From positions 61 to 64,060 of the forward strand of contig JBIIEL010000007.1 in assembly GCA_044237845.1 (NCBI GenBank): a stretch of DNA of 64,000 bases, given 5' to 3'. The number at the start of each line of letters is the position of its first letter. Position 1 is the first letter of the stretch. The position numbers and the translations under genes were made by a program. The notes under the pieces were generated by a model, which was given only the letters and a program-made list of their open reading frames with translations, did not search any database and was not told where the DNA came from. Source of the stretch: Rickettsiales bacterium. Its GTDB lineage: Bacteria > Pseudomonadota > Alphaproteobacteria > Rickettsiales > UBA3002. Shown here piece by piece: positions 1 through 64,000 of the stretch.

Positions 1-108
1 AAAGGAAAGCTGAAATCCTCTACCTACACCAAAATCAATAACATGGTTGAGCAGCATCCGGAAGAAACTGCACAAATCTTCCGTCTGTGGCTAAGCGGAA
101 ACAACTAA
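1..108 (+). CDS. fliF: FliF (flagellar MS-ring protein), C-terminal fragment; gene begins upstream of the window
   Basis: Frame is open from base 1 to TAA at 106-108. It translates to ...MVEQHPEETAQIFRLWLSGNN, which resembles the conserved FliG-binding tail of FliF. It sits directly before fliG, as in the canonical order. Confidence 0.55.
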   Translation, partial: KGKLKSSTYTKINNMVEQHPEETAQIFRLWLSGNN

Positions 109-124
109 GTAAAGGCTAACATCT

Positions 125-1159
125 ATGGCAGTTCCCGCAACATCTGAGAAAAAAGAAGATTACCGCAAGCTAACCGGCGCACAAAAAGCCGCGATTGTTC
201 TCATGTCGATCGATGAAGAAAATGCAACAAAAATTCTGACATCGATGAACGATGAGGAAATCAAAGAAATATCAAACACCATGGCCTCGCTTGGCTCGGT
301 GAGCGCCGACATTGTAGAGCGGTTATTTCTAGATCTTGTTGATTCCATGGCCTCCTCTGGCGTGGTGATAGGCACGTTTGATTCCACCGAACGCCTACTA
401 ACTAAGGCCCTCGGCAAAGACCGTGTTGATGGCATTATGGAAGATATCCGTGGCCCCGCCGGTCGCACCACGTGGGATAAACTCGGCAACGTAAATGAGG
501 AGGTGCTCGCGACGTTCCTCAAAAATGAATACCCACAAACCATTGCGTTGGTACTCACCAAAATCAAGCCAGAGCATGCCGCGCGCGTACTCTCGGTATT
601 CTCAGAGGAGCTTTCGCTCGATGTCATCACCCGCATGCTCGGCATGGAATCAGTCAAGAAAGAGGTGCTTGATGGCGTAGAAAAAACGCTTCGCCTCGAA
701 TTCATGAATAACCTCGCCAAAACGCAGCGCCGCGATACGCACGAAACTATGGCCGAAATCTTCAACAACTTCGACCGCGCGACCGAGACCAAATTTATGG
801 CAGTACTCGAACAGAAGAATGCCGAGTCTGCGGAGAAGATCCGTGCACTCATGTTCACCTTCGAAGACCTCAAGAAAGTCCACCCGGCAGGTGTTCAAAC
901 TCTGCTACGCGCGGTACCAAAAGAGAAACTAGGTCTTGCAATGAAAGGTGCATCCGAGGTTATCAAGGAGCTGTTCTTCAAGAATATGTCAGAGCGCGGT
1001 GCAAAATTGCTGCGTGAGGATATGGAGAGCATGGGCCCTGTACGTCTTAAAGATGTTGACGAAGCTCAGATGGCAATCGTCCAGGTGGCAAAAGATCTCG
1101 CCGCGAAGGGCGATATTGTTATCGGCGGTGATTCAGCAGATGATCAGTTGGTATATTAA
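125..1159 (+). CDS. fliG: Flagellar motor switch protein FliG
   Basis: 344 aa. Carries the [10 protein letters not shown] motif and a C-terminal torque-helix region ([28 protein letters not shown]). Position is between fliF and fliH. Confidence 0.92.
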
Positions 1160-1929
1160 TGAGCATGCGTCTACATCGCTATAATTTCGAGAATTTGCGT
1201 GACTTCCGTGCGCCTGTGGTTGCGCCTGCGGTTGAAGAAGAAGTCATTGAGGTGGCGCCGCCGCCGCCACCTGTCTTCAGCCAAAGCGAACTGGATGCAG
1301 CCTGTGCGGCCGCAAAGAAAATGGGTTTTACACAAGGTTTTGACGCTGGAATAGCCCGCGCAGCGGAGCAAGAAGATGCGAAGAAAATCGCCGTCGATGC
1401 GACCATTATGCAGATAGGCGGCATTCTTACTTCACTACATCGGCAATATTACCAGCTCCTGCGCACGGAGTCGGAAGCACTCTCGCAACTAGTACTAATG
1501 ATTGCACAAAAAGTGACTGGTGCGGCACTCGATACACAGGGCGCTGAGTCCATCGCCGCAATGATTGATCAATGCTTACCTGCGGTACTCTCAAAACCAC
1601 GTCTCACGGTGGAATTGCATTCCGGTGCGTTTGAATCGACCATCGACCGCATTGAAACCCTGATGCACACAAACGGATTCGAAGGCGAACTGCAATTTCG
1701 TACCAACGATACACTCGGCCGTTATGACGCGATCCTTGATTGGGGTTCCGGTCAAGCCGAGCGCAACACTGCCACCCTGTGGCAGGAGATTGAATCGTTG
1801 TTAGCCACAGTGCCTGTTAAGCTCGCGTTACCAGAGCTAGAAATAATGGAAGAAGAAATCATCCTACCCGCAGGGGAGGCAAAAGATTTCTCTGATGCCG
1901 CACCACTCGAAACACCGCCAACCACCTAG
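1159..1929 (+). CDS. fliH: Flagellar assembly protein FliH (export ATPase regulator)
   Basis: 256 aa. The start overlaps the fliG stop (TAATG). It has a Pro-rich N-terminus and a FliH-like central/C-terminal region, and lies between fliG and fliN. Confidence 0.65.
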   Translation: MSMRLHRYNFENLRDFRAPVVAPAVEEEVIEVAPPPPPVFSQSELDAACAAAKKMGFTQGFDAGIARAAEQEDAKKIAVDATIMQIGGILTSLHRQYYQLLRTESEALSQLVLMIAQKVTGAALDTQGAESIAAMIDQCLPAVLSKPRLTVELHSGAFESTIDRIETLMHTNGFEGELQFRTNDTLGRYDAILDWGSGQAERNTATLWQEIESLLATVPVKLALPELEIMEEEIILPAGEAKDFSDAAPLETPPTT

Positions 1930-1938
1930 GAGAATCTC

Positions 1939-2226
1939 ATGTCCGACAATGCAACCGCCGTTTTTGCCGAAGCCACTGAAGGCAGCATCACGCTTGAGGC
2001 GGTGAGCGATATTCCCGTACAAATTTCTGTCGTACTCGGTAAAACCAGTATGCAGGTGCAACAACTGCTGAAGCTAGGACGCGGCGCGGTGGTGGAACTT
2101 GACCGCAAAGTAGGCGAACCAGTGGATATCTATGTCAACAACCGCCTGGTCGCACGCGGCGAGGTGGTTGTCGTTGAAGATAAGATCGGTGTCACCATGA
2201 CCGAGATTATCAAGCCGGATAAATAA
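1939..2226 (+). CDS. fliN: Flagellar motor switch protein FliN (SpoA domain)
   Basis: 95 aa. SpoA-type sequence: [54 protein letters not shown]. Confidence 0.88.
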
Positions 2227-2287
2227 GAAATCATTAAACCACCCCCGCCGCCAGAGAGTGCCGGGGTATAAAACAAAGAGGTGTGCT

Positions 2288-3664
2288 ATGCGTTTATTAA
2301 TTGTTGGTGACTTAGGTGGACAGCTGGGTGCTGCGAGTAAAATTGCGCGCGACCGCGGCGCGAAAGTATCGCAAATCAGCGACATTGACGGTGCGTACCA
2401 GATGCTTTGCGAAGGTCAGGGCGCAGATGTGATTCTGGTGGAGGTACATCAGGATATTGCGCGGTTTGTTACCATGCTCGCACAAGAGCGCATCACCGTG
2501 CCGTTGATCGCCTGCGGTATTGAAATGGATTCCAAAGCCGCTGCGGCCGCCATCCGCGCTGGAGCAAAGGAATATATTCCCCTGCCGCCAGACGAAGAAC
2601 TCATCGCCGCTGTGCTCGAGGCTATCTCTGAAGAAACGCACTCCGTAATTCATGGTTCGGAAGCAATGCGCCGCACCTTGGCAATGGCAGAGCAGGTAGC
2701 GCCATCGGAAGCAAGCGTTCTTATCACAGGTGAATCTGGCACCGGAAAAGAAGTCATAGCGCGTTATATCCACAATAAGAGCGCGCGCGCGTCGAAACCG
2801 TTTATCGCCGTCAACTGTGCCGCAATTCCAGCGAACCTCATGGAGTCTGAACTGTTCGGACATGAAAAGGGTGCATTCACCGGTGCTCTCTCACGTCGCC
2901 TCGGCAAGTTCGAGGAAGCCAATAACGGTACGCTATTGCTTGATGAGATCAGCGAAATGGATGTTAGCCTCCAATCAAAACTGCTGCGCGCAATTCAGGA
3001 GCGCGAGATCGACCGCGTGGGTGGCAGCAAACCAGTAAAAATCAACATCCGCATTTTGGCAACGAGTAACCGCGACCTTGAGGCTGAAGTTCGCCGCGGG
3101 ACCTTCCGCGAAGATTTATATTTCCGCCTCAACGTCATCAGTCTGCACCTGCCGAGCTTGAAAGATCGCCTCGACGATATTCCACCACTCGCGGATTATT
3201 TCATCGAGAAATATTCAAAAGCGAACGGCATGCCGATACGCAAAATTACGCCAGAGGCCATGGATAAACTGAAGTCGCATGGCTGGTCTGGCAACGTGCG
3301 CGAACTCGAAAACATCATGCATCGCGCGGTTCTGATGGCGCAAGGCAACGTCATAGACCAGAACGCGATTCTACTGCCCACACGCAAGGATGCCCCCGCG
3401 GCGAGTGCCGCTCCCGCACCTGCTGCCGCAGCGCCTACAGCTAAGGCACCCGCTGCAAGCGACCCGGCCAAGCGCAATGAACTCGTTGGTCGCACGGTGG
3501 GCGATGTTGAGAAGGAACTGATTCTCGACACACTAAACCATTGCCTTGGGAACCGAACGCAAGCGGCACAAGTACTCGGCATTTCAATTCGCACTCTGCG
3601 TAACAAACTCAATCAATATGGCGAAATGAACACCGCGCCTAAAAGCGGCAGCGGAGGATACTAG
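2288..3664 (+). CDS. flbD: Sigma-54-dependent flagellar transcriptional activator FlbD (atypical receiver + AAA+ + Fis-type HTH)
   Basis: ATG at 2288 follows AAGAGG. Walker [15 protein letters not shown] motif ([10 protein letters not shown]) and a C-terminal HTH ([20 protein letters not shown]). The N-terminus [13 protein letters not shown]... matches my recollection of Caulobacter FlbD. Confidence 0.88.
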
Positions 3665-3708
3665 GATGCCTCCACAGAATCACTCACCCCGCCTGAAGGA
3701 ATAGCTGA

Positions 3709-5853
3709 ATGGCGCAATTGCCGAGCACTAATTTCGCATCTCTTTTTACCGGCAGCGCCATGCGGGCGGGTGCAAAAAGCGCTTCGAAACGGAGCGATAT
3801 TTTCTTCGCATTAGCGGTGATGGGCATCATTTCGGTGCTGATTCTTCCAGTTAACCCTACTCTGCTTGACCTGCTGCTTGGCGTTTCCATTACGGTTTCT
3901 GTGCTGATTCTGATGACCGCCTTGTTCGTCACCAAGCCGCTTGAACTCTCGTCCTTTCCGACCATTCTTCTCATCTCGACGATGCTGCGCCTCTCGCTTA
4001 ACATCGCCACTACACGACTGATTTTGAGCCACGGGCATGAAGGCCCCTCCGCGGCAGGCCACGTAATCGAGGCATTCGGAGGGTTTGTCACCGGCGGCTC
4101 CGTTCTTATCGGCGCGATCGTATTCGGAATTCTTACCATCATTAACTTCGTGGTGATTACTAAAGGTTCTGGCCGTATCGCCGAGGTTTCTGCCCGCTTC
4201 AGCTTGGATGCGATGCCCGGCAAACAAATGGCCATCGATGCGGATATTTCGTCAGGCCTGCTGACAGAAAAAGAAGCCAAAGCCCGCCGCCGCGAACTCG
4301 AGGATGAGAGCGCCTTTTACGGCTCGATGGACGGTGCAAGCAAGTTCGTGCGTGGGGATGCTATTGCCGGACTTCTCATCACCTTCATCAACCTCATCGG
4401 TGGCATGGTAATCGGCATTGTCGTCAACGATCTCAGCTTTTCGGATGCGGTCGAGACCTACACTAAATTGACCATCGGTGACGGCCTAGTCACGCAAATT
4501 CCCGCACTGATTGTGTCAACCGCTGCAGGTATTCTCGTCACCAAGGCGGGCGTAGATGGATCGGCAGAAAAAGCCGTGCTTGGCCAGTTGTCGCGTATGC
4601 CTGCCCCGCTCGGCATCACTAGCTTTTTACTTTTTTCGTTTGCAGTTCTACCCGGCATTCCGTTTGCTCCATTCATGACACTCGCACTGGTTACCGGCTA
4701 TCTCGCCTTCTACATGCATAAAAATAATGCTCTCAAGAAAACAGTCGAAGCAGCAGGTGGTACGGCAGGCGCACCTGGCGCTGCACCCGGTACGCCTGGC
4801 GCACAGGCGCCCGTCGAAGAAAAAATCAGCGACGCACTGATGCTCGACAGCATTCGCCTCGAACTTGGCTATGGCCTGCTGCCGCTCATCAACTATCAAA
4901 AAGGCCACCGTTTGACGGAGCAGATCAAAGCCCTCCGCAAACAAGTCGCGCGCGAGCTAGGCTTTGTCATGCCGCCAGTGCGGATTCAGGACAACATGCA
5001 GCTGCCTGCAAATGTCTATGTAATTAAGGTGAAAGAAGTCGAAACCGCACGCGGTGAAATTCGCCCAGACATGTTGCTTGTGATGGATCCCGCAGGCAAT
5101 AAAATTACCTTGCCCGGCGAGGAAACAATCGAGCCGACTTTTGGCCTTCCAGCAATGTGGGTGGGTGAGAATTACCGCGAGGAAGCGCTGTTTCGCAACT
5201 ACACGGTAGTCGATCCGCCAACCGTGGTCACCACCCATCTTACCGAAACGGTGAAGGATAATATGGCCGACCTGCTCTCCTATGCTGAGACGCAGAAGCT
5301 GCTCGATGACCTCGGCAAGGAAGAGCAGAAACTCATCTCAGAGACTATCCCATCGCAGATTTCCGTCTCTGGTGTTCAGCGTGTACTGCAAAATCTGCTG
5401 AACGAAATGATCTCGATCCGCGACCTCGCAACCATTATGGAAGCCGTTTCAGAATCTAGCCGCGTCAGCCAGAATGTGGCACTCATTACCGAGCATGTGC
5501 GCATGCGCCTCGCGCGGCAGATCAGCCATCAGGTGACGAACGAAGAAGGCTATATCCCCATCCTCGCTATGTCGCCCGCGTGGGAGCAGAGCTTTGTGGA
5601 GTCGCTGCTCGGCGATGGTGAGGAGCGCACGCTGACCATGCCACCGAGCAAGATTCAGGAATTCATCACCAACGTGCGGCAGAAGTTCGACGAACTGGCT
5701 ATGCAGGGCGAATCTCCTATCCTGCTCACTAGCCCCAGCATTCGCCCCTACGTGCGCTCCATCATTGAGCGTTTCCGACCACAAACATTGGTGTTGAGTC
5801 AGAATGAAATTCACCCCCGCGCACGCATTAAAACAATTGGGATGCTGCAATGA
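3709..5853 (+). CDS. flhA: Flagellar type III export gate protein FlhA
   Basis: 714 aa in the FHIPEP family. N-terminal multi-TM region, the FLDAMPGKQMAIDAD-type motif (SLDAMPGKQMAIDADISSG) and a large cytoplasmic C-terminal domain. Confidence 0.95.
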   Translation: MAQLPSTNFASLFTGSAMRAGAKSASKRSDIFFALAVMGIISVLILPVNPTLLDLLLGVSITVSVLILMTALFVTKPLELSSFPTILLISTMLRLSLNIATTRLILSHGHEGPSAAGHVIEAFGGFVTGGSVLIGAIVFGILTIINFVVITKGSGRIAEVSARFSLDAMPGKQMAIDADISSGLLTEKEAKARRRELEDESAFYGSMDGASKFVRGDAIAGLLITFINLIGGMVIGIVVNDLSFSDAVETYTKLTIGDGLVTQIPALIVSTAAGILVTKAGVDGSAEKAVLGQLSRMPAPLGITSFLLFSFAVLPGIPFAPFMTLALVTGYLAFYMHKNNALKKTVEAAGGTAGAPGAAPGTPGAQAPVEEKISDALMLDSIRLELGYGLLPLINYQKGHRLTEQIKALRKQVARELGFVMPPVRIQDNMQLPANVYVIKVKEVETARGEIRPDMLLVMDPAGNKITLPGEETIEPTFGLPAMWVGENYREEALFRNYTVVDPPTVVTTHLTETVKDNMADLLSYAETQKLLDDLGKEEQKLISETIPSQISVSGVQRVLQNLLNEMISIRDLATIMEAVSESSRVSQNVALITEHVRMRLARQISHQVTNEEGYIPILAMSPAWEQSFVESLLGDGEERTLTMPPSKIQEFITNVRQKFDELAMQGESPILLTSPSIRPYVRSIIERFRPQTLVLSQNEIHPRARIKTIGMLQ

Positions 5854-6890
5854 AAATGAAAAAAATCAGTGCTGTGTCGATGAAGGACGCCATGGAGCTC
5901 GCCCGCCGCGAACTGGGTGAGAATGCGGTGCTTATCGACAGCAAAAAAGCGGCGAACGGTAACGGCATGATTGTTACATTCGCGATCGACGAGCCGGATG
6001 AAATGTTATTCGACGATGCACCGAATTACGCTGATATTCTGCCCTTCTCGCCCGATATTGCCAAGCCTGCCACCTCGAAGGTCGAACTTGCTCATCCTGC
6101 TTATACCCTCATTCGCGACGCGATGGAGTATCACAGCCTGCCTACCGCGCTTGCTGAAAAACTGCTCGGCCACATCATGCGGCAATCGCTAAAACCAGAC
6201 GCGTTAATCGACGTCGCGGAGAATACCCTCGCCACGGCGCTCAAAACCACTATCGCTTTCAAACCATTCGTTACTGCAACAAAAACGCCTCCAGAACGCG
6301 CACTAATGCTTGTTGGCCCACATGGCACAGGAAAAACCTCAACCATCGCAAAACTCGCCACGGAGTTAACGCTGCAAAAACAACCCGTCGTACTCATTAG
6401 CACCGATACCGAGCGCCTCGGCGGGGTGGATGCACTGCATACGCTCGCAGGACTACTGAAATGCGAGGTCGTTGTCAGCGATTCACGTAGACATCTCAAA
6501 AATCTTGTTGCCAAACTTCAGGGCAAGGCGTGGATGTTTGTGGATAGTTCCGGTGCGAATATTTACGAGTTCGCGGGCCTCAAGGCGCTGGGCGAATTCG
6601 CAAGCCTGCAAGGGGTGGAGCCGATTCTCACCTGCCCCGCCGGGATGGACAGCCAGGAAGCCGAGGAAATGGCTGGCGTGTTCCAGTTCCTCACGATTGA
6701 CCGAATGATTATCACACGACTCGACGCCGTGCGCCGCCTGGGCAGCGTCTTCTCGACCCTCACCGCCAGTGGTTACGCGCTGGCGAACTTCACGCATTCC
6801 GCCATTCCCACCGATGCCTGCCAACCCGCTTCTGCAGCGGCGCTGGCGCGCCTCATGCTCCGCCACGCGCGCGAGCGATTGACCCATTAG
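5850..6890 (+). CDS. flhF: Flagellar biosynthesis GTPase FlhF (SRP-type)
   Basis: ATGA overlap with flhA. P-loop GPHGTGKTS and an SRP54-type G domain (DTERLG, DSSG). Position is between flhA and flhG. Confidence 0.8.
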   Translation: MKMKKISAVSMKDAMELARRELGENAVLIDSKKAANGNGMIVTFAIDEPDEMLFDDAPNYADILPFSPDIAKPATSKVELAHPAYTLIRDAMEYHSLPTALAEKLLGHIMRQSLKPDALIDVAENTLATALKTTIAFKPFVTATKTPPERALMLVGPHGTGKTSTIAKLATELTLQKQPVVLISTDTERLGGVDALHTLAGLLKCEVVVSDSRRHLKNLVAKLQGKAWMFVDSSGANIYEFAGLKALGEFASLQGVEPILTCPAGMDSQEAEEMAGVFQFLTIDRMIITRLDAVRRLGSVFSTLTASGYALANFTHSAIPTDACQPASAAALARLMLRHARERLTH

Positions 6891-6899
6891 GAGCCACCC

Positions 6900-7679
6900 A
6901 TGAACGCACCCGCACCCAAAACCAAACCCCTTCGCGGCGAAAATATCATCGCCGTTGCGTCCGGCAAAGGCGGCGTTGGCAAAACATGGTTCTCGATTAC
7001 GCTGGCACATCTCTTCGCCCGCGCGGGGCGCCGCACCTTGCTGTTCGATGGTGATATCGGCCTCGCAAATGTCGACGTACAACTAGGCCTCACTCCACAA
7101 TATGACCTCGGCGCCGTATTCGCCGGACAACGGCTGATGAAAGACGCCATCACCCATTACGAGGCCGGAAAGTTCGACATTCTCGCTGGACGTTCAGGCT
7201 CGACCTCGATGGCCTCTCTCGGCGCGCACCGCATGCAGCCTGCGCTGGAACAACTGGTCGCTCTCGCCGACCAGTATGATTACGTGATTATCGACCTTGG
7301 TGCGGGCATCGAGCAGCATGTGCAGGTCATGTCGGCAATTGCGAGCAAAGTACTGGTGGTGCTGACGGATGAACCCACCTCGCTGACGGATGCGTATGCA
7401 TTTATCAAGCTCTGTATCACGCGCGAGAACCCGCCTGCCGTGCATATTGTTGTAAACCAGGCCGCCTCGCAGAAAGAGGGCGAAGCGGTGTATGGCGCCA
7501 TCAACCGCGCGACGGAGAATTTCCTGAAATATTCCGCCCCTCTGCTCGGCATTGTACGTAAGGATAACAAGGTGAAGGACTCCATACGTTCGCAGTCTTC
7601 CATTATCGAGAAAGCACCGCACACCACTGCAGCGAGCGATGTTGCCGCAATTTCCATCAAGCTGATGACCAAGGAATAA
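6900..7679 (+). CDS. flhG: MinD/ParA-family flagellar number regulator FlhG (FleN/MotR)
   Basis: Deviant Walker A SGKGGVGKT. MinD-like length (259 aa). Follows flhF. Confidence 0.8.
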   Translation: MNAPAPKTKPLRGENIIAVASGKGGVGKTWFSITLAHLFARAGRRTLLFDGDIGLANVDVQLGLTPQYDLGAVFAGQRLMKDAITHYEAGKFDILAGRSGSTSMASLGAHRMQPALEQLVALADQYDYVIIDLGAGIEQHVQVMSAIASKVLVVLTDEPTSLTDAYAFIKLCITRENPPAVHIVVNQAASQKEGEAVYGAINRATENFLKYSAPLLGIVRKDNKVKDSIRSQSSIIEKAPHTTAASDVAAISIKLMTKE

Positions 7680-7695
7680 ACCCATAGGAGCGCGG

Positions 7696-9432
7696 GTGAA
7701 CACGCCGATTACAGCAATCAACCCAATTATAACGATTCAGGCGCTCACGCCACCGACTGCCAATCGCGATGCAGCGGATGTGAATACTATTCTCGCCTCC
7801 ATGGCGGATGGCACAGTGGTCAAAGGCTTTGTCATCAACCGCGACCGCAACAACAACCCTATCCTGCGTACGCCTTATGGCGATGTGCTGGTGCATAGTG
7901 ATATTTTCCTCAAAACCGGCAGTGAAGTGGTATTCCGGGTAGATACCGCGCTTGCCTCGCGCGCACGCATCGTATCGATTGATACGATGACGATCGAAGA
8001 ATATAACGCCGTCGCCATTGCGCAGCCGCTGGCGAAAGACACCATCGAAGCACCGCTCCGCATCGCTGCAAAAACGTTAGAGAACCAGCAAAATCCTGTA
8101 CTACAGGCTGTGGTACTGCAAGCGCTAAAAACCGGTGTAGCACCGCGTGCCGCTGCGGTACCAGCCACACCGCAACCTCCCGTACCTGCAAACCTCGTAC
8201 AACTGCCTTCTGGCACCGCATTGTCGCTTACCATTATGGATGTCAAACTGCCGCCGATGCCGGTGGCGGTGAATACGCTCAACCTGCCTCCCGCGCTCAC
8301 GCAGCTGGTTTCCAGCGCGGCAGGCGCTCAATCTACACCACCTGCTGCCCCAGCCGCACAGACCGCAGCGAATCCCACACCGTCGCCTACGCAGTTCCCC
8401 ACGCCAAACGTCGCCGCCACGGCACTTCCTTATACGCAGGCGAGCAATGCCTACCAGCATTCTGCTACGCCGCCAGTGTTGCCTGTGGCAACGCCAACAC
8501 CACCCAGCGCGCCTACACCTACTACGATTCCCTCAAATGCCGCCGCACCTGCGCCAGTGTTCACCGCCACCGTTATCGGCCATGGCGAGGACGGTGTAAA
8601 CATCCTGCATACACGTTTTGCCACGCTCAAATTATTCACGCCGCAACCTCTGCCCACCGGCACGGTGCTCGACATTCAAGCAGAACCTTCAACCGCCACG
8701 CCGCCTGCAACTCTCACCGTCTTTGCAGATGTTGCCCTTGCCCCATCACTACCGCGCACGGAGTTTGAATATCTCGCGACAGCACTACGACAGCTCTCCA
8801 CCAGCGACCCCACACTGATGCGTGAGGTGATGAGCCAGTTTCCCGCCATAGGCCCAAAATTTGTCAGCGGCCTGTTGTTTTTTATCTCCGCAGTGAAGCA
8901 TGGCAAAGTGCGTGAGCTGATGGGCGTAAAAACCAGTCGCCTCGAAGTACTAGCACCCGAGCTGATAACCCGCCTCAGCAAGGATTTATCCGTGCTTCAG
9001 CAGCAATATGTGGAATCGCCACTGAGCGATTGGAGGCCAATTCCACTACCGCTGATTTTTGGTAGCAGCACAGAGCCAGCGCAACTTTTTATCCGAAAAG
9101 AGCCAGAAGAATCTGCTGGCGGTGTCGAAAGAATCGGCAGCGGCCATCGTTTTTTACTTGATCTACATCTCTCCGAACTCGGCGATATGCAGCTCGATGG
9201 CTTTGTGCGCAGCGAGAAATCGAGCAAATCCTTCGAGCTGGTGCTGCGCTCTGCCGACACGCTGGATAGCACGATCAGCACCGATATCCGCACGATCTTC
9301 AGCGACGCCCTCGCCGCCACGGGGCTACGCGGACAAATCATTTTCCAACAGGGGGCGGAGCGCTTCATTAAGCCTTCCGCCATTGCGGCGGGTGGCGGAA
9401 ATGCGGCTCCCCCGCACACAATCCTTGCCTGA
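7696..9432 (+). CDS. Pro/Ala/Thr-rich protein with a FliK-like (Flg_hook-like) C-terminal region; possible hook-length control protein
   Basis: GTG start follows AGGAGCG. Long low-complexity P/A/T spacer. The C-terminal segment HRFLLDLHLSELGDMQLDGFVRSEKSSKSFELVLRS resembles the L-hP-ELG-V-V pattern of FliK C-domains. Flagellar gene context. Confidence 0.35.
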   Translation: MNTPITAINPIITIQALTPPTANRDAADVNTILASMADGTVVKGFVINRDRNNNPILRTPYGDVLVHSDIFLKTGSEVVFRVDTALASRARIVSIDTMTIEEYNAVAIAQPLAKDTIEAPLRIAAKTLENQQNPVLQAVVLQALKTGVAPRAAAVPATPQPPVPANLVQLPSGTALSLTIMDVKLPPMPVAVNTLNLPPALTQLVSSAAGAQSTPPAAPAAQTAANPTPSPTQFPTPNVAATALPYTQASNAYQHSATPPVLPVATPTPPSAPTPTTIPSNAAAPAPVFTATVIGHGEDGVNILHTRFATLKLFTPQPLPTGTVLDIQAEPSTATPPATLTVFADVALAPSLPRTEFEYLATALRQLSTSDPTLMREVMSQFPAIGPKFVSGLLFFISAVKHGKVRELMGVKTSRLEVLAPELITRLSKDLSVLQQQYVESPLSDWRPIPLPLIFGSSTEPAQLFIRKEPEESAGGVERIGSGHRFLLDLHLSELGDMQLDGFVRSEKSSKSFELVLRSADTLDSTISTDIRTIFSDALAATGLRGQIIFQQGAERFIKPSAIAAGGGNAAPPHTILA

Positions 9433-9455
9433 GCGACCGATCTCCGTTAGGACAG

Positions 9456-10469
9456 GTGCCAATGAACGCACCTGCACGCATGACACAAAAACCCGCCGAC
9501 ATGGCCGCACTGCGCGCGCTGGTGGCGGACGATCTGGCACAGGTCAATCACCTCATTCTCGAACAGGGCCGCAGCGACATCACGCTGATTAACGACCTCG
9601 CGGCGCATATTATTGCGGCGGGTGGCAAGCGTTTGCGCCCCTCGCTCACCCTCGCGGCGGCGAAGCTGTGCGGATACGCGGGCGATCGCCATGTGCGCCT
9701 CGCGGCCTCGGTGGAGTTCATTCACACCGCCACCCTGCTGCATGACGACGTGGTGGATGCGAGCGATCTGCGCCGCGGCACCGCCACCGCCAACGCGGTG
9801 TGGGGCAATAAATCGAGCGTGCTGGTCGGCGATTTCCTGCTCAGCCGCGCGTTTCAGCTCATGGTGGCGGATGGTTCGCTCGATGCGCTCAAAATTCTGT
9901 CGGATGCTTCGGCGGTGATTTCGGCGGGTGAAGTGCATCAGCTGATGGTCAGCCACGACCTTGCCATCACCCAGGCGGTGTATGAGGAAGTGATCTCCGC
10001 CAAAACCGCGGCGCTGTTTGCTGCGGCGTGCGAGCTGGGCGCGGTGGTTTCTGGCCGCCCCGAGTGGCGCGAACCACTGCGGGCTTACGGCCAAGCGCTC
10101 GGCATGGCCTTCCAACTGGTGGATGACGCGCTCGACTACCAAGCCAGCGAGGCCGATCTCGGCAAAGCCATCGGCGACGATTTCCGCGATGGCAAAGTCA
10201 CCCTCCCCGTCATCCTCGCCTATGCTGATGCGACAGCCGAGGAGAAAAAATTCTGGCGAGCTGCGCTCGATGCGGGAGAAGCATTATCACCCGAGAATCT
10301 GACCCGCGCGAAGGAACTCATGTTGAAACACAACAGCTTCGACCGCACACTTCGTGTGGCGAATGAATTTGCTGCGCAGGCTGCAACGGCCCTCGCTCCA
10401 TTCACCGCTTCCCCTGCCAAAGCCGCGATGCTGGAAGCCGCGGAGTTTGCTGTGGGCAGAGGATTCTAA
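9456..10469 (+). CDS. ispB: All-trans polyprenyl (octaprenyl-type) diphosphate synthase
   Basis: 337 aa. Both aspartate-rich motifs are present (LLHDDVVD and FQLVDDALD). An alternative ATG start lies at 9462. Confidence 0.88.
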   Translation: MPMNAPARMTQKPADMAALRALVADDLAQVNHLILEQGRSDITLINDLAAHIIAAGGKRLRPSLTLAAAKLCGYAGDRHVRLAASVEFIHTATLLHDDVVDASDLRRGTATANAVWGNKSSVLVGDFLLSRAFQLMVADGSLDALKILSDASAVISAGEVHQLMVSHDLAITQAVYEEVISAKTAALFAAACELGAVVSGRPEWREPLRAYGQALGMAFQLVDDALDYQASEADLGKAIGDDFRDGKVTLPVILAYADATAEEKKFWRAALDAGEALSPENLTRAKELMLKHNSFDRTLRVANEFAAQAATALAPFTASPAKAAMLEAAEFAVGRGF

Positions 10470-10483
10470 ACAGAAATTCCGCT

Positions 10484-10527
10484 AACACAAAAACCCCCCG
10501 TTCTTGCGAACGAGGGGTTTTCGTGTT
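10484..10527. terminator. Bidirectional rho-independent terminator shared by ispB (+) and the 16S transcript (-)
   Basis: AACACAAAAACCCCCCGTTC-TTGC-GAACGAGGGGTTTTCGTGTT. A GC-rich stem is flanked by an A-run on one side and a T-run on the other, so each strand reads stem plus U-tract. Confidence 0.75.
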
Positions 10528-10624
10528 GCTAACCTTATGGTTATTCTTTTGTTTTTTTATCCCTACGAAAGCAGGGAGATCCTTTCAGTGGATTCCTGCT
10601 TTCGCAGGAATGGCAAAGAAGGAA

Positions 10625-10646
10625 GATACTGTGAAGCGTTTAAGCG
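10625..10646 (-). other. 16S rRNA 3' trailer half of the precursor processing stem
   Basis: The reverse complement of 10625-10646 equals 12434-12457 apart from a 2-nt bulge, giving 11+11 bp. In the minus-strand precursor the trailer therefore pairs with the leader (RNase III-type stem). Confidence 0.7.
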
Positions 10647-10733
10647 CAGATGAGTGCAAGTAGAATATGTAAGGTATGAAGGTTGGAAATTAGCAGGATA
10701 ATTCCTGATGATTGATCCGACCATATCCTTAGA

Positions 10734-12211
<1,478 letters not shown>

Positions 12212-12433
12212 TGATTCGTATAATCAGTCTTTCGACCGATTATGTTGAAGTATACTTAAAGTATACTTCGGAAATTGAATAGACTCACACAAACCATATC
12301 CAGACATTCCTTGCCACAAGGGACTTACTAGAATGCCGATACTTACTTGCGTTCGTTATGGTGTTACCCATAATGAAATTACTTGCATGTACGTAGGTAT
12401 GGTTTGTGGATTTTTTTCCACTGCACCCACCTA

Positions 12434-12457
12434 CGCTTAAACGCTCTTCACAGTATC
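12434..12457 (-). other. 16S rRNA 5' leader half of the precursor processing stem
   Basis: Complementary partner of 10625-10646 (see that feature). Flanking bases extend the pairing imperfectly. Confidence 0.7.
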
Positions 12458-12550
12458 ATTCATCAGAGTGCTTTTATCCCGGAATCGTTGGCCGGGGAAG
12501 CATTCGCTTTTTCCTGACTTGGTCACTTGCGTCGCCGCGTCGGGATGTGG

Positions 12551-12579
12551 GGTTTAGCGATATCACCCTCCCCCGTCAA
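12551..12579 (-). promoter_or_regulatory. Candidate rRNA promoter (-35 TTGACG, 17-nt spacer, -10 TAAACC) with an upstream A/T-rich UP-like tract
   Basis: The minus strand reads ...AAAAAGTGAAAAAAAATGTTTTTTTCTGTTGACGGGGGAGGGTGATATCGCTAAACC. The -35 hexamer is good and the -10 is weak. An A/T tract lies at 12580-12612. Confidence 0.3.
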
Positions 12580-12660
12580 CAGAAAAAAACATTTTTTTTC
12601 ACTTTTTGTGGAAAAGCAAAAAATATGTCAGATAACCGCCATATTTTAATGTGCCATTGC

Positions 12661-13473
12661 TTATTCCGGCTTCGCTTGAAAGTTGCTCATGAACAGCAGA
12701 AAGCAGGTCGGCGCCTCGCTCGTGGCAATATAGGCTGCCTCTTCCGGCGCATCCGACGATACGCATCGACCAACATTTATATCCATCCATGTCTGGGCAA
12801 ACGTGCGAATACCACCAAGCCCGGGCAGACCATTATCAAGTTTCGTATCCATCATAAGCGCTTCTGCTCCCGTCAGAATTGGCCCATACGGCGACGATGG
12901 ACGCACGCCGCCCATAATGATGATATTGTTATAATCCCCCACGTAATACTGTGTATCACCTGCTTGAGGCCCCCAGCTTTCAAACGCGAACACTGCGCCA
13001 GCGAGCGCTGTACGCGGCGCGTTAATGCCGGGAATTGCCTCAAGCATATCATTTGGTCCTGAGATACCAGTGTAAGCACCTGGAATCATTTCCGCAGCCG
13101 AAAGCTGTTGCCATGCGCGGAAAACCTCATTTCCACTAGCCCCACCAGGCTCAATGACACCATTGCCATCGCCATTACAGGTCAGCTTTCCTACGCTTAC
13201 ATCTGTGTCTGGCGTAGCACAATTCACCGTCGGATCGCCACCACCATCCGCATTGCCCCATACGCGTGTGGCCATCGGCATATCACCCGGAAGCGCGGAG
13301 TATTTGTCCAAAAATAATTGCTTGGCAATAGCATAGGCCTTTGCATCTTGGAGAGCGTTGCGCAGTTTTTGCGCATGCATCAACTCCCTCCCTGCAAACA
13401 CACCGCCCACCAGCAGGCCAATAATGACGAGCACAATCGCCAACTCAATCAGTGTAAATCCACGACGCGCCAT
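12661..13473 (-). CDS. Prepilin-type N-terminal cleavage/methylation domain protein (type IV pilin or T2SS pseudopilin-like), orphan
   Basis: The N-terminus MARRGFTLIELAIVLVIIGLLVGG is the classic G/FTLIE class III signal. 270 aa. No pilus or secretion genes are adjacent. Confidence 0.8.
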   Translation of the reverse strand: MARRGFTLIELAIVLVIIGLLVGGVFAGRELMHAQKLRNALQDAKAYAIAKQLFLDKYSALPGDMPMATRVWGNADGGGDPTVNCATPDTDVSVGKLTCNGDGNGVIEPGGASGNEVFRAWQQLSAAEMIPGAYTGISGPNDMLEAIPGINAPRTALAGAVFAFESWGPQAGDTQYYVGDYNNIIIMGGVRPSSPYGPILTGAEALMMDTKLDNGLPGLGGIRTFAQTWMDINVGRCVSSDAPEEAAYIATSEAPTCFLLFMSNFQAKPE

Positions 13474-13478
13474 ATCCC

Positions 13479-13504
13479 ATACTCCCTAAATGTATAGGGA
13501 GTAT
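13479..13504. promoter_or_regulatory. 10-bp-arm perfect palindrome covering the pilin ribosome-binding region
   Basis: ATACTCCCTA-AATGTA-TAGGGAGTAT lies 6 nt upstream of the pilin ATG (13471-13473). The minus-strand SD-like GGGAG is inside the proximal arm. Confidence 0.5.
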
Positions 13505-13537
13505 AGCCGACGATACCGATGCTTCAAATAAAAACGG

Positions 13538-14098
13538 CTAGTGGAGGCCAAGGAGGCTATAAAGCTCGTCCTTTGTGTTCACCACCGTATAGAAGGTGCG
13601 GTTGATTTCCTTCGCAAACTTAGTGGCGATGATATTCTCCATCAGCGCAATAAGGTGATCCCAATAGCCAAGATGGTTGAAGATAATCACCTTCTTGGTG
13701 TGGATACCAATCTGGTGCCAGGTAATCACCTCGAACATTTCATCGAGCGTGCCAAAACCACCGGGCAGAATTACGAATACATCCGCATGGTCGTACATAA
13801 TCTGCTTACGTTCATGCATGGTGTCGACCATGAACATTTTGCTGAGGCCTTTATGCTCGACCTCAATCCGCCCCAGCGAGCGCGGGAAAACACCAATCGC
13901 GCTGCCGTCTTTTTCAAGCACACCGTTGGCTACAGCACCCATCAGGCCACAATCGCCACCGCCATACACAAGCTGCTTGCCGGCTGCCGCCATGTCGTTA
14001 CCCAGTTGGCGCGCCATGTCGAGATGCACCTTATCTACCGCATTCTGCGCGCCACAAAACACACATACCGAGCGCATTTCTTTAAAATTTGTCGTCAT
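13538..14098 (-). CDS. LOG family protein (TIGR00730-type, cytokinin riboside 5'-monophosphate phosphoribohydrolase-like)
   Basis: 186 aa with the PGGFGTLDE motif and GGGDCGLMG. Confidence 0.85.
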   Translation of the reverse strand: MTTNFKEMRSVCVFCGAQNAVDKVHLDMARQLGNDMAAAGKQLVYGGGDCGLMGAVANGVLEKDGSAIGVFPRSLGRIEVEHKGLSKMFMVDTMHERKQIMYDHADVFVILPGGFGTLDEMFEVITWHQIGIHTKKVIIFNHLGYWDHLIALMENIIATKFAKEINRTFYTVVNTKDELYSLLGLH

Positions 14099-14432
14099 TA
14101 TCTTCTATCCATTTTGTTGTTATTGTTGAATGATTCTCTTTTTATCAACCGCGCAAACATAAAGATTTTTACGCGGGATGCAAGAACTGATACCCACAAG
14201 TTCTTTGCATTTCTTCTAACCTTGAGCACCCTCTTCTCGATAAATCTTTTTGCTTCGGAAGGTTTTGCTAGACTTTTCGTTAGTCACTCTGTAATCGAAC
14301 ACACCACGGTTTCTTTACTGTTCTTTTTGGCAAGCAGAACACATGCGTTGCTGACGGGTGGACATTGAAGAAATCGTTGAATTCTATAGAAGCATACTAG
14401 CAAGTAATCATGTGCTAGAAGATGTTTGGTGA

Positions 14433-14509
14433 CGCGGGGTGGAGCAGCCCGGTAGCTCGTTAGGCTCATAACCTAAAGGTCGTCGGTTCAAATCCGGCCC
14501 CCGCAACCA
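14433..14509 (+). tRNA. Initiator tRNA-fMet (anticodon CAT), CCA encoded
   Basis: CGCGGGGTGGAGCAGCCCGGTAGCTCGTTAGGCTCATAACCTAAAGGTCGTCGGTTCAAATCCGGCCCCCGCAACCA. It is near-identical in architecture to E. coli tRNA-fMet. C1 is opposite A72 (initiator hallmark). The anticodon stem has GG/CC next to the CTCATAA loop. Confidence 0.92.
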
Positions 14510-14511
14510 AC

Positions 14512-14554
14512 CTCAGAGCCAATCTCCGGCGATTGGCAAAAATCACCAAAACCC
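14512..14554. repeat. Copy A of a 43-45-nt hairpin-containing repeat (second copy at 37039-37083)
   Basis: CTCAGAGCCAATCTCCGGCGATTGGCAAAAATCACCAAAACCC with internal stem GCCAATC/GATTGGC. It matches copy B at 38 of 43 positions, with one 2-nt indel. Confidence 0.8.
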
Positions 14555-14556
14555 AT

Positions 14557-14577
14557 TTTTCAACCTATTTTCAACCT
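14557..14577. repeat. Two direct copies of TTTTCAACCT spaced 11 bp apart
   Basis: TTTTCAACCT at 14557-14566 and again at 14568-14577, just downstream of repeat copy A. Confidence 0.6.
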
Positions 14578-14647
14578 TTGGTGGGAATGATGGTGCAAAC
14601 GGATGCATCATCAAAAATCTCTGTTATGTTTGCATCACGGAGAAACT

Positions 14648-15439
14648 ATGCCAGCAACGAAGCCATTACCAAAAATCAGCAGCAAAGAGCAGGAAACGCT
14701 CTATGAGCGCTATGTTGCGCCGGTTGCTGCGCTGGCTGAAACCTTCAATATCGGCGCACATTTTCTGGATTCGCCCCAGCTGAACGCGCTCGAAGAATAT
14801 AGCCCCAACATCCATATCATCGCGGATGTCATCGCGTGGTCGTATCTCGGCACGTTGAAACCGCTGCCCCATAACAGCGTGATGACGATGCTTCGCCTGC
14901 TCGATGACGGCGCGAAGAGGCAATGCGCGAATGTAAACTCATCCAAGAAAAAAGCCGCTTATGTTCATGAGCGCTTGTTTGGCGCAGCGTTGGTTGAAAC
15001 GGTGCTGACTGAGATTATAGAGAACGCACCGTTTTCTGGTGACTTTCTTTTCTATCACATGATGGCGGTGATGCAGCTGTCGGTCGCGTTGCTTGGTGTG
15101 GAGAAAATGACCGATGCAGAGCAAACGCATCATTTCATCAGTATGCGCGTATGTCTTGAACGCGCGAATTTCAGCCAAATATTGCTGCTGCAAAACAAAA
15201 CGCACTCGCCGAAGGAATTGGCGCAAAAAGGCGGCAAACAAAAATTCATTGCGCTTTATGGTCCAGCGCACGCATACACCAAGAAACGTCAAGGTGAAAT
15301 ACTGGAAGCAAAACCGCGCATCAGCAAAATGCAGATCGCAAAAATCATCCATGAAGAAGCGGAAAACCTCGCCGATTTTCGCGTGATGTCCAAAGAAAAT
15401 CGCGAGCGCACCATCTATAATTGGGTGCTGAAACTATAG
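14648..15439 (+). CDS. Hypothetical protein with a possible C-terminal HTH
   Basis: ATG at 14648 follows GGAGA. 263 aa. The C-terminal segment ISKMQIAKIIHEE...RERTIYNWVLKL resembles small resolvase/Hin-type HTH endings. No integrase motifs. Confidence 0.45.
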   Translation: MPATKPLPKISSKEQETLYERYVAPVAALAETFNIGAHFLDSPQLNALEEYSPNIHIIADVIAWSYLGTLKPLPHNSVMTMLRLLDDGAKRQCANVNSSKKKAAYVHERLFGAALVETVLTEIIENAPFSGDFLFYHMMAVMQLSVALLGVEKMTDAEQTHHFISMRVCLERANFSQILLLQNKTHSPKELAQKGGKQKFIALYGPAHAYTKKRQGEILEAKPRISKMQIAKIIHEEAENLADFRVMSKENRERTIYNWVLKL

Positions 15440-15576
15440 CGTCTGCTGGCAGGCGTAGTACGTTTGCCGCTGCACGTATCATCTCTGCCCAGCAGCCTAC
15501 CTATCTTACTCCCCACGTATGATTACGATGTCTTTCGTGAGCGCTGTGTTCACACACACCAACGAAAGGGATTTTT

Positions 15577-15789
15577 ATGTCACCAACATCCACACCATCA
15601 GACCAATTACTAAGCGGTCAGGAAGCGGCAAAGTTTCTTGGCATCACCTACCACACACTCGCCGTATGGAAATGCAATAAACGCTATGCGCTACCGTATG
15701 TGAAAGTCGGACGTCTGGTGAAATACCGCCGCGCAGATCTCGAAGCATTTATCGAAAAGAATCGAGTTGATGGGGGTTCGCATGCCTAA
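15577..15789 (+). CDS. AlpA/excisionase-family helix-turn-helix DNA-binding protein
   Basis: 70 aa. LLSGQEAAKFLGITYHTLAVWKCNKRYALPYVKVGRLVKYRRADLEAFI is typical of the MerR-superfamily excisionase/AlpA HTH. Confidence 0.7.
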   Translation: MSPTSTPSDQLLSGQEAAKFLGITYHTLAVWKCNKRYALPYVKVGRLVKYRRADLEAFIEKNRVDGGSHA

Positions 15790-16096
15790 TCACCTTCTCG
15801 ATTTTCAGGCGTTGCAGCAGCAGATGCTGCCGCAGCTGGCGACGATTATTCCGCAATTGCTGCCCGATGGCAGAGTGCGCGGCTGCGAATATATCGCCCG
15901 TAATCCCAAGCGGTCGGATCGCAGGCTGGGTAGTTTTAAGGTCAACATTCGCACTGGCCGATGGTGTGATTTCGCCACCGGTGATGCAGGTGGCGACATT
16001 ATCAGCCTGTGCGCTTATTTGCAGGGGATGTCGCAGCATAAGGCGGCGCTTTATCTGGTGGAAAAGCTGGGTTTAAGCGGGAGGGCTGCACTATGA
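15782..16096 (+). CDS. Primase N-terminal (zinc-binding-like) domain protein
   Basis: 104 aa. CEYIARNPKRSDRRLGSFKVNIRTGRWCDFATGDAGGDIISLCAYL matches the pattern seen at N-termini of plasmid/phage Toprim primases. ATGA overlap with the next ORF. Confidence 0.55.
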   Translation: MPNHLLDFQALQQQMLPQLATIIPQLLPDGRVRGCEYIARNPKRSDRRLGSFKVNIRTGRWCDFATGDAGGDIISLCAYLQGMSQHKAALYLVEKLGLSGRAAL

Positions 16097-18298
16097 CCAC
16101 AGCCCCTCTCGTTCAGGAGAAGTGTATCATGCCTGCCCCGCACGAGGCGCAGGCGGCCACCATGCAGCATGTGAAGCTGGGCAGTCCGTCGGCGGTCTAT
16201 GCATATCGTGATCGCGCTGGCGCAGTGCTGGGCTATATCTGCCGCTTCGATACACCCGAAGGTAAGCAGATATTGCCGCTCACCTATTGGCAGATGGAGC
16301 AAGGCGCAGGGTGGCGATGGAAGGGTTTTCCTGAGCCTCGCCCTCTATATGGGCTGGATAGACTGGCGGCGCATCCACATCGGCCTGTGCTGACGTGTGA
16401 GGGAGAAAAAGCCGCCGATGCCGCGCATCAGCTGGTGCCGGATTATGTGTGCATTACCTCGTCGGGTGGCAGCAACGCGGCGCACAAGGCCGATTGGTCA
16501 TGCCTGCGTGATCGCAAAGTGTTTATCTGGCCGGATAATGATGAGGCTGGGCAGAAAATACGCGCAGGCAGTGGCGCTGGTATTGGCTGACCATAATCAG
16601 GTGCGCGTAATCACACCACCAGCAGGCAAACCATCCGGCTGGGATGCCGCTGATGCGCTTGCGGAAGGATGGGATCGCACGCCGGTGGATGCGCTGATTG
16701 AAAACTCAAAACATGCCCTGTCACCCACTGACACTATTGACGCTATGGTGAGTGTGTCCAGTGTGTCAGGTGGTGATGGTTGGCCGGAACCAAAACCCAT
16801 CAAGCACCAGCTGCTGCCGGTGGAGCCACTGCCGATTGGCATATTGCCAGAGGCTTATCAGGCATGGATTGGTGATCTGGCGCATCGGCTGCAATGCCAA
16901 CCTGACATTGCAGCGTGCGCGGCGATTACCATGACCGCTGCTATCATCGGCGCTAGTTGTGGCATTTGCCCAAAACGGCGCGATGATTGGCTGATTGTGC
17001 CCAACCTGTTTGGCGCAGCCATTGCGCGGCCAAGTGTGTTGCTGAAGTCACCTACCTTACAGGAAGCATTCAAGCCGATGATGCGACTAGAGGCGGAAGC
17101 GCAGGAGGAATTCAGCAAATCGCACGCCTATTTCGAGGCGGAAAACGAAATGACGAAGGCCGAGCGTGAGGGCATCCGCAAGGAGATGTCGCATCTGGTG
17201 AAGAAAAAGAGCCTCGATAGCGATGCGAAGGAAATACTCAAGCATAAATTCGCCAACATGGAAACCCTCGATGAACCTACGCTACGTCGCTATCGCACCA
17301 ATGACGCGACGGTGGAGAAACTCAGCGAACTGCTCGATGAAAACCCACGCGGTATGCTGGTGTTTCGCGATGAGCTGATGGGGCTGATCAGCAGCTGGGA
17401 AAAAGAAGGCCGTGAGAACGACCGCTCTTTTTATCTGGAGGCATGGAACGGCAAGCACAGCAACTATAGTGATCGCATCGGGCGTGGCACCATCTTCACC
17501 AAGAATATGTGCGTGTCGATCTTCGGCGGTATCCAGCCAGACAAGCTGCTCACCTATCTCAACGAGTGCCGTAAATCCAACGATGGCATGTTTCAGCGAT
17601 TCCAGATGATGGTCTATCCTGATGAGCCAAAGAACTGGACGCTGGTCGATGAATATCCCGACACCGAGGCCAAAAACCACGCTTACGAAATCATCAAGAA
17701 CTTAAGTGAAATGGACTTCATGACCATCGGCGCGGAGAGAAAGGACGAGGATTCTACGCCATTTTTGCGTTATTCCGCCGATGCGCAGGCAGTGTTCTAT
17801 GAATGGCTCACTGAACTTGAAATACATAAGCTGCGCGGCACAGCGATGGAACCGATGATGGCGGAGCATCTGGGTAAGTTCCGCAAGCTCATGCCATCGC
17901 TATCGCTCATCTTTCATCTGGTGGATGTGGCGAGTGGCGCTACCACCGAGTCTGGTATGGTCAGCTTGCAAGCGACAGAGCGTGCGGCGGCATGGTGCGA
18001 GTATCTGGAATCGCATGCGCAGCGCATTTATGGGCTGGTGGAATCTCTGCCGATCAAGGCGGCTACTATCCTCGCGGCGCGGGTAAAAAAGAAAGCACTC
18101 GGCACCAGCTTCACCGTGCGTGATGTATATCGCCGGCAGTGGAGTTTCCTCACCGACAAAGACATCGCGCAGGCAGCGTGTGACATATTGGTGGAGGCAG
18201 GTTGGTTGCGCGAAAGCGTCACTGAGTCCAGCTTCGGGCAACGCGGCAAAACCGACTATCTCGTCAACCCGAAACTATGGGATGGCGATCATGAATAA
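16093..18298 (+). pseudogene. Toprim + DUF3987 (YfjI/P4-alpha-like) primase-helicase-type replication gene, split by a 1-nt insertion in an A4 run
   Basis: Frame 1 carries Toprim motifs (LTCEGEKAAD, IWPDNDEAGQK) and stops at 16588-16590. The frame of the 633-aa ORF continues ...KYAQAVALVLADHNQVRVITPP. Removing one A from AAAA at 16555-16558 fuses them as DNDEAGQKYAQAVA. The downstream part is DUF3987-like (MLVFRDELMGLISSWEKEGRENDRSFYLEAWNG). Confidence 0.7.
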
Positions 18299-18623
18299 AT
18301 GGCTCTCGCGTTTCAAGGAAAGTGCCTCCTCGACCACTGACACAGCTGACACACTGCCTAGTATGTCCATACCGTCAGTACCTATCACCCCCACTTCTCA
18401 GAATTCAGCACCCACAATGTCAACTGTGTCAGTGGCTGATGGGCAAGATTTTGAGAAATATCAGGAGGTCTATCACGAACGCGCTGGCATCATGCAACAT
18501 GATAGCGGCTGGTCGCTCGATGAGGCAAATCACTGGGGATTACGCGAAGCGGTCTTCGCATGGGTGCGCGATCACCACCCGTATGTCATCACCCAGATCA
18601 CAGAGACGCAATTATCACACTGA
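18290..18623 (+). CDS. Hypothetical small protein (111 aa)
   Basis: ATG at 18290 overlaps the stop of the upstream gene (ATGAATAA). No recognisable motif. Its coding sequence contains several of the heptamer repeats. Confidence 0.3.
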
Positions 18624-18663
18624 CAATACTGACACTATGGTCAGTGCGTCGATTGTGTCAGTG
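18618..18663. repeat. Nested inverted-repeat cluster of the heptamer CTGACAC/GTGTCAG (candidate iterons/origin)
   Basis: CACTGACA(18618-25) ... CTGACAC(18629-35) ... GTCAGTG(18640-46) ... TGTCAGTG(18656-63). The outer and inner arms are perfect reverse complements. Confidence 0.6.
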
Positions 18664-18986
18664 CATGACCCGCGCACATCTACACATCACATTTGCACAG
18701 CGCGTGCAAAAACCTGCACGATATTGGCATTGTGCTGCACAAAAGATAGCGCATCATGCACACGCACCGACGACGCAGCGAAGCGGGTGCGAGGATGAAC
18801 CAAGCAATATCAGCGGGTTAGATGTTGGGTCCTTCCTGAAAAGTTTTTATACGGGGACGCATGGCGCGGCATTTCGCCAGCGACAGGACGCTGGAGTGCA
18901 TTTCGTTTCGCTTTTTTTGGCGCAACCATATGATATTCCGAAATACACATACGCAACGGATGCGAATATGGAGCATCGCACCGTTG

Positions 18987-21767
18987 TTACGCCTGTTTGC
19001 GCGTGCGTTTTTTCTTATCCGGCGCAATAAGGGGGGCGGTGAGTTGCTGGTAGAGGGTGAATAGGTATTCGATGCGTTCGCGCTCACTGGTGAAAGCGGC
19101 TTTGCGGTAGGCGACATCTACGGCTTTGTCGAGGGCTTGATGGGCTTTTAGCAGTGGCGGCGGCATGGTGAGTGGGTCGTAGAGATCAGCCAGCGTGGAG
19201 TTTGGGAACTGTGCGCGTGCATCCAGCACCGCTTGCGCTTTTTCCTCAATCGCCTTCACCTGTGCATCGCTTGGCGCGGCTGGCCATGGGAAATTGTTAT
19301 ACACGAGCGTGTTAGAATAACGATAATCGCTTTTCAACCTGCCGCACACATAGCGCATCCAATCCATGTGCATTAGCGAGGTGAGTATGCCGAAATGGTA
19401 GAGCGTGGCGTTGGGGATGATAAGGCAGAGGTTGCTGGCAATAACATCGCGGCTAAAAATATCCATCGGCACATATAAGCGCCTTTCAGAAGAAACGGAC
19501 GGGATGATGATATAACCCGTTTCTTCGTGGCTAATAAAGCCAAACAGTTAGGGAGTGCTCGCCAGCTCTCTGGTTACTAGCCGCGAACTCTCAAGTCTAT
19601 TTTTTCTGACATATTCCAGCCTCTCAATAATAGGCTTGACATTGCGGTAAGCTGTCGGAGAAACATTTTTAAGCCACAAGCAATAACGCACAGAGCCGTT
19701 AATCAATTCTTCTGCGCCAACGAATTTACGAATCAGCGGAGCGGCATCTGGATAATGCGATACTATATCGTTTTTTTCCTGCTCACTTAAAATCAAGCCA
19801 CCACCATCAATAGGCTGATTGCCAAATTTGATTTCAGGAACATTACACAGCGGCTTGCTGCGTTTAACGATAACAGTGTTCCCTGCATCCACCAGATAGG
19901 GGTTGATGTTTTTGGCACTCAAGCGGTGCGGGTCAGCAGTGATGGTTTCGTAATCAAACAACCATTTTTCTTCAGGCTCATATGCTGCAAAGCCAACAAT
20001 CACGCAATATACGGCGGCGAGACGCATGCCCTTCGCCTTCTTTTCGTCAATCGTCCATTTGAAAGTGCGATGGGCAAAGTGAATATGGATGCCGTAACGC
20101 GATAGCATGGGCTGCCATAGAACGCCAGCTTGTTCACCCTGCGTGATGGAATTGGTGGAAACAAACGCCACTTTAATGCGCGTACCTTGAATATATTGTG
20201 CCGCTTTCCAATACCACGCCGTGACGTAATCCAGCACTCCAGCGCCCTTAATGTCGCCAAAGACTGCCACAAGATCTGCACGTTGCGTTTCATTCTGATA
20301 TTTTGAGCCCACAAACGGCGGATTGCCCAGCATGTAGCTGAGTTTGCTCGGCGCGATAACATCTTTCCAACCGGTCGTCAGCGCGTTACCATGGGTGATG
20401 TTGGCTGATTTTTTGAGTGGTAGGCGCGTGAGTGCTTGCCCGAACGATTCCGAGAGCTTCATGTTCATCTGGTGGTCAGTCAGCCACATGGCTGCTTCGG
20501 CAATGTGCGCAGGGAATTCTTCAATCTCAATGCCGTAAAATTGGTCCACATCCACTTTGGAAAGCGTCTTTACATCCAGCTCTAGCTGACGTTTTGGGTA
20601 GAGTGCTTCCAGCACTTCCAGCTCCAGCAAGCGCAGCTCGCGGTATGCCAAAATCAAAAAGTTGCCGCAGCCGCAGGCAGGGTCAAAAAAAGTAAGCGTG
20701 CCAAGTTTGGTGTGGAATTTTTCAATCTGGCTTTTACGCTGCGTGGATTTGCTGTCGCGTATTTTCTCAAATTCTTCGCGCAGCTCATCCAGAAAAAGCG
20801 GGTGAATGGTTTTCAGGATATTGCGCTCAGAGGTGTAATGCGCGCCGCCTTTGCGCTGTTCTTCAGGCAGCATCACCATTTGAAATAGCGAGCCGAAAAG
20901 CGCAGGCGAGACCTTATTCCACTTAAAGCGGCAGCATTGCAGCAAGGCTTGGCGCATAGGCGCATCAAAACTGGGCGTGCGAATCAGGCCAGCGAACAGC
21001 TTGCCGTTTACATGCGGAAAATCGCGCAAATCTTCATCCAGCGTTTTCTGGCGTTTTTCGGGTGGTGTATCCAGAATTTCAAACAGGTGGATGAGGTTGG
21101 AGCCAAGGTCACGCCCATCCTCGCTGGTTTTGTTTTCGATGTAATGCAGGAAGCTATCGGGGTTAAAAATTCCCGTATCATCCGCAAACAGGCAGAACAT
21201 GAGGCGTACCAGCAGTTTTTCGAGATCAACACCCGTGTATCCGCTTTCTTCCAATCGTGCGTGCAGATTGCCCATGAGCGTTGCCGCTTCAATGTTCACC
21301 TCGGGCTGGTCTTTATATTGCTCAAGGTGATACCCTGCCACGAAGCCGAAATGACGGATATTGTCGGGCAGTTCGCTGAGAGAAAATGCGTATTCCTCAT
21401 TCGTTTCTAAATCGAGTAGCTCAAAACTTTGGAAATCGGAGAGCAAAATGTAGCGTGGGCGTTCGTAGTCCTTTAGGGCAAGGTAGTAATCGGTTGCCTG
21501 TGCGCGTGCTTTGGCAAGGTTGCGCCCTTGTGATTTTTGCTCCACCAACAGCGTGCCCGGCCAAAACAGGTCGATGAATCCCTGATTGCTGCTGGCAAGT
21601 TTCACGCGCTTTTCAAAATAGATATTCACGTCACGCGGCTTTTGCCCGAACACCTCGAAAAATTGATGATAAAACTGCCCCGTATCGCCTTTTTCATAGC
21701 CGCGCCCCTGCCACTCTTCGGCAAATCGTCCTGCGCGTGCGCGTATTTCGTTCCAGCTCAATGGCAT
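18987..21767 (-). pseudogene. MmeI-like type IIL (IIG) bifunctional restriction endonuclease/N6-adenine methyltransferase, interrupted by one in-frame TAA
   Basis: The N-terminus MPLSWNEIRARA...FFEVFG and DLFWPG...LVEQKS (nuclease), FFDPACGCGNFL, and GNPPFVGSKYQ (motif IV) match my recollection of MmeI. The stop at 19548-19550 (complement) is followed in the same frame by LFGFISHEETGYIIIPSVSSERRLYVPMDIF..., which aligns with MmeI ...STPMKFFYISQP..LLIPETSSENRQFIP. Confidence 0.85.
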
Positions 21768-21900
21768 AAGGCAGCTTTTATTGGTGTTAATTTTCTGCCT
21801 ACAACATATCACGACACTCCAACATTACTAGCCTTTGATGGCAAAAATATCTCATACATTGTATGAAGTTAGTGTTTCATCTCATCGGCGAAAATATTTC

Positions 21901-23418
21901 ATGGTACAAAGTCCTACTATAATATGGTTCAAGCGCGACTTGCGGGTGAGTGATCATGCACCACTTGCGGGTGCGGCGAAGGCTGGGCGAGTGCTGCCGC
22001 TCTACATTGTTGAGCCGGAACTTTGGAAACTCCCCGATAGTTCACGCCGTCACTGGCATTTTATTCATGATAGCCTGCTTGATTTACAGCGTGATCTGGC
22101 AGCACTGGGTGCGCAGCTTATTATTCGTATCGGGGAAGCGCCCGAAGTTCTGGAACAACTACGCCATGAGCTCGGCTCATTCACGCTTTGGTCGCATGAA
22201 GAAACCGGCAATGGCTGGACGTATAAACGCGATGTTATAGTTGCAGAGTGGTGCCGCACTCATAGCATTATCTGGCATGAGCTGCCATCTAACGGCGTAG
22301 TGCGGCGCTTAAAAAGTCGTGATGGGTGGGCTAAGTTGCGCGATGAGCGAATGAGTGCGCCTATCCTGCCTATTTCGCACTTTACCTCCAGAGTGGAGGG
22401 GATTGTGTCGCACCCACTGCCAGATAAAAATGATCTGATGTTTGGTGATGCGAACATTGGCTCTGTACAGGCTGGAGGTCGTAAAGAGGCACTTAAAACG
22501 CTGGAATCATTTTTGAAAGAGCGTGGCCGAAATTACATGCAGAGCATTTCAAAACCTGGCGTTTCAGCGCGTCACTGTTCGCGCCTCAGTGCGCATATTA
22601 CCTTTGGCACATTGTCAGTGCGTGAGGTGGAGCAGCCAACGAAGTCAAAGATGCAGTCGCTGGCGGGGAACCCTGATCCTGATGCCGCATTTTTCAGGCG
22701 CAATCTTTCGGCTTTCCTCTCGCGCCTTGCATGGCATTGCCATTTTATACAAAAGCTGGAGCAACAGCCGGACATTGAGTTCAAATGCATGCACCCCGCT
22801 TTTGAGGGCATGCGCGAGCCGCATTTTCGTGACGATTTCTTTGAGGCTTGGAAAACAGGACATACCGGCTATCCGCTGGTGGATGCGTGCATGCGCAGCT
22901 TACATGCCAACGGGTGGATCACGTTTCGCATGCGTGCCATGCTAGTATCATTTGCGAGTTATCATTTATGGCTGGACTGGCGAAAGACAGCACCATTCCT
23001 TGCACAGATGTTTACCGATTATGAGCCAGGCATTCACTATTCGCAGTTTCAGATGCAATCGGGGGTGACGGGGATCAATGCGGTGCGGATGTATAACCCA
23101 ATCAAGCAATCGCTCGATCATGACCCGCAGGGAAAGTTTATCCGCCGCTATGTGCCTGAGCTTAAAGCTGTGCCGGATGGTTTTATTCACGAGCCATGGC
23201 TTATGGATGCGCCACCTTCACATTATCCTGCGCCAATTGTCGAACATGAAGCGACTATTAAACATGCCCGCGGGGAAATCTCTAAACGCTGGAAACAAGA
23301 GGGTTTCAAAGAGAAATCAAAGACGGTGAACCAGAAATTAGGGAGCCGGAGTAAACAGCCTGTTCGAAACAAGAAACCGAAGAAAATCACATCCGAGCAA
23401 CTTGCACTTGACCTGTAG
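21901..23418 (+). CDS. Cryptochrome/photolyase family flavoprotein, full-length (divergent subclass), with a Lys-rich C-terminal tail
   Basis: N-terminal [16 protein letters not shown] (photolyase alpha/beta domain). FAD domain motifs: [46 protein letters not shown] at 21901 is preferred over the track start at 21835. Confidence 0.85.
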
Positions 23419-23431
23419 TTGGGCGACCGCG

Positions 23432-23872
23432 CTACCAGTGCCCCGTATTTTTCATGGAAGCCCAAGGCTCCATAGGCGGCAAACGATCACCTGCTTGCAA
23501 CAGCTCAATCGAAATATTATCGGGCGAACGCACAAATGCCATGTGACCATCTCGCGGGGGGCGATTAATAGTTACACCATTATCCATCAGCAGCTTGCAG
23601 CTTTCGTAGACATTATCCACGCGGTAGGCGAGGTGACCAAAATTACGCCCCTCAGTGTATCCCTTCTCGTCCCAATTATGCGTGAGCTCCACTTGTGCAT
23701 CTTCATCACCAGGTGCGGCAAGGAAAATAAGCGTAAAACGCCCTGGCTCATTATCGATACGCCTTAATTCTTTAAGCCCAAGCAATTCAAAAAATGCAAT
23801 CGTTGCAGACAGATCACTCACACGTATCATAGTATGGAGATATTTCACTGTTTTCGGCTTTCTACTTAACAC
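23432..23872 (-). CDS. gloA: Lactoylglutathione lyase (glyoxalase I)
   Basis: 146 aa. YLHTMIRVSDL...ELTHNWD...GHLAYRVDNVYE...GHMAFVRSPDNISIELLQ is the typical GloA pattern. Confidence 0.85.
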   Translation of the reverse strand: MLSRKPKTVKYLHTMIRVSDLSATIAFFELLGLKELRRIDNEPGRFTLIFLAAPGDEDAQVELTHNWDEKGYTEGRNFGHLAYRVDNVYESCKLLMDNGVTINRPPRDGHMAFVRSPDNISIELLQAGDRLPPMEPWASMKNTGHW

Positions 23873-24377
23873 TTCGCATCACGAATACCATGATGATGCT
23901 ATAAAACATTACTCCACCAACAATTAGGTGTAGGTGGAAACGCTCCATAAAGGATTTGGCAACCGCTTCTTTAGCCCGTGTTAAAAGCTGCGGCCATGTG
24001 TAGGATACAAAATCGCCTTGTGACATGAGGTTGACTAATTTACCCTGCGAATCCACAACTGGTAAGTGACGAAAGCGCTCATTAGACATCACCCGCAGCC
24101 ATTCCACCACCTGGTCTTCTTCAGAAGCCAGCTTTAAATCCGATGTCATGATTTTAGATATTGGAGTGGTATTCGCATCCAGCCCTTTTGCAAGTAGTCG
24201 GCGCATGAAATCGCGCTCAGTAACTATACCAATGGGCTTGTTGTCGCCATCCACGATGACGCTTGCGCCATAATTCTTTTCTGACATCGCTTTAACAGCT
24301 TGAATCACCATATCATCAGGCGCAAATGCCATCACAGGTGCTTTGCTCTTAAACTCGATACGATCTTTAATTTTCAT
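23862..24377 (-). CDS. CBS-domain pair protein with a C-terminal transmembrane helix
   Basis: 171 aa. CBS-type repeats (VIVDGDNKPIGIVTERDFMRRL; LPVVDSQGKLVNLMSQGDF). Hydrophobic tail LIVGGVMFYSIIMVFVM. Confidence 0.75.
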   Translation of the reverse strand: MKIKDRIEFKSKAPVMAFAPDDMVIQAVKAMSEKNYGASVIVDGDNKPIGIVTERDFMRRLLAKGLDANTTPISKIMTSDLKLASEEDQVVEWLRVMSNERFRHLPVVDSQGKLVNLMSQGDFVSYTWPQLLTRAKEAVAKSFMERFHLHLIVGGVMFYSIIMVFVMRSVK

Positions 24378-24443
24378 AAAAAAGCTCCTTTATGTTCAAT
24401 TGGATTATTAGTATGTTTCTAAAAACAAAACAAGGATATAACT

Positions 24444-25142
24444 ATGGCGCATTTTTTAGTGATTGCAGCAAGCAGCGGTATTGGCCAGGCAGTCGTTTCA
24501 TTGCTTAAAGAAGCAGATCACAGCGTGTTCACCACCGCGCGTGATACGACAAAAATCACACCCGACGCAACACTGGATGCGACCGATTTTGATGCGGTAG
24601 ATAGCGTATTCAAGCAGGCAGGCGAACTGGATGGCGTGGTAAATTGCAGCGGTTCATTACTGCTTAAATCGGCACATTTGACGAGCAAAGAGCAATATCA
24701 GGCGGTGGTTGATGCTTCGCTAACCACTGCATTTGCAACGGTTCGCGGAGCTGGCAAGCATATGAATAAGGGCGGTTCGGTGGTACTGGTTTCTTCCGCT
24801 GCGGCGATGGAAGGGCTTGCCAACCATGAGGCGATTGCAGCGGCAAAAGCGGGCATACTTGGCCTCACACTTTCAGCCGCCGCAACCTATGCGCCGATGA
24901 ATCTACGCGTGAATGCTGTTGCGCCTGGGCTTACGGAAACACCTCTGACCGCTGCGCTTACTGGCAGCGAAACGTCGCGTAAATTCTCGGAAGCCATGCA
25001 TGCCCTTGGGCGGCTGGGAAAACCAGAAGATGTGGCACGAGCGATTGTGTTTTTGCTTGATCCACAAAATAGCTGGATTACGGGGCAAGTGCTGGCAGTG
25101 GATGGTGGTCTTTCGCGTGTGCGTCCAAAGATGAAAGGGTAA
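24444..25142 (+). CDS. Short-chain dehydrogenase/reductase family protein (atypical)
   Basis: 232 aa. Cofactor loop AASSGIGQA, NCSG, and RVNAVAPGLTETPL. The expected catalytic YxxxK reads IAAAK in my by-eye alignment. Confidence 0.75.
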   Translation: MAHFLVIAASSGIGQAVVSLLKEADHSVFTTARDTTKITPDATLDATDFDAVDSVFKQAGELDGVVNCSGSLLLKSAHLTSKEQYQAVVDASLTTAFATVRGAGKHMNKGGSVVLVSSAAAMEGLANHEAIAAAKAGILGLTLSAAATYAPMNLRVNAVAPGLTETPLTAALTGSETSRKFSEAMHALGRLGKPEDVARAIVFLLDPQNSWITGQVLAVDGGLSRVRPKMKG

Positions 25143-25145
25143 TGT

Positions 25146-25709
25146 ATGTTTAAAAAGCTATTAAGGGTTATATTTATGTCACTACTCTCTTTGAATTCAG
25201 CGCAAGCAGCCGATAAAGTTACGAAAACGGCCTATGATTTTTCTTTCAAGAAACTCATAGGCGAAGAACCGATGCCGCTTGAAGCATTTAAGGGCAAAGT
25301 GCTTTTGATTGTCAATACGGCTTCGCAGTGTGGTTTTACGCCTCAGTATGAAGGGTTAGAAAAAATTTATGAGAAATACAAAGATCAAGGGCTAGAGGTT
25401 ATCGGTGTTCCCAGCAATGATTTTGGTGCACAAGAACCGGGCGATAACAAAGAAATCGCCAATTTTTGCAAACTGAATTACGGTGTAAGCTTCCCGATGG
25501 CATCGAAAGAAGTTGTTTCTGGTGATTCAGCGCACCCATTTTACAAATGGGCTAAAAGTGAGTTAGGTTTTGGAACAGCACCTAAATGGAATTTTCATAA
25601 ATACTTGGTTAATCGTCAGGGGAAACTGGTTGATTATTTCAACTCCACGACTAGTCCTGATTCGTCACGACTCGTTGAGGCTGTTGAGAAGGCGCTTCAG
25701 GAGCAATGA
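25146..25709 (+). CDS. Glutathione peroxidase (Cys-type), with a signal peptide
   Basis: Motifs NTASQCGFTPQYEGLE and GVPSNDFGAQEPG. The N-terminus MFKKLLRVIFMSLLSLNSAQA looks like a signal peptide. Confidence 0.88.
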   Translation: MFKKLLRVIFMSLLSLNSAQAADKVTKTAYDFSFKKLIGEEPMPLEAFKGKVLLIVNTASQCGFTPQYEGLEKIYEKYKDQGLEVIGVPSNDFGAQEPGDNKEIANFCKLNYGVSFPMASKEVVSGDSAHPFYKWAKSELGFGTAPKWNFHKYLVNRQGKLVDYFNSTTSPDSSRLVEAVEKALQEQ

Positions 25710-27247
25710 AATCTGTCCTTCGCCTTATTCTCGCCGATCAGCTTTCTGAGTCTATTGCTTCGCTGCAGGGTTTAGACAAAGCGAATGATACCGTCATGTT
25801 TTGCGAGGTGATTTGCGAGGCGACGTACGTCCCGCATCACCCAAAAAAAATCGCCTATTTATTTTCTGCCATGCGCCATTTTGCAGCGGATCTGGAATCG
25901 AATGGTGTGCGTGTGCGATATGTGAAGTTGGATGATGCAAAAAATACAGGCAGTTTGACGAGTGAAGTGCGAAGAGTGTTTTTGGAACTCAAGCCAGAAA
26001 AAATAATCGTCACGGAAGCAAGCGAATACCGCGTACTTAAAATGATGCGATCATGGCAGCAGCTGCTTTGCATTTCAGTTGAGATTTTGCCTGATACTCG
26101 TTTTCTTGCTACACACGCAGAGTTTTCAGTATGGGCAAAGGGTAAGAAACAACTCCGCATGGAGTTTTTTTACCGCGAGATGCGTAAGAAATACTCGATT
26201 CTGATAGATCCTGATGGCAAGCCCACCGGAGGCGAGTGGAACTACGATAAAGAAAACCGCAAGCCCCCAAAAGCAGGTATGCAATCACCACCACGCATAA
26301 GCCACAGAAAATCATCCACAACAAAAGAAGTGCTGGTATTGGTAAAAGAGCGTTTCAGCCACCATTTCGGGACGCTCGAGCCGTTTCACTATGCCGTCAC
26401 ACGTGCGCAAGCATTGATAGAACTGGAGCATTTCATTACGCATTTGCTCCCAAACTTCGGCGATTATCAGGATGCGATGGTGGCCGGTGAGCCGTATCTC
26501 TATCATTCGCTTATTTCCAGCTACCTGAATGCGGGACTGCTGTTGCCGCTGGAGATATGCCGTATGGCGGAGGCGGCTTACCTTGCAGGAAAAGCGCCGC
26601 TGAATGCCGTGGAGGGGTTTATCCGCCAGATTTTGGGTTGGCGAGAGTACATACGGGGCATTTACTGGCACTTCATGCCTGAATATGGCGAGCGCAATAC
26701 GCTGAATGCCACCCGCCCGCTGCCCGATTTTTACTGGGGCGCAAATACGCATATGTTTTGTGTGGAAGAAAGTGTGCGCCACACACACGATCACGCCTAT
26801 TCGCATCATATTCAAAGGTTGATGATTACTGGCAATTTTGCATTGTTGGCAGGTCTGGATGTGAAGGCGGTACAGGCATGGTATCTGGCAGTGTATTCCG
26901 ATGCGTATGAATGGGTAGAAATGCCAAATACGCTGGGTATGGCGCTATTTGGTGATGGCGGCGTGGTAGCCAGCAAACCCTATGCAGCAAGCGGTAAATA
27001 CATTCACCGCATGAGCAATTATTGCAAAAAATGCAAATATGACCCTGATGAAATGACAGGCGAAAAAGCCTGCCCTTTTAATGCGCTGTACTGGGATTTT
27101 CTGGTGCGTCACGAAGATAAATTTCGTTGTAATCAGCGCATGCCTTATGTGTTTTCTACTTGGGATAAATTTGCGCCCGACAAGCAACAAGCAATTCGCA
27201 CGCAAGCAGCCTATACACTTCAAAAAATGGCCGAGGGAACATTATGA
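25706..27247 (+). CDS. FeS-BCP / PhrB-type (6-4) photolyase family protein
   Basis: 513 aa. The N-terminus LRLILADQL...HHPKKIAYLFSAMRHFA is typical of COG3046/PhrB. The C-terminal Cys pattern YCKKCKYDPDEMTGEKACPF (C-x2-C-x12-C) plus an upstream Cys is consistent with the 4Fe-4S site. Confidence 0.85.
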   Translation: MKSVLRLILADQLSESIASLQGLDKANDTVMFCEVICEATYVPHHPKKIAYLFSAMRHFAADLESNGVRVRYVKLDDAKNTGSLTSEVRRVFLELKPEKIIVTEASEYRVLKMMRSWQQLLCISVEILPDTRFLATHAEFSVWAKGKKQLRMEFFYREMRKKYSILIDPDGKPTGGEWNYDKENRKPPKAGMQSPPRISHRKSSTTKEVLVLVKERFSHHFGTLEPFHYAVTRAQALIELEHFITHLLPNFGDYQDAMVAGEPYLYHSLISSYLNAGLLLPLEICRMAEAAYLAGKAPLNAVEGFIRQILGWREYIRGIYWHFMPEYGERNTLNATRPLPDFYWGANTHMFCVEESVRHTHDHAYSHHIQRLMITGNFALLAGLDVKAVQAWYLAVYSDAYEWVEMPNTLGMALFGDGGVVASKPYAASGKYIHRMSNYCKKCKYDPDEMTGEKACPFNALYWDFLVRHEDKFRCNQRMPYVFSTWDKFAPDKQQAIRTQAAYTLQKMAEGTL

Positions 27248-27627
27248 TTACCGTATTTTATGATGGCAAATGCGGCCTGTGTAGGCGAGAGATTGGTCAT
27301 TACAAGCACATTGCACCTCAGGACGTATTTGAATGGGTGGATATTACCGTTGATGCATCCGCTACACAAAGGCTGGGAATTAGCTATGCTGATGGATTAA
27401 AGCTACTCCACGCACAAGATTCACAAGGAAAACTGCATGTTGGTGTGGATGCTTTTATCCTGATATGGCGTCAGATACCGCGTTGGCGGGTATTGGCAGC
27501 CATAGTCGGCGCTGGTTTTATTCGCCCTGTTGCGAACATAGCTTACAAAGCTTTCGCTGCATGGCGTTTTAATCGGCTTGCCCATTGCAAAATAGCACTA
27601 AAAGCGGATGATATGGCTAGAAAATAA
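27244..27627 (+). CDS. DCC-family thiol-disulfide oxidoreductase (DUF393)
   Basis: The N-terminus TVFYDGKCGLCRREI carries the DxxCxxC signature. ATGA overlap with the upstream gene. Confidence 0.8.
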   Translation: MITVFYDGKCGLCRREIGHYKHIAPQDVFEWVDITVDASATQRLGISYADGLKLLHAQDSQGKLHVGVDAFILIWRQIPRWRVLAAIVGAGFIRPVANIAYKAFAAWRFNRLAHCKIALKADDMARK

Positions 27628-27637
27628 AGGAACTTCT

Positions 27638-27946
27638 ATGACAAAAACACTCGATCATATTCATCATATTGCCATACAGGTTCAGGATGTAGAGCAATCC
27701 GTTGCGTGGTACACATCCAACTTTAGCTGCGAAGTTGCCTATCACGATGTAAGCTGGGCATTGCTGACCTTTGAAAATATTTCACTTGCCCTAGTTCTCC
27801 CCAATCAGCACCCGCCGCATTTTGCCATAACCCGCGACGATGTAACACCATTTGGCACTCCTGTACCGCACCGTGACGGCACAAGCTCGGTCTATATTCA
27901 AGACACCAGCGGTAATAATATCGAAATGCTGAAGCTGGCAGATTAA
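27638..27946 (+). CDS. VOC (glyoxalase/bleomycin-resistance/dioxygenase) family protein
   Basis: 102 aa. LDHIHHIAIQVQDVEQSVAWY and a C-terminal YIQDTSGNNIEML. ATG at 27638 follows AAAGGAA. Confidence 0.7.
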   Translation: MTKTLDHIHHIAIQVQDVEQSVAWYTSNFSCEVAYHDVSWALLTFENISLALVLPNQHPPHFAITRDDVTPFGTPVPHRDGTSSVYIQDTSGNNIEMLKLAD

Positions 27947-27948
27947 AC

Positions 27949-28314
27949 ATGACAGGAGAGAAAAACGTATTAGGCGGAGAACTAGCGCTGCACTGCCATT
28001 CACCCAAAACGGGTTTTTACCGCGATGGTTATTGTCGCACAGGTGAGGCAGATACGGGTAGTCATGTGGTTGCAGCGATTGTGACAGATGAATTTCTGGA
28101 ATTCACCAAATCACGCGGTAATGACCTTCAAATACCTCGACCTATGTGTGATTTTCTGGGACTTAAAGCAGGAGACCGCTGGTGTTTATGTGCACTACGT
28201 TGGCGTGAAGCGCATGATGCTGGCGTTGCGCCGCCGGTCGTGCTGGAAGCCTGCCACGAGAAAACCTTGAAATATATTCCTCTCGAAACCTTAAAGAAAT
28301 ATCAAAAGCCGTAA
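27949..28314 (+). CDS. DUF2237 family protein
   Basis: 121 aa. NVLGGELALHC..PKTGFYRDGYCRTG..D.G.H.V.A..T.EFL.F....GNDL....P.....L..GDRWCLC..RW matches my recollection of DUF2237. Confidence 0.7.
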   Translation: MTGEKNVLGGELALHCHSPKTGFYRDGYCRTGEADTGSHVVAAIVTDEFLEFTKSRGNDLQIPRPMCDFLGLKAGDRWCLCALRWREAHDAGVAPPVVLEACHEKTLKYIPLETLKKYQKP

Positions 28315-29103
28315 ATGGAAGTTTTGCAAAAACAATTCGATGATAGAGAAAGCCTGATTACCCATGTGAAGGCGCTTGCGGCTTGGGCGGAAGGAGAGCG
28401 CAGCTATATTCAGGGCGGCAGGCAAAAAGCAGATATGAAGCTCGTCAATATCGATCCTATTGCGTATGCACGTACGCGCAATCATGGCGATGGAAAAATT
28501 ACTCGACTTTCCCCCTACATTCATCACGGCATTATGAGCTTAAACGAGGTGCGTAACCACGCGCTGACAAAATGCAGCGAGCCGGTGCAGATCACCAAAT
28601 TCATTCAGGAGCTGGCTTGGCGTGATTTCTGGCAGCGTATTTTAGTGCAGCATCCGCAGTGGGCATGGGAGGATGCAGAGCCCTATAAAACAGGCTTTAC
28701 CGCCCAGGATTATGCGAATGTACTGCCAGATGATATAGCGCAGGGAAAAACAGGCGTTACCTGCATTGATGCTTTCATCCATGAGCTCACGGCAACGGGT
28801 TACATCCATAACCACGCTCGTATGTACCTAGCAAGTTATCTTGTGCATTTCCGCCGTATTAAGTGGCAAATAGGCGCACGCTGGTTTTTACAGCATCTGC
28901 TGGATGGGGACCTGGCAAGTAACAATCTCTCGTGGCAATGGGTAGCGAGCACTTTCAGCCATAAGCCGTATATTTTTAACCTTGAAAACGTCGATAAATA
29001 TTTCAGCAAGCAGGTCGATACTTCACCGCTTACGAATCAGACACTTCATGCCAGCTATGAAACACTTCAGGCCAGACTATTTCCGAATGTGAGGACAGCA
29101 TGA
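28315..29103 (+). CDS. Stand-alone photolyase FAD-binding (C-terminal) domain protein
   Basis: 262 aa. Motifs ITRLSPYIHHGIMS, ELAWRDFWQRI, GKTGVTCIDAFIHELTATGYIHNHARMYLASYL and LLDGDLASNNLSWQWVAS. No N-terminal alpha/beta domain is present in this ORF. Confidence 0.8.
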   Translation: MEVLQKQFDDRESLITHVKALAAWAEGERSYIQGGRQKADMKLVNIDPIAYARTRNHGDGKITRLSPYIHHGIMSLNEVRNHALTKCSEPVQITKFIQELAWRDFWQRILVQHPQWAWEDAEPYKTGFTAQDYANVLPDDIAQGKTGVTCIDAFIHELTATGYIHNHARMYLASYLVHFRRIKWQIGARWFLQHLLDGDLASNNLSWQWVASTFSHKPYIFNLENVDKYFSKQVDTSPLTNQTLHASYETLQARLFPNVRTA

Positions 29104-29528
29104 ATGTGCCTTTGATATGGCTGCACGAAGAAGCGCTGCGCATGACTCACCCCGTATTCAAGGTTGTGCCCGAAAGAACAAAAGCGATATATGTGTGGGA
29201 TGATGGCTATTTTAGGCAAGCGAACTATAGCCTCAAGCGGCTTATTTTTATCTATGAAACGCTGTGTGAGCTGCCCGTCGATATCATTCACGGCAATACG
29301 CTCGATGTGATACGCGAACTTGCACCACCCACCTTATATATTCCTGCAACGAATAATCCGCTGATTGTAAACATCATTGCTTCGCTCGAAGCGACAGTTC
29401 AAGTAAAAGTAGTTGAAGACGAAGCCTTTGTAGTCATCAAAAAGCCAAGCGAATTTCGCCGCTTTTTCCAATACTGGAACAAGGCTGAAAAAACAGCATT
29501 TCTACATAATGGTGGTGCCAATGCATGA
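29100..29528 (+). CDS. Photolyase N-terminal alpha/beta-like domain protein, encoded after the FAD domain
   Basis: 142 aa with an ATGA overlap with the upstream gene. LIWLHEEALRMTHPVF, then LKRLIFIYETLCEL, then a C-terminal FRRFFQYWNKA. This follows the WFRRDLR...L.esL..L...(F)TPF.k.w pattern of photolyase N-domains. The homology was judged by eye only. Confidence 0.5.
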   Translation: MNVPLIWLHEEALRMTHPVFKVVPERTKAIYVWDDGYFRQANYSLKRLIFIYETLCELPVDIIHGNTLDVIRELAPPTLYIPATNNPLIVNIIASLEATVQVKVVEDEAFVVIKKPSEFRRFFQYWNKAEKTAFLHNGGANA

Positions 29529-30999
29529 AGCTGTACCACATGCAGATTCATCTCAAGGCTGGAAGCTGGAAATCAGTTATTCTAAGCTACCAGAGGCGTT
29601 CTACACGTATATTGCGCCCACGCCGGTGAAAGCACCGCAGCTGGTGATTTTCAACCACGCGCTGGAAAAATCACTGGGATTATCGCTTACTGAAACCGAC
29701 CCCGATGATCTGGCGCGATTATTTTCTGGCAACGCGTTGCCGCAAGGATCAACGCCCATCGCACAGGCTTATGCTGGCCATCAGTTTGGCCACTTCACGA
29801 TGCTCGGCGATGGTCGGGCGCATCTAATCGGTGAAAAGGTCACGCCAAATGGAAAACGGTTTGATATTCAGCTCAAAGGCTCTGGCCAAACGCCTTACTC
29901 CCGCCGTGGCGATGGCCGTGCGGCACTTGTCCCCATGCTGCGCGAATATCTGATCAGCGAAGCGATGCATGGTCTTGGCATTCCTACCACACGCAGCCTT
30001 GCGGTGGTAGCAACGGGCGAACCCGTTTTCCGCGACACAGCGCTACAAGGCGCAATCCTCACCCGCGTCGCGGCGAGTCATATCCGCGTTGGCACGTTTG
30101 AATATGCCGCAGCACGTGAAGACCGCGAAGGGCTGAAGGCGCTTGCGGATTATGCGATAAAACGGCACTATCCTGAACTCAGCACGCATGATGCGCCTTA
30201 TCTTTCATTCCTAAGCGCGGTGATAGAACGTCAGGCTAAGCTGGTGGCAAGCTGGATGCATGTGGGCTTCATCCATGGCGTGATGAATACAGATAACATG
30301 ACCATAAGCGGCGAGACGATTGATTACGGTCCCTGCGCCTTCATGGATCGCTTTGCGATGGATAAAGTGTTTAGCTCCATCGACCGCAATGGGCGCTATG
30401 CGTTTGGCAATCAAGCCAGCATCGCGCAGTGGAATCTGGCACGGTTTTCCGAAACCTTGCTGCCGCTATTACACGAAGACATGCACACTGCCGCTGACCT
30501 CGCCGAAGTGGCGATTGAGCGTTACGGAACGATCTTCAACGAAGCATGGTTTTCAGGTATGCGCCGCAAGCTAGGGGTTTTTGGCGGGGAAGCCGAGGAT
30601 CTGCCGCTTATCCAATCACTTCTCGAACGGATGCAGGAAACAGGCGCAGATTACACCATTACCTTCCGCGACCTGATTTCAGAAGCTATACCCAGTGATG
30701 AAGCCTATCAATCACAAGCCTTTCAAGATTGGCACACACGCTGGCAGGCGCGTCTTGTCCGCAACCCGCAACCCCTGAAATCATCCCTATGCCTGATGCG
30801 GACGAATAATCCCGTCATCATCCCACGCAACCAATATGCTGAAGATGCGCTCACCGCGGCTGAACAAGGCAACCTAAAACTGTTTCATGCACTGCTCGAA
30901 GCCGTGCAACACCCGTTTGATGAAACCGAAACGAACACTGTTTTCCGAAAACCACCGCCACATAGCAATCCGAATTTTCAAACTTTTTGTGGAACATAA
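29521..30999 (+). CDS. selO: Protein adenylyltransferase SelO (YdiU/UPF0061)
   Basis: Motifs YAGHQFGHFTMLGDGRA, LKGSGQTPYSRRGDGRAAL, GIPTTRSLAVV and HGVMNTDNMTISGETIDYGP. These match E. coli YdiU as I recall it. Confidence 0.9.
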   Translation: MHEAVPHADSSQGWKLEISYSKLPEAFYTYIAPTPVKAPQLVIFNHALEKSLGLSLTETDPDDLARLFSGNALPQGSTPIAQAYAGHQFGHFTMLGDGRAHLIGEKVTPNGKRFDIQLKGSGQTPYSRRGDGRAALVPMLREYLISEAMHGLGIPTTRSLAVVATGEPVFRDTALQGAILTRVAASHIRVGTFEYAAAREDREGLKALADYAIKRHYPELSTHDAPYLSFLSAVIERQAKLVASWMHVGFIHGVMNTDNMTISGETIDYGPCAFMDRFAMDKVFSSIDRNGRYAFGNQASIAQWNLARFSETLLPLLHEDMHTAADLAEVAIERYGTIFNEAWFSGMRRKLGVFGGEAEDLPLIQSLLERMQETGADYTITFRDLISEAIPSDEAYQSQAFQDWHTRWQARLVRNPQPLKSSLCLMRTNNPVIIPRNQYAEDALTAAEQGNLKLFHALLEAVQHPFDETETNTVFRKPPPHSNPNFQTFCGT

Positions 31000-31146
31000 A
31001 TGCCTAAAGGAATCAAAAAAGCAAATCTTCCTACCAAAATATGCGCTCGTTGCGGCAGGCCGTTTAGCTGGCGAAAGAAATGGGAAAAAGTATGGAATGA
31101 GGTTAAATACTGTTCCGATAGATGTAGAAATGGCGGAGAGAAATAA
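31000..31146 (+). CDS. DUF2256 family small zinc-ribbon-like protein (48 aa; below the ORF-track cutoff)
   Basis: The ATG sits immediately after the selO stop. The ORF translates to [48 protein letters not shown], which has the C-x2-C...FxWRKKW...YCSxRC pattern of DUF2256. Confidence 0.7.
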
Positions 31147-31173
31147 TTCTCCCCGCCACTGAACATAGAGTAA

Positions 31174-31605
31174 TTATGCTGCTTTTTTGTCTTTAGCAGA
31201 CGCTGGCATAATCACCGCGTCGATGGCGTGAATGTAGCCATTGCTGCATTCAATGTCGGTTTTGATGATTTTTGCGTTTTCAATCTTTGCACCATCGGTG
31301 CTGGTAATGTGCGCTAGAGAACCCTCAACTGTTTTCCATTCTGATTTACCTGTTACTGCTTTGGCATCGGCTTTGCCGCTTACCACATGATAGGTAAGAA
31401 TAGAAACCAGTTTGGCTTTATTTTCAGGCTTTAGTAGCGATTCAACGGTTCCTGCTGGCAATGCTTTGAATGCATCGTCGGTGGGTGCGAACACGGTGAA
31501 CGGGCCAGTGCCAGACAGTGTATCAACAAGTCCTGCAGCTTTTACAGCGGCAACAAGGGTTGAGAAATTTCCAGCAGCAACAGCGGTTTCAACGATATTT
31601 TTCAT
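31174..31605 (-). CDS. Fasciclin (FAS1) domain protein, no obvious signal peptide
   Basis: 143 aa. [39 protein letters not shown] and [13 protein letters not shown]. Confidence 0.88.
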
Positions 31606-31732
31606 ATAAAGGCTCCATGAGTGGGTTGTCTGGGCGCAAGATTTAATTTACGTTCAGCTGCAAAGAAATTTGCTAAGTTGATATGGGGTTCATTTCCTCT
31701 TATTACAATAGCTTGTCACTGAGATAAGATAA

Positions 31733-32167
31733 ATGATGGACAATACCAATCGCTTGCTTGCAAATATTCTTACCTATAGCGGTACGCTGCCACTCATCGC
31801 GTCCGCAATATGTATCTATTTTCCCGTGAATGGCTTTGATAGTTCGCTTATTGCCAGAACCTACGCCGCGATTATTATTTCATTTTTATGCTGTATTCAT
31901 TGGGCGGTATATTTGTTCTTTGCAGAGAAATGTCCGCGCAATTTGCTGATTACCAGTAATGTGATTGCACTGCTTGCGTGGGCTTCCTTACTGGCAACGC
32001 ATCAGCACATAGCAATAGTATTACAGGCTTTGTGTTTTCTGTATTTGCTCACGCTGGACTTGAAGTTGCGAGATGCAGGGATATTACCGCAGTGGTTCTA
32101 CAGTCTGCGCCGAAATGCCACTATCATTGTTGTGCTATGCCTTGCCGTTATCGCGGGGCTCTCATGA
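31733..32167 (+). CDS. Small integral membrane protein (about 4 TM; DUF3429-like)
   Basis: 144 aa, strongly hydrophobic. ATGA overlap with the downstream oxidoreductase. Confidence 0.55.
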   Translation: MMDNTNRLLANILTYSGTLPLIASAICIYFPVNGFDSSLIARTYAAIIISFLCCIHWAVYLFFAEKCPRNLLITSNVIALLAWASLLATHQHIAIVLQALCFLYLLTLDLKLRDAGILPQWFYSLRRNATIIVVLCLAVIAGLS

Positions 32168-33159
32168 AAAAAAGAATCGCTATTATCGGCGCGGGCATTT
32201 CCGGCCTTACGCTGGCGCATAACCTCAAAAACCATGCCGATGTAGTCGTGTATGAAAAAGCACGTGGCGTCGGTGGACGCATGAGCACTCGTTATGCTGA
32301 TCCGTTTTATTTTGACCATGGTACACACACATTCACCTCACGCACCAAGGCATTTCAGGCATTTCTCAAGCCCTATATGGAAAACGGCACGATTGCCGAG
32401 TGGAGCGGCAAAGTCGTTAATTTTGAAATCGGTAAGAAAACTACCAAACGCCTATGGTTTGAGCCCCATTTGGTAGCTGCTCCGAATATGAATAGCTTGT
32501 GCAAGAAACTAGCAGAGGGGATTGATGTGCGGGTTACAGTAGAAGTTGCGCCGCTTGCACAAAAGCAATCTAGGGTATGGACGCTGCAAGATAAACAAGG
32601 CAATACGCTTGGTGAGTATGACTGGGTAATATCTACCGCACCACCTACCCAAACGCTGGCGCTATTTCAATCTGCCCTATCAGATAATTCACCCCTTCAT
32701 ACGGCACGCATGCAAGGTTGCTACTCGCTAATGATTGGCTTTAACAAGCCGTGGGACAAGCAATGGATCGCAGCAAAAGTACGTGATAATCCGATCAAAT
32801 GGATTTCGATTAATTCCACTAAGCCTGGCAGGAGCAAGGAAGTTACAGCCATTGTTGCCCATTCCCGCAACAATTGGGCTGATGAGCATATTGACGATAA
32901 TATGGATGAGGCACAGAAATATTTGCTTGAGCAGTTTGAGGCCGTTTCAGGTATTGATTGCAGTAATGCAGATTATATCTCCACCCATCGCTGGAAATAT
33001 GCGATTGTGGAGGAAACCGAAAAATCTGGTTTTTATTTTGACTCCGACCAAGGCATTGCCGCAACTAGCGACTGGGCATCCACCTCGCGGATTGAGGAAG
33101 TGTGGTTAAATGCGGTGGGCTTGGCCAATGACACTGTAAAAGCCCTGAATCAATTGTAG
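32164..33159 (+). CDS. NAD(P)/FAD-dependent oxidoreductase (COG3380/renalase-like)
   Basis: Start MKKRIAIIGAGISGLTLA (GxGxxG). ...YEKARGVGGRMSTR.... ATG at 32164 is preferred over the track start at 31978, which reads through the upstream gene in another frame. Confidence 0.8.
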   Translation: MKKRIAIIGAGISGLTLAHNLKNHADVVVYEKARGVGGRMSTRYADPFYFDHGTHTFTSRTKAFQAFLKPYMENGTIAEWSGKVVNFEIGKKTTKRLWFEPHLVAAPNMNSLCKKLAEGIDVRVTVEVAPLAQKQSRVWTLQDKQGNTLGEYDWVISTAPPTQTLALFQSALSDNSPLHTARMQGCYSLMIGFNKPWDKQWIAAKVRDNPIKWISINSTKPGRSKEVTAIVAHSRNNWADEHIDDNMDEAQKYLLEQFEAVSGIDCSNADYISTHRWKYAIVEETEKSGFYFDSDQGIAATSDWASTSRIEEVWLNAVGLANDTVKALNQL

Positions 33160-33338
33160 CTTATACTATCTTCCAGCCAGTTAAAAACCAACTACGCAGA
33201 ATTTATGCCACGAGTGTACGTCGTGCCGAGGCCGCCATTCAGCTGGAGCAAAAACGCCAGGCGATTTTAAATAGCGGCGCCCATGCCGCACTGCGCGATA
33301 TTTCTGCACGCCGCAATGGGCGCGAGAAAGCCGAGATC

Positions 33339-33701
33339 ATGCTGATCGAGGACGATGCTTTTTCGCGCAAGCTGGTCGAGAATGTGGTGGGCAAACAGTA
33401 TGAAATCACCAGTCTCGCCACCGCCGACCAGGCGCTCAACACCTATGCGCGCACCGCACCAAACTTACTGTTTCTTGACATCGATCTCCCCGATGTCACG
33501 GGCCACGAACTGCTGGCAAAAATCATGGCGCTTGATCCCGAGGCGCATGTGGTGATGCTGAGCGGCAATGCCGACCGCGAGAATATCTCGAAGGCACTCG
33601 GCATTGGCGCCAAAGGGTTCGTGGCCAAACCCTTCACCCGTGACAAGCTGTTTCAATATATCAGCCGCTGCCCCACCATCACTTCCACTGTACAACTTTA
33701 G
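33339..33701 (+). CDS. Single-domain response regulator (CheY-like receiver)
   Basis: 120 aa. MLIEDD, LLFLDIDLPDVTG, VVMLSGN, GFVAKPF. The frame stays open upstream of the ATG without a standard start codon. Confidence 0.75.
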   Translation: MLIEDDAFSRKLVENVVGKQYEITSLATADQALNTYARTAPNLLFLDIDLPDVTGHELLAKIMALDPEAHVVMLSGNADRENISKALGIGAKGFVAKPFTRDKLFQYISRCPTITSTVQL

Positions 33702-33702
33702 G

Positions 33703-34533
33703 ATGACTATGCGCCTTCATGACAAAAGCTCCAGCCATTATATTCAGGCACTCGCGGGAGCAATTCACCAAGACCCTTCCAGCCTTGATAGTTGGTGGTG
33801 TCTTCATATTTATGGGGCGGAAATTAATCCGTGCACTCTCATTGAAGTCAAAGAAAACAATAAAAATCTGGGCTGTGATATCGTGCATTGTCCGGATGGT
33901 GATCTGTTACTGGTCAGTCAGGAACTCAGCGAAGACGCTTTGCATTGTATCGCTAATGATCTGGTTGGTCACGGCAACGCAGAGTTGACGCTCTACCATT
34001 TGTTCAAAGACTGGCGCGCGATTCGCAATCTTCTGTCGAGCAAATGCAGAACTATGCCAAATCTTTCTGCTGAAGCACCCGAAGCTGAAGCCTTTACCGA
34101 TCTGGATTACATGCGCGAAGGATTCACGGAAATGAAGGCCGCGCGTCGCTTGCGCTTCCCGCAGCATGTGATGATTGTAGAAGACGATCCACTTACCCGC
34201 CGCCTGCTCACCAACGCCTTTCGCGACGATTACGCGCTGATTACCGCTGAGACGGCTCATGCGGCTGTCATGGAATATCTGATTTATACGCCGGATATTG
34301 TGTTCCTTGATATTGGTCTGCCGGATGCTAGCGGGTTTGCCGTGTTGCAGAAACTGGTAGCAATTGACCCGGATGCCTATATCGTCATTTTCAGCGGCAA
34401 CAGCTATCTTGATAATGTGACCAAAGCGCTTAACAATGGCGCGGCGGGATTCATCGCAAAACCTTTCCAGCGGACACGCCTGATGCATTACATCGAAGAC
34501 AGCGTCCTCCATCATGGAAAAGCCTGTGGTTAA
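33703..34533 (+). CDS. Response regulator with an unknown ~150-aa N-terminal domain and a C-terminal receiver
   Basis: ATG at 33703 lies 1 nt after the previous stop. The C-terminal half is VMIVEDDPL...[13 protein letters not shown]...IVIFSGN...GFIAKPF, paralogous to the upstream receiver. Confidence 0.7.
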
Positions 34534-36868
34534 AAAACATTCTATACTGCGTGAGGCGATCAGAATCCGGCGGATGTTTTTTGCCGCTGCCGCCCTGATG
34601 GCTATCATTATTTTCCTCGATAAACTGCATCCATCACCCTTTATTGTATTTATTGGTGCCGTTTTTTCTCTCGGCGGGTTGTGGTTCTACGTGATTCGCC
34701 CCACCCTTGCGCAAATAGCCGAGAACATACAATTGATGCAACTGCAGCAGGCCGTCGCCATCGCAGCAAACGAGGCCGACACAATTCAGGAAGGTTTACA
34801 GGCCGGAATCGAGAGCATCTGCGCCTATACGGGCTGGTCGGTGGGGCACGCCTTCGCCTATTCAGAGGATAAAAAAGCGCTCGTCAGCGCGGATGTCTGG
34901 CATGTGCGCGGTAAGGGAAATTACGATGCTTTCAGGAAGGCGTCGGAAGCGCTGGTGCTGAAATCTGGCGAGGAAATGATCGGCGAAGTCTATGCCGATA
35001 CTACGCCGATGTGGATTCTCGACGTGCAGAAATCTTCTGCCTATTGCCGCAAAGAAATCGCCGCTTCTTGCGGCATCAAAGCGGCCTTTGCCTTCCCGGT
35101 GATGGTCGGTCGCCGAGCGCTCGGGGTGCTTGAGTTCTATAGCCCGAGTAGCACCATTCCGAGCGAAGAACTGCTTGGCCTGATGGCAAGTATTGGAAAC
35201 CAGCTCGGACAAGTATTCGAGCGCGCACAGTTTCTTGCGAAGATGCAAGAGACCATGACACAGCTTAAACGCGCCAACCTAAAATCCGAGGCCGCAGCGC
35301 GCGACCTTTCCTCCAGCCTCGAGAAAGCAGAGAAGGCGAATAAGGCTAAAAGCGACTTCCTTGCAAACATGAGCCACGAGCTACGCACACCGATGAACGG
35401 GGTGCTCGGCATGGCACATCTACTCGGCGACACCCCGCTCGATACCGAGCAGCGCGAACTGGTATCAACCATCAACGGCTCTGCCGAAAACCTGCTGATG
35501 CTACTCAACGATATTCTCGACTTCTCCAAAATCGAGGCGGATGCGCTGCAACTGGAGAATCTTGCATTTGATTTGCACGGCGCTTTTGGTGGCGTGGTGA
35601 ACCTGCTGCATCCGCAAGCCGATAAAAAAGCTATCGCACTCACCGTGCATATCGACCCACATGTGCCGAGCCATGTATGGGGCGACCCGGGGCGCACCCG
35701 TCAGATCATCACCAACCTCGTGGGCAACGCCATCAAGTTCACGGACAAAGGCCATGTGCGTCTTACGGCTGAGCTGCAACAGCAACCTTCTAACACCATG
35801 ATTTACGTGCGTGTCGAGGATACCGGCATGGGCATTCCCGCGCTTAAACTAGGCGAGATTTTTGATAAATTCACGCAGGCCGACGCCTCGATCACCCGCA
35901 AATTTGGCGGCACAGGGCTGGGGCTTGCCATCACCAAGCAGTTAGTAGCACTGATGGGTGGGCAAATCGGTGTTGAGAGTGTCGAAGGCAAAGGCTCCAC
36001 CTTCTGGTTTGCCATTCCGTGCAAGCCTGCGGATGCCAGCGACATGGCCTCCCACAGTGCACAGCGCAGCATCCGCTGCCAGGCAGCAGAGCATTTGCTG
36101 CCGATTGCTAAGGCTAAAGTGCTCCTAGTGGAGGACTATCCGGTCAATCAGGTGTTTGCCCAAAAGCTGCTACGCAAGTTTGGCTTCGTGCATATCGACC
36201 TTGCCGAAAATGGCCTTGAGGCATTGGAAAAATATCAGCGCAATCGCTACGATATCATCTTCATGGATTGCCAGATGCCAGAGCTCGATGGCTACCAAAC
36301 CACCGAGCGCCTGCGCACCCTCGAAGCCGGAACCGACCGCCATACGCCGATTGTGGCGATGACCGCCAACGCGATGGTGGGCGACCGCGAGAAATGCCTC
36401 AAGGCTGGTATGGATGATTATATCAGCAAGCCCCTGCGGGCAGAACATCTTAGAACCGCCATCAGCCACTGGTTTGAACTGGAAGCCGCGAAAGCACAGA
36501 TTGTCGCGCCCACCGCCGCAGCGAAAACGCCGAGCCTCGAGGCACCGGTCGATCTCGAACAGTTGCGCATGTTCACCGATGGTGACCTAGCGGAAGAAAA
36601 AGCCCTCGCTGAATTATTTCTCGCACAAGCGCACGAATTACTGGTGATTCTCGGCAACAGCAAAGGAGCCGCCGCGCACGACGCATGGAAATCCGCTGCG
36701 CACCGCTTCAAGGGTTCGGCAGGAAATCTCGGTGCGAATCACCTGCATCATCTGTGCAAACAGGCCGAAGCGAGCCATCCTGCGAATGAAACCATAAAAG
36801 GAGAAATGCTCGCCGACATTGAGACCGAAGTCACCCGCGTCGCCCAGTTTTTTATGACAACCGTATAA
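34514..36868 (+). CDS. Hybrid sensor histidine kinase (TM - GAF - HisKA - HATPase - REC - HPt)
   Basis: H-box [15 protein letters not shown] and G boxes ([25 protein letters not shown]). Receiver [14 protein letters not shown]...KPL. HPt-like [14 protein letters not shown]. Confidence 0.9.
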
Positions 36869-37038
36869 TCCCGTGACTTCATGAGTCTGCTCATGCAGCA
36901 GCTCCAGCCTAAGCCGCTCTAAATAGGGAGCGGGATCACTTCCTGCTTGCATTTGCAAGGAAGTTAAACAGTCAGTTTAGGTAGACCAAGGAGCTCAAAG
37001 CCTTAAAGTTTGAGCAACCTTGCTTCCGAGAAAGCAAA

Positions 37039-37083
37039 CTCAGAGCGCCAATCTCTGGGGATTGGCGAAAATCAAAAAAACCC
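37039..37083. repeat. Copy B of the 43-45-nt hairpin-containing repeat (copy A at 14512-14554)
   Basis: CTCAGAGCGCCAATCTCTGGGGATTGGCGAAAATCAAAAAAACCC. The stem is CGCCAATC/GATTGGCG, one pair longer than copy A through a paired change. Confidence 0.8.
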
Positions 37084-37164
37084 TCTGTTTCTGCATTCCC
37101 AGACACATTGCTATCAACAAAAGCTTGCTATAAAGAGTGATCAGTATAGCGATCACTGTCTTCC

Positions 37165-37178
37165 TTGATGCAGGTCAA
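37165..37178. promoter_or_regulatory. FNR/FixK-type box TTGATGCAGGTCAA upstream of the cco operon
   Basis: Matches TTGA-N6-TCAA. It is centred about 43 bp before the ATG at 37215. A near-identical box lies upstream of ompW. Confidence 0.65.
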
Positions 37179-37214
37179 GATATGCTGCCGCAATCCTTCT
37201 AGATTGCCGTCAGA

Positions 37215-37862
37215 ATGGAAGCATTATTAGCACATTGTACGGCAGCATTTTCCGGTCACGGAGGCATGTTTGTCGGATTTTTTCTCGGCGGGTTGATGGG
37301 CAGCCTCAGCCACTGCCTCGTCATGTGTGGGCCGGTGGTGGCGTGCCAATCGGCATGTGGTGGCGGCTGCGGCAAACGCATGGAAGCTGCGTCGCAATGG
37401 CAGTATCATGCCGGGCGTTTCTTTACCTATGGTGCACTCGGCTTTGTGGCCGCGCTGCTCTCGCAACAGATTGCCGCGGCACCTTATTGGTCGACACTCT
37501 CCGGCGCGATGATGCTGGTAGCAGGCGGGTTGTTCCTGCTCAGCGCCTGCTTCCCTAACCGTCATGGTGTGGTGGGTCGTGCCCCGCGCAATGGGTTTCT
37601 GCGCGGCGCGTTGATGGGCTTCATGCCCTGCGGATTGATTTACGCCGCGCTGATGATGGCGGCAACGCTGGCCAATCCGTTAGCGGGCATGCTGGCGATG
37701 TGGCTGTTCGTGCTGGGCACCCTGCCCGCATTGGTGATGGCAAGCGGGGCAGCTGCCCTGCTGGCGCAACGGTGGAAAGAAATCATACCGCGCATGGGTC
37801 GTGCGGGGATGGCGTTTAACGGGTTGGCACTGCTGGTGTTGGCCGAAAAAGCAATGAGGTAG
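37215..37862 (+). CDS. DsbD_2 / TauE-SafE-like integral membrane protein
   Basis: 215 aa, polytopic. Motif SHCLVMCGPVV, typical (from memory) of the DsbD_2 family. It lies immediately upstream of ccoN. Confidence 0.6.
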   Translation: MEALLAHCTAAFSGHGGMFVGFFLGGLMGSLSHCLVMCGPVVACQSACGGGCGKRMEAASQWQYHAGRFFTYGALGFVAALLSQQIAAAPYWSTLSGAMMLVAGGLFLLSACFPNRHGVVGRAPRNGFLRGALMGFMPCGLIYAALMMAATLANPLAGMLAMWLFVLGTLPALVMASGAAALLAQRWKEIIPRMGRAGMAFNGLALLVLAEKAMR

Positions 37863-37865
37863 AAT

Positions 37866-39314
37866 ATGCAACAAAGTCTCAGTACCGCACCCGTCTATAA
37901 CGACGACATTGTCAAAAAGTTCACCATCGCCGCCCTCTTCTGGGGTGCGGTGGGGATGTTGGTGGGGCTGGTGATTGCCCTCCAGCTTGCCTTCCCTGAG
38001 CTCAATATCGAGCCATATCTCAGCTTTGGCCGTCTGCGCCCCGTACATACATCAGGCGTGATTTTCGCCTTCGGTGGCAGCGTGCTGTTCGCTACGTCAT
38101 ATTTCATCGTGCAGCGCACCTGCCGCACGCGGTTATGGAATGACAAGCTCGCGAATTTCACTTTCTGGGGCTATCAGTCCTTCATTGTGATGGCGGCGCT
38201 GGGCTACGTGCTCGGCATCACGCAGGGCAAAGAATATGCCGAGCCGGAATGGTATGCAGATTTGTGGCTTACCGTGGTGTGGGTGGCATATCTGCTCATC
38301 TTCCTGATGACGCTGGCCAAACGCAAAGAGCCGCATATCTATGTGGCGAACTGGTTCTTCCTCGCCTTCATCGCCACCGTTGCGGTGCTGCACCTCGTCA
38401 ACGCGGCGAGCATTCCCGTCTCGGCGCTGGGTGCGAAATCCGTGCCGGTGTGGGGTGGTGTGCAGGCTGCACTGATTCAATGGTGGTATGGCCATAACGC
38501 GGTGGGCTTTTTCCTGACCGCAGGCTTCCTCGGCATCATGTATTATTTCATTCCGAAACGTGCAGAGCGTCCGGTCTATTCGTACCGTTTGTCGATCCTG
38601 CACTTCTGGTCGCTCATCTTCATTTATATCTGGGCTGGCCCGCACCATCTGCACTACACCGCGCTGCCGGATTGGGCACAAACGCTCGGCATGACCTTCT
38701 CGATTATGCTGTGGATGCCAAGCTGGGGCGGCATGATTAACGGCATCATGACACTCTCGGGAGCATGGAACAAACTGCGCGAAGACCCAGTGCTACGCTT
38801 CATGATCGTCGCGCTCGCTTTCTATGGCATGAGCACGTTTGAAGGGCCGCTGATGTCGATTAAAGCTGTCAACTCGCTCAGCCACTATACGGATTGGACG
38901 ATTGGCCACGTGCATTCCGGTGCGCTTGGCTGGGTGGCATTCATCAGCTTCGGTGCGATTTACCATCTCGTGCCCGTGCTGTGGAAAAAGAAAGAGCTGT
39001 ATTCGATGCGCCTCGTGAACATCCATCTCTGGGTGGCGACGATTGGTATCGTGCTCTACATCACCGCGATGTGGGTGGCGGGAATTATGCAAGGCCTGAT
39101 GTGGCGTGCGTATGACGCGATGGGCTTCCTCGAGTATTCCTTCGTGGAAACGGTCGAGGCCATGCACCCCTACTACATCATTCGCGCACTCGGTGGGCTG
39201 CTCTATCTCGGCGGCATGCTCATCATGATTTATAACTGCTGGAAGACCATCGCGGGCTGCTCACAGCAGTGCGATTCCTGCCAGTGCAGCAGCAAGGAGG
39301 AAGGCAATGCTTAA
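37866..39314 (+). CDS. ccoN: cbb3-type cytochrome c oxidase subunit I
   Basis: 482 aa, about 12 TM. His ligand regions are present ([27 protein letters not shown]). Confidence 0.95.
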
Positions 39315-40047
39315 GCATCACGGTAAACTGGAGCGCAACTCCATCTGGCTTCTCGTTTTCATCATCGTCGCCGTTTCGATTGGCGGGCTGGTGGAAATTA
39401 TCCCACTGTTTCGCGTCGAGACCACCATCGAGAAAGTGAGTAGCATGCGCCCTTACACGCCGCTGGAACTCGCCGGGCAGCAGATTTATATCCGCGAAAA
39501 CTGTTCTTCGTGCCACAGCCAGCAGATTCGTCCGCTGCGTGACGAGGTAGAGCGCTATGGCCATTACAGCCTGGCGGCTGAGAGCATGTATGATCATCCG
39601 TTCCTGTGGGGTAGCAAGCGTACGGGCCCGGATCTGGCACGTGTGGGCGGAAAATATTCCGACGAATGGCAAGCCGCACATCTCGTGGAGCCGCGTGACG
39701 TGGTGCCGGAATCCATCATGCCGTCTTACGGTTTCATGCGCAATACGGGTGCTGACCTCAGCAACATCGGTGCGCTGATGAAAGCCCATCGCACGGTTGG
39801 TGTACCGTATACCGACGCGATGATTGAGCGTGCGTATGACGACGCCATGGCACAAGCGCATACCGATTCGGATGCCAGCGGCCTGAACGAGCGTTATGGC
39901 GCCAAGGTGAATGTACGTGACTTTGACGGTCAACCAGAAATGGTTTCCGAGATGGACGCGCTCATTGCCTATCTGCAAGCGCTGGGGACGCTGGTGGATC
40001 TCAAGAGCTACCAGCTTGAGAGTACCCCGGTGAAGGAGGCAAAGTAA
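39307..40047 (+). CDS. ccoO: cbb3-type cytochrome c oxidase subunit II (monohaem)
   Basis: 246 aa. N-terminal TM and CSSCHSQ haem c motif. 8-nt overlap with ccoN. Confidence 0.93.
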
Positions 40048-40202
40048 TGCATCTGATTTACGAATATGCGCCTTCTGCAAGCCTGATATTTTTCTTCCTC
40101 TTTTTTCTGGGAGCGGCGTTTTACGCCTATCGGCCTGCAGCCAAACAAACGATGAAAGACCACGCCCTCATTCCGCTGAAAGAGGAGAACAGCCATGAGT
40201 AA
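40047..40202 (+). CDS. ccoQ: cbb3-type oxidase small subunit CcoQ (51 aa; below the ORF-track cutoff)
   Basis: ATG overlaps the ccoO TAA. Translates to [51 protein letters not shown], a single-TM protein in the canonical slot between ccoO and ccoP. Confidence 0.75.
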   Translation: MHLIYEYAPSASLIFFFLFFLGAAFYAYRPAAKQTMKDHALIPLKEENSHE

Positions 40203-41112
40203 CGATAAAAAAGAAATCGACCAACATTCCGGCGTTGAAACCACCGGCCATGAATGGGACGGCCTGAAGGAGCTCAACAACCCTGCGCCGCGCTGGTGGC
40301 TGTGGGTGTTCTTCATCTGCTGCATCTGGGCCGTTGGGTACTGGGTGGTTTTCCCTGCATGGCCTACCCTCTCGGGCGAAGGCGAGCGCGGCGGCACCAA
40401 AGGCAGCCATGAGTGGACGCAGTATAAGAAACTGGCCGAAGAACAGGCGGAGATTACCGCGCGTCGTGGTGAATTTGCTGAAAAAATCAAGGCACACTCG
40501 CTGGAAGACATCCAGAAAGATCCCGAGCTCTATGCGTTCGCGGTTGCGGGCGGCAAAGCCATGTTCAAAGAAAACTGCTCGGCCTGTCACGGCACCGGGG
40601 CGGAAGGCCGCCCGGGCTATCCAAACCTGAACGACGATGACTGGTTATGGGGCGGTTCCCTCAGCGAGATCTACACCACCATTCAATATGGTGCGCGGTC
40701 GACGCATGAAGAAACGCGTACCTCGCAGATGCCTGCATTTGGCGATATGCTGAGCAAGCAGGACGTCTCCGACGCGGCGGAGCATGTGCTCAGCCTCTCG
40801 GGCAAAGCAGATGCTAACGCGAATGGTGCAGCGCTGTTCACGCAGAACTGCACAGCATGCCACGGCGCCGATGGTAAGGGAACGCGTGCCATGGGTGCGC
40901 CGAACCTTGCGGATGCTATTGCGCTCTATGGCGACAAAAAAGCCGACATCGTCGCACAAATCAGCAAACCGCGCCACGGCGTAATGCCAAGCTGGGCAAA
41001 CCGCCTGCCGGACGAAACCATCAAGCAGCTCACGGTCTATGTGCACTCGCTAGGTGGTGGTGAAGGCGCCGCAACTGCTGCTGCACCTGCGCCCGCCGCG
41101 AAAGAGGAGTAA
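40195..41112 (+). CDS. ccoP: cbb3-type cytochrome c oxidase subunit III (dihaem)
   Basis: 305 aa. Two haem c motifs, CSACHG and CTACHG. N-terminal TM. Confidence 0.93.
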   Translation: MSNDKKEIDQHSGVETTGHEWDGLKELNNPAPRWWLWVFFICCIWAVGYWVVFPAWPTLSGEGERGGTKGSHEWTQYKKLAEEQAEITARRGEFAEKIKAHSLEDIQKDPELYAFAVAGGKAMFKENCSACHGTGAEGRPGYPNLNDDDWLWGGSLSEIYTTIQYGARSTHEETRTSQMPAFGDMLSKQDVSDAAEHVLSLSGKADANANGAALFTQNCTACHGADGKGTRAMGAPNLADAIALYGDKKADIVAQISKPRHGVMPSWANRLPDETIKQLTVYVHSLGGGEGAATAAAPAPAAKEE

Positions 41113-42566
41113 TGGACGAGTCTATCCAGTTCTTCAAAAAGCAGCAGAAAATTTATCCGCGGCGTGTTTGGGGAAAGTTTCGTAAGCTGAAATGGCTGGC
41201 GATGGTAGCACTGCTCGGCATCTATTATGGTGCACCGTGGCTGCGCTGGGATCGGGGCGAAAACGCCCCAGACCAGGCCATCCTCATCGACCTTGGCCAT
41301 ACGCGCGGCTATTTTTTCGGCATCGAAATCTGGCCACAGGAAGTCTACTACATCACCGGTATCCTGATTCTGGCGGCGGTGGGGCTGTTTTTTGTGACCT
41401 CGCTGTTCGGCCGGGTATGGTGCGGCTATGCCTGCCCGCAAACCGTGTGGACGGATTTATTCGTCTGGGTGGAACGCATGGTGCAGGGCGACCGCAACGC
41501 GCGTAAAAAACTCGACCAGCAGGGCTGGGGCTTCGAGAAAATCTGGAAGAAACTGCTCACCCATACACTCTGGCTGCTCATCGGCCTGATGACCGGCGGT
41601 GCATGGGTGTTCTACTTCAACGACGCGCCAACACTGCTCGACCAGATCCTCCATCTCGATGTGCCGTGGAGCGTGGCGGGGTGGATTCTCGGCCTCACCT
41701 TCTCGACCTATCTCATGGCTGGGTTTGCGCGCGAACAGGTCTGTACCTATATGTGCCCTTATGCGCGATTCCAGTCGGCGATGTTCGACAAGGACACGCT
41801 GATTATTGCCTATGACACGCAACGTGGCGAACCACGCGGCAAATGGAAAAAGAAAGAGGCCTATCTCGCCAAAGCTGCTGGGAAAGCTACCTATCAGGCG
41901 GCGGCGCATGATTTGCTGGCGGGCGCAAAAAGTGAATCGCAGGCGCAAGGCGACTGCATCGACTGCGACTCCTGCGTGGTGGTCTGCCCAATGGGAATTG
42001 ATATTCGCGATGGATTGCAGATGGAATGCATCGCCTGCGGCCTGTGCATTGATGCCTGTGATAGCGTGATGGAAAAAATCAGCCTGCCCAAAGGGCTGAT
42101 TCGTTATGACACCGAGAGTAAAAATAAAATTGATCTGCTGCGCCCGCGCACGCTATGGTATGCTGGCATTATTTCGCTCGTTGGGTTGTTCATGCTCTAC
42201 AGCCTGTTCACGCGCTCACCACTCGAACTCAATGTGATTCATGACCGCAATCCGCTCTTCGTGAAGCTTTCAGACGGCGCGATTCGCAACGGCTATGTAT
42301 TGCATATCCTTAACAAATCGCATGACGACAAAACCTATACGCTGCGCGTAGAGGGGCTTGAGAATGCCGCGATCGAGGTGCAGGGAAGTGGCACGATGAC
42401 CGCCGAATCGTTGCCGGTATTTGCTGATTCTCTGGGCAATTTCCGTGTATTCCTACGCGCGCCAGAGCCAAAACAGCCTCGTGTGGAAATTACTTTCAGC
42501 ATTCAGGAAAATGGTGCTACTCTCAGCGACAAGAAACCTTCCATTTTCGTGAGCGAAAAACCATGA
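41112..42566 (+). CDS. ccoG: Cytochrome c oxidase accessory protein CcoG/FixG (polyferredoxin)
   Basis: 484 aa. CIDCDSCVVVCP and CIACGLCIDACD 4Fe-4S motifs. Membrane N-terminal half. Confidence 0.92.
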   Translation: MDESIQFFKKQQKIYPRRVWGKFRKLKWLAMVALLGIYYGAPWLRWDRGENAPDQAILIDLGHTRGYFFGIEIWPQEVYYITGILILAAVGLFFVTSLFGRVWCGYACPQTVWTDLFVWVERMVQGDRNARKKLDQQGWGFEKIWKKLLTHTLWLLIGLMTGGAWVFYFNDAPTLLDQILHLDVPWSVAGWILGLTFSTYLMAGFAREQVCTYMCPYARFQSAMFDKDTLIIAYDTQRGEPRGKWKKKEAYLAKAAGKATYQAAAHDLLAGAKSESQAQGDCIDCDSCVVVCPMGIDIRDGLQMECIACGLCIDACDSVMEKISLPKGLIRYDTESKNKIDLLRPRTLWYAGIISLVGLFMLYSLFTRSPLELNVIHDRNPLFVKLSDGAIRNGYVLHILNKSHDDKTYTLRVEGLENAAIEVQGSGTMTAESLPVFADSLGNFRVFLRAPEPKQPRVEITFSIQENGATLSDKKPSIFVSEKP

Positions 42567-43021
42567 GCCAGAGCCCCATGCTGCCGCGCGACAAAATGAT
42601 CCCGTGGTATTTTGTCATGTTCTTTGCTTTCATCGCGCTGGTGAATGGGGTGATGGTCACCCTCGCACTGCGCACCCATACCGGCACAGTGACGGATCAT
42701 CCGTACGAAAAAGGGCTGGCCTATAATGCGGTGGTCGAGGCTGCCGAGGCGCAGCAGGTGCTCGGATGGAGCAGCACCATTACCTATCATGCCGAGCAGC
42801 TGCATTTCACACTGCACGACAAGACGGGCAAGATGCTCACCCCCACGCAGGCCACAGCGCATCTTTCGCGCCCCACCCAGGCGGGAATGGATTTTGAGGT
42901 GCCACTGAAAAACGGCCTCGCCGCGGTAAAATTCCCACTCTCAGGGCAATGGGACGTGCGGGTGGATGCTACGGCAAATGGCCAGCATTACCAGCAAACG
43001 CAGCGGCTTGTGATTCCATGA
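42563..43021 (+). CDS. ccoH: CcoH/FixH family assembly protein
   Basis: 152 aa with an N-terminal TM. Lies in the slot between ccoG and ccoI. ATGA overlaps at both ends. Confidence 0.8.
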   Translation: MSQSPMLPRDKMIPWYFVMFFAFIALVNGVMVTLALRTHTGTVTDHPYEKGLAYNAVVEAAEAQQVLGWSSTITYHAEQLHFTLHDKTGKMLTPTQATAHLSRPTQAGMDFEVPLKNGLAAVKFPLSGQWDVRVDATANGQHYQQTQRLVIP

Positions 43022-45165
43022 GCCTCGCGCCATTCATCGCCGCCGAGGCCGATGGCAGACATAGCCTCAACCTGCTGGTCGATGGCATGCATTGCCCTTC
43101 CTGCGTAGCCATTATCGAAACCGCGCTCATGAAGCAGCCCGCCGTGAAGAACGCGCGCCTCAACCTCTCGACGCGGCGGTTGAAACTGGTGTGGGAGGGT
43201 GCAGAAACACTGGGTGAAAAATGGGTCGAGTTGATCAACACCATGGGCTATCGCGCCGTGCCGTTCGACCCGGAAACTGCCGAAACCGCTGAGAAAAAAG
43301 ACGAGAAATTTCTGCTGCGCTGCCTCGCAGTAGCGGGTTTCGCGAGCGGTAATCTGATGTTATTTTCGGTACCGCTATGGAGCGGCGATGCCACGACCAT
43401 GGGCGACGCCACGCGCACGCTGTTTCATTGGGTGCAGGCGGCGATTGCTATTCCCGCCATCAGCTATTGCGGCCTGCCATTCTACCGCTCTGCATGGCGC
43501 GCACTCAAACAACGCCACACCAATATGGACGTGCCGATTTCTGTCGCGGTGATTCTCGCCACGCTGATGAGCCTGTTCGAAACCATGACGCACGGCACGC
43601 ATTCTTATTTCGATTCCGGGGTGATGTTGCTGTTTTTCCTGCTCATTGGCCGCTATCTCGAAGCGCGCGCCAAAGGCCGCGCCCGCAGCGCCGCGCAGGA
43701 TTTGCTGCAGATGATGACCGGCTTTGCCACGGTACAAAAACCCGACGGCACGCAGGAGAAAATTCCCTTCTCCGAGATTCAGGAGGGCATGGTTCTCAGC
43801 GTGGCGGCAGGCGAAAAAATCAGTGCGGATGGCGAAATTCTCTCCGGCAGTTCGGAGCTTGATACCAGTCTCATTACCGGCGAAACCCTGCCACGGCCAG
43901 TGACTACAGGCACACAGGTTTTTGCAGGCACGCTGAATCTCGCTGCACCGCTGACGCTGCGGGTGACAAAACCGCACGCGCAATCGCTGCTCGCGCAGAT
44001 TGTGAAGCTGATGGAAACCGCTGAGCAGGGACAGGCGCGCTATGTCACGCTCGCCGACCGCATTTCGCGCTGGTATACACCCGCGGTCCATGCGCTCGCT
44101 GCTGCGACATTTGCCGGGTGGATGTTATGGGGAAGTGCGCCCTGGCAAGTGGCGCTGCTCTATGCCGCCACGGTACTGATTATCACCTGTCCTTGCGCGC
44201 TAGGTCTCGCCGTACCGGTGGTGCAGGTACTCGCCAGCGGCAAGTTGATGCGCGGCGGCATTCTGCTCAAATCCGGCAGCGCGCTGGAGCGGCTTTCGGC
44301 CATCACCCACGCAGTATTCGATAAAACCGGCACGTTGACGCTTGGGAAACCCGCACTCACCTCTACCCATGCCGAAAGCGACATGCAGCTCGCCGCCTCG
44401 CTCGCTGCGCAGAGCAGACACCCGCTCAGTCAGGCGCTGGTGAAAGCCTATACGGGCGCGTTGTTGCCGCTTGAAGTGCGCGAGATAGCAGGCTGCGGGC
44501 TGGAAGCAGATGGAGTGAAGCTCGGCAAGCGCAGCTGGGCTACGCAACTGCCAGATGACGGAACGCCGGGGCTTGAACTATGGCTTACACGGGAGGGGCA
44601 TGCGCCCGTGCAATTCACCTTTGCCGATGCGCTGCGAAGTGATGCTGCGGCAGTGATTGCAGCATTTTCTGCACGCGGTATCCGCACGCATCTACTATCG
44701 GGCGACCGCGAAGAAGTTACACGAACCATCGCCGAAACACTCGCCATAACGGAATATGCGGGCGCCCTGACACCATTGGAGAAAACCGAGAGAATCGCCG
44801 CCCTCAAGGCCGGTGGCGCACAGGTGCTGATGGTGGGAGATGGGCTGAATGACGCTCCCGCACTCGCCGCTGCCACTGTCTCGATTTCGCCAACCAGCGC
44901 GATGGATATCACACAGAACGCGGCAGATATTGTGTTTCAGGGCGAAACACTCCAGCCAGTACTGACAGCGCTCACGACCGCACAATCTTCGCAACGGCTG
45001 GTGAAAGAGAATTTCGCACTGGCCATTCTCTATAACGTGGTGGCTATTCCGCTTGCCGTAGCGGGATATGTGACCCCGCTGATTGCGGCAATTGCAATGT
45101 CGAGCTCGTCGCTATTGGTAATCGCCAACGCCATGCGCCTGACATGGACAAAGGAGCGTACATGA
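43018..45165 (+). CDS. ccoI: Copper-translocating P1B-type ATPase CcoI/FixI
   Basis: GMHCPSCV metal-binding domain, CPC (ITCPCALG), DKTGTLT and GDGLNDAPAL. ATG at 43018 (overlapping the ccoH stop) is preferred over the track start at 42949. Confidence 0.93.
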   Translation: MSLAPFIAAEADGRHSLNLLVDGMHCPSCVAIIETALMKQPAVKNARLNLSTRRLKLVWEGAETLGEKWVELINTMGYRAVPFDPETAETAEKKDEKFLLRCLAVAGFASGNLMLFSVPLWSGDATTMGDATRTLFHWVQAAIAIPAISYCGLPFYRSAWRALKQRHTNMDVPISVAVILATLMSLFETMTHGTHSYFDSGVMLLFFLLIGRYLEARAKGRARSAAQDLLQMMTGFATVQKPDGTQEKIPFSEIQEGMVLSVAAGEKISADGEILSGSSELDTSLITGETLPRPVTTGTQVFAGTLNLAAPLTLRVTKPHAQSLLAQIVKLMETAEQGQARYVTLADRISRWYTPAVHALAAATFAGWMLWGSAPWQVALLYAATVLIITCPCALGLAVPVVQVLASGKLMRGGILLKSGSALERLSAITHAVFDKTGTLTLGKPALTSTHAESDMQLAASLAAQSRHPLSQALVKAYTGALLPLEVREIAGCGLEADGVKLGKRSWATQLPDDGTPGLELWLTREGHAPVQFTFADALRSDAAAVIAAFSARGIRTHLLSGDREEVTRTIAETLAITEYAGALTPLEKTERIAALKAGGAQVLMVGDGLNDAPALAAATVSISPTSAMDITQNAADIVFQGETLQPVLTALTTAQSSQRLVKENFALAILYNVVAIPLAVAGYVTPLIAAIAMSSSSLLVIANAMRLTWTKERT

Positions 45166-45311
45166 ACATCCTGATTTACCTCATCCCCATCGCGCTGACG
45201 CTTGGCCTCGTGGGGCTTGCCGCATTCTTCTGGGCAGCGCGCAACAACCAGTTCGACGATTTGGACGGCGCCGCCCATCGCGTGCTACGCGACGACGACG
45301 AAACCACTTGA
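45162..45311 (+). CDS. ccoS: CcoS/FixS cbb3 oxidase maturation protein (49 aa; below the ORF-track cutoff)
   Basis: ATGA overlap with ccoI. Translates to MNILIYLIPIALTLGLVGLAAFFWAARNNQFDDLDGAAHRVLRDDDETT, the typical CcoS pattern (W..r.gQfdDl.g.a.r.l.dd). Confidence 0.8.
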   Translation: MNILIYLIPIALTLGLVGLAAFFWAARNNQFDDLDGAAHRVLRDDDETT

Positions 45312-45319
45312 GGCGCGCG

Positions 45320-45562
45320 TTAGGCCGCTTTTTTGAGCAGGCTGTAGAGCGTATCTTTGAGGGTGAGGCGCTCTTTCTTCAACGCTTCCAGACGCTCATC
45401 CGACGCGGCTTCCGCCCCCGCCTCGATGCGGTGAACAGCGTGCGCGGCTTCATCGTATTGCGCGAAGAGTTTGGCAAAATGCGCATCCGCCGCTTTCAGG
45501 CGGTGGATGGTCTCGCGGTATTCGGGGAACTCCAGAACAAGGCTGTGATTTTCAAGTGGCAT
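45320..45562 (-). CDS. DUF465 (YdcH-like) family protein
   Basis: 80 aa from the ATG at 45562 (GGAGA upstream). Translates to MPLENHSLVLEFPEYRETIHRLKAADAHFAKLFAQYDE.... Confidence 0.75.
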   Translation of the reverse strand: MPLENHSLVLEFPEYRETIHRLKAADAHFAKLFAQYDEAAHAVHRIEAGAEAASDERLEALKKERLTLKDTLYSLLKKAA

Positions 45563-45614
45563 AACATCTCCTTTGTTAATAGAAACGAGCATAGTCCGTT
45601 ATGCCTGTTTGAGA

Positions 45615-45628
45615 TTGATATAAGTCAA
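45615..45628. promoter_or_regulatory. FNR/FixK-type box TTGATATAAGTCAA upstream of ompW
   Basis: Matches TTGA-N6-TCAA. It lies 84 bp before the ompW ATG, in the divergent intergenic region. Confidence 0.6.
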
Positions 45629-45711
45629 GATGGGGGCGTTTCTTTGCGCTAGGTTGCGCCCAGAAATACAATACGGATTAACCACGTAAACTTGACTGTA
45701 AGGAGACTAAA

Positions 45712-46341
45712 ATGAAGACACTACTCACCAGCGTTGCCCTGATTGCGCTGACCGCTGGTTCGGCATTTGCTGCAGGCGACACCAAAGCACCCAGCAGCGA
45801 TTTCAAAGCTGGCGACATTCTGATTCGTGCACGCGCACTGGGCGTTGTGCCGGATGAGAGCAGCAGCATGAGCATCGCCGACGAGGTGAAGCTGAGCAAC
45901 AGCTACGTGCCTGAGATTGATGCAACCTATTTCTTCACCCCCAACGTGGCTGCGGAAGTCATTGCTGCCGTAACGCCGCATAACGTGTCGACCACCGGCG
46001 GTGTGGATGCGGGTGATGTATGGCTGCTGCCGCCGACCGTGACCCTGCAATACCACTTCACACAGCTCAAAGGTGTGAAACCGTATGTGGGTGCGGGTAT
46101 CAACTACACGCACTTCTATAACGCTGACCCGGGCGTACTGGGTGACGTGAAATACTCCGACAGCTGGGGTGGCGCGTTGCAAGCCGGTGCAGATTTCCCA
46201 CTGGGTAATAACTGGTATGCGAACGTGGACGTAAAAAAACTCTATATCGACACCACCGCCAAATTCTCGAACGACACCATCCGTGCTGACGTGGATATTG
46301 ATCCATGGGTTATCGGTATGGGCGTTGGCTATAAGTTCTAG
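45712..46341 (+). CDS. ompW: OmpW family outer-membrane protein
   Basis: 209 aa. Signal peptide MKTLLTSVALIALTAGSAFA. OmpW-like beta-strand pattern ending in GMGVGYKF. Confidence 0.88.
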   Translation: MKTLLTSVALIALTAGSAFAAGDTKAPSSDFKAGDILIRARALGVVPDESSSMSIADEVKLSNSYVPEIDATYFFTPNVAAEVIAAVTPHNVSTTGGVDAGDVWLLPPTVTLQYHFTQLKGVKPYVGAGINYTHFYNADPGVLGDVKYSDSWGGALQAGADFPLGNNWYANVDVKKLYIDTTAKFSNDTIRADVDIDPWVIGMGVGYKF

Positions 46342-46343
46342 TC

Positions 46344-46769
46344 ATGACACGCTGCGAGATCACACCTCTCGGGCCACCCTCCAGCAAGGCCTGCTCGGGC
46401 AAGTGCAAAAGCACTTGTTCGAGCGCGCCGCGTGTTTGGGTGGTTACCGCCTGCGAAGGGATGATCTCGCTGTTTGAGAAAGACGTTCAGGGAAAGATGC
46501 ATCCCCTGCATGGTCTGGATAGCGCCGTGTTTTCGTCGCTTGAGGCCTTCCAGAACGCGATAGAAAAGGCCGAAGACAGGCACAGATTCGACCAGCTTGT
46601 CATCATCGGCAGCGGTGGAGATATTGCTTGGGTGCATGCATCGCTTCCTTCATCTGCCACACGCCATATCGTTGCTGAAATAGAATACCCGCTCCTGCCT
46701 GCTTGGTTCAAGCAGCCGCAACCGCTGCCGAGCCTCGCCCGCGCCATTGAGGGTGTATTTAACGCCTGA
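46344..46769 (+). CDS. Hypothetical protein, weakly host-attachment-protein-like (PF10116-like); start uncertain
   Basis: VWVVTACEGMISLF and FDQLVIIGSGGDIAWVHASLPSSATRHIVAEIE resemble the WVLVADG...LIVVAPPRTLGELR pattern. The first ~30 codons look non-native, so the true start may be internal. Confidence 0.3.
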   Translation: MTRCEITPLGPPSSKACSGKCKSTCSSAPRVWVVTACEGMISLFEKDVQGKMHPLHGLDSAVFSSLEAFQNAIEKAEDRHRFDQLVIIGSGGDIAWVHASLPSSATRHIVAEIEYPLLPAWFKQPQPLPSLARAIEGVFNA

Positions 46770-46783
46770 TGACTCTGGAATGT

Positions 46784-47515
46784 CTAGCTTGCGGCTTCTT
46801 CGATGTCGCAGCTGCCAGATTCCGAACAACTGCCGCAGACAAAATCACGTAGCTTGCCGATGTTGCCGATAGCGATATTGTGCCCGCTGACCACAATGCC
46901 AAGCGGTTTCAACTGCTGCTGGCTGCGCGAGAGGGTCTCGGGCTTCATGCCAAGATAGGCGGCGAGGATATGTTTCTCCACCGGTATCTGAAGCGTTTTG
47001 GCGCCATCCGCCTGCGTATGGCAGAGCCGCAGCAAAAAACATCCCAGCCGCTGCGCGGCGCTCATGGTGGTCATATGCTCCAGCTTTAACTGTGCCTGAG
47101 ATGTGCGGGCATTCAACAATGCCATCACATGCGTGGAGATGGCACTGTTCTGGGCAATCACGCCACGCAGTGTGGCCGCCGGGATAGCCATCAGCTCGGC
47201 GTCGTTGCCCAGGACCTCGGCCGTATAGGGGTAGTTCGCATGAGGAAACAGCGCCGCTTCGCCAAAAATATCGCCCTCCGTACATAACCCGATGACAGTT
47301 TCCTTGCCATCCGGCGTTTGCCGCGTGAGCTTCACCCAGCCATGATACACCAGCCACAGGCACGAGGCTGCGTCGCCATGCGAAACCACACGGTCGTTGT
47401 TGAGAAATGCGCGGGTACGCAGCGACCCAGCGACACTGTCCCACACGGCCGGATCTCCGGCAAACAACGGGTGTGCGGCAATAGCGCCGTTTGATTTGGG
47501 CTGTGGTTTGTTCAT
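46784..47515 (-). CDS. Crp/Fnr family transcriptional regulator with a C-terminal Cys cluster
   Basis: 243 aa. cNMP-binding-like fold (GDIFGEAALF) and an HTH (ILAAYLGMKPETLSRSQQQL). The C-terminus is FVCGSCSESGSCDIEEAAS. No N-terminal Cys cluster. Confidence 0.85.
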   Translation of the reverse strand: MNKPQPKSNGAIAAHPLFAGDPAVWDSVAGSLRTRAFLNNDRVVSHGDAASCLWLVYHGWVKLTRQTPDGKETVIGLCTEGDIFGEAALFPHANYPYTAEVLGNDAELMAIPAATLRGVIAQNSAISTHVMALLNARTSQAQLKLEHMTTMSAAQRLGCFLLRLCHTQADGAKTLQIPVEKHILAAYLGMKPETLSRSQQQLKPLGIVVSGHNIAIGNIGKLRDFVCGSCSESGSCDIEEAAS

Positions 47516-47687
47516 GCGCGCAGTATAGGATGTCCATACAGAATGGCAATAGCAGAGGTTATTCCATTACTTTGTGGCATCCTTCGTGGCGAAGCCAGCA
47601 GTGACGAGGACTGCGAGCGCGGCGGTAGCGAGTTGTTCTTATGGAGAGAAACCCAGCAAGCTTCTGTTAATTTTTATTTAATGGCTG

Positions 47688-47708
47688 ATATTGTGCACAG
47701 CACAATAT
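47688..47708. promoter_or_regulatory. Perfect 9-bp-arm palindrome ATATTGTGC-ACA-GCACAATAT (candidate operator)
   Basis: Seen directly in the sequence. It lies ~90 bp upstream of the preferred start (47794) of the oxidoreductase gene. Confidence 0.45.
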
Positions 47709-47793
47709 GAAGCGGTCAGAATTTGCTTCCCAATATGTCCATTTCATGGTGTGTTCGCCCGCCATTACGGCATGGTCGCGATCAGAGGATAAA

Positions 47794-50700
47794 ATGGCGC
47801 AGGCAGCATTGAAATCGGCAGACGTTTCGCTCGAAGATAAGTTCACGCTTGAAGAAGGCCAAGCCTATATGTCTGGGCTTCAGGCGCTTGCGCGTATCGC
47901 GATTGTACAGCGCCGCCGCGATATAGCGGCAGGTCTGAACACGGGTGGGTTCATTTCCGGCTATCGTGGTTCACCGCTCGGCGCGCTTGACCGCGAGTTG
48001 TCGCATGCTAACCGCTACTACAAAGATATGGACGTCAAATTTCTACCCGGCGTCAACGAGGACTTGGCAGCCACCGCCGTATGGGGCACACAGCAGGTGG
48101 GCCTTATCCCCGGTGCAAAAAAAGATGGCGTGTTCGGCATCTGGTACGGCAAAGCCCCCGGCGTAGACCGCAGCATCGACGTGATGCGACATGCGAGCGC
48201 CAACGGCACCGCGCCGCTCGGCGGCGTACTTGCCATCGTCGGTGACGATCATGGCTGTAAATCATCGACACTCTCCTGCCAGAGTGATCATGTGCTATAT
48301 GCAATGCAGATGCCCCTGCTCTACCCTGAGAGCCTCTCGGAGTTTGTAGAATACGGGCTGCTCGGCATTGCCATGAGCCGCTATTCCGGCTGCTGGACGG
48401 CGCTGAAAGTCACCACCGCCACGGTAGAAACTTCTGGCACGGTAGATCTGACGCGCGAACAGCGCGAGATTTCCATGCCGACCGCAGATGAATTTACCAT
48501 GCCGCCCGGCGGTCTCAGCATTCGTTTGAATGATGTGCCACGCGATATCGACTGGCGTCTGCAGAACTACAAGCTCTTCGCCTGCCACGCCTTTGCGCGC
48601 AAAAATAAAATTGACCGCATCGTGATGGATTCGCCCAAGCCACGCTTTGGTATCATCACCGCAGGAAAATCCTATGGCGATGTACGTCAGGCGCTCACCG
48701 ATTTAGGCATTACCGATGACGTCGCGCGCGATATTGGCCTCCGCGTCTACAAGGTGGGTATGACATGGCCGATGGAGCCGCAGGGCATCAAGGCTGCTGT
48801 CGAGGGATTGGAAGAAGTACTGATCGTCGAAGAAAAGCGCGAGTTCATCGAATATCAGCTAAAACAGTTTGTCTATAACTGGGAAGCAGGACGCCGCCCC
48901 GCCACCATCGTCGGAAAATACGACGAAAAAGGCGATAAGCTGCTGCCACTTGAGAACGACCACTCAGTCGGCATGATCACGCATGTCATCTCCAAGCGCA
49001 TTGCACGTTTCTATCACAACGACAAAGTGGAAACGGCACTGAAGTTTTACGACGACTATAATTTGCGCGAGAAGAACTACCTGCCCCCCTCGCAACGCAA
49101 ACCGTATTATTGCTCCGGTTGCCCGCACAACACGTCAACCAAAGTGCCCGATGGTAGTTTCGCCATGGTTGGTATTGGTTGCCATTACATGGTGCAGTGG
49201 ATGGATCGCAACTCGGCGCTGTGCACGCATATGGGCGGCGAAGGTGTGCCGTGGGTTGGTGCGGCACCGTTCAGCGACACCAAGCATATTTTTGCCAATC
49301 TCGGCGACGGCACCTATTTCCATTCTGGTGTGCTCGCTATTCGTCAATCTATCGCGGCGAAAGTGAACATCACTTACAAAATTCTCTATAACGACGCGGT
49401 AGCTATGACCGGCGGCCAAACGGTTGATGGTGAAATGCCCGTCTACCGCGTGGCACAGCAAGTGATCGCTGAAGGTGTCAGCAAATGCTGGATCGTGACC
49501 GAAAATCCCGAACTCTATAATGATCGCAGCAACATCCCGAGCGCGGTACGCATACTGCCTCGTCAATGGATGGATAACACCCAGAAAGAAGCGCGTGAAA
49601 CGCCTGGCACGACAGTGATTATTTACGACCAGACCTGCGCTGCCGAAAAACGCCGCCGCCGCAAGCGCGGGAAATATCCTGACCCAGCCAAACGCGTGTT
49701 TATCAATAAAGCCGTCTGCGAAGGCTGCGGCGATTGCAGCGTGCAGAGCAACTGCATGGCCGTGCAACCTGTTGAAACGGAGTATGGCCGCAAGCGCGCC
49801 ATCAACCAATCCATGTGCAACAAGGACTTCAGCTGCCTGAAGGGCTTCTGCCCCTCATTCGTCACCGTACTTGGTGGCGAACCAAAGAAAACCAAAGCAG
49901 GCTCGGTGGACGATATGTTCAGCATGATTCCCGATGCGGCGGTGCCGGAAATGGGCAACGACGCCTACAACATCATGGTCACCGGCATCGGCGGCACGGG
50001 TGTACTCACCATCGGTGGGCTACTGGGCATGGCCTCGCATCTCGAAGGCAAGCATTGCCGCGTGCTGGATCAAACCGGCCTCGCGCAAAAAGGCGGTGAA
50101 GTGCTTTCGCATGTCCGCCTTGCGAAAAGCCTCGATTCTATCAGTACCGGCCATATCACCACCGGCGGATCTGATTTGCTGCTGGCATGTGACGTGGTGG
50201 CCTCGGTCGGCAAAACAGCGCATGAAACGCTGAACCCTGCGCGCACGAAAGCTATCATCAACACCGACAACACCCCCGTTGCCGAATTCGTGACCAACAA
50301 CAATGTCGATTTCCACCAGGCGCAGGTGCGTGGCGAAATTCTTGCCGCGACGGTGAAAGACGGCCAGCATTTCGTTCCTGCATCGTCTTATGCGATGGTG
50401 CTGATGGGCGATGAAATCGCTACCAACGTCTTCATGCTTGGCTATGCGTGGCAGCAAGGCCTGATACCACTCTCCCGCGCGAACATCGAACGGGCGATTG
50501 AGCTGAATGGTGTAGCGATTCCAGCCAACAAAAAAGCGTTCAACTTCGGCCGTCTCGCGGCGCATAATCCGCAAGCGATCGAGAAAATGATGGCCGATGT
50601 ACGCGGCGAGGTGCAGGAAGAGCCAGTGGCGCAAACGCTGGAAGAGATCATCCGAAAACGCACGGCGTATCTCACCGACTATCAGGACGCCGCCTATGCC

Positions 50701-51291
50701 GCGCGTTACAGCACAGCGATTGCCGGAATCAAAGCCGCCGAAGCAGCGCTCGAAAGTACGAAGGCGACGGAAGCTGCCGCGCGGTTCTACCACAAACTGC
50801 TCGCCTATAAAGATGAGTATGAAGTGGCACGGCTTTATACGGACGGCAACTTCCTGAAGGAACTGAAAGCAACTTTCCAGGGCGATTACAAAATCCGCTT
50901 CAACCTCGCTCCACCGATCATGGAACAGAATGATCCTGCCACGGGGCGCCCGCGTAAGCGCGAGTTCGGTGCGTGGATGCTGCCTGTCTTCGGTATGCTG
51001 GCGAAGTTCAAGTTCCTGCGCGGCACAAAGCTCGATATTTTCGGCTACCACCACGACCGCCGCGCTGAGCGCAAACTCATTGCGGACTATGAGGCGGATA
51101 TGGCGCTAGTACAAAAAACGCTACGCAGCGACACGCTGGAGATTTGCGCTGAACTGCTTTCTGTGCCGGATGAGATTCGCGGCTATGGCCCCGTCAAGGA
51201 TGCAAGCCTTAAAAAAGCGCAAGCCAAACGCGCGGGGCTACGTGCGATGCTTGAAGGCGGCGTCACACACGCGCAGAAGAAAGCGGCTTAG
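47794..51291 (+). CDS. Indolepyruvate ferredoxin oxidoreductase family protein (fused alpha/beta, ~1165 aa)
   Basis: N-terminus MAQAALKSADVSLEDKFTLEEGQAYMSGLQAL..., TPP-binding region GDGTYFHSG and ferredoxin-like CEGCGDCSVQSNC. ATG at 47794 follows GAGGA. Confidence 0.9.
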   Translation: MAQAALKSADVSLEDKFTLEEGQAYMSGLQALARIAIVQRRRDIAAGLNTGGFISGYRGSPLGALDRELSHANRYYKDMDVKFLPGVNEDLAATAVWGTQQVGLIPGAKKDGVFGIWYGKAPGVDRSIDVMRHASANGTAPLGGVLAIVGDDHGCKSSTLSCQSDHVLYAMQMPLLYPESLSEFVEYGLLGIAMSRYSGCWTALKVTTATVETSGTVDLTREQREISMPTADEFTMPPGGLSIRLNDVPRDIDWRLQNYKLFACHAFARKNKIDRIVMDSPKPRFGIITAGKSYGDVRQALTDLGITDDVARDIGLRVYKVGMTWPMEPQGIKAAVEGLEEVLIVEEKREFIEYQLKQFVYNWEAGRRPATIVGKYDEKGDKLLPLENDHSVGMITHVISKRIARFYHNDKVETALKFYDDYNLREKNYLPPSQRKPYYCSGCPHNTSTKVPDGSFAMVGIGCHYMVQWMDRNSALCTHMGGEGVPWVGAAPFSDTKHIFANLGDGTYFHSGVLAIRQSIAAKVNITYKILYNDAVAMTGGQTVDGEMPVYRVAQQVIAEGVSKCWIVTENPELYNDRSNIPSAVRILPRQWMDNTQKEARETPGTTVIIYDQTCAAEKRRRRKRGKYPDPAKRVFINKAVCEGCGDCSVQSNCMAVQPVETEYGRKRAINQSMCNKDFSCLKGFCPSFVTVLGGEPKKTKAGSVDDMFSMIPDAAVPEMGNDAYNIMVTGIGGTGVLTIGGLLGMASHLEGKHCRVLDQTGLAQKGGEVLSHVRLAKSLDSISTGHITTGGSDLLLACDVVASVGKTAHETLNPARTKAIINTDNTPVAEFVTNNNVDFHQAQVRGEILAATVKDGQHFVPASSYAMVLMGDEIATNVFMLGYAWQQGLIPLSRANIERAIELNGVAIPANKKAFNFGRLAAHNPQAIEKMMADVRGEVQEEPVAQTLEEIIRKRTAYLTDYQDAAYAARYSTAIAGIKAAEAALESTKATEAAARFYHKLLAYKDEYEVARLYTDGNFLKELKATFQGDYKIRFNLAPPIMEQNDPATGRPRKREFGAWMLPVFGMLAKFKFLRGTKLDIFGYHHDRRAERKLIADYEADMALVQKTLRSDTLEICAELLSVPDEIRGYGPVKDASLKKAQAKRAGLRAMLEGGVTHAQKKAA

Positions 51292-51881
51292 CGAATATAA
51301 TACTTCCGGCCAGATTCCATCGCCCATGTGGCACCTTGCGCGTGAGAGGCTGGAGTGAGTAGACCGTCCCTGCGTGTCATTGCGCTGGCGGGGAATTGTT
51401 CTGTCATCACGAGCCGTAGGTAAGGAAGCTCACCTTCTACAATCACATGGCTCTTGCGGCCAACATCAATCGATTCCACAAGCTTTGACCATACCCGAAG
51501 GCGCTCGGCAACATCTGTCCCCGCCGCATGCATTGCATCCAGCGCATTGAATACTTTAAGTTGATAGGGATTGAGCCGCATCACGCGCTCGCCCACAAAC
51601 AACAGTGCTCCTTCGCGCCGATAAACCGTCCATGGATGCATATGGTTAAACGGCTCGATACTGTGGCGAATGCTGAAGTTTGGCATATCGATCCGCCCCT
51701 CAATGCGCAGCACCATTACTGCTTCCATTGTCAGTGGCAGCCCCAAATTCAACGCATCATAATTGGTAAGCGCGGAAACCTCCGCATGAGTAAATCGTTT
51801 CGTGTGCGGTGCGACGCCATTCTCACTAGGAGGAAACGTGACTTCTATCCCAATCGCATCATGGTGGAATGGCGCGCTCAT
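51288..51881 (-). CDS. Hypothetical soluble protein (197 aa), third gene of the stator-like module
   Basis: ATGA overlap with the upstream MotB-like gene. No TM segment or catalytic motif recognised. Its stop overlaps the convergent oxidoreductase stop. Confidence 0.55.
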   Translation of the reverse strand: MSAPFHHDAIGIEVTFPPSENGVAPHTKRFTHAEVSALTNYDALNLGLPLTMEAVMVLRIEGRIDMPNFSIRHSIEPFNHMHPWTVYRREGALLFVGERVMRLNPYQLKVFNALDAMHAAGTDVAERLRVWSKLVESIDVGRKSHVIVEGELPYLRLVMTEQFPASAMTRRDGLLTPASHAQGATWAMESGRKYYIR

Positions 51882-52567
51882 GGCTGCGACTGCTCCATAT
51901 TATTCGCGCGCATGGTAAACCGCACGTCAATGCGGCGATTTGGATCAAGCACATAGGTCACCACCGGACGACGATCCGCATAGGCACTCACACCCACCAG
52001 TGGCTGATGATTGGGGTTCATAATCGCCTGCTCCAATTCAGGGGCTGCTTCCATCATTTTTTTATACACCGCGATAGAACGGAACGCCGAAAGCTCCCAG
52101 TTTGTAAATCCTTGGGGACTGTTAAACGGTCGATTATCCGTATGTCCTTCCACCAGCACCGTATCGAGCATCACCGGTTGTTTCTCCCACTTGCAGGGAC
52201 TGGTGGATTCCGACGCGCAAGGCAGAATTTCCTGCATCACTATCGCCAGCGATTCAACTGCCTTCTGGCCTTCTGGCAGTAACGTCCACTGGCCAGAATC
52301 AAACAGAAGCGATTCAGGGAGCCTCACTACACCATTTGTAAAATCAAGCGTCACAGGCGTACCGCGCTCTTTCATGCGTCGCTCAATCTCACGCAGAATA
52401 TTCGCACGTATTTGCTCGGTAATAATGACAGGCTTTGACGTTTCCGACTGCTTCATATTCAGCGCGAACACCATCAGTAGCAGGATAAAAAGAAAGATAA
52501 CCCCCACTAGTAAATCAGTGAACGAGGTGAAGAAATGCTCAGTGGATTCTTCCGTATCTTGGCTCAT
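51878..52567 (-). CDS. MotB-like / OmpA-family peptidoglycan-binding protein
   Basis: N-terminal TM with an Asp (FTSFTDLLVGVIFLFILLLMVF). OmpA-like C-domain (VVRLPESLLFDSG, VLVEGHTDNRPF, NWELSAFRSIAV, NRRIDVRF). Confidence 0.8.
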   Translation of the reverse strand: MSQDTEESTEHFFTSFTDLLVGVIFLFILLLMVFALNMKQSETSKPVIITEQIRANILREIERRMKERGTPVTLDFTNGVVRLPESLLFDSGQWTLLPEGQKAVESLAIVMQEILPCASESTSPCKWEKQPVMLDTVLVEGHTDNRPFNSPQGFTNWELSAFRSIAVYKKMMEAAPELEQAIMNPNHQPLVGVSAYADRRPVVTYVLDPNRRIDVRFTMRANNMEQSQP

Positions 52568-52568
52568 G

Positions 52569-53342
52569 CTAGCGGCTCTGGTTCAGCTGAAGCGTCACTT
52601 CCGTCGCAATATCCTCGGCAAGACGTGCATAGCCGCGCGTGGTTTGCTCCTGCGCGATCAGCCACTGGTAAAGCAACTGCTCGGTGGTGATCAGCTGCGT
52701 ACGATTCTCCATCGCCGAACAGAAGTGGTGAATCTGCATATTTACCCGGTTCAACCATGCTTTCTGAATGAACGAGAGAACAATGCTCAGCGAAATCCCA
52801 GCTACGGAGCTGATGAATTTCAGACTCGCCACATCAAGCAGCTGTACAAGCGCTTGCTGAGTGTGGGTGATATCCACCCCTTGCCCCAACCCGTTAGCGG
52901 CAATTGCGATTGCCGCAACGAGGCCGATGAAGGTAAAAAACAGGCCAAGGCTGATAAGATAACCCGGCATTGCCGTGTAAAGCCGTAAGTTGATGCGTGG
53001 CGCAACGAGACTGCTTGTGTTAAAAAATTCCTGCGGACGACGCGTAATACGCACCAGCAGTCGCGCACTATCGAGCACCACAGTTTTTGAAAATTCTACC
53101 CACGGATTGGTGAAAAGGGATTCTTTACTGAAACGATCACCCAGGCTCTCGAATTGCTCATAAAACGCTTCTGAATTCGTTGTAGATTCGATGATACCCG
53201 TCGCCCGCGTTACCGCAACACGTACCGCGTTTAAGCGCACCCAGCCCTCCAGCATCGCATAGAGAAATGCAAGTAGAATAACCCCACAGAACACATACGG
53301 AGCATTCGGCGAAGAAAGGAAGTTAATGATCGACAGCCACAC
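52569..53342 (-). CDS. MotA/TolQ/ExbB-like proton-channel family protein (257 aa)
   Basis: GTG start follows GAGGTG. Three predicted TMs: YVFCGVILLAFLYAMLEGWV; MPGYLISLGLFFTFIGLVAAIAIAA; FISSVAGISLSIVLSFI. It has ExbB-like spacing and a ~60-aa C-terminal tail. Confidence 0.65.
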   Translation of the reverse strand: MWLSIINFLSSPNAPYVFCGVILLAFLYAMLEGWVRLNAVRVAVTRATGIIESTTNSEAFYEQFESLGDRFSKESLFTNPWVEFSKTVVLDSARLLVRITRRPQEFFNTSSLVAPRINLRLYTAMPGYLISLGLFFTFIGLVAAIAIAANGLGQGVDITHTQQALVQLLDVASLKFISSVAGISLSIVLSFIQKAWLNRVNMQIHHFCSAMENRTQLITTEQLLYQWLIAQEQTTRGYARLAEDIATEVTLQLNQSR

Positions 53343-53404
53343 AGGTCACCTCACAGGTTAAAGAGCCGCATTTTCTAGCAGCATCCCAGAAAAAGACCAG
53401 ATTT

Positions 53405-54586
53405 TTAGCTTAATAACTGCTCTAGTCGGTGGTGGGAGATGGAAAATTGGGTTTTGCTGGCAGTGATTTGGGCGAGCAGTGCGGTGCGTGAATCAGGCGT
53501 GAGGGGGGCGGATTTCGTAGCCACGATCATCACGTTTTTAGGCGTGTGTGCATCGGCGATGAATTCGAATAGGTTAGTGCGGTAGCCATGGAGTTCGATC
53601 AGCTGTGCGCGCATGCCGTCGGTTACCATTTCGGCAATGCGCTCGACATAGGTGCCGTATTGCATGAGGAACGCGAGCGGGTGCGCGGCAACCGCAGGCG
53701 CCATCGCGCGGCGGATTTGTTTGTGGCAGCACGGCGCCACCACAATGAGCGCCGCCCCCGCGCGGATGGCTTTGTGGATCGCGTCATCCGTCGCGGTGTC
53801 GCAGGCGTGCAGCGCGATAACGATATTCGCCCCCGTGCAGTCATAGTCCGCGATGCTGCCTTGGGCGAAACGCAGACCGGAGAATTGCGCGGCGTTTGCG
53901 ATGTTGTTGCACTGGTTCACGAGGTCGACACGGGTTTCCACGCCTGTGACCTCGGCTTTCATGCCGCGCGTGTTGACGAGATGGTCGTAGAGCGCAAACG
54001 TGAGGTAGCCCTTTCCGGCGCCCATATCAACAATACGCACCGATTCGCGCTGCGGCAGTTGTTTCACCAACCCGTCGAGAATCTCGATATATTTATTGAT
54101 CTGGCGAAATTTATCCTGCGCGTTTTTGTAGACATCTCCCTTCGCATCCGTGAGCCCGAGCGCCTGCAAATACGGCTTGTTGCGGCTTTCGACGAGGCGG
54201 TTCTTGGCGCGGTCATGCGACAAGGCTGGCGCTTCGGTATGGGTGGGCGGGTGCTCGCTCAGTCGCCACTGGTCGCCCGTTTGCGCGAGATGCAGGTCGG
54301 CCGATTGGGTATAGAGTTTGGCCTGTGCGAATTGCGCGCCGAACAGCTCGGCAAGCAGTGCGAGGCTCTCGTGTGGGGGATAATTTTTTACCACATCCCG
54401 CGTTTTATGGTGATAGGTAAAGCTGAGCATCAGCGTGCGTTTCACGCTGATGGGACGGATGTCGATGGATTTGAGGTCGCCCGCTTCTGACGTCGGTTTG
54501 CTGAGGGTTGCCTTTACAAAGCGCGCCTCTGCCACCGCATCGCCCAGCGCAGCGAGCCAATCGCGAACTGTTGAATTTTCTGCCAT
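53405..54586 (-). CDS. Class I SAM-dependent methyltransferase (Methyltransf_32-like) with an N-terminal extension
   Basis: 393 aa. Motif I IVDMGAGKGYLTF, and later ALHACDTATD. Confidence 0.7.
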   Translation of the reverse strand: MAENSTVRDWLAALGDAVAEARFVKATLSKPTSEAGDLKSIDIRPISVKRTLMLSFTYHHKTRDVVKNYPPHESLALLAELFGAQFAQAKLYTQSADLHLAQTGDQWRLSEHPPTHTEAPALSHDRAKNRLVESRNKPYLQALGLTDAKGDVYKNAQDKFRQINKYIEILDGLVKQLPQRESVRIVDMGAGKGYLTFALYDHLVNTRGMKAEVTGVETRVDLVNQCNNIANAAQFSGLRFAQGSIADYDCTGANIVIALHACDTATDDAIHKAIRAGAALIVVAPCCHKQIRRAMAPAVAAHPLAFLMQYGTYVERIAEMVTDGMRAQLIELHGYRTNLFEFIADAHTPKNVMIVATKSAPLTPDSRTALLAQITASKTQFSISHHRLEQLLS

Positions 54587-54667
54587 AGCGCCTCATTAAG
54601 CGCGTGACGGCCACCTTGCAAGCGCGCAAAGGTTGGATTTGCCAAAAATGCTGGTATGGATGGGGCA

Positions 54668-55584
54668 TGAATGATGTTCCCCTCCATGCTATTTATGGCG
54701 CGCCACCACGGCAATTGGTGGATGTGCCAGCTGACGCCGTGCAGCTCTCGCCGCTGATGCCAGGGGCGCTTGCGCTCGAAAACTGCGTCGAGGGCAGCCT
54801 CGCCAGCGCGGTCATTGCCGCGCCGCCGGGAACGCTGGAACGCTGCTATGTGCTCGCGGGCGTGCTGCAGGCACTGGCACCCGGTGCGCCGCTCACCGTG
54901 TTGGCGCTGAAGGACAAAGGTGGCAGCCGTATTGCGGATGAGCTGCGTGGCTTCGGCTGCGATGTCACTGAAACCTCGCGCAGCCATTACCGCATTTGCG
55001 CCGCCACACGCCCCGCAGTACTGAGCGGCATCGCCGAAGCGCTGGATGCAGGGGCGATGCAACAGCACCCCGCACACGGGCTATGGACACAGCCGGGCAT
55101 TTTCAGTTGGGATCGCGTGGATATGGGTAGCGCGCTGCTGCTCGCGCATCTGCCGCCGCTGGCGGAAAAAGGTGCAGATTTCGGCTGTGGACTGGGCGTG
55201 CTGAGCCGTGCAGTGCTTGCCTCGCCGCAGGTGAGTGCGTTGACGCTGATGGATATCGATCGTCGCGCGGTGGAAGCAGCGAAGCGTAACATCGCCGACC
55301 CGCGCGCACAGTGTGTGTGGGCGGATGTGCGGCAGAACAACCTCGCCGATAGCAGCCTTGATTTCGTGGTGATGAACCCGCCCTTTCACGAGGTTGGCAT
55401 CGAAGATAAATCGCTCGGTCAGGCGTTCATCACGCAAGCCGCGCTGGTGCTGAAACCGGGTGGCGCGTGCTGGCTCACTGCCAACCGCCATCTGCCGTAT
55501 GAGGCGCTACTTCAGAGCTGCTTCCGCAACGTGCGCCGAGTGGCCGAGGCGGATGGATTCAAAATTTTCGTGGCGGAGAAATAA
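54668..55584 (+). CDS. RsmC/RlmG-like rRNA (guanine-N2) methyltransferase family protein
   Basis: MTS-domain motifs DFGCGLGVLS and VMNPPFH. ATG at 54668 is preferred over the longer track ORF. Confidence 0.7.
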
Positions 55585-55585
55585 G

Positions 55586-56320
55586 ATGAACGCACCAACC
55601 ATGCGCCTTGACCGACTCCTCGCCAGCATGGGCTATGGCTCGCGCCGCGAGGTGGATGCGCTGGCCTATGCCGAACGGATCACACTCGATGGCGCACCGC
55701 TGCTGGATGCGGATCTGCGCATCGCGCTAACGCCGGATTTGCCCGCGCGGGTGATGTTGGACGGCGCACCGCTCGACCCGCTGCCGGGCATGGTGGTAAT
55801 GTTGCACAAGCCTGTTGGCGTAACCTGCTCGCACAAAGAATCCGGCGCGCTGATTTATGATTTACTGCCCACACGCTGGAAGCGCCGCGACCCTCAGCTC
55901 TCCAGCATCGGGCGGCTGGATAAGGAAACCTCCGGCCTGCTGCTGCTGACGGATGACGGCGCGCTGCTGCATAAAATAATTTCGCCGAAACATCATGTGG
56001 CGAAGGCGTATCATGTGACTCTCGCGCGGCCACTCAATGGCGACGAGGTAGCCATTTTTGCCGCCGGAACGCTGATGCTAGAGCGCGAAGAGAAGCCGCT
56101 TCTGCCCGTGGAAATGGAAGTGCTTTCGCCCACCAGCGCGCGCGTGGCGCTGCATGAGGGGCGCTACCATCAGGTACGCCGCATGTTCGCTGCGGTCGGC
56201 AATCATGTAGAAGCCTTGCACCGCGAACGCATCGGCAGCCTCGCCCTGCCACCAGACCTTGCTGCTGGAGATTTCCGCATACTTGCAGCCGATGACATCG
56301 CCCAGATTTTTGACAAGTAA
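55586..56320 (+). CDS. rsuA: RsuA/RluB-family pseudouridine synthase (S4 domain + catalytic domain)
   Basis: S4 domain MRLDRLLASMGYGSRREV. Catalytic motif GRLDKETSGLLLLTDDG. Also GRYHQVRRMF. Confidence 0.85.
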   Translation: MNAPTMRLDRLLASMGYGSRREVDALAYAERITLDGAPLLDADLRIALTPDLPARVMLDGAPLDPLPGMVVMLHKPVGVTCSHKESGALIYDLLPTRWKRRDPQLSSIGRLDKETSGLLLLTDDGALLHKIISPKHHVAKAYHVTLARPLNGDEVAIFAAGTLMLEREEKPLLPVEMEVLSPTSARVALHEGRYHQVRRMFAAVGNHVEALHRERIGSLALPPDLAAGDFRILAADDIAQIFDK

Positions 56321-56391
56321 CACTTCAGCTAGACATCATCTAATGCCGCTATGCTTCCCCTATCGTTGTCGAACAAACCTAGGAGGCACCC

Positions 56392-56898
56392 ATGTCGAAT
56401 ATTTTCTCGAAATCCGCCCTGTATGCGGCTTTTGCCAGCGGTCTATTCCTCAGCAACAGTGCATCTGCGGGACCATATGATGGCCATCATCATCGCCATT
56501 CCGGCGTTACAGTAAATTTCTCGAACGGCTATTATCCTGCACCATACATGCCACGCTATTATACCCGCCCACATCATTATTACCGCCCGCATTTTGTTCA
56601 CATGCCGATGATGCCTTATTACGCACCGCGCCATTACAGCTCCACCTACTATTTCCAATCTGCGCTGATGACACCGGATGCCTATGACGCCTTTGAATAT
56701 GCCACACCGGGTTCGCGGGTGATACTCAAACATTCGATGAATAACGGGGCTTACTCGCTCACCCCCGGTCGCGTGATATCTACCGAGGGGCGCTACTGCC
56801 GTGAATATCAGGCGAAGGTGATGGTGAATAGCCGCCTTCAGAACGGCTATGGCCAAGCCTGCCGTCAGCCAGATGGCAGTTGGGAGATTATCAGCTAG
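56392..56898 (+). CDS. Secreted protein: Tyr/His/Pro-rich region plus a 17-kDa-surface-antigen-like C-terminal domain
   Basis: Signal peptide ...LFLSNSASA. Low-complexity HHHRH...YYPAPYMPRYYTRPHHYYRPHF. The C-terminus GRYCREYQAKV...GYGQACRQPDGSWEI resembles the alphaproteobacterial surface-antigen motif. Confidence 0.6.
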   Translation: MSNIFSKSALYAAFASGLFLSNSASAGPYDGHHHRHSGVTVNFSNGYYPAPYMPRYYTRPHHYYRPHFVHMPMMPYYAPRHYSSTYYFQSALMTPDAYDAFEYATPGSRVILKHSMNNGAYSLTPGRVISTEGRYCREYQAKVMVNSRLQNGYGQACRQPDGSWEIIS

Positions 56899-57743
56899 CC
56901 GCGTTTTTTATCCGCCGGGTAGACGCCGAGCACGGTCACTTTCTGCGTGAAGAAGCCTAGTTCTTCAATCGCGAGCTGCACTGGGCGCTGGCGCGGGTGG
57001 CCTTCGAACGTCATGAAAAACTGTGCGCTGCCCGTGCCCGCCTGAATATAGCTCTCGAGCTTGAGCATGTTCACCCCATTGGTCGCGAACCCGCCGAGGG
57101 ATTTATAGAGCGCCGCCGGAATATTGCGCACGGTAAAAAATAAACTCGTCAGCACCTTGCCATCTTCCGGCTCGGGGTCGACCGGCTCGCGCGCGACAGT
57201 CACGAACAGAGTTGCGTTGTCATTTGCATCCTGAATCCCATCCGCCAGTTTGGTAAGCTGATACAATTCTCCCGCGAGTGCAGAGCAAATCGCCGCTTTG
57301 CTTTTGTCACCCCATTGCACCACGTCATGCGCTGCGGTGGCGGTGTTACCGTGGATATGCTCCGCAAGCTGATGCTCGTGAATAAAGTTGCGACACTGCA
57401 TCAGCGCCTGATGATGCGAGTACACTTCCTTCACATCCGCCAGCGTCGCACCGGGTACGCCATAGAGATGATGCTCGATCGGTTCGATATGTTCCTCGAC
57501 GATGCTGAGGCTGGTTTCTGGCAACAGGTTATGAATCTCCGCCACACGCCCGGCATGGCTATTTTCAATCGGCACCATGCCATATTTCGCGCGCCCCTCT
57601 TCCACCGCCTTAAACACCTCCATAAATGAGGCGAGTGGCAGCGTCGTCATATACGGGTGATTGCGGCGGCAAGCCAGATCGGCATTGGCTCCGGCGACAC
57701 CCATGAAGGCGATCGTGTGTTCGGCGTCGATAGTGCTAGACAT
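56895..57743 (-). CDS. pheA: Prephenate dehydratase
   Basis: 282 aa. PDT domain ([25 protein letters not shown]) and ACT domain ([22 protein letters not shown]). Confidence 0.9.
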
Positions 57744-57811
57744 TTTTTGCTCCCAATCCTACATATACCGCATGTTTCCTAGGGTTAAACCCGCTGCAAC
57801 GCAAGAGTGAT

Positions 57812-59200
57812 ATGGCCTCGATCGAAAAAATAACGACCCAAGCACCTGCCACGACAGGCTACTGGCACGCCGACTCGTGGCGCGAGCGCGAAATCAAACA
57901 GCAACCGAGCTACCCGGATGCTGCTGACGTCGCCCGTGTGGAGCGCATACTCGCCGGGCTGCCGCCGCTCGTGTCGTTCGATGAAATCCGCGCACTGAAA
58001 TCCGAACTCGCACAAGCCGCGATGGGCAATGCGTTCCTGCTGCAAGGGGGCGATTGCGCTGAGAGCTTCGCCGAGTTCAACGAAACCAACTTGCGTCATT
58101 TCTTCCGCGTACTCATCCAGATGACCATCGGGTTGATGTATGGCGCGGGTTCACCCGTGGTGAAGGTCGGTCGCATCGCCGGGCAATTTGCCAAACCACG
58201 TTCGGATGCAATGGAAACCAAAAACGGCGTCGCGCTTCCCAGCTATCGTGGCGACATGGTCAACGGCATGGAGTTCGAGGCCGACGCACGCGTGCCGGAT
58301 CCTGACCGTCTGGTGCAGGCCTATTACCAATCTGCTGCGACGCTAAACTTTCTGCGTTCGCTCGCGCGGTCGGGTTACGCCGCGCTGCCACGCGTGGCGA
58401 AGTGGAATATGGATTTCGTTTCCGGTTCGCCGCAGGGGCGTCACTTTCAGCAGATTGTCGAGCGCATCAATGACTGTCTCGACTTCATCAGCGCGACGGG
58501 CATGAATCTCGAAAACTCGGAAGAACTTTCCGAAGCGCGTTTTTACACCTCGCATGAATCGCTGCTGCTCAATTACGACGCATGCCTCACCCGCCGTGAC
58601 AACAACACCGGCGAATATTACGCAGGCTCCGCGCATATGTTGTGGATCGGTGATCGCACACGCAACCCGGACGAAGCGCATGTGGAATTCCTGCGCGGCG
58701 TGGCGAACCCCATCGGCTGCAAAGTCGGACCGAGCATGACGCCGGAAGATTTAATCCGCCTCTGCGACACGCTGAATCCGAACAACGAAGCGGGACGCCT
58801 CACGTTTATTTCACGCATGGGCGCAGAGAAAGTGGAGCAGTTTTTGCCATCACTCGTGAAGCTCCTCAAGAACGAAGGCCGTCATGTTGTGTGGAGTTGT
58901 GACCCCATGCATGGCAACACCATCAAATCGCCGAACGGATTTAAAACCCGCAAGTTCACCGACATTCTTTCCGAGGTGCGGAAATTTTTTGCCATCCATC
59001 ACGCAGAAGGAACGCATGGCAGTGGCGTGCATTTCGAAATGACCGGGCAGGACGTCACGGAATGTCTGGGTGGTGCGCAGGCAATTTCCGAACTCGATCT
59101 CTCCAACCGTTACCACACGCATTGCGACCCGCGTCTCAACGCATCGCAATCGCTGGAGCTGGCATTCCTCATCGCCGAGCTGCTGAAAAAACAGAAGTGA
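57812..59200 (+). CDS. Class II (plant-type) 3-deoxy-7-phosphoheptulonate (DAHP) synthase
   Basis: 462 aa. W...[37 protein letters not shown], and HGNT near the C-terminus. Confidence 0.92.
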
Positions 59201-59498
59201 GATCGTGAGTGTGAATGGTGAGTAGCGACTTCTACCATTCCGTCTTATTCAAAAAATCATTTCGTAAAATTACTGCGCTTCATTTTGTGCGCTCATGAAA
59301 TAAAATTCATCACTCACTACTTAAAATTCACTACTCACCATTTCATCGCCGCTGCAATTTTTGTTGCAGTGTTGCAACAAAATTATTTTGTTCGGAAAAA
59401 AATAATCCTCTTGCGATTCTTTACTGCAATCATTCGTAGAAAAACGAAATCAATTATGAGTAACTGGCCTTGTTGTTAACCTTTTTATGGAGAGTACC

Positions 59499-59660
59499 AT
59501 GGCTGTAGCCAAAAAGAAGACCGCTGCTAAAAAACCTGCTGCAAAGAAAACCGCTGCTAAAAAACCAGCTGCGAAAAAAACTGTAGCTAAAAAAGCAGCA
59601 ACGAAAGTTGTAAAGTCGGCAAAAAAGCCGGCTGCTAAAAAAGTAGCTAAGAAGAAGTAG
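59499..59660 (+). CDS. Lys/Ala-rich histone H1-like small basic protein (53 aa; below the ORF-track cutoff)
   Basis: GGAGAG lies 6 nt before the ATG. Translates to MAVAKKKTAAKKPAAKKTAAKKPAAKKTVAKKAATKVVKSAKKPAAKKVAKKK and is followed by a strong terminator. The long minus-strand ORFs here look like frame shadows. Confidence 0.6.
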   Translation: MAVAKKKTAAKKPAAKKTAAKKPAAKKTVAKKAATKVVKSAKKPAAKKVAKKK

Positions 59661-59683
59661 TTCTTCTCGCACACTAGACGAAA

Positions 59684-59710
59684 GGGCGGCTTTTTAGCCG
59701 CCCTTTTTTT
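59684..59710 (+). terminator. Rho-independent terminator of the Lys/Ala-rich gene
   Basis: GGGCGGCT-TTTT-AGCCGCCC followed by TTTTTTT. Confidence 0.8.
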
Positions 59711-59865
59711 GTGGCCCGCGCCGGGCAGGCATATTTCTACACACAACAAAAAAGGCCGCAGATAACTCCGCGGCCTTTGGTATGTGAGTGCGAGGTCAGT
59801 AGACCGAGCGATTCAACCGGCGCGCCATGGAATTTTCAGGAGAAAATTCCGGGCGCAATGAAACA

Positions 59866-59890
59866 GAAAAAGGGGCGCATTTTTGCGCCC
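59866..59890 (-). terminator. Rho-independent terminator downstream of pnp
   Basis: On the minus strand GGGGCGCA-AAAA-TGCGCCCC is followed by TTTTTCTGTTT. It lies 10 nt after the pnp stop. Confidence 0.75.
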
Positions 59891-59899
59891 CTTTTAAAA

Positions 59900-62071
59900 C
59901 TAAGCTTCTTGTGCTTCGCCGCCTTGACGCTTGCGACGCATCGACTTACCGGCCATTTCATATTGGTCGGACATGTCTTCGCCAGTTTCCTGGTTCACCA
60001 CTTTCATGGAGAGGCGAACCTTCCCACGACCGTCGATCTCCAGCACTTTTACTTTCACCATGTCACCTTCGTTCACCACATCGGTCACTTGGTTGACGCG
60101 GTGGTCAGCCATTTCCGAGATGTGCACGAGGCCATCAAGCCCGCCGAGGAAGTTGACGAACGCACCGAAATCAACAATGCGCACGACTTTACCGTCGTAG
60201 ATCTTGTTGATCTCAGGAACCGCCGTGATGCCCTCGATCCATTTTTGCGCAGCCTCGGCAGCTTCGCCGGTGGTTGCAAAAATGTTGATCGTGCCGTCTT
60301 CACCGATATCGATCTTGGTGCCGGTGGTCTCGGTGATTTCACGAATCACTTTCCCGCCGGAGCCAATCACCTCACGGATTTTGTCGACTGGAATCTTGAT
60401 CGTGGTGATGCGCGGCGCCATTTCCGACATCTCACTTGGAGCGGTCAGCGCTTTGCTCATTTCACCGAGGATGTGCAGACGACCTGCTTTTGCCTGGTGG
60501 AGTGCCACTTTCATGATCTCTTCGGTGATGCCTTGGATTTTGATATCCATCTGCAGCGAGGTCACACCGTTGGTGGTGCCCGCCACCTTGAAATCCATAT
60601 CGCCGAGGTGATCTTCGTCGCCCATGATGTCGGAAAGCACGGTGTAGTCCTTGCCTTCAAGCACGAGGCCCATCGCGATACCCGCGATCGGCGACTTGAG
60701 TGGCACACCCGCATGCATCATCGCGAGGCTTGCACCGCACACGGTTGCCATCGACGACGAACCATTCGATTCGGTAATCTCCGACACCACGCGAATGGTG
60801 TAGGGAAAGCTTTCTTTCGCTGGCAGCATCGGACGAACTGCACGCCATGCGAGTTTACCGTGACCGATTTCACGACGCCCTGGCGGACGCAGCGGAGATG
60901 CTTCACCTACCGAGTAAGGAGGGAAGTTATAATGCAGCATAAAATGCTCGTCATACGCGCCTTCGATGGCGTCGATGAGCTGCTCGTCCTGCGAGGTGCC
61001 GAGTGTGGTGACGACAATCGCTTGCGTCTCGCCACGGGTGAACAGCGCCGAACCATGCGTGCGTGGTAGAATGCCCACTTCACAGGTGATCGGACGAATC
61101 TGCTCCGGATTACGACCATCGATACGGTGCTTGTCTTTTGCAATCGCCGTACGAACGATGTCTTGCTCCAGTTTCTTGAGCACGTTGCCCACGAGTTTCT
61201 CGCCATACTGGCCAGCCTCGGTGCCAACGAATTTTTCCTTCACGGCTTTTTTCGCTGCGTTGATGGCATTCACGCGCTCTTGCTTTGCGGTGATTTTATA
61301 CGCCGCACGCAGAGGTTCCTCTGCAATCGCTTTCACGCCGCTTTTCAGTTCCGCAGGATATTCTGCTGCGGTGAAATCCCATGGCTCTTTCGCCGAAGAT
61401 TCCGCGAAAGCAACGATGAGATCCAGCACCGGCTGGAAGCTTTTATGCGCGAAAGTCACGCCGCCAAGCATTTGCTCCTCGGAGAGTTCCTGCGCTTCAG
61501 ATTCCACCATCAGTACCGAGGTACGCGTACCCGCCACGATGAGGTCGAGCGTCGATTCCGCCGCTTGCGACTTCATCGGGTTGAGCACGTATTGACCGTT
61601 AATGTAGCCGACTTTCGCCGCACCAACCGGGCCCATGAACGGCACGCCGGAAATGGCGAGCGCCGCCGAAGCACCGATCATCGCCGGGATGTCGGAATCG
61701 TTTTCAAGGTCATGGCTGAGCACGGTGCACACGACTTGCACATCGTTATAGAAGCCTTCTGCGAACATCGGGCGGATCGGGCGGTCGATGAGGCGCGAAA
61801 CGAGCGTTTCTTTCTCGCTTGGGCGGCCTTCACGCTTGAAGAAGCCACCTGGGATTTTCCCGGCAGCGTAGGTTTTTTCGATATAAGTCACGGTGAGCGG
61901 GAAGAAATCGATATCCGGCTTCGGTTGTTTTGCAGCAGTGACTGCGCAGAGTACGACGGTTTCGCCGTAGGTCACGAGAACCGCACCATCGGCTTGGCGG
62001 GCGATGCGCCCAGTTTCGAGGGTCAGCGTGCGGCCGCCCCATTCCATTGATTTTTTAGTAACGTTAAACAT
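59900..62071 (-). CDS. pnp: Polyribonucleotide nucleotidyltransferase (PNPase)
   Basis: 723 aa. Two RNase PH domains, a KH domain ([11 protein letters not shown]) and an S1 domain ([15 protein letters not shown]). Confidence 0.96.
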
Positions 62072-62228
62072 GGTCGTGTAGTCCTTTCATTTCCCCCATC
62101 CCTTCTACGCATTCTCCCTATGAGATGCGCGACCGCAAAATATATCTCTCTATCTTCCGCGATTCCAACCAGGCGGGAGCCTGTGGTTGTGCGTTATCCA
62201 ATATTCCCACCACCCGCACCCGTGGTGA

Positions 62229-62259
62229 AAATAAAGAGGCCACCGATTAAGGTGGCCCC
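62229..62259 (-). terminator. rpsO terminator / pnp leader hairpin
   Basis: On the minus strand GGCCACC-TTAATC-GGTGGCC is followed by TCTTTATTTT. This is the classical position between rpsO and pnp. Confidence 0.65.
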
Positions 62260-62267
62260 GTTATGTG

Positions 62268-62537
62268 TTACTTACGAATGCCCAGCTTCTCGATGAGGAC
62301 ACTGTAGCGTTTTGTATCCTTGCCCTTCAGGTAGTCGAGCAGGCTACGACGTGCGCTTACCATTTTCAGCAGGCCGCGACGCGAGTGGTGGTCTTTTTTG
62401 TGGCCTTTGAAATGCTCGGTGAGGTTCGTGATACGCTCGCTCAGGATGGCGATTTGTACTTCCGGCGAACCGGTGTCGCCTTTGCCGGTAGCGTGTTCTT
62501 TAATCAGCGCAGCTTTGCGCTCAGCAGTGATGGTCAT
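62268..62537 (-). CDS. rpsO: 30S ribosomal protein S15
   Basis: 89 aa from [15 protein letters not shown].... The ATG at 62537 is preferred, since it gives the canonical length, over the track start at 62555. Confidence 0.93.
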
Positions 62538-62559
62538 GGTACTTCCTCTCGACATCGGG

Positions 62560-63639
62560 TTAAGTGTTTAGCAGCCGAACCGAAATCACCTGATTTCCTT
62601 CCACTCGCGCCAGCCCCACCAATTGCCCCTGATGCAGCACCGCAAGCAGTGGCGTATCAGGATAGTGAGAAGCCAACGTTACCCGTTGACCATGGCGCAG
62701 TGTGTTCACCTGCCCGCCCTCCAATGCCAGTGCCGGGATGTCGTCCAGCGCGGCGTGAAGCGGCGTAAGCCCGAGGAAAGCTTCTCCCCCAAGCGGTGGC
62801 GCGTTATGCACCGATTCGGCCAGAAAATCCAGCGAAATCGCATCACGATCGGTGAAGGGCCCCACCGCTGCCCGGTGCAGGCGCGAGATATAGCCCTCCG
62901 AGCCCAGCGCATGCGCAATATCACGACCTAAGCTCCTGATATATGTACCTTTGGATACTTTGGCGCGAAATTCCGCGGTTTTCAAAGTGGGTAAGCCCTC
63001 ACCCGGAGCGCCCCAAAGCGCTCCGACCTCTCCCAAGGGAGAGGTAACCGAGTGTGCGTTATTGTTTGAATACAAGAGGTGACGCGGCGTCACCTCTCCC
63101 TTGGGAGAGGTCTGAATTTGCTCTTGGGCAAATTCAGGGTGAGGGCTGGCGCAGGAAAACCCCAAAAACTCCAGCGCATAAATCGTCACTGGCCGCGGCT
63201 GAAGCACCACCTCCTCCCCCGCGCGGGCAAGGTCGTAGGCGCGTTTTCCGGCAACTTTGAGGGCGGAATAAGCCGGGGGAAGCTGCATCACCGTGCCGGT
63301 GAAGGCAGGTAAGATACTGCGTATCTCGGTTTCCGTTGGAATCTTATCCGAGGTCGCGACCACCTCCCCTTCCGCGTCATCCGTCGCGCGACGCTCGCCG
63401 AAGGTCACGGCAAATTCATAGGTTTTCTTGGCATCCATCAGCAGATTCACGCATTTGGTGCCCTCGCCGAGCGCGAGTGGCAGCACGCCCGTAGCCAGCG
63501 GGTCGAGCGTCCCCGCATGGCCGATTTTCTGCGGCCTCAGCAGCCACTTCACCTTATTCACCGCATCCGCAGAGGTGATGCCCAGCGGCTTAGAGAGATT
63601 AATCCAGCCGTTGATGGCGTTTTTGTTTTGTTTTTTCAT
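62560..63639 (-). CDS. truB: tRNA pseudouridine(55) synthase TruB, carrying an in-frame ~50-aa insertion
   Basis: [32 protein letters not shown] and SKGTYIRSL. 359 aa, against ~300-315 typical. The extra segment lies between [10 protein letters not shown] and [17 protein letters not shown]. Confidence 0.92.
62994..63147. mobile_element. Nested-palindrome (MITE/RPE-like) element inserted in frame within truB
   Basis: 11-bp terminal inverted repeats, AGCCCTCACCC and GGGTGAGGGCT. Internal hairpins: GGAGCGC/GCGCTCC, ACCTCTCCC-AA-GGGAGAGGT, AGGTGACGC/GCGTCACCT, ACCTCTCCC-TT-GGGAGAGGT and CTGAATTTGC/GCAAATTCAG. Confidence 0.7.
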
Positions 63640-63680
63640 AGTTTAATTCTGTCATCTCCACGCAAACTGCGCTGCCGATG

Positions 63681-63998
63681 TTATTTCTTTTTTATACTGA
63701 CATGAATCTTTTCAATGCCAAGCTCTTGCCATTTTCCTTGACGGAAGTTTGGCCACCCGCGCAAGTTTCCCAAAACATTCGATGATTCTTTAAACTTATT
63801 TGCCTTCCAAATACTCTTGTCTCTGAGCCCATCAGAATAAAAAGTTTCTATTTCTGCAACACGGTGAACGAGCAACTCATTTTTAAAATCTGCTGATTTT
63901 TTTGGATCTAGCGTGATTGGTAAAACATTTGTTTTAGGTGCGCGGCTACCAACGCGCGTTGTATTTTTTCTAACATTCGACTCTAGAATGTCAGGCAT
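63681..63998 (-). CDS. Hypothetical protein (105 aa) in a visibly AT-rich segment
   Basis: Complete ORF MPDILESNVRKNTTRV...IHVSIKKK with no motif recognised. Its composition is clearly more AT-rich than truB next door, by eye. Confidence 0.4.
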   Translation of the reverse strand: MPDILESNVRKNTTRVGSRAPKTNVLPITLDPKKSADFKNELLVHRVAEIETFYSDGLRDKSIWKANKFKESSNVLGNLRGWPNFRQGKWQELGIEKIHVSIKKK

Positions 63999-64000
63999 GG

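What the first reader, a model, noticed from the sequence alone, without database searches (positions are those of the whole stretch)
51288..53342. Compact three-gene stator-like module (ExbB/MotA-like channel + MotB/OmpA-like anchor + unknown soluble protein) away from the flagellar genes
Seen in the sequence:
- Three co-directional minus-strand ORFs are packed as one unit. There is a 1-nt gap at 52567/52569 and an ATGA overlap at 51878-51881.
- ORF1 (257 aa) has an ExbB/TolQ-like three-TM layout with the GLFFTFIG-type TM2.
- ORF2 (229 aa) has a MotB-type N-terminal TM containing the Asp (FTSFTDLL) plus an OmpA peptidoglycan-binding domain.
- ORF3 (197 aa) is soluble and has no motif I can recognise.
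- The ORF3 stop overlaps the stop of the convergent oxidoreductase gene, so no terminator lies between them.

Established knowledge: MotAB, ExbBD, TolQR and ZorAB are 5:2 ion-driven rotary motors. Zorya anti-phage systems couple a ZorAB stator to soluble effectors.

Inference:
- This is unlikely to be the flagellar stator. It is 45 kb from the fli/flh block and the channel protein is ExbB-sized.
- It is unlikely to be a Ton or Tol system. The partner has an OmpA domain rather than an ExbD/TolR fold, and there is no tonB, tolA or pal nearby.
- It also lacks the long ZorA tail.
- It may therefore be a minimal PMF-powered envelope-sensing or defence module with a new effector.
Basis: partly seen in the sequence, partly recalled or inferred. 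Interest (0 to 1): 0.75.

Follow-up and report, generated by a model that had tools for sequence, protein, structure and literature searches.

The report
Tail-less, nuclease-less Zorya-type motor module
These three genes are a stripped-down relative of the Zorya anti-phage system: a proton-driven membrane motor that has lost its long signalling tail and its DNA-cutting parts but keeps a small piece of the nuclease as a separate protein. The module is conserved in a group of uncultured alphaproteobacteria, which challenges the published view that the tail is universal and indispensable.

Summary
They are not ExbB-like and ORF3 is not an orphan; all three derive from type I Zorya.

- ORF1 is a ZorA that keeps the membrane motor, the Zorya-type cytoplasmic domain and a ~40-residue tail stub. 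Canonical ZorA is 560-730 aa.
- ORF2 is a complete ZorB with the channel Asp and peptidoglycan-binding motifs intact.
- ORF3 is a free-standing copy of the extreme N-terminal ~200 residues of the ZorD nuclease. Sequence profiles and the only significant fold match (E. coli ZorD, 8QY7) agree.
- There is no ZorC, no Snf2/nuclease domain and no tail.

It is not a decayed remnant. The trio recurs intact in 11 distinct loci and at least 60 protein clusters. It sits in housekeeping neighbourhoods, and its divergence tracks that of its neighbours, which indicates vertical inheritance. The nearest relatives are canonical zorABCD systems in defence islands.

I found no published description of this form. 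The published survey reports long tails in all Zorya subtypes.

Most likely it is a peptidoglycan-anchored proton motor read out directly by ORF3, with a non-nuclease output. Whether it still defends against phage or has been repurposed is unresolved. I class it as a new variant of a known kind, of moderately high interest.

The parts
52569..53342 (-). zorA-core: tail-less ZorA (257 aa). It has three TM helices, a Zorya-type cytoplasmic domain with a beta-hairpin, and a ~40-residue C-terminal helix that corresponds to the base of the canonical tail.
   Evidence: It matches positions 11-261 of 636 in the best PADLOC ZorA1 profile at E 8e-40. It aligns to residues 1-255 of canonical 648-674-aa ZorAs. 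The AF2 model has pLDDT 83.5, and its top six PDB fold hits are all ZorA (8VVN, 8QYx; E <= 3e-6; TM 0.64-0.74), against ExbB/TolQ at E ~0.02 and MotA at 0.46. T137/S179 (E. coli T147/S184) and P126 (E. coli P136) are conserved. At least 60 homologue clusters are nearly all 250-260 aa. The stub is as conserved as TM3.
51878..52567 (-). zorB: full-length ZorB (229 aa) with an N-terminal TM helix carrying the channel Asp18 and an OmpA-like peptidoglycan-binding domain.
   Evidence: PADLOC ZorB1 at E 1e-67 over the full length. PDB 8VVN chain B (Shewanella type I ZorB) at E 8e-21 over the full length. It is 39% identical to ZorBs of canonical zorABCD loci. Invariant across nine family members: FTDLLVG, EGHTD, NWELSAFR (the N..L...R spacing of E. 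coli N152/L155/R159), PNRRID and two Cys.
51288..51881 (-). zorD-N: soluble 197-aa protein homologous to the extreme N-terminal ~200 residues of ZorD. It has no Snf2 helicase or nuclease domain.
   Evidence: PADLOC ZorD1 positions 70-216 of 1012 at E 2e-13. The family profile hits ZorD-sized proteins (920-1126 aa) at their residues ~60-200. BLASTP aligns it to residues 61-202 of the ZorD of a canonical locus. For the AF2 model (pLDDT 71), the only significant PDB fold hit is E. coli ZorD 8QY7 (E 5e-5, probability 1.00, TMq 0.55). Shared signature: LP 48-49, G62, F69, R89xG91, G97, R102, R127. Standalone homologues of 172-301 aa sit next to short ZorA/ZorB in every locus examined.
53343..53404 (-). 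62-nt intergenic leader between the upstream methyltransferase gene and zorA-core, with a Shine-Dalgarno-like GAGGTGA at 53352..53346.
   Evidence: Read directly. No sigma-70-like promoter or terminator was called in it, so co-transcription with the upstream gene cannot be excluded. That gene is not linked to the trio in most other loci.

Best explanation
The three genes form a conserved, reduced relative of the type I Zorya system. ORF1 is a ZorA reduced to its membrane motor, its Zorya-type cytoplasmic domain and a ~40-residue stub of the tail. ORF2 is a complete ZorB. ORF3 is the N-terminal module of ZorD as a separate ~200-aa protein. ZorC, the ZorA tail and the Snf2/nuclease part of ZorD are absent. 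Proposed mechanism: five ZorA-core subunits surround two ZorB subunits in the inner membrane. ZorB's periplasmic domain binds peptidoglycan, and proton flow through Asp18 with the T137/S179 filter turns ZorA around ZorB, as in canonical ZorAB (inferred from intact functional residues). The motor's state is read directly at the short, highly conserved cytoplasmic stub or cytoplasmic domain by ORF3, instead of through a long tail (inferred from co-retention, translational coupling and stub conservation). No component can bind or cut DNA, so the output cannot be the local DNA degradation of canonical Zorya. Because the module is inherited vertically in housekeeping neighbourhoods at the same rate as its neighbours, I judge it most likely to be an exapted envelope-state sensor or transducer fixed in one alphaproteobacterial lineage. 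Step-by-step confidence: identity of the parts 0.9; assembles as a PMF-driven PG-anchored 5:2 motor 0.75; ORF3 is its direct partner 0.6; output is not nuclease-based 0.7; repurposed rather than still anti-phage 0.45 versus 0.4.
For: Identity: PADLOC hits to ZorA1, ZorB1 and ZorD1. PDB sequence hits to 8VVN ZorA and ZorB. The fold matches are to ZorA only for ORF1 and to ZorD only for ORF3. ORF1 maps to residues 1-255 of canonical ZorA and ORF3 to residues 61-202 of canonical ZorD. Functional integrity: the ZorB Asp, the PG-binding motifs and two Cys are invariant; ZorA T137, S179 and P126 are conserved. Not a remnant: the trio is intact in 11 distinct loci with the same lengths and tight junctions. 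There are at least 60 short-ZorA clusters and about 59 ZorB clusters. No tail, ZorC or ZorD-CTD remnants occur in the window. The stub is as conserved as TM3. Relationship to type I: the next-nearest ZorBs (38-41% identity) sit in canonical zorABCD loci within defence islands. Vertical inheritance: there are four recurrent housekeeping contexts and no mobile or defence neighbours. ZorA/ZorB identity tracks the identity of neighbouring genes in all eight pairs compared. No viral contig carries the family.
Against: No experiment exists on any family member. In E. coli Zorya, deleting the whole tail (residues 223-729) abolished motor assembly and every tail truncation abolished defence (PMC11946911), so a tail-less ZorA might not assemble; here, though, the first ~40 tail residues are retained. 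ZorD recruitment in E. coli needed the tail tip, which argues against the ZorD N-module docking on the motor core. A direct ORF1/ORF2-ORF3 interaction was not tested because no multimer prediction was available. ORF3 evolves 15-25 percentage points faster than ZorA/ZorB, which could equally reflect an arms race with phage. All carriers are metagenome-assembled genomes, and whether the module is universal within its clade is unknown. The ORF3 model is only moderately confident (pLDDT 71; C-terminal 55 residues poor).
Confidence: 0.55

Rival explanations
1. The parts are the same, but the module is still an anti-phage system: a minimal Zorya subtype. Phage-induced envelope damage lets ZorB grip peptidoglycan and the motor opens. 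With no tail load and no nuclease, defence would come either from proton leak and membrane depolarisation (abortive infection, with ORF3 as a brake or clutch) or from ORF3 recruiting an unlinked host nuclease.
For: Every characterised ZorAB is a defence component, and all three genes derive from a defence system. ORF3 evolves faster than the motor, as expected for a phage-facing component. The ZorD NTD is an autoinhibitory module in E. coli, which is compatible with a brake role.
Against: There are no defence-island, integrase or other mobile-element neighbours in any of 11 loci. Inheritance is vertical and rate-matched with housekeeping genes. Every DNA-targeting part has been lost. The depolarisation model was refuted for E. 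coli type I Zorya, and the tail is essential for defence there.
Confidence: 0.35
2. It is a decaying remnant of a type I Zorya operon: zorA truncated, zorC deleted and zorD cut down to its 5' end. It would be non-functional.
For: Each protein corresponds to only part of the canonical four-gene system.
Against: The same three gene lengths, order and overlapping junctions recur in 11 loci at 25-86% identity, without frameshifts. There are 48 invariant ORF3 columns and 52 invariant ORF1 columns across 39 sequences. The functional residues are intact, and the window holds no leftover fragments.
Confidence: 0.02
3. It is a second flagellar stator (a MotAB/PomAB paralogue) with an accessory protein.
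For: The genome is flagellated. Some sources label ORF2 homologues 'MotB'. ORF2 shares the OmpA-like domain with MotB and PomB.
Against: The ORF1 fold matches MotA only at E 0.46 and TM 0.40, against ZorA at 4e-8. All NCBIfam MotB, MotS and MotD scores are far below their cut-offs. ORF1 has three TM helices plus the Zorya beta-hairpin rather than the MotA architecture. The trio is not linked to flagellar genes in any locus; one locus sits next to che genes only.
Confidence: 0.02
4. It is an ExbBD/TolQR-type energiser of an outer-membrane process.
For: ORF1 is about ExbB size with three TM helices, and it gives weak fold matches to ExbB and TolQ (E ~0.02).
Against: The partner has an OmpA-like PG-binding domain, not an ExbD/TolR fold. 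No tonB, tolA or pal lies nearby in the window or in the related loci. The ZorA matches are about five orders of magnitude better.
Confidence: 0.01

Closest known systems
Type I Zorya (ZorABCD), e.g. E. coli NCTC 9026 EcZorI (PDB 8QYD ZorAB, 8QY7 ZorD) and Shewanella sp. ANA-3 ZorAB (8VVN)
   Same: The ZorA motor core with the T/S ion filter and the Zorya-specific cytoplasmic beta-hairpin domain. ZorB with the channel Asp and a PG-binding domain carrying the N..L...R motif and conserved Cys. The same A-B-(D) gene order on one strand. The third protein is homologous to the ZorD N-terminus.
   Different: ZorA is 257 aa instead of 560-730 aa and ends near E. coli residue 262, so it has no tail and no chemoreceptor-like tip. 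There is no ZorC (EH signature). 'ZorD' is only the first ~200 residues, without the rest of the NTD, the Snf2 ATPase or the Mrr nuclease. One Ca2+ ligand (E. coli E89) is an invariant Lys. The context is housekeeping and vertically inherited rather than a defence island.
Type II (ZorABE) and type III (ZorGABF) Zorya
   Same: A ZorAB-type motor combined with soluble partner(s).
   Different: PADLOC matches to ZorA2/ZorA3 and ZorB2/ZorB3 are far weaker than to type I. There is no ZorE HNH protein and no ZorF or ZorG. These types also have long ZorA tails (PMC11946911).
Flagellar stator MotAB/PomAB
   Same: The 5:2 ion-driven rotary architecture, and a B subunit with a channel Asp and an OmpA-like PG-binding domain.
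   Different: MotA has four TM helices and a FliG-binding cytoplasmic domain, and MotB has a plug and linker. ORF1 is ZorA-type by sequence and fold, and ORF2 aligns full-length to ZorB and only through its OmpA-like domain to MotB/PomB.
ExbBD / TolQR
   Same: A three-TM A subunit of similar size in a PMF-driven 5:2 motor.
   Different: The B subunit here has an OmpA-like domain rather than an ExbD/TolR fold. There is no TonB, TolA or Pal partner, and the fold similarity is weak (E ~0.02).

Membership tests
Type I Zorya (ZorABCD) | ZorA: a MotA/ExbB-superfamily TM motor with the Zorya-specific cytoplasmic domain (beta-hairpin) | tested here: met
   PADLOC ZorA1 at 8e-40. Fold hits to ZorA only at E <= 3e-6. 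Beta-strands at 88-90 and 96-99 in the model. The feature is described in PMC12505986.
Type I Zorya (ZorABCD) | ZorA long cytoplasmic tail (reported in all subtypes; essential for defence in E. coli) | tested here: not met
   ORF1 is 257 aa and covers only positions ~1-260 of ZorA profiles that are 487-727 long and residues 1-255 of canonical ZorAs. The whole family is ~250-260 aa.
Type I Zorya (ZorABCD) | ZorB: a TM helix with the essential Asp plus a PG-binding domain with PG-contact residues | tested here: met
   PADLOC ZorB1 at 1e-67 over the full length. 8VVN_B at 8e-21. D18, NWELSAFR and PNRRID are invariant.
Type I Zorya (ZorABCD) | ZorC with the EH signature domain | tested here: not met
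   There is no EH_Signature gene in the trio loci. tblastn with three canonical ZorCs finds nothing in the window.
Type I Zorya (ZorABCD) | ZorD with an Snf2-related ATPase/nuclease domain (with or without Mrr) | tested here: not met
   ORF3 is 197 aa and matches only ZorD positions ~60-216. It has no SNF2 hit in Pfam, and no ZorD-CTD match occurs elsewhere in the window.
Type I Zorya (ZorABCD) | Anti-phage activity that depends on PMF and on all components | not testable with these tools
   This needs phage challenge of a strain expressing the trio, with a D18N control.
Type I Zorya (ZorABCD) | Accessory-genome or defence-island distribution | tested here: not met
   The neighbours are housekeeping genes and the contexts recur. 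Divergence is rate-matched with the neighbours. The canonical relatives, by contrast, sit beside GmrSD, Dnd, TIR, BrxR and an integrase.
Flagellar stator MotAB/PomAB | MotA-type A subunit and an equivalog-level MotB | tested here: not met
   The MotA fold hit is E 0.46. NCBIfam MotB, MotS and MotD scores are 26-41 bits against cut-offs of 253-312.
ExbBD/TolQR | A B subunit with the ExbD/TolR fold and a linked TonB or TolA/Pal | tested here: not met
   ORF2 has an OmpA-like domain, and there are no such neighbours.

The most novel reading that the evidence does not exclude
A Zorya-type 5:2 motor has been domesticated. In one lineage of uncultured alphaproteobacteria, the ZorAB core plus the ZorD N-terminal module became a vertically inherited, non-defence envelope-state sensor or transducer. 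This would be the first ZorAB-family motor with a housekeeping role. It would also be natural evidence that the ZorD N-terminal module is the element that couples effectors to the motor, and that a ~40-residue tail stub suffices for assembly.
Probability: 0.35. Interest if true: 0.8.

Novelty: new variant of a known kind. Interest (0 to 1): 0.62.

Why it matters
Current models of Zorya hold that the long ZorA tail is universal, is needed for motor assembly and carries the signal to ZorC and ZorD. How ZorAB contacts its effectors is still unknown. A naturally tail-less, nuclease-less but strongly conserved ZorAB module offers three things. First, it defines a minimal ZorA (core plus ~40-residue stub) that evolution has kept functional. 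Second, it singles out the first ~200 residues of ZorD as the one piece worth keeping next to the motor. That gives a testable candidate for the motor-effector coupling interface: the LGLP and R-x-G signature residues. Third, it shows that a defence-derived 5:2 motor can become a stably inherited chromosomal module, either as a new kind of effector-less immunity or as an exapted envelope sensor.

Tried and rejected
- Local Pfam gave nothing for ORF1 and only a sub-threshold OmpA hit for ORF2. The precomputed family PF28082 'ZorA-like_t1' was not reported by the local copy.
- The ORF3 family profile against PDB sequences found no ZorD. The link needed fold comparison and the large profile search.
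- The weak HepII_C Pfam hit (E 0.014) and the weak bacterial PH-domain fold hits (probability < 0.15) for ORF3 were set aside as noise.
- Viral collections held no short-ZorA relative and no ORF3-like viral structure. A phage origin or an anti-Zorya decoy is therefore not supported.
- PADLOC hits on neighbours (PycC to the Crp/Fnr regulator; mad2 to two methyltransferases) reflect generic domains, not defence systems.
- Intermediate-length ORF3-profile hits (338-745 aa) were checked as possible alternative fusions. They are ZorD fragments cut at contig ends.
- The 393-aa 'ZorA' of L022 is cut by the contig end. It is not an intermediate tail length.
- A neighbour-joining ZorB tree did not give clean monophyly of the trio clade: two canonical ZorBs fell inside it on a very short branch. 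The direction of evolution (reduction versus an ancestral minimal form) is therefore left open. Reduction is favoured only by the far wider distribution of type I.
- The decayed-remnant, flagellar-stator and Ton/Tol readings were rejected (see the rival explanations).
- Literature searches for tail-less, minimal or type IV Zorya and for 'ZorA-like' found nothing relevant.


Full report
**1. Observation**

- ORF1: 52569..53342, 257 aa, GTG start.
- ORF2: 51878..52567, 229 aa.
- ORF3: 51288..51881, 197 aa.

The raw sequence shows 'cgcTAGcATGagc', one nucleotide between ORF1 and ORF2. It also shows 'ccATGAgc', a 4-nt overlap between ORF2 and ORF3. The ORF3 stop overlaps the stop of the convergent 1194-aa oxidoreductase gene, whose domains are POR, a TPP-binding domain and DUF6537. 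A GAGGTGA ribosome-binding site lies just upstream of ORF1's GTG.

**2. What the proteins are**

Local Pfam was nearly silent. The defence-system library was unambiguous:

- ORF1 matches ZorA1 models at E 8e-40, but only their first ~260 of 487-727 positions.
- ORF2 matches ZorB1 over its full length at E 1e-67.
- ORF3 matches positions 70-216 of a 1012-position ZorD1 model at E 2e-13.

NCBIfam agrees for ZorA. All MotB, MotS and MotD models score far below their cut-offs.

Against solved structures, ORF1 and ORF2 hit the Shewanella type I ZorAB complex 8VVN best (E 8.5e-15 and 8.4e-21), followed by E. coli ZorA and ZorB.

An AlphaFold2 model of ORF1 has pLDDT 83.5. Its six top fold matches are all ZorA chains (E <= 3e-6, TM 0.64-0.74). 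ExbB and TolQ appear at E ~0.02 (TM 0.32-0.46) and MotA at E 0.46. The model contains the cytoplasmic beta-hairpin that distinguishes Zorya-type A subunits.

An AlphaFold2 model of ORF3 has pLDDT 71 and is good for residues 1-140. It has exactly one significant PDB match, E. coli ZorD 8QY7 (E 5e-5, probability 1.00, TMq 0.55).

An exhaustive profile search with the ORF3 family found about 18 short relatives. After those came ZorD-sized proteins of 920-1126 aa, always matched at their residues ~60-200. A joint alignment shows a shared signature: L48-P49 of 'LGLP', G62, F69, R89-x-G91, G97, R102 and R127. It also shows that ORF3 corresponds to the extreme N-terminus of ZorD, minus a ~35-45-residue insertion.

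**3. Functional residues**

Mapping the alignment onto the E. coli numbering used by Hu et al. (PMC11946911) gives:

| E. coli ZorA residue | Role | ORF1 equivalent | Conservation in 39 family sequences |
|---|---|---|---|
| T147 / S184 | ion filter | T137 / S179 | both invariant |
| P136 | kink in cytoplasmic helix H3 | P126 | nearly invariant |
| E86 | Ca2+ ligand | E83 | invariant |
| E89 | Ca2+ ligand | K86 | invariant Lys |

ORF1 ends at about E. coli residue 262. It therefore keeps the first ~40 residues of the tail helix, including equivalents of the hydrophobic ring L250/L254/L258 (I245/V249/L253). This stub is as conserved as TM3 and more conserved than the cytoplasmic domain or TM1: mean majority fraction 0.80, against 0.77, 0.68 and 0.62.

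In ZorB, these features are invariant in nine family members: the channel Asp (D18 in FTDLLVG), EGHTD, NWELSAFR (the N..L...R spacing of E. coli PG-contact residues N152/L155/R159), PNRRID and two Cys. ORF3 has no TM segment.

**4. A conserved family, not a remnant**

- ORF3 has standalone homologues of 172-301 aa.
- ORF1 has at least 60 homologue clusters, nearly all 250-260 aa.
- ORF2 has about 59 clusters at 45% identity or more.
- In every locus with enough sequence, the three genes are adjacent, co-directional and tightly coupled. These loci are L001/L010, L003/L011, L005, L006/L017, L007, L009/L016, L012, L013, L015 and L018, plus the window.
- All third genes are homologous to one another.
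- The window contains no ZorC, ZorD-CTD or tail fragments.
- Intermediate-length hits are contig-end fragments of ZorD, and one apparent 393-aa ZorA is cut by a contig end. The ZorD N-module is thus seen in only two architectures: at the N-terminus of full ZorD, or free-standing beside a tail-less ZorAB.

**5. Relationship to canonical Zorya**

Below 45% identity, the ZorB hit list drops to about 40%. All five loci sampled there carry ZorB, an EH-signature ZorC of 455-471 aa and an SNF2 ZorD of 974-1129 aa, with or without Mrr. ZorA is 559-674 aa in the four loci where it is complete and is cut by the contig end in L022. Several have defence-island neighbours: GmrSD, DndB, TOTE/PIF1, TIR, BrxR and an integrase.

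The trio is therefore a close relative of type I Zorya. Reduction from type I is the parsimonious reading, because type I is widespread whereas the trio is confined to nine alphaproteobacterial MAG species among 185,579 reference genomes. My neighbour-joining tree does not resolve the direction of change.

**6. Genomic behaviour**

The trio sits in four recurrent housekeeping contexts, each shared by at least two divergent genomes:

- next to an aminotransferase, PAP2, SecDF and TerC;
- between an S24 peptidase and Alpha-E/ATP-grasp genes;
- near L36, SLT and the H+-pyrophosphatase;
- near rRNA methyltransferase and pseudouridine synthase genes (the window and L016).

No integrase, transposase or bona fide defence gene is adjacent. 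No viral contig carries the family.

In all eight locus pairs that share flanks, ZorA/ZorB identity tracks neighbour identity. Examples: window versus L016, 66/67% against 60-71%; L005 versus L012, 86/84% against 69-91%. ORF3 is consistently 15-25 points more diverged. This is the pattern of vertical co-inheritance, unlike typical defence islands.

**7. Mechanism**

Shown: the parts, their homology, intact motor and PG-binding residues, conservation, and the absence of any DNA-binding or nuclease domain.

Inferred:

- The complex is a ZorA5:ZorB2 proton-driven, PG-anchored rotary unit.
- ORF3 binds the conserved stub or cytoplasmic domain and reads the motor's state directly.
- The output is not DNA degradation.

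Whether the module still defends against phage or has been exapted as an envelope sensor is open. Defence could work by proton leak with abortive infection, or through an unlinked nuclease. I favour exaptation slightly (0.45 versus 0.4), because of the inheritance pattern and the clean loss of every DNA-targeting part.

Points against: E. coli ZorA lacking residues 223-729 does not assemble, all tail truncations abolish defence, and ZorD recruitment needs the tail tip.

**8. Comparison with the literature**

[quoted passage not shown] Their survey used RefSeq and only canonical gene orders, so it would have excluded this family. The interface between ZorAB and ZorC/ZorD is undefined. Searches for tail-less, minimal, type IV or 'ZorA-like' Zorya found nothing.

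A Pfam family named 'ZorA-like_t1' (PF28082) appears in precomputed annotations. It covers the motor domain of both short and canonical ZorAs, so the domain is catalogued but the architecture is not described.

**9. Verdict**

This is a real, conserved feature and a new variant of a known kind (Zorya). It fails the membership test for type I Zorya on three defining features: the tail, ZorC and the ZorD catalytic domain. It is clearly derived from, or sister to, type I. Interest is moderately high, for three reasons. It contradicts the presumed universality and necessity of the tail. It nominates the ZorD N-terminal module as the motor-coupling element. And it may be the first domesticated ZorAB motor.

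Caveats: there is no experimental data, all carriers are MAGs, the ORF3 model is of moderate quality, and no multimer prediction was possible.

Noticed in passing
window 19548..21812 (-), with the adjacent ORF 18987..19472 (-): An MmeI-family type IIL restriction-modification enzyme (MmeI_N, MmeI_hel, MmeI_Mtase). Its target-recognition domain is cut at profile position 113 of 207 at the C-terminus, so it may be frameshifted or a pseudogene. It lies in a lower-GC stretch (~12-34 kb, GC 0.46-0.51 against 0.55-0.60 elsewhere) that may be a genomic island.
   Followed up: no
window 10733..12211 (-): A complete 16S rRNA gene with no 23S next to it. The lower-coordinate neighbour is a polyprenyl synthetase gene at 9456..10469 (+), so the rRNA genes are unlinked, as in several reduced or slow-growing alphaproteobacterial lineages. 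A tRNA lies at 14433..14506 (+).
   Followed up: no
window 62995..63047 (-) and 63090..63146 (+): Two copies of the Rfam 'whalefall-1' RNA motif in opposite orientation, 43 nt apart, inside or overlapping ORF 62560..63639 (-). Scores are 38 and 52 bits against a gathering score of 37.
   Followed up: no
window ORF1 residue K86 (codon within 52569..53342): The second Ca2+-coordinating glutamate of E. coli ZorA (E89; the E86A/E89A double mutant is non-functional) is an invariant lysine in the whole short-ZorA family, while the first (E86 = E83) is retained. A salt bridge may replace the Ca2+ site.
   Followed up: partly
L006/L017 7499..8392, and proteins P0083, P0085, P0090, P0096, P0099, P0103: A subfamily of ORF3 homologues of ~280-310 aa. 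It has an N-terminal insertion like that of ZorD and a ~70-residue C-terminal extension. It is found with the most divergent short ZorA/ZorB pairs (51/48% identity to the window).
   Followed up: partly
L005 522..1043 and L012 5380..5895: A small Peptidase_S24 (LexA/UmuD-like, 171-173 aa) gene lies directly upstream of the trio on the same strand in two loci. It is not present in the other contexts.
   Followed up: no
window 12661..13473 (-): A 270-aa protein with a type IV pilin-like N-terminal methylation motif. A homologue (43% identity) lies on the trio-bearing contig L013 at 310..792.
   Followed up: no
window 52011..52988 (+) and 51528..51956 (+): Long antisense 'shadow' ORFs (325 and 142 aa) overlap zorA/zorB and ORF3. 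They appear conserved in other loci only because the sense genes are. They are not genes.
   Followed up: yes

Follow-up and report, generated by a model that had tools for sequence, protein, structure and literature searches.

The window analyzed here, a stretch of 64,000 nucleotides (nt), carries near one end a truB gene whose product, tRNA pseudouridine-55 synthase, is longer than usual. This raises the question of what the additional DNA is, whether it moved there, and how the gene accommodates it. Rickettsia palindromic elements (RPEs) are selfish repeats of about 100 to 150 nt that insert in frame into protein genes, usually in surface loops. A preliminary description of this stretch had proposed that a comparable miniature palindromic element colonized a loop of TruB.

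Congeners with an empty site encode TruB proteins of 297 to 310 amino acids (aa), compared with 359 aa in the window. Alignment with truB of the sister species G013, whose site is empty and which shares 93% nucleotide identity with the window gene, sizes the insertion at 165 nt (55 codons), close to the surplus of about 50 residues first noted. It consists of a 154-nt element and 11 further bases, which we infer from the pairwise alignment to belong to the insertion event. Alignment with the empty-site congeners places the extra peptide between two conserved blocks, as had been described. The element encodes TruB residues 165 to 216. Pfam finds TruB_N at residues 31 to 163 and TruB_C_2 from residue 235 (TruB-C_2 is also matched), with no domain in the 55-aa insert. 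A check of all six frames of the element found a single open one, that of truB, in line with the statement that the frame stays open.

The preliminary description placed the insert in a loop of TruB, and structural comparison agrees. Matches of PDB TruB structures to the query break at residues 159 and 223, and an AlphaFold2 model seats the insert between strands 149-162 and 220-228. The TruB core of this model has a pLDDT above 90, while residues 164 to 215 fall below 50 (30 to 40) and lack secondary structure, so that the insert is predicted to form a disordered loop at a beta-hairpin turn of the catalytic domain. An alternative is that the 55 residues serve TruB of this lineage as an exapted loop or domain with a function of its own and are not neutral cargo, which would fit the open frame, the conservation of the rest of the gene (93% nucleotide identity to G013), and the recovery of the same allele from two lake samples. 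We find this scarcely credible, given the predicted disorder (pLDDT 30 to 40), the absence of the insert from the sister species, and a peptide that is the generic translation of a repeat, also found in MutS, MazG, and Ffh.

The DNA of the insertion has the mirror architecture reported initially, with 11-bp terminal inverted repeats, two hairpins, and two 20-mers that are reverse complements of each other (Table 1). The terminal repeats can be extended to 14 nt at 93% complementarity. As a single strand, the element folds at -103 kcal/mol, against -54 ± 4 kcal/mol for 200 shuffled sequences (z = -12.2), none of which folded as well.

Table 1. Positions of the truB insertion, its parts, and the neighboring gene in the window.
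Feature	Position	Strand	Description
rpsO (ribosomal protein S15)	62268..62555	-	Pfam Ribosomal_S15; downstream neighbor of truB, context only
truB (tRNA pseudouridine-55 synthase)	62560..63639	-	359 aa; intact open reading frame containing the insertion (open reading frame list, Pfam)
Further 11 bases, sense strand TACCCACTTTG	62983..62993	-	Extra relative to the empty G013 allele in pairwise alignment
Complete palindromic repeat, 154 nt	62994..63147		Two whalefall-1 modules in inverted orientation, separated by a 46-nt core
Left terminal inverted repeat AGCCCTCACCC	62994..63004	+	Reverse complement of the module tail; same end in copies C44 and C48
Whalefall-1 module 1	62995..63047	-	Tail, hairpin GGAGCGC/GCGCTCC, 20-nt palindrome; RF01762 38.1 bits, E = 8e-9
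Variable hairpin of module 1	63004..63025		8-bp arms at 63004-63011 and 63018-63025
Palindrome ACCTCTCCC-AA-GGGAGAGGT, 20 nt	63026..63045		
Core (spacer), 46 nt	63046..63091		76-82% identity in the two other full copies of the genome
Whalefall-1 module 2	63090..63146	+	20-nt palindrome, hairpin CTGAATTTGC/GCAAATTCAG, tail GGGTGAGGG; RF01762 51.9 bits, E = 3e-13
Palindrome ACCTCTCCC-TT-GGGAGAGGT, 20 nt	63092..63111		Reverse complement of the palindrome at 63026-63045
Hairpin of module 2	63112..63137		10-bp arms CTGAATTTGC and GCAAATTCAG; commonest stem type of the genus
Right terminal inverted repeat GGGTGAGGGCT	63137..63147	+	Module tail

Besides G013, a relative recovered from run X4 has an empty truB site, on a contig with the G013-type loop. 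A contig from independent lake water, sampled in another study and another year (run X3), is identical to the window over 62936-63175, which spans the whole element and both junctions and rules out an assembly artifact. The empty allele was also considered as an excision footprint, because ACCTCGCCC, part of the G013 loop, is similar to the palindrome arm ACCTCTCCC. This was rejected on account of the similar native loops (FTSK, FTSP) of G023 and one G016 allele, a resemblance which suggests that the G013 loop is probably ancestral. In G016, a single metagenome-assembled genome hints at the presence of both an occupied and an empty allele. No target-site duplication was found at the three full copies in the source genome or at about 19 copies in congeners; an apparent flank match in G015 turned out to belong to a longer terminal inverted repeat. 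Different relatives of the window element occupy the same TruB loop in six other congeners.

Both halves of the element score above the gathering threshold (37 bits) of the Rfam family whalefall-1 (RF01762) and cover model positions 1 to 56 of 56. The match takes in the CUCUCC/GGAGAG stem, the 3′ tail GGGUGAGG, and a second hairpin whose loop is of the CUUG type. Among the seed sequences in the PMC2864571 supplement, one is almost the same as the module. The family unit is about 55 nt long and comprises the hairpin CCTCTCCC-NN-GGGAGAGG, a second hairpin of variable sequence, and the tail GGGTGAGGG; two such modules, inverted around a spacer of 32 to 82 nt, make up an element of about 135 to 190 nt. 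No second copy was found within the 64,000-nt window, as had been stated, and the search for copies beyond it that the preliminary description recommended revealed a dispersed family. The source genome has seven module matches; two further full copies lie at C44:5551-5706 and C48:9462-9684, while C53 and C17 carry single modules. Congeners gave module counts such as 82, 54, 32, 21, and 21, and seven of them gave no match. Outside the genus, only weak, isolated matches were obtained, in 3 of 17 genera. The family is thus present in most of the searched species of this uncultured freshwater alphaproteobacterial genus, at up to about 80 modules per genome. Neither of the two observations that the preliminary description had named as damaging to its reading was made: the insert is not common to unrelated TruB proteins, and the element is not unique.

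A common architecture is shared by 19 full doublets from six genomes (the source and five congeners). Their cores are conserved solely within genome-specific subfamilies, and that of the window element shows no conservation across the genus. Terminal inverted repeats are longer in the G015 copies (GCACGCCCTCACCC). A fixed doublet polarity, with one hairpin type always at one end of the core, was rejected after orientation scores showed no difference. The stem of the second hairpin is perfect and at least 7 bp long in 79 of 95 modules, with 63 distinct stem sequences, of which TGAATTTGC and TGAATTTTC are the most frequent across the genus; the sequence of the stem varies among copies with its pairing retained, and CTTG-like loops are common. 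The hairpin of module 2 has 95%-identity matches in G008 and G015.

Such features invite an explanation at the RNA level. Whalefall-1 was rated "certainly RNA" by Weinberg et al. (PMC2864571), and its description as two stem-loops with covarying pairs, the second often closed by a CUUG tetraloop, applies to the modules found here. If they were functional structured RNAs, the truB copy could, for instance, influence how stable the truB-rpsO-pnp messenger is or how well it is translated. This reading would draw on the scores of both halves above the RF01762 gathering threshold and on second-hairpin pairing kept through many stem sequences, often with a CTTG-type loop, which were the grounds for the rating in PMC2864571. 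We nevertheless consider it very improbable. Because the modules form inverted pairs and are present on both strands, any locus would yield the motif on either strand. They are found inside protein genes unrelated to one another and bracket nuclease genes, their presence differs between sister species, and their number ranges from 0 to 82 inside one genus. Selection on RNA should also favor wobble pairs on one strand, and no such bias was seen among the non-Watson-Crick pairs of the modules (21 G.T versus 14 A.C). Other Rfam matches, to plant and animal microRNA precursors (E = 7e-4 to 4.5), fell far under their gathering scores and were dismissed as artifacts of long hairpins.

Modules are either intergenic or in frame within genes, and in-frame copies beyond truB occur in mutS, mazG, ffh, and hemW. 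The MutS, MazG, and Ffh copies of G015 encode the peptide (R/S)PHPEF..IQ(T/A)SP(K/E)GEV.. ..GEG, as in TruB of the window, and are read in the same frame as the truB copy, with the second half of the Ffh copy in another reading frame. All three are absent from the orthologues of the source genome, which has one single module in hemW, not found in five congeners. Across species, the loops of ffh and mutS are occupied again. This recurrence, which extends to the TruB loop, points toward preferred targets or, alternatively, toward turnover of resident copies by gene conversion.

Collectively, the empty sites in G013 and X4, the dispersed family, and the other in-frame copies uphold the proposal that a miniature palindromic element colonized the TruB loop in frame. 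We conclude, with a probability of roughly 0.85, that positions 62994 to 63147 are a stranded copy of a non-autonomous palindromic repeat working like a REPIN or a MITE. Movement of the family is suggested by the sequence comparisons, and its in-frame position within a permissive loop may explain why the truB insertion was kept.

A candidate for the enzyme behind this movement is found in the congeners, where DUF559 (Vsr-like) nuclease genes are bracketed by modules whose tails face the gene. Flanks above the RF01762 gathering score were found for seven DUF559 genes, all within one 12-member clade, and for 0 of 18 others, and module and DUF559 counts are correlated across 24 genomes (rho = 0.66); because the genomes are related, both the clade test and the correlation overstate the support. 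Other observations speak against the link. Modules are present in five genomes that lack DUF559, and one genome with DUF559 has no modules. Tails point outward in solo doublets and inward in DUF559 cassettes, so that the doublet is not a simple internal-deletion derivative of the cassette. A literature search on DUF559, whalefall-1, and Vsr-like in combination with mobile, palindromic, or in-frame found no description of the association. In four congeners, DUF559 cassettes occupy the very TruB loop that holds the window element: G017 and G008 have continuous TruB_N-DUF559-TruB_C reading frames, and cassettes are also found in G010 and in G003, where truB is divided over two contigs at the repeat. 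A common origin of these truB-resident genes was considered and set aside, since the tree of the 100-aa DUF559 domain is poorly resolved and leaves them without resolution.

From these associations we infer that a DUF559 nuclease, a Vsr-like PD-(D/E)XK enzyme, may spread the family. A likely route would be a cut at or near the hairpin modules or the empty target loops, after which repair would copy the element. DUF559 was not found in the source genome (97.9% complete, 59 contigs), so that its few, diverged copies look stranded and are probably immobile relics. The same genome has two in-frame insertions (truB and hemW) missing from the sister species; the nuclease was either lost afterwards, or lies in unassembled sequence, or was not needed.

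One way to connect the truB element with the cassettes is to regard it as a solo remnant, left when a doublet-flanked DUF559 cassette was lost by recombination between its doublets, as in a solo long terminal repeat (LTR). DUF559 cassettes in the same loop of four congeners and the current lack of DUF559 in the source genome agree with such a history, as do two DUF559 genes that each have a full doublet as one flank: the opposite flank consists of two palindromes with a tail in G022 (L108) and of a single module in G010 (L109). We nonetheless judge it unlikely. The modules of the truB cassettes in congeners are not whalefall-1 doublets but either BoxC-type modules, which lack the second hairpin, or a variant in which this hairpin is much longer; the DUF559 genes of these cassettes fall outside the whalefall-1-associated clade; and the site is cleanly empty in G013. 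Moreover, the source genome has two other full doublets with a homologous core, which indicates that the doublet was copied as a unit.

We tentatively hypothesize, while considering the odds to be somewhat against it, that whalefall-1/BoxC-type modules are the ends or recognition sites of an undescribed, DUF559-driven class of mobile DNA. Its targets would be a small number of loops in essential genes such as truB, ffh, and mutS, where in-frame insertion would keep it translated without an intron or intein, and the truB doublet would be a non-autonomous form left after loss of the nuclease.

To our knowledge, in-frame selfish palindromes are textbook material only for Rickettsia. The same behavior is now seen in a free-living-type freshwater alphaproteobacterial genus, in a family already named for a different reason. 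Whalefall-1, a small RNA in Rfam, is probably better explained as half of a DNA repeat, which bears on covariation-based RNA discovery where palindromic repeats are present. We likewise know of no explanation for BoxC/PIT repeats since the 1990s, and the modules shared with cassettes of DUF559, a nuclease whose function is not known, suggest a candidate enzyme for repeats of this type. Were the DUF559-driven class real, an orphan Rfam motif, the BoxC/PIT repeats, and the DUF559 family would all acquire a function. The repeated filling of TruB, Ffh, and MutS loops by different variants suggests either site targeting or long-lived sites with turnover. The inserts also affect annotation, adding 30 to 230 residues to conserved proteins and interrupting metagenome assemblies at essential genes.

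Among known systems, RPEs (PMC10969869) resemble the family described here in behavior. In both cases, palindromic repeats some 150 bp long are inserted in frame in unrelated housekeeping genes, and the conserved peptide that they encode falls where the protein tolerates it; the element is 154 nt long, with three full copies and single modules in the genome and dozens in congeners. The family differs from RPEs in its GC-rich, BoxC-like blocks, its lineage, a two-hairpin unit that also occurs singly, and its association with nuclease genes. The RPE-like label of the preliminary description therefore stands for behavior (in frame, palindromic, peptide encoding) and probably not for identity, as the halves are whalefall-1 modules. 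Membership in the RPE family is unlikely in view of the GC-rich composition and the match to another named family.

Homing endonucleases and inteins offer a parallel in the congeners, where the gene for a Vsr-like nuclease occupies, in frame, a single fixed position within a conserved housekeeping gene and is patchily distributed among species; Vsr-fold homing enzymes have been grouped with DUF559 (PMC3424549). However, no intron or intein features were found, the nuclease is apparently translated as part of TruB, and the window element has no nuclease coding sequence, DUF559 being present only in truB of congeners. MITEs share the terminal inverted repeats of 11 to 14 nt, but the family lacks target-site duplications at about 22 copies, and the DUF559 cassettes carry modules in opposite polarity.

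The organization resembles that of REPINs, which are inverted pairs of hairpin repeats found as singlets and doublets, without target-site duplication, and which have a repeat-flanked partner gene, RAYT (PMC3116915, PMC3337134). Here, too, an inverted doublet of hairpin repeats surrounds a spacer, singlets occur, target-site duplications are lacking, a candidate partner gene is flanked by repeats in inverted orientation, and copy number follows the presence of that gene. A RAYT/Y1 transposase (PF01797) was rejected as the partner: it had no match in the source genome or in G002, G017, and G022, and only a weak match in G015, and is thus missing from the source and most element-rich congeners. 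The candidate partner is instead a PD-(D/E)XK nuclease and not a tyrosine transposase, and copies of the window family are often inside coding genes.

Whalefall-1 was published as a free-standing small RNA from a whale-fall metagenome only (Weinberg et al. 2010, PMC2864571). Both halves of the element fit its model over the full length, with scores above the curated threshold, but here the motif is half of a palindromic DNA repeat, present on both strands, inside coding genes, and flanking DUF559 genes. BoxC/PIT/TMECO is an intrastrand-triplex motif (Holder et al. 2015, PMC4666352), and TMECO was reported to be always intergenic in Escherichia coli, with no link to mobile elements (PMC4666352). 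The published TMECO pattern, CCCTCNCCC N3-6 GGGNGAGGG N3 GGGNGAGGG, had no match on either strand of the element, whether applied strictly or loosened. Loop 2, 3 nt in that pattern, is a hairpin of 19 to 27 nt in the family (22 to 26 nt in the truB copy). The blocks CCTCTCCC, GGGAGAGG, and GGGTGAGGG nevertheless follow in the same order in every module, with a putative ability to form triplexes. Classical BoxC-like copies occur in the source genome (C42:90295-90402) and, in congeners, as the flanks of those DUF559 genes that are lodged in the TruB loop. As judged from the order of these blocks, the whalefall-1 module is a BoxC/PIT/TMECO-type motif whose second loop appears to have grown into a variable hairpin.

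The truB gene of this genome carries 165 bases more than that of the sister species G013, made up of the 154-nt palindromic element and the 11 bases that follow it at its 3′ end on the sense strand. The G013 protein is ~303 aa long (truB nucleotide identity, 93%; TruB protein identity, 92 to 96%), and its loop at the site of the element is empty (GF-TSPN-TAAF). An empty truB allele of the G013 type is also present in a relative from a wastewater metagenome (run X4). On this sequence comparison, the truB element is an insertion, in line with the preliminary description, which had proposed an in-frame insertion into a TruB loop. The open reading frame that it had claimed is found in just one of the six frames through the element, namely, that of truB. 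The element is not an assembly artifact, because a contig from an independent lake-water run (X3, from another study and year) is identical to this genome over the entire element and both junctions. The DNA also bears out the mirror plan of terminal repeat, hairpin, and palindrome described for it, and its single-strand fold reaches -103 kcal/mol versus -54 ± 4 kcal/mol for shuffled sequences (z = -12.2). Directly upstream of truB, a 105-aa open reading frame in AT-rich DNA has no Pfam match, and the base composition changes abruptly at about 63640.

In the TruB protein, ~70 residues between TruB_N (residues 31 to 163) and the C-terminal TruB domains, which begin at residue 235, are unmatched by Pfam. 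The TruB core is predicted with confidence by AlphaFold2 (model from 22 orthologues), and residues 164 to 215 (pLDDT, <50) are without secondary structure between strands 149-162 and 220-228, which places the insert at a beta-hairpin turn. The counterpart of this site in Escherichia coli TruB is at about residues 161 to 169 (PDB alignment). The truB reading frame continues through the insert, whose residues form a loop with predicted disorder.

Both halves of the element score above the curated gathering score (37) of the Rfam family whalefall-1 (RF01762), with 51.9 and 38.1 bits along the entire model. This family, with a whale-fall metagenome as its source, was rated as certainly RNA from covariation and a tetraloop (Weinberg et al., PMC2864571), and one seed sequence of that study is almost identical to the module found here, a ~55-nt unit with a tail. 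The module is also a motif of the BoxC/PIT/TMECO type, with the three blocks CCTCTCCC, GGGAGAGG, and GGGTGAGGG. The second loop is 3 nt in the published pattern (PMC4666352), whereas the module has a hairpin of 19 to 27 nt at this position, and the published TMECO pattern fails on the truB element because of this replacement. Of 95 modules from across the genus, 79 have a second hairpin with a perfect stem of 7 bp or more. The stem sequences are of 63 distinct kinds, and something keeps the stem paired. Every doublet (an inverted module pair around a spacer) carries the motif on both strands, and the non-Watson-Crick pairs (21 G.T versus 14 A.C) are without strand bias. With the motif on both strands and no strand bias of wobble pairs, a palindrome acting at the DNA level is a better fit than a one-strand RNA. 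Along with the hairpin-expanded whalefall-1 form, this genome has a BoxC-like pair whose second loop is of the TTA type found in E. coli type A TMECO. A further occurrence of the truB-element hairpin GAATTTGCTCTTGGGCAAATTC, with 94% identity, is flanked by a C12/G6 palindrome on one side and a GGGGGTGG block on the other; the three blocks and hairpin keep their plan there, and the block sequences differ.

The truB element belongs to a dispersed repeat family with modular anatomy. The preliminary description was correct in seeing no second copy in the window, and further copies lie elsewhere in the genome. Extending the count beyond the window, as it had suggested, gave matches to the full 154-nt query in 12 of 23 congeners (given by G-numbers, of the same freshwater alphaproteobacterial genus) and in none of the 17 other genera searched. 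One common plan is shared by 19 full copies from this genome and five congeners, in which each side of a 32- to 82-nt spacer consists of a terminal repeat, a variable hairpin, and a palindrome; conservation of the spacer is confined to genome-specific subfamilies. Matches to the RF01762 module number 7 in this genome, 82 in G015, 54 in G022, 32 in G012, 21 each in G002 and G017, and 0 in seven congeners. No target-site duplication was found at the full copies of this genome and the congeners, and a fixed polarity of the doublet was not found among the full copies compared.

Features of the window, of other contigs of this genome (C-numbers), and of loci in congeners (L-numbers); positions without a contig prefix refer to the window
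Feature	Location	Strand	Remarks
16S rRNA gene	10733-12211	minus	
tRNA gene	14433-14506	plus	
truB	62560-63639	minus	359 aa
truB element	62994-63147		components 1 to 7 in order
1, terminal repeat			AGCCCTCACCC
2, hairpin			8 bp
3, palindrome			ACCTCTCCC-AA-GGGAGAGGT
4, core			46 nt
5, palindrome			ACCTCTCCC-TT-GGGAGAGGT
6, hairpin			10 bp
7, terminal repeat			GGGTGAGGGCT
Upstream open reading frame	63681-63998	minus	
Full copy	C44:5551-5706		
Full copy	C48:9462-9684		extra internal insertion
Single modules	C53 and C17		
hemW (radical-SAM HemN-like)	C17:42120-43562	minus	outside the window
Module in hemW	C17:42485-37		
Classical BoxC-like inverted pair	C42:90295-90402		spacer 37 nt
Recurring truB-element hairpin	C31:28520-28600		
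ffh loci	L084, L131, L133, L135, L136		
mutS loci	L073, L137, L138		
truB loci with DUF559	L015 (G008), L023 (G017), L020 and L140 (G003), L038 (G010)		

Copies of the family also lie in frame within other genes. In G015, full doublets are found within MutS, MazG, and Ffh (in the N-G linker of the last), in the strand and frame used in the TruB of this genome, with the peptide (R/S)PHPEF..IQ(T/A)SP(K/E)GEV.. ..GEG. A TSPLGEV stretch is also kept in the MutS and MazG copies, and the Ffh copy is read in a different frame in its second half. The MutS, MazG, and Ffh orthologues of this genome lack these inserts. Its hemW has an in-frame insert of ~34 aa that holds one whalefall-1 module (peptide, RPSPKICEQILASPQGEAA) and is absent in G013, G001, G005, G015, and G018. 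Of 22 full copies, about 5 lie in frame inside genes; the others are intergenic, with stops in all frames or just short flanking frames. Rickettsia palindromic elements (RPEs) are palindromic repeats that lie in frame in genes (PMC10969869), and the analogy with them drawn at the outset holds as a description of behavior, with both in-frame and intergenic copies.

The same sites in TruB, Ffh, and MutS are used repeatedly. The TruB loop is occupied by short BoxC-type module pairs in G015 and in one allele of G016, a metagenome-assembled genome with an occupied allele at a contig end (L021, on its contig C9) and an empty one (L139, on its contig C104; LEFLGFTSPNTAEF). The two alleles suggest either that the population is polymorphic for the presence of the insert or that the bin combines two strains. 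The G015 truB (L025) has two single BoxC-type modules, inverted, on either side of the native loop RYGFDVPDA (compare LRGDVPSI in G002), and therefore single modules can flank a short host sequence on either side; their polarity is that seen around DUF559 genes. Loop states are scattered over the TruB tree; for every species with an occupied loop, a near relative has an empty one. Like the TruB loop, the Ffh N-G linker and one loop of MutS are hot spots with recurrent occupation. The linker holds a whalefall doublet in G015, a BoxC pair in G003 (matching the variant in the truB of that genome), a whalefall-like pair in G021, and inserts in G012 and G017, with module-like peptides in that of G017. 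The MutS site is occupied in G015, G010 (BoxC pair), and G012. Recognizably different variants (whalefall doublet, BoxC pair, and whalefall-like pair) were seen in G015, G003, G021, G010, and the mutS of G012. Different variants in one loop argue against simple shared ancestry and point to three candidate causes: target preference, a great scarcity of permissive loops, or gene conversion that replaces copies in place.

The same TruB beta-hairpin loop contains the coding sequence of a DUF559 protein (PF04480, Vsr-like PD-(D/E)XK), a domain published as having a Vsr-like fold (PMC3424549), in four congeners. The frame is continuous from TruB_N through DUF559 to TruB_C in G017 and G008 (494 and 534 aa over the aligned TruB span), the G003 gene is split at the repeat across two overlapping contigs, and that of G010 is interrupted by stops or frameshifts, possibly a sign of decay. 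Elsewhere in the genus, modules flanking DUF559 genes point their tails toward the gene. The seven DUF559 genes with flanks at the RF01762 gathering score all fall within one 12-member clade of the DUF559 tree, and none of the 18 other DUF559 genes has such a flank. Over the 24 genomes of the genus, the number of modules correlates with that of DUF559 genes (rho = 0.66), with support that is overstated by the relatedness of the genomes. Modules are common to repeat elements and nuclease cassettes, and DUF559 would be the enzyme that spreads them. We give a nuclease step in this spread a probability of roughly 0.4 to 0.5, limited because module polarity in doublets is opposite to that in cassettes and because this genome has two lineage-specific insertions and no nuclease; neither DUF559 nor a RAYT-type transposase was found in it. 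In an alternative origin, the truB doublet would be the remnant left after a nuclease gene was lost between two doublets; we consider this unlikely. Direct insertion of a doublet would have given rise to the truB copy, and the copies in this genome would now be immobile.

Several parts of this picture are already published: in-frame palindromic repeats (RPEs), whalefall-1 as an orphan RNA, and BoxC/PIT/TMECO as intergenic repeats of unknown origin. Our literature searches found no paper joining RPE-like repeats, whalefall-1, BoxC/PIT/TMECO, and DUF559. The truB element is RPE-like in behavior and whalefall-1 by sequence, with an unpublished candidate partner.
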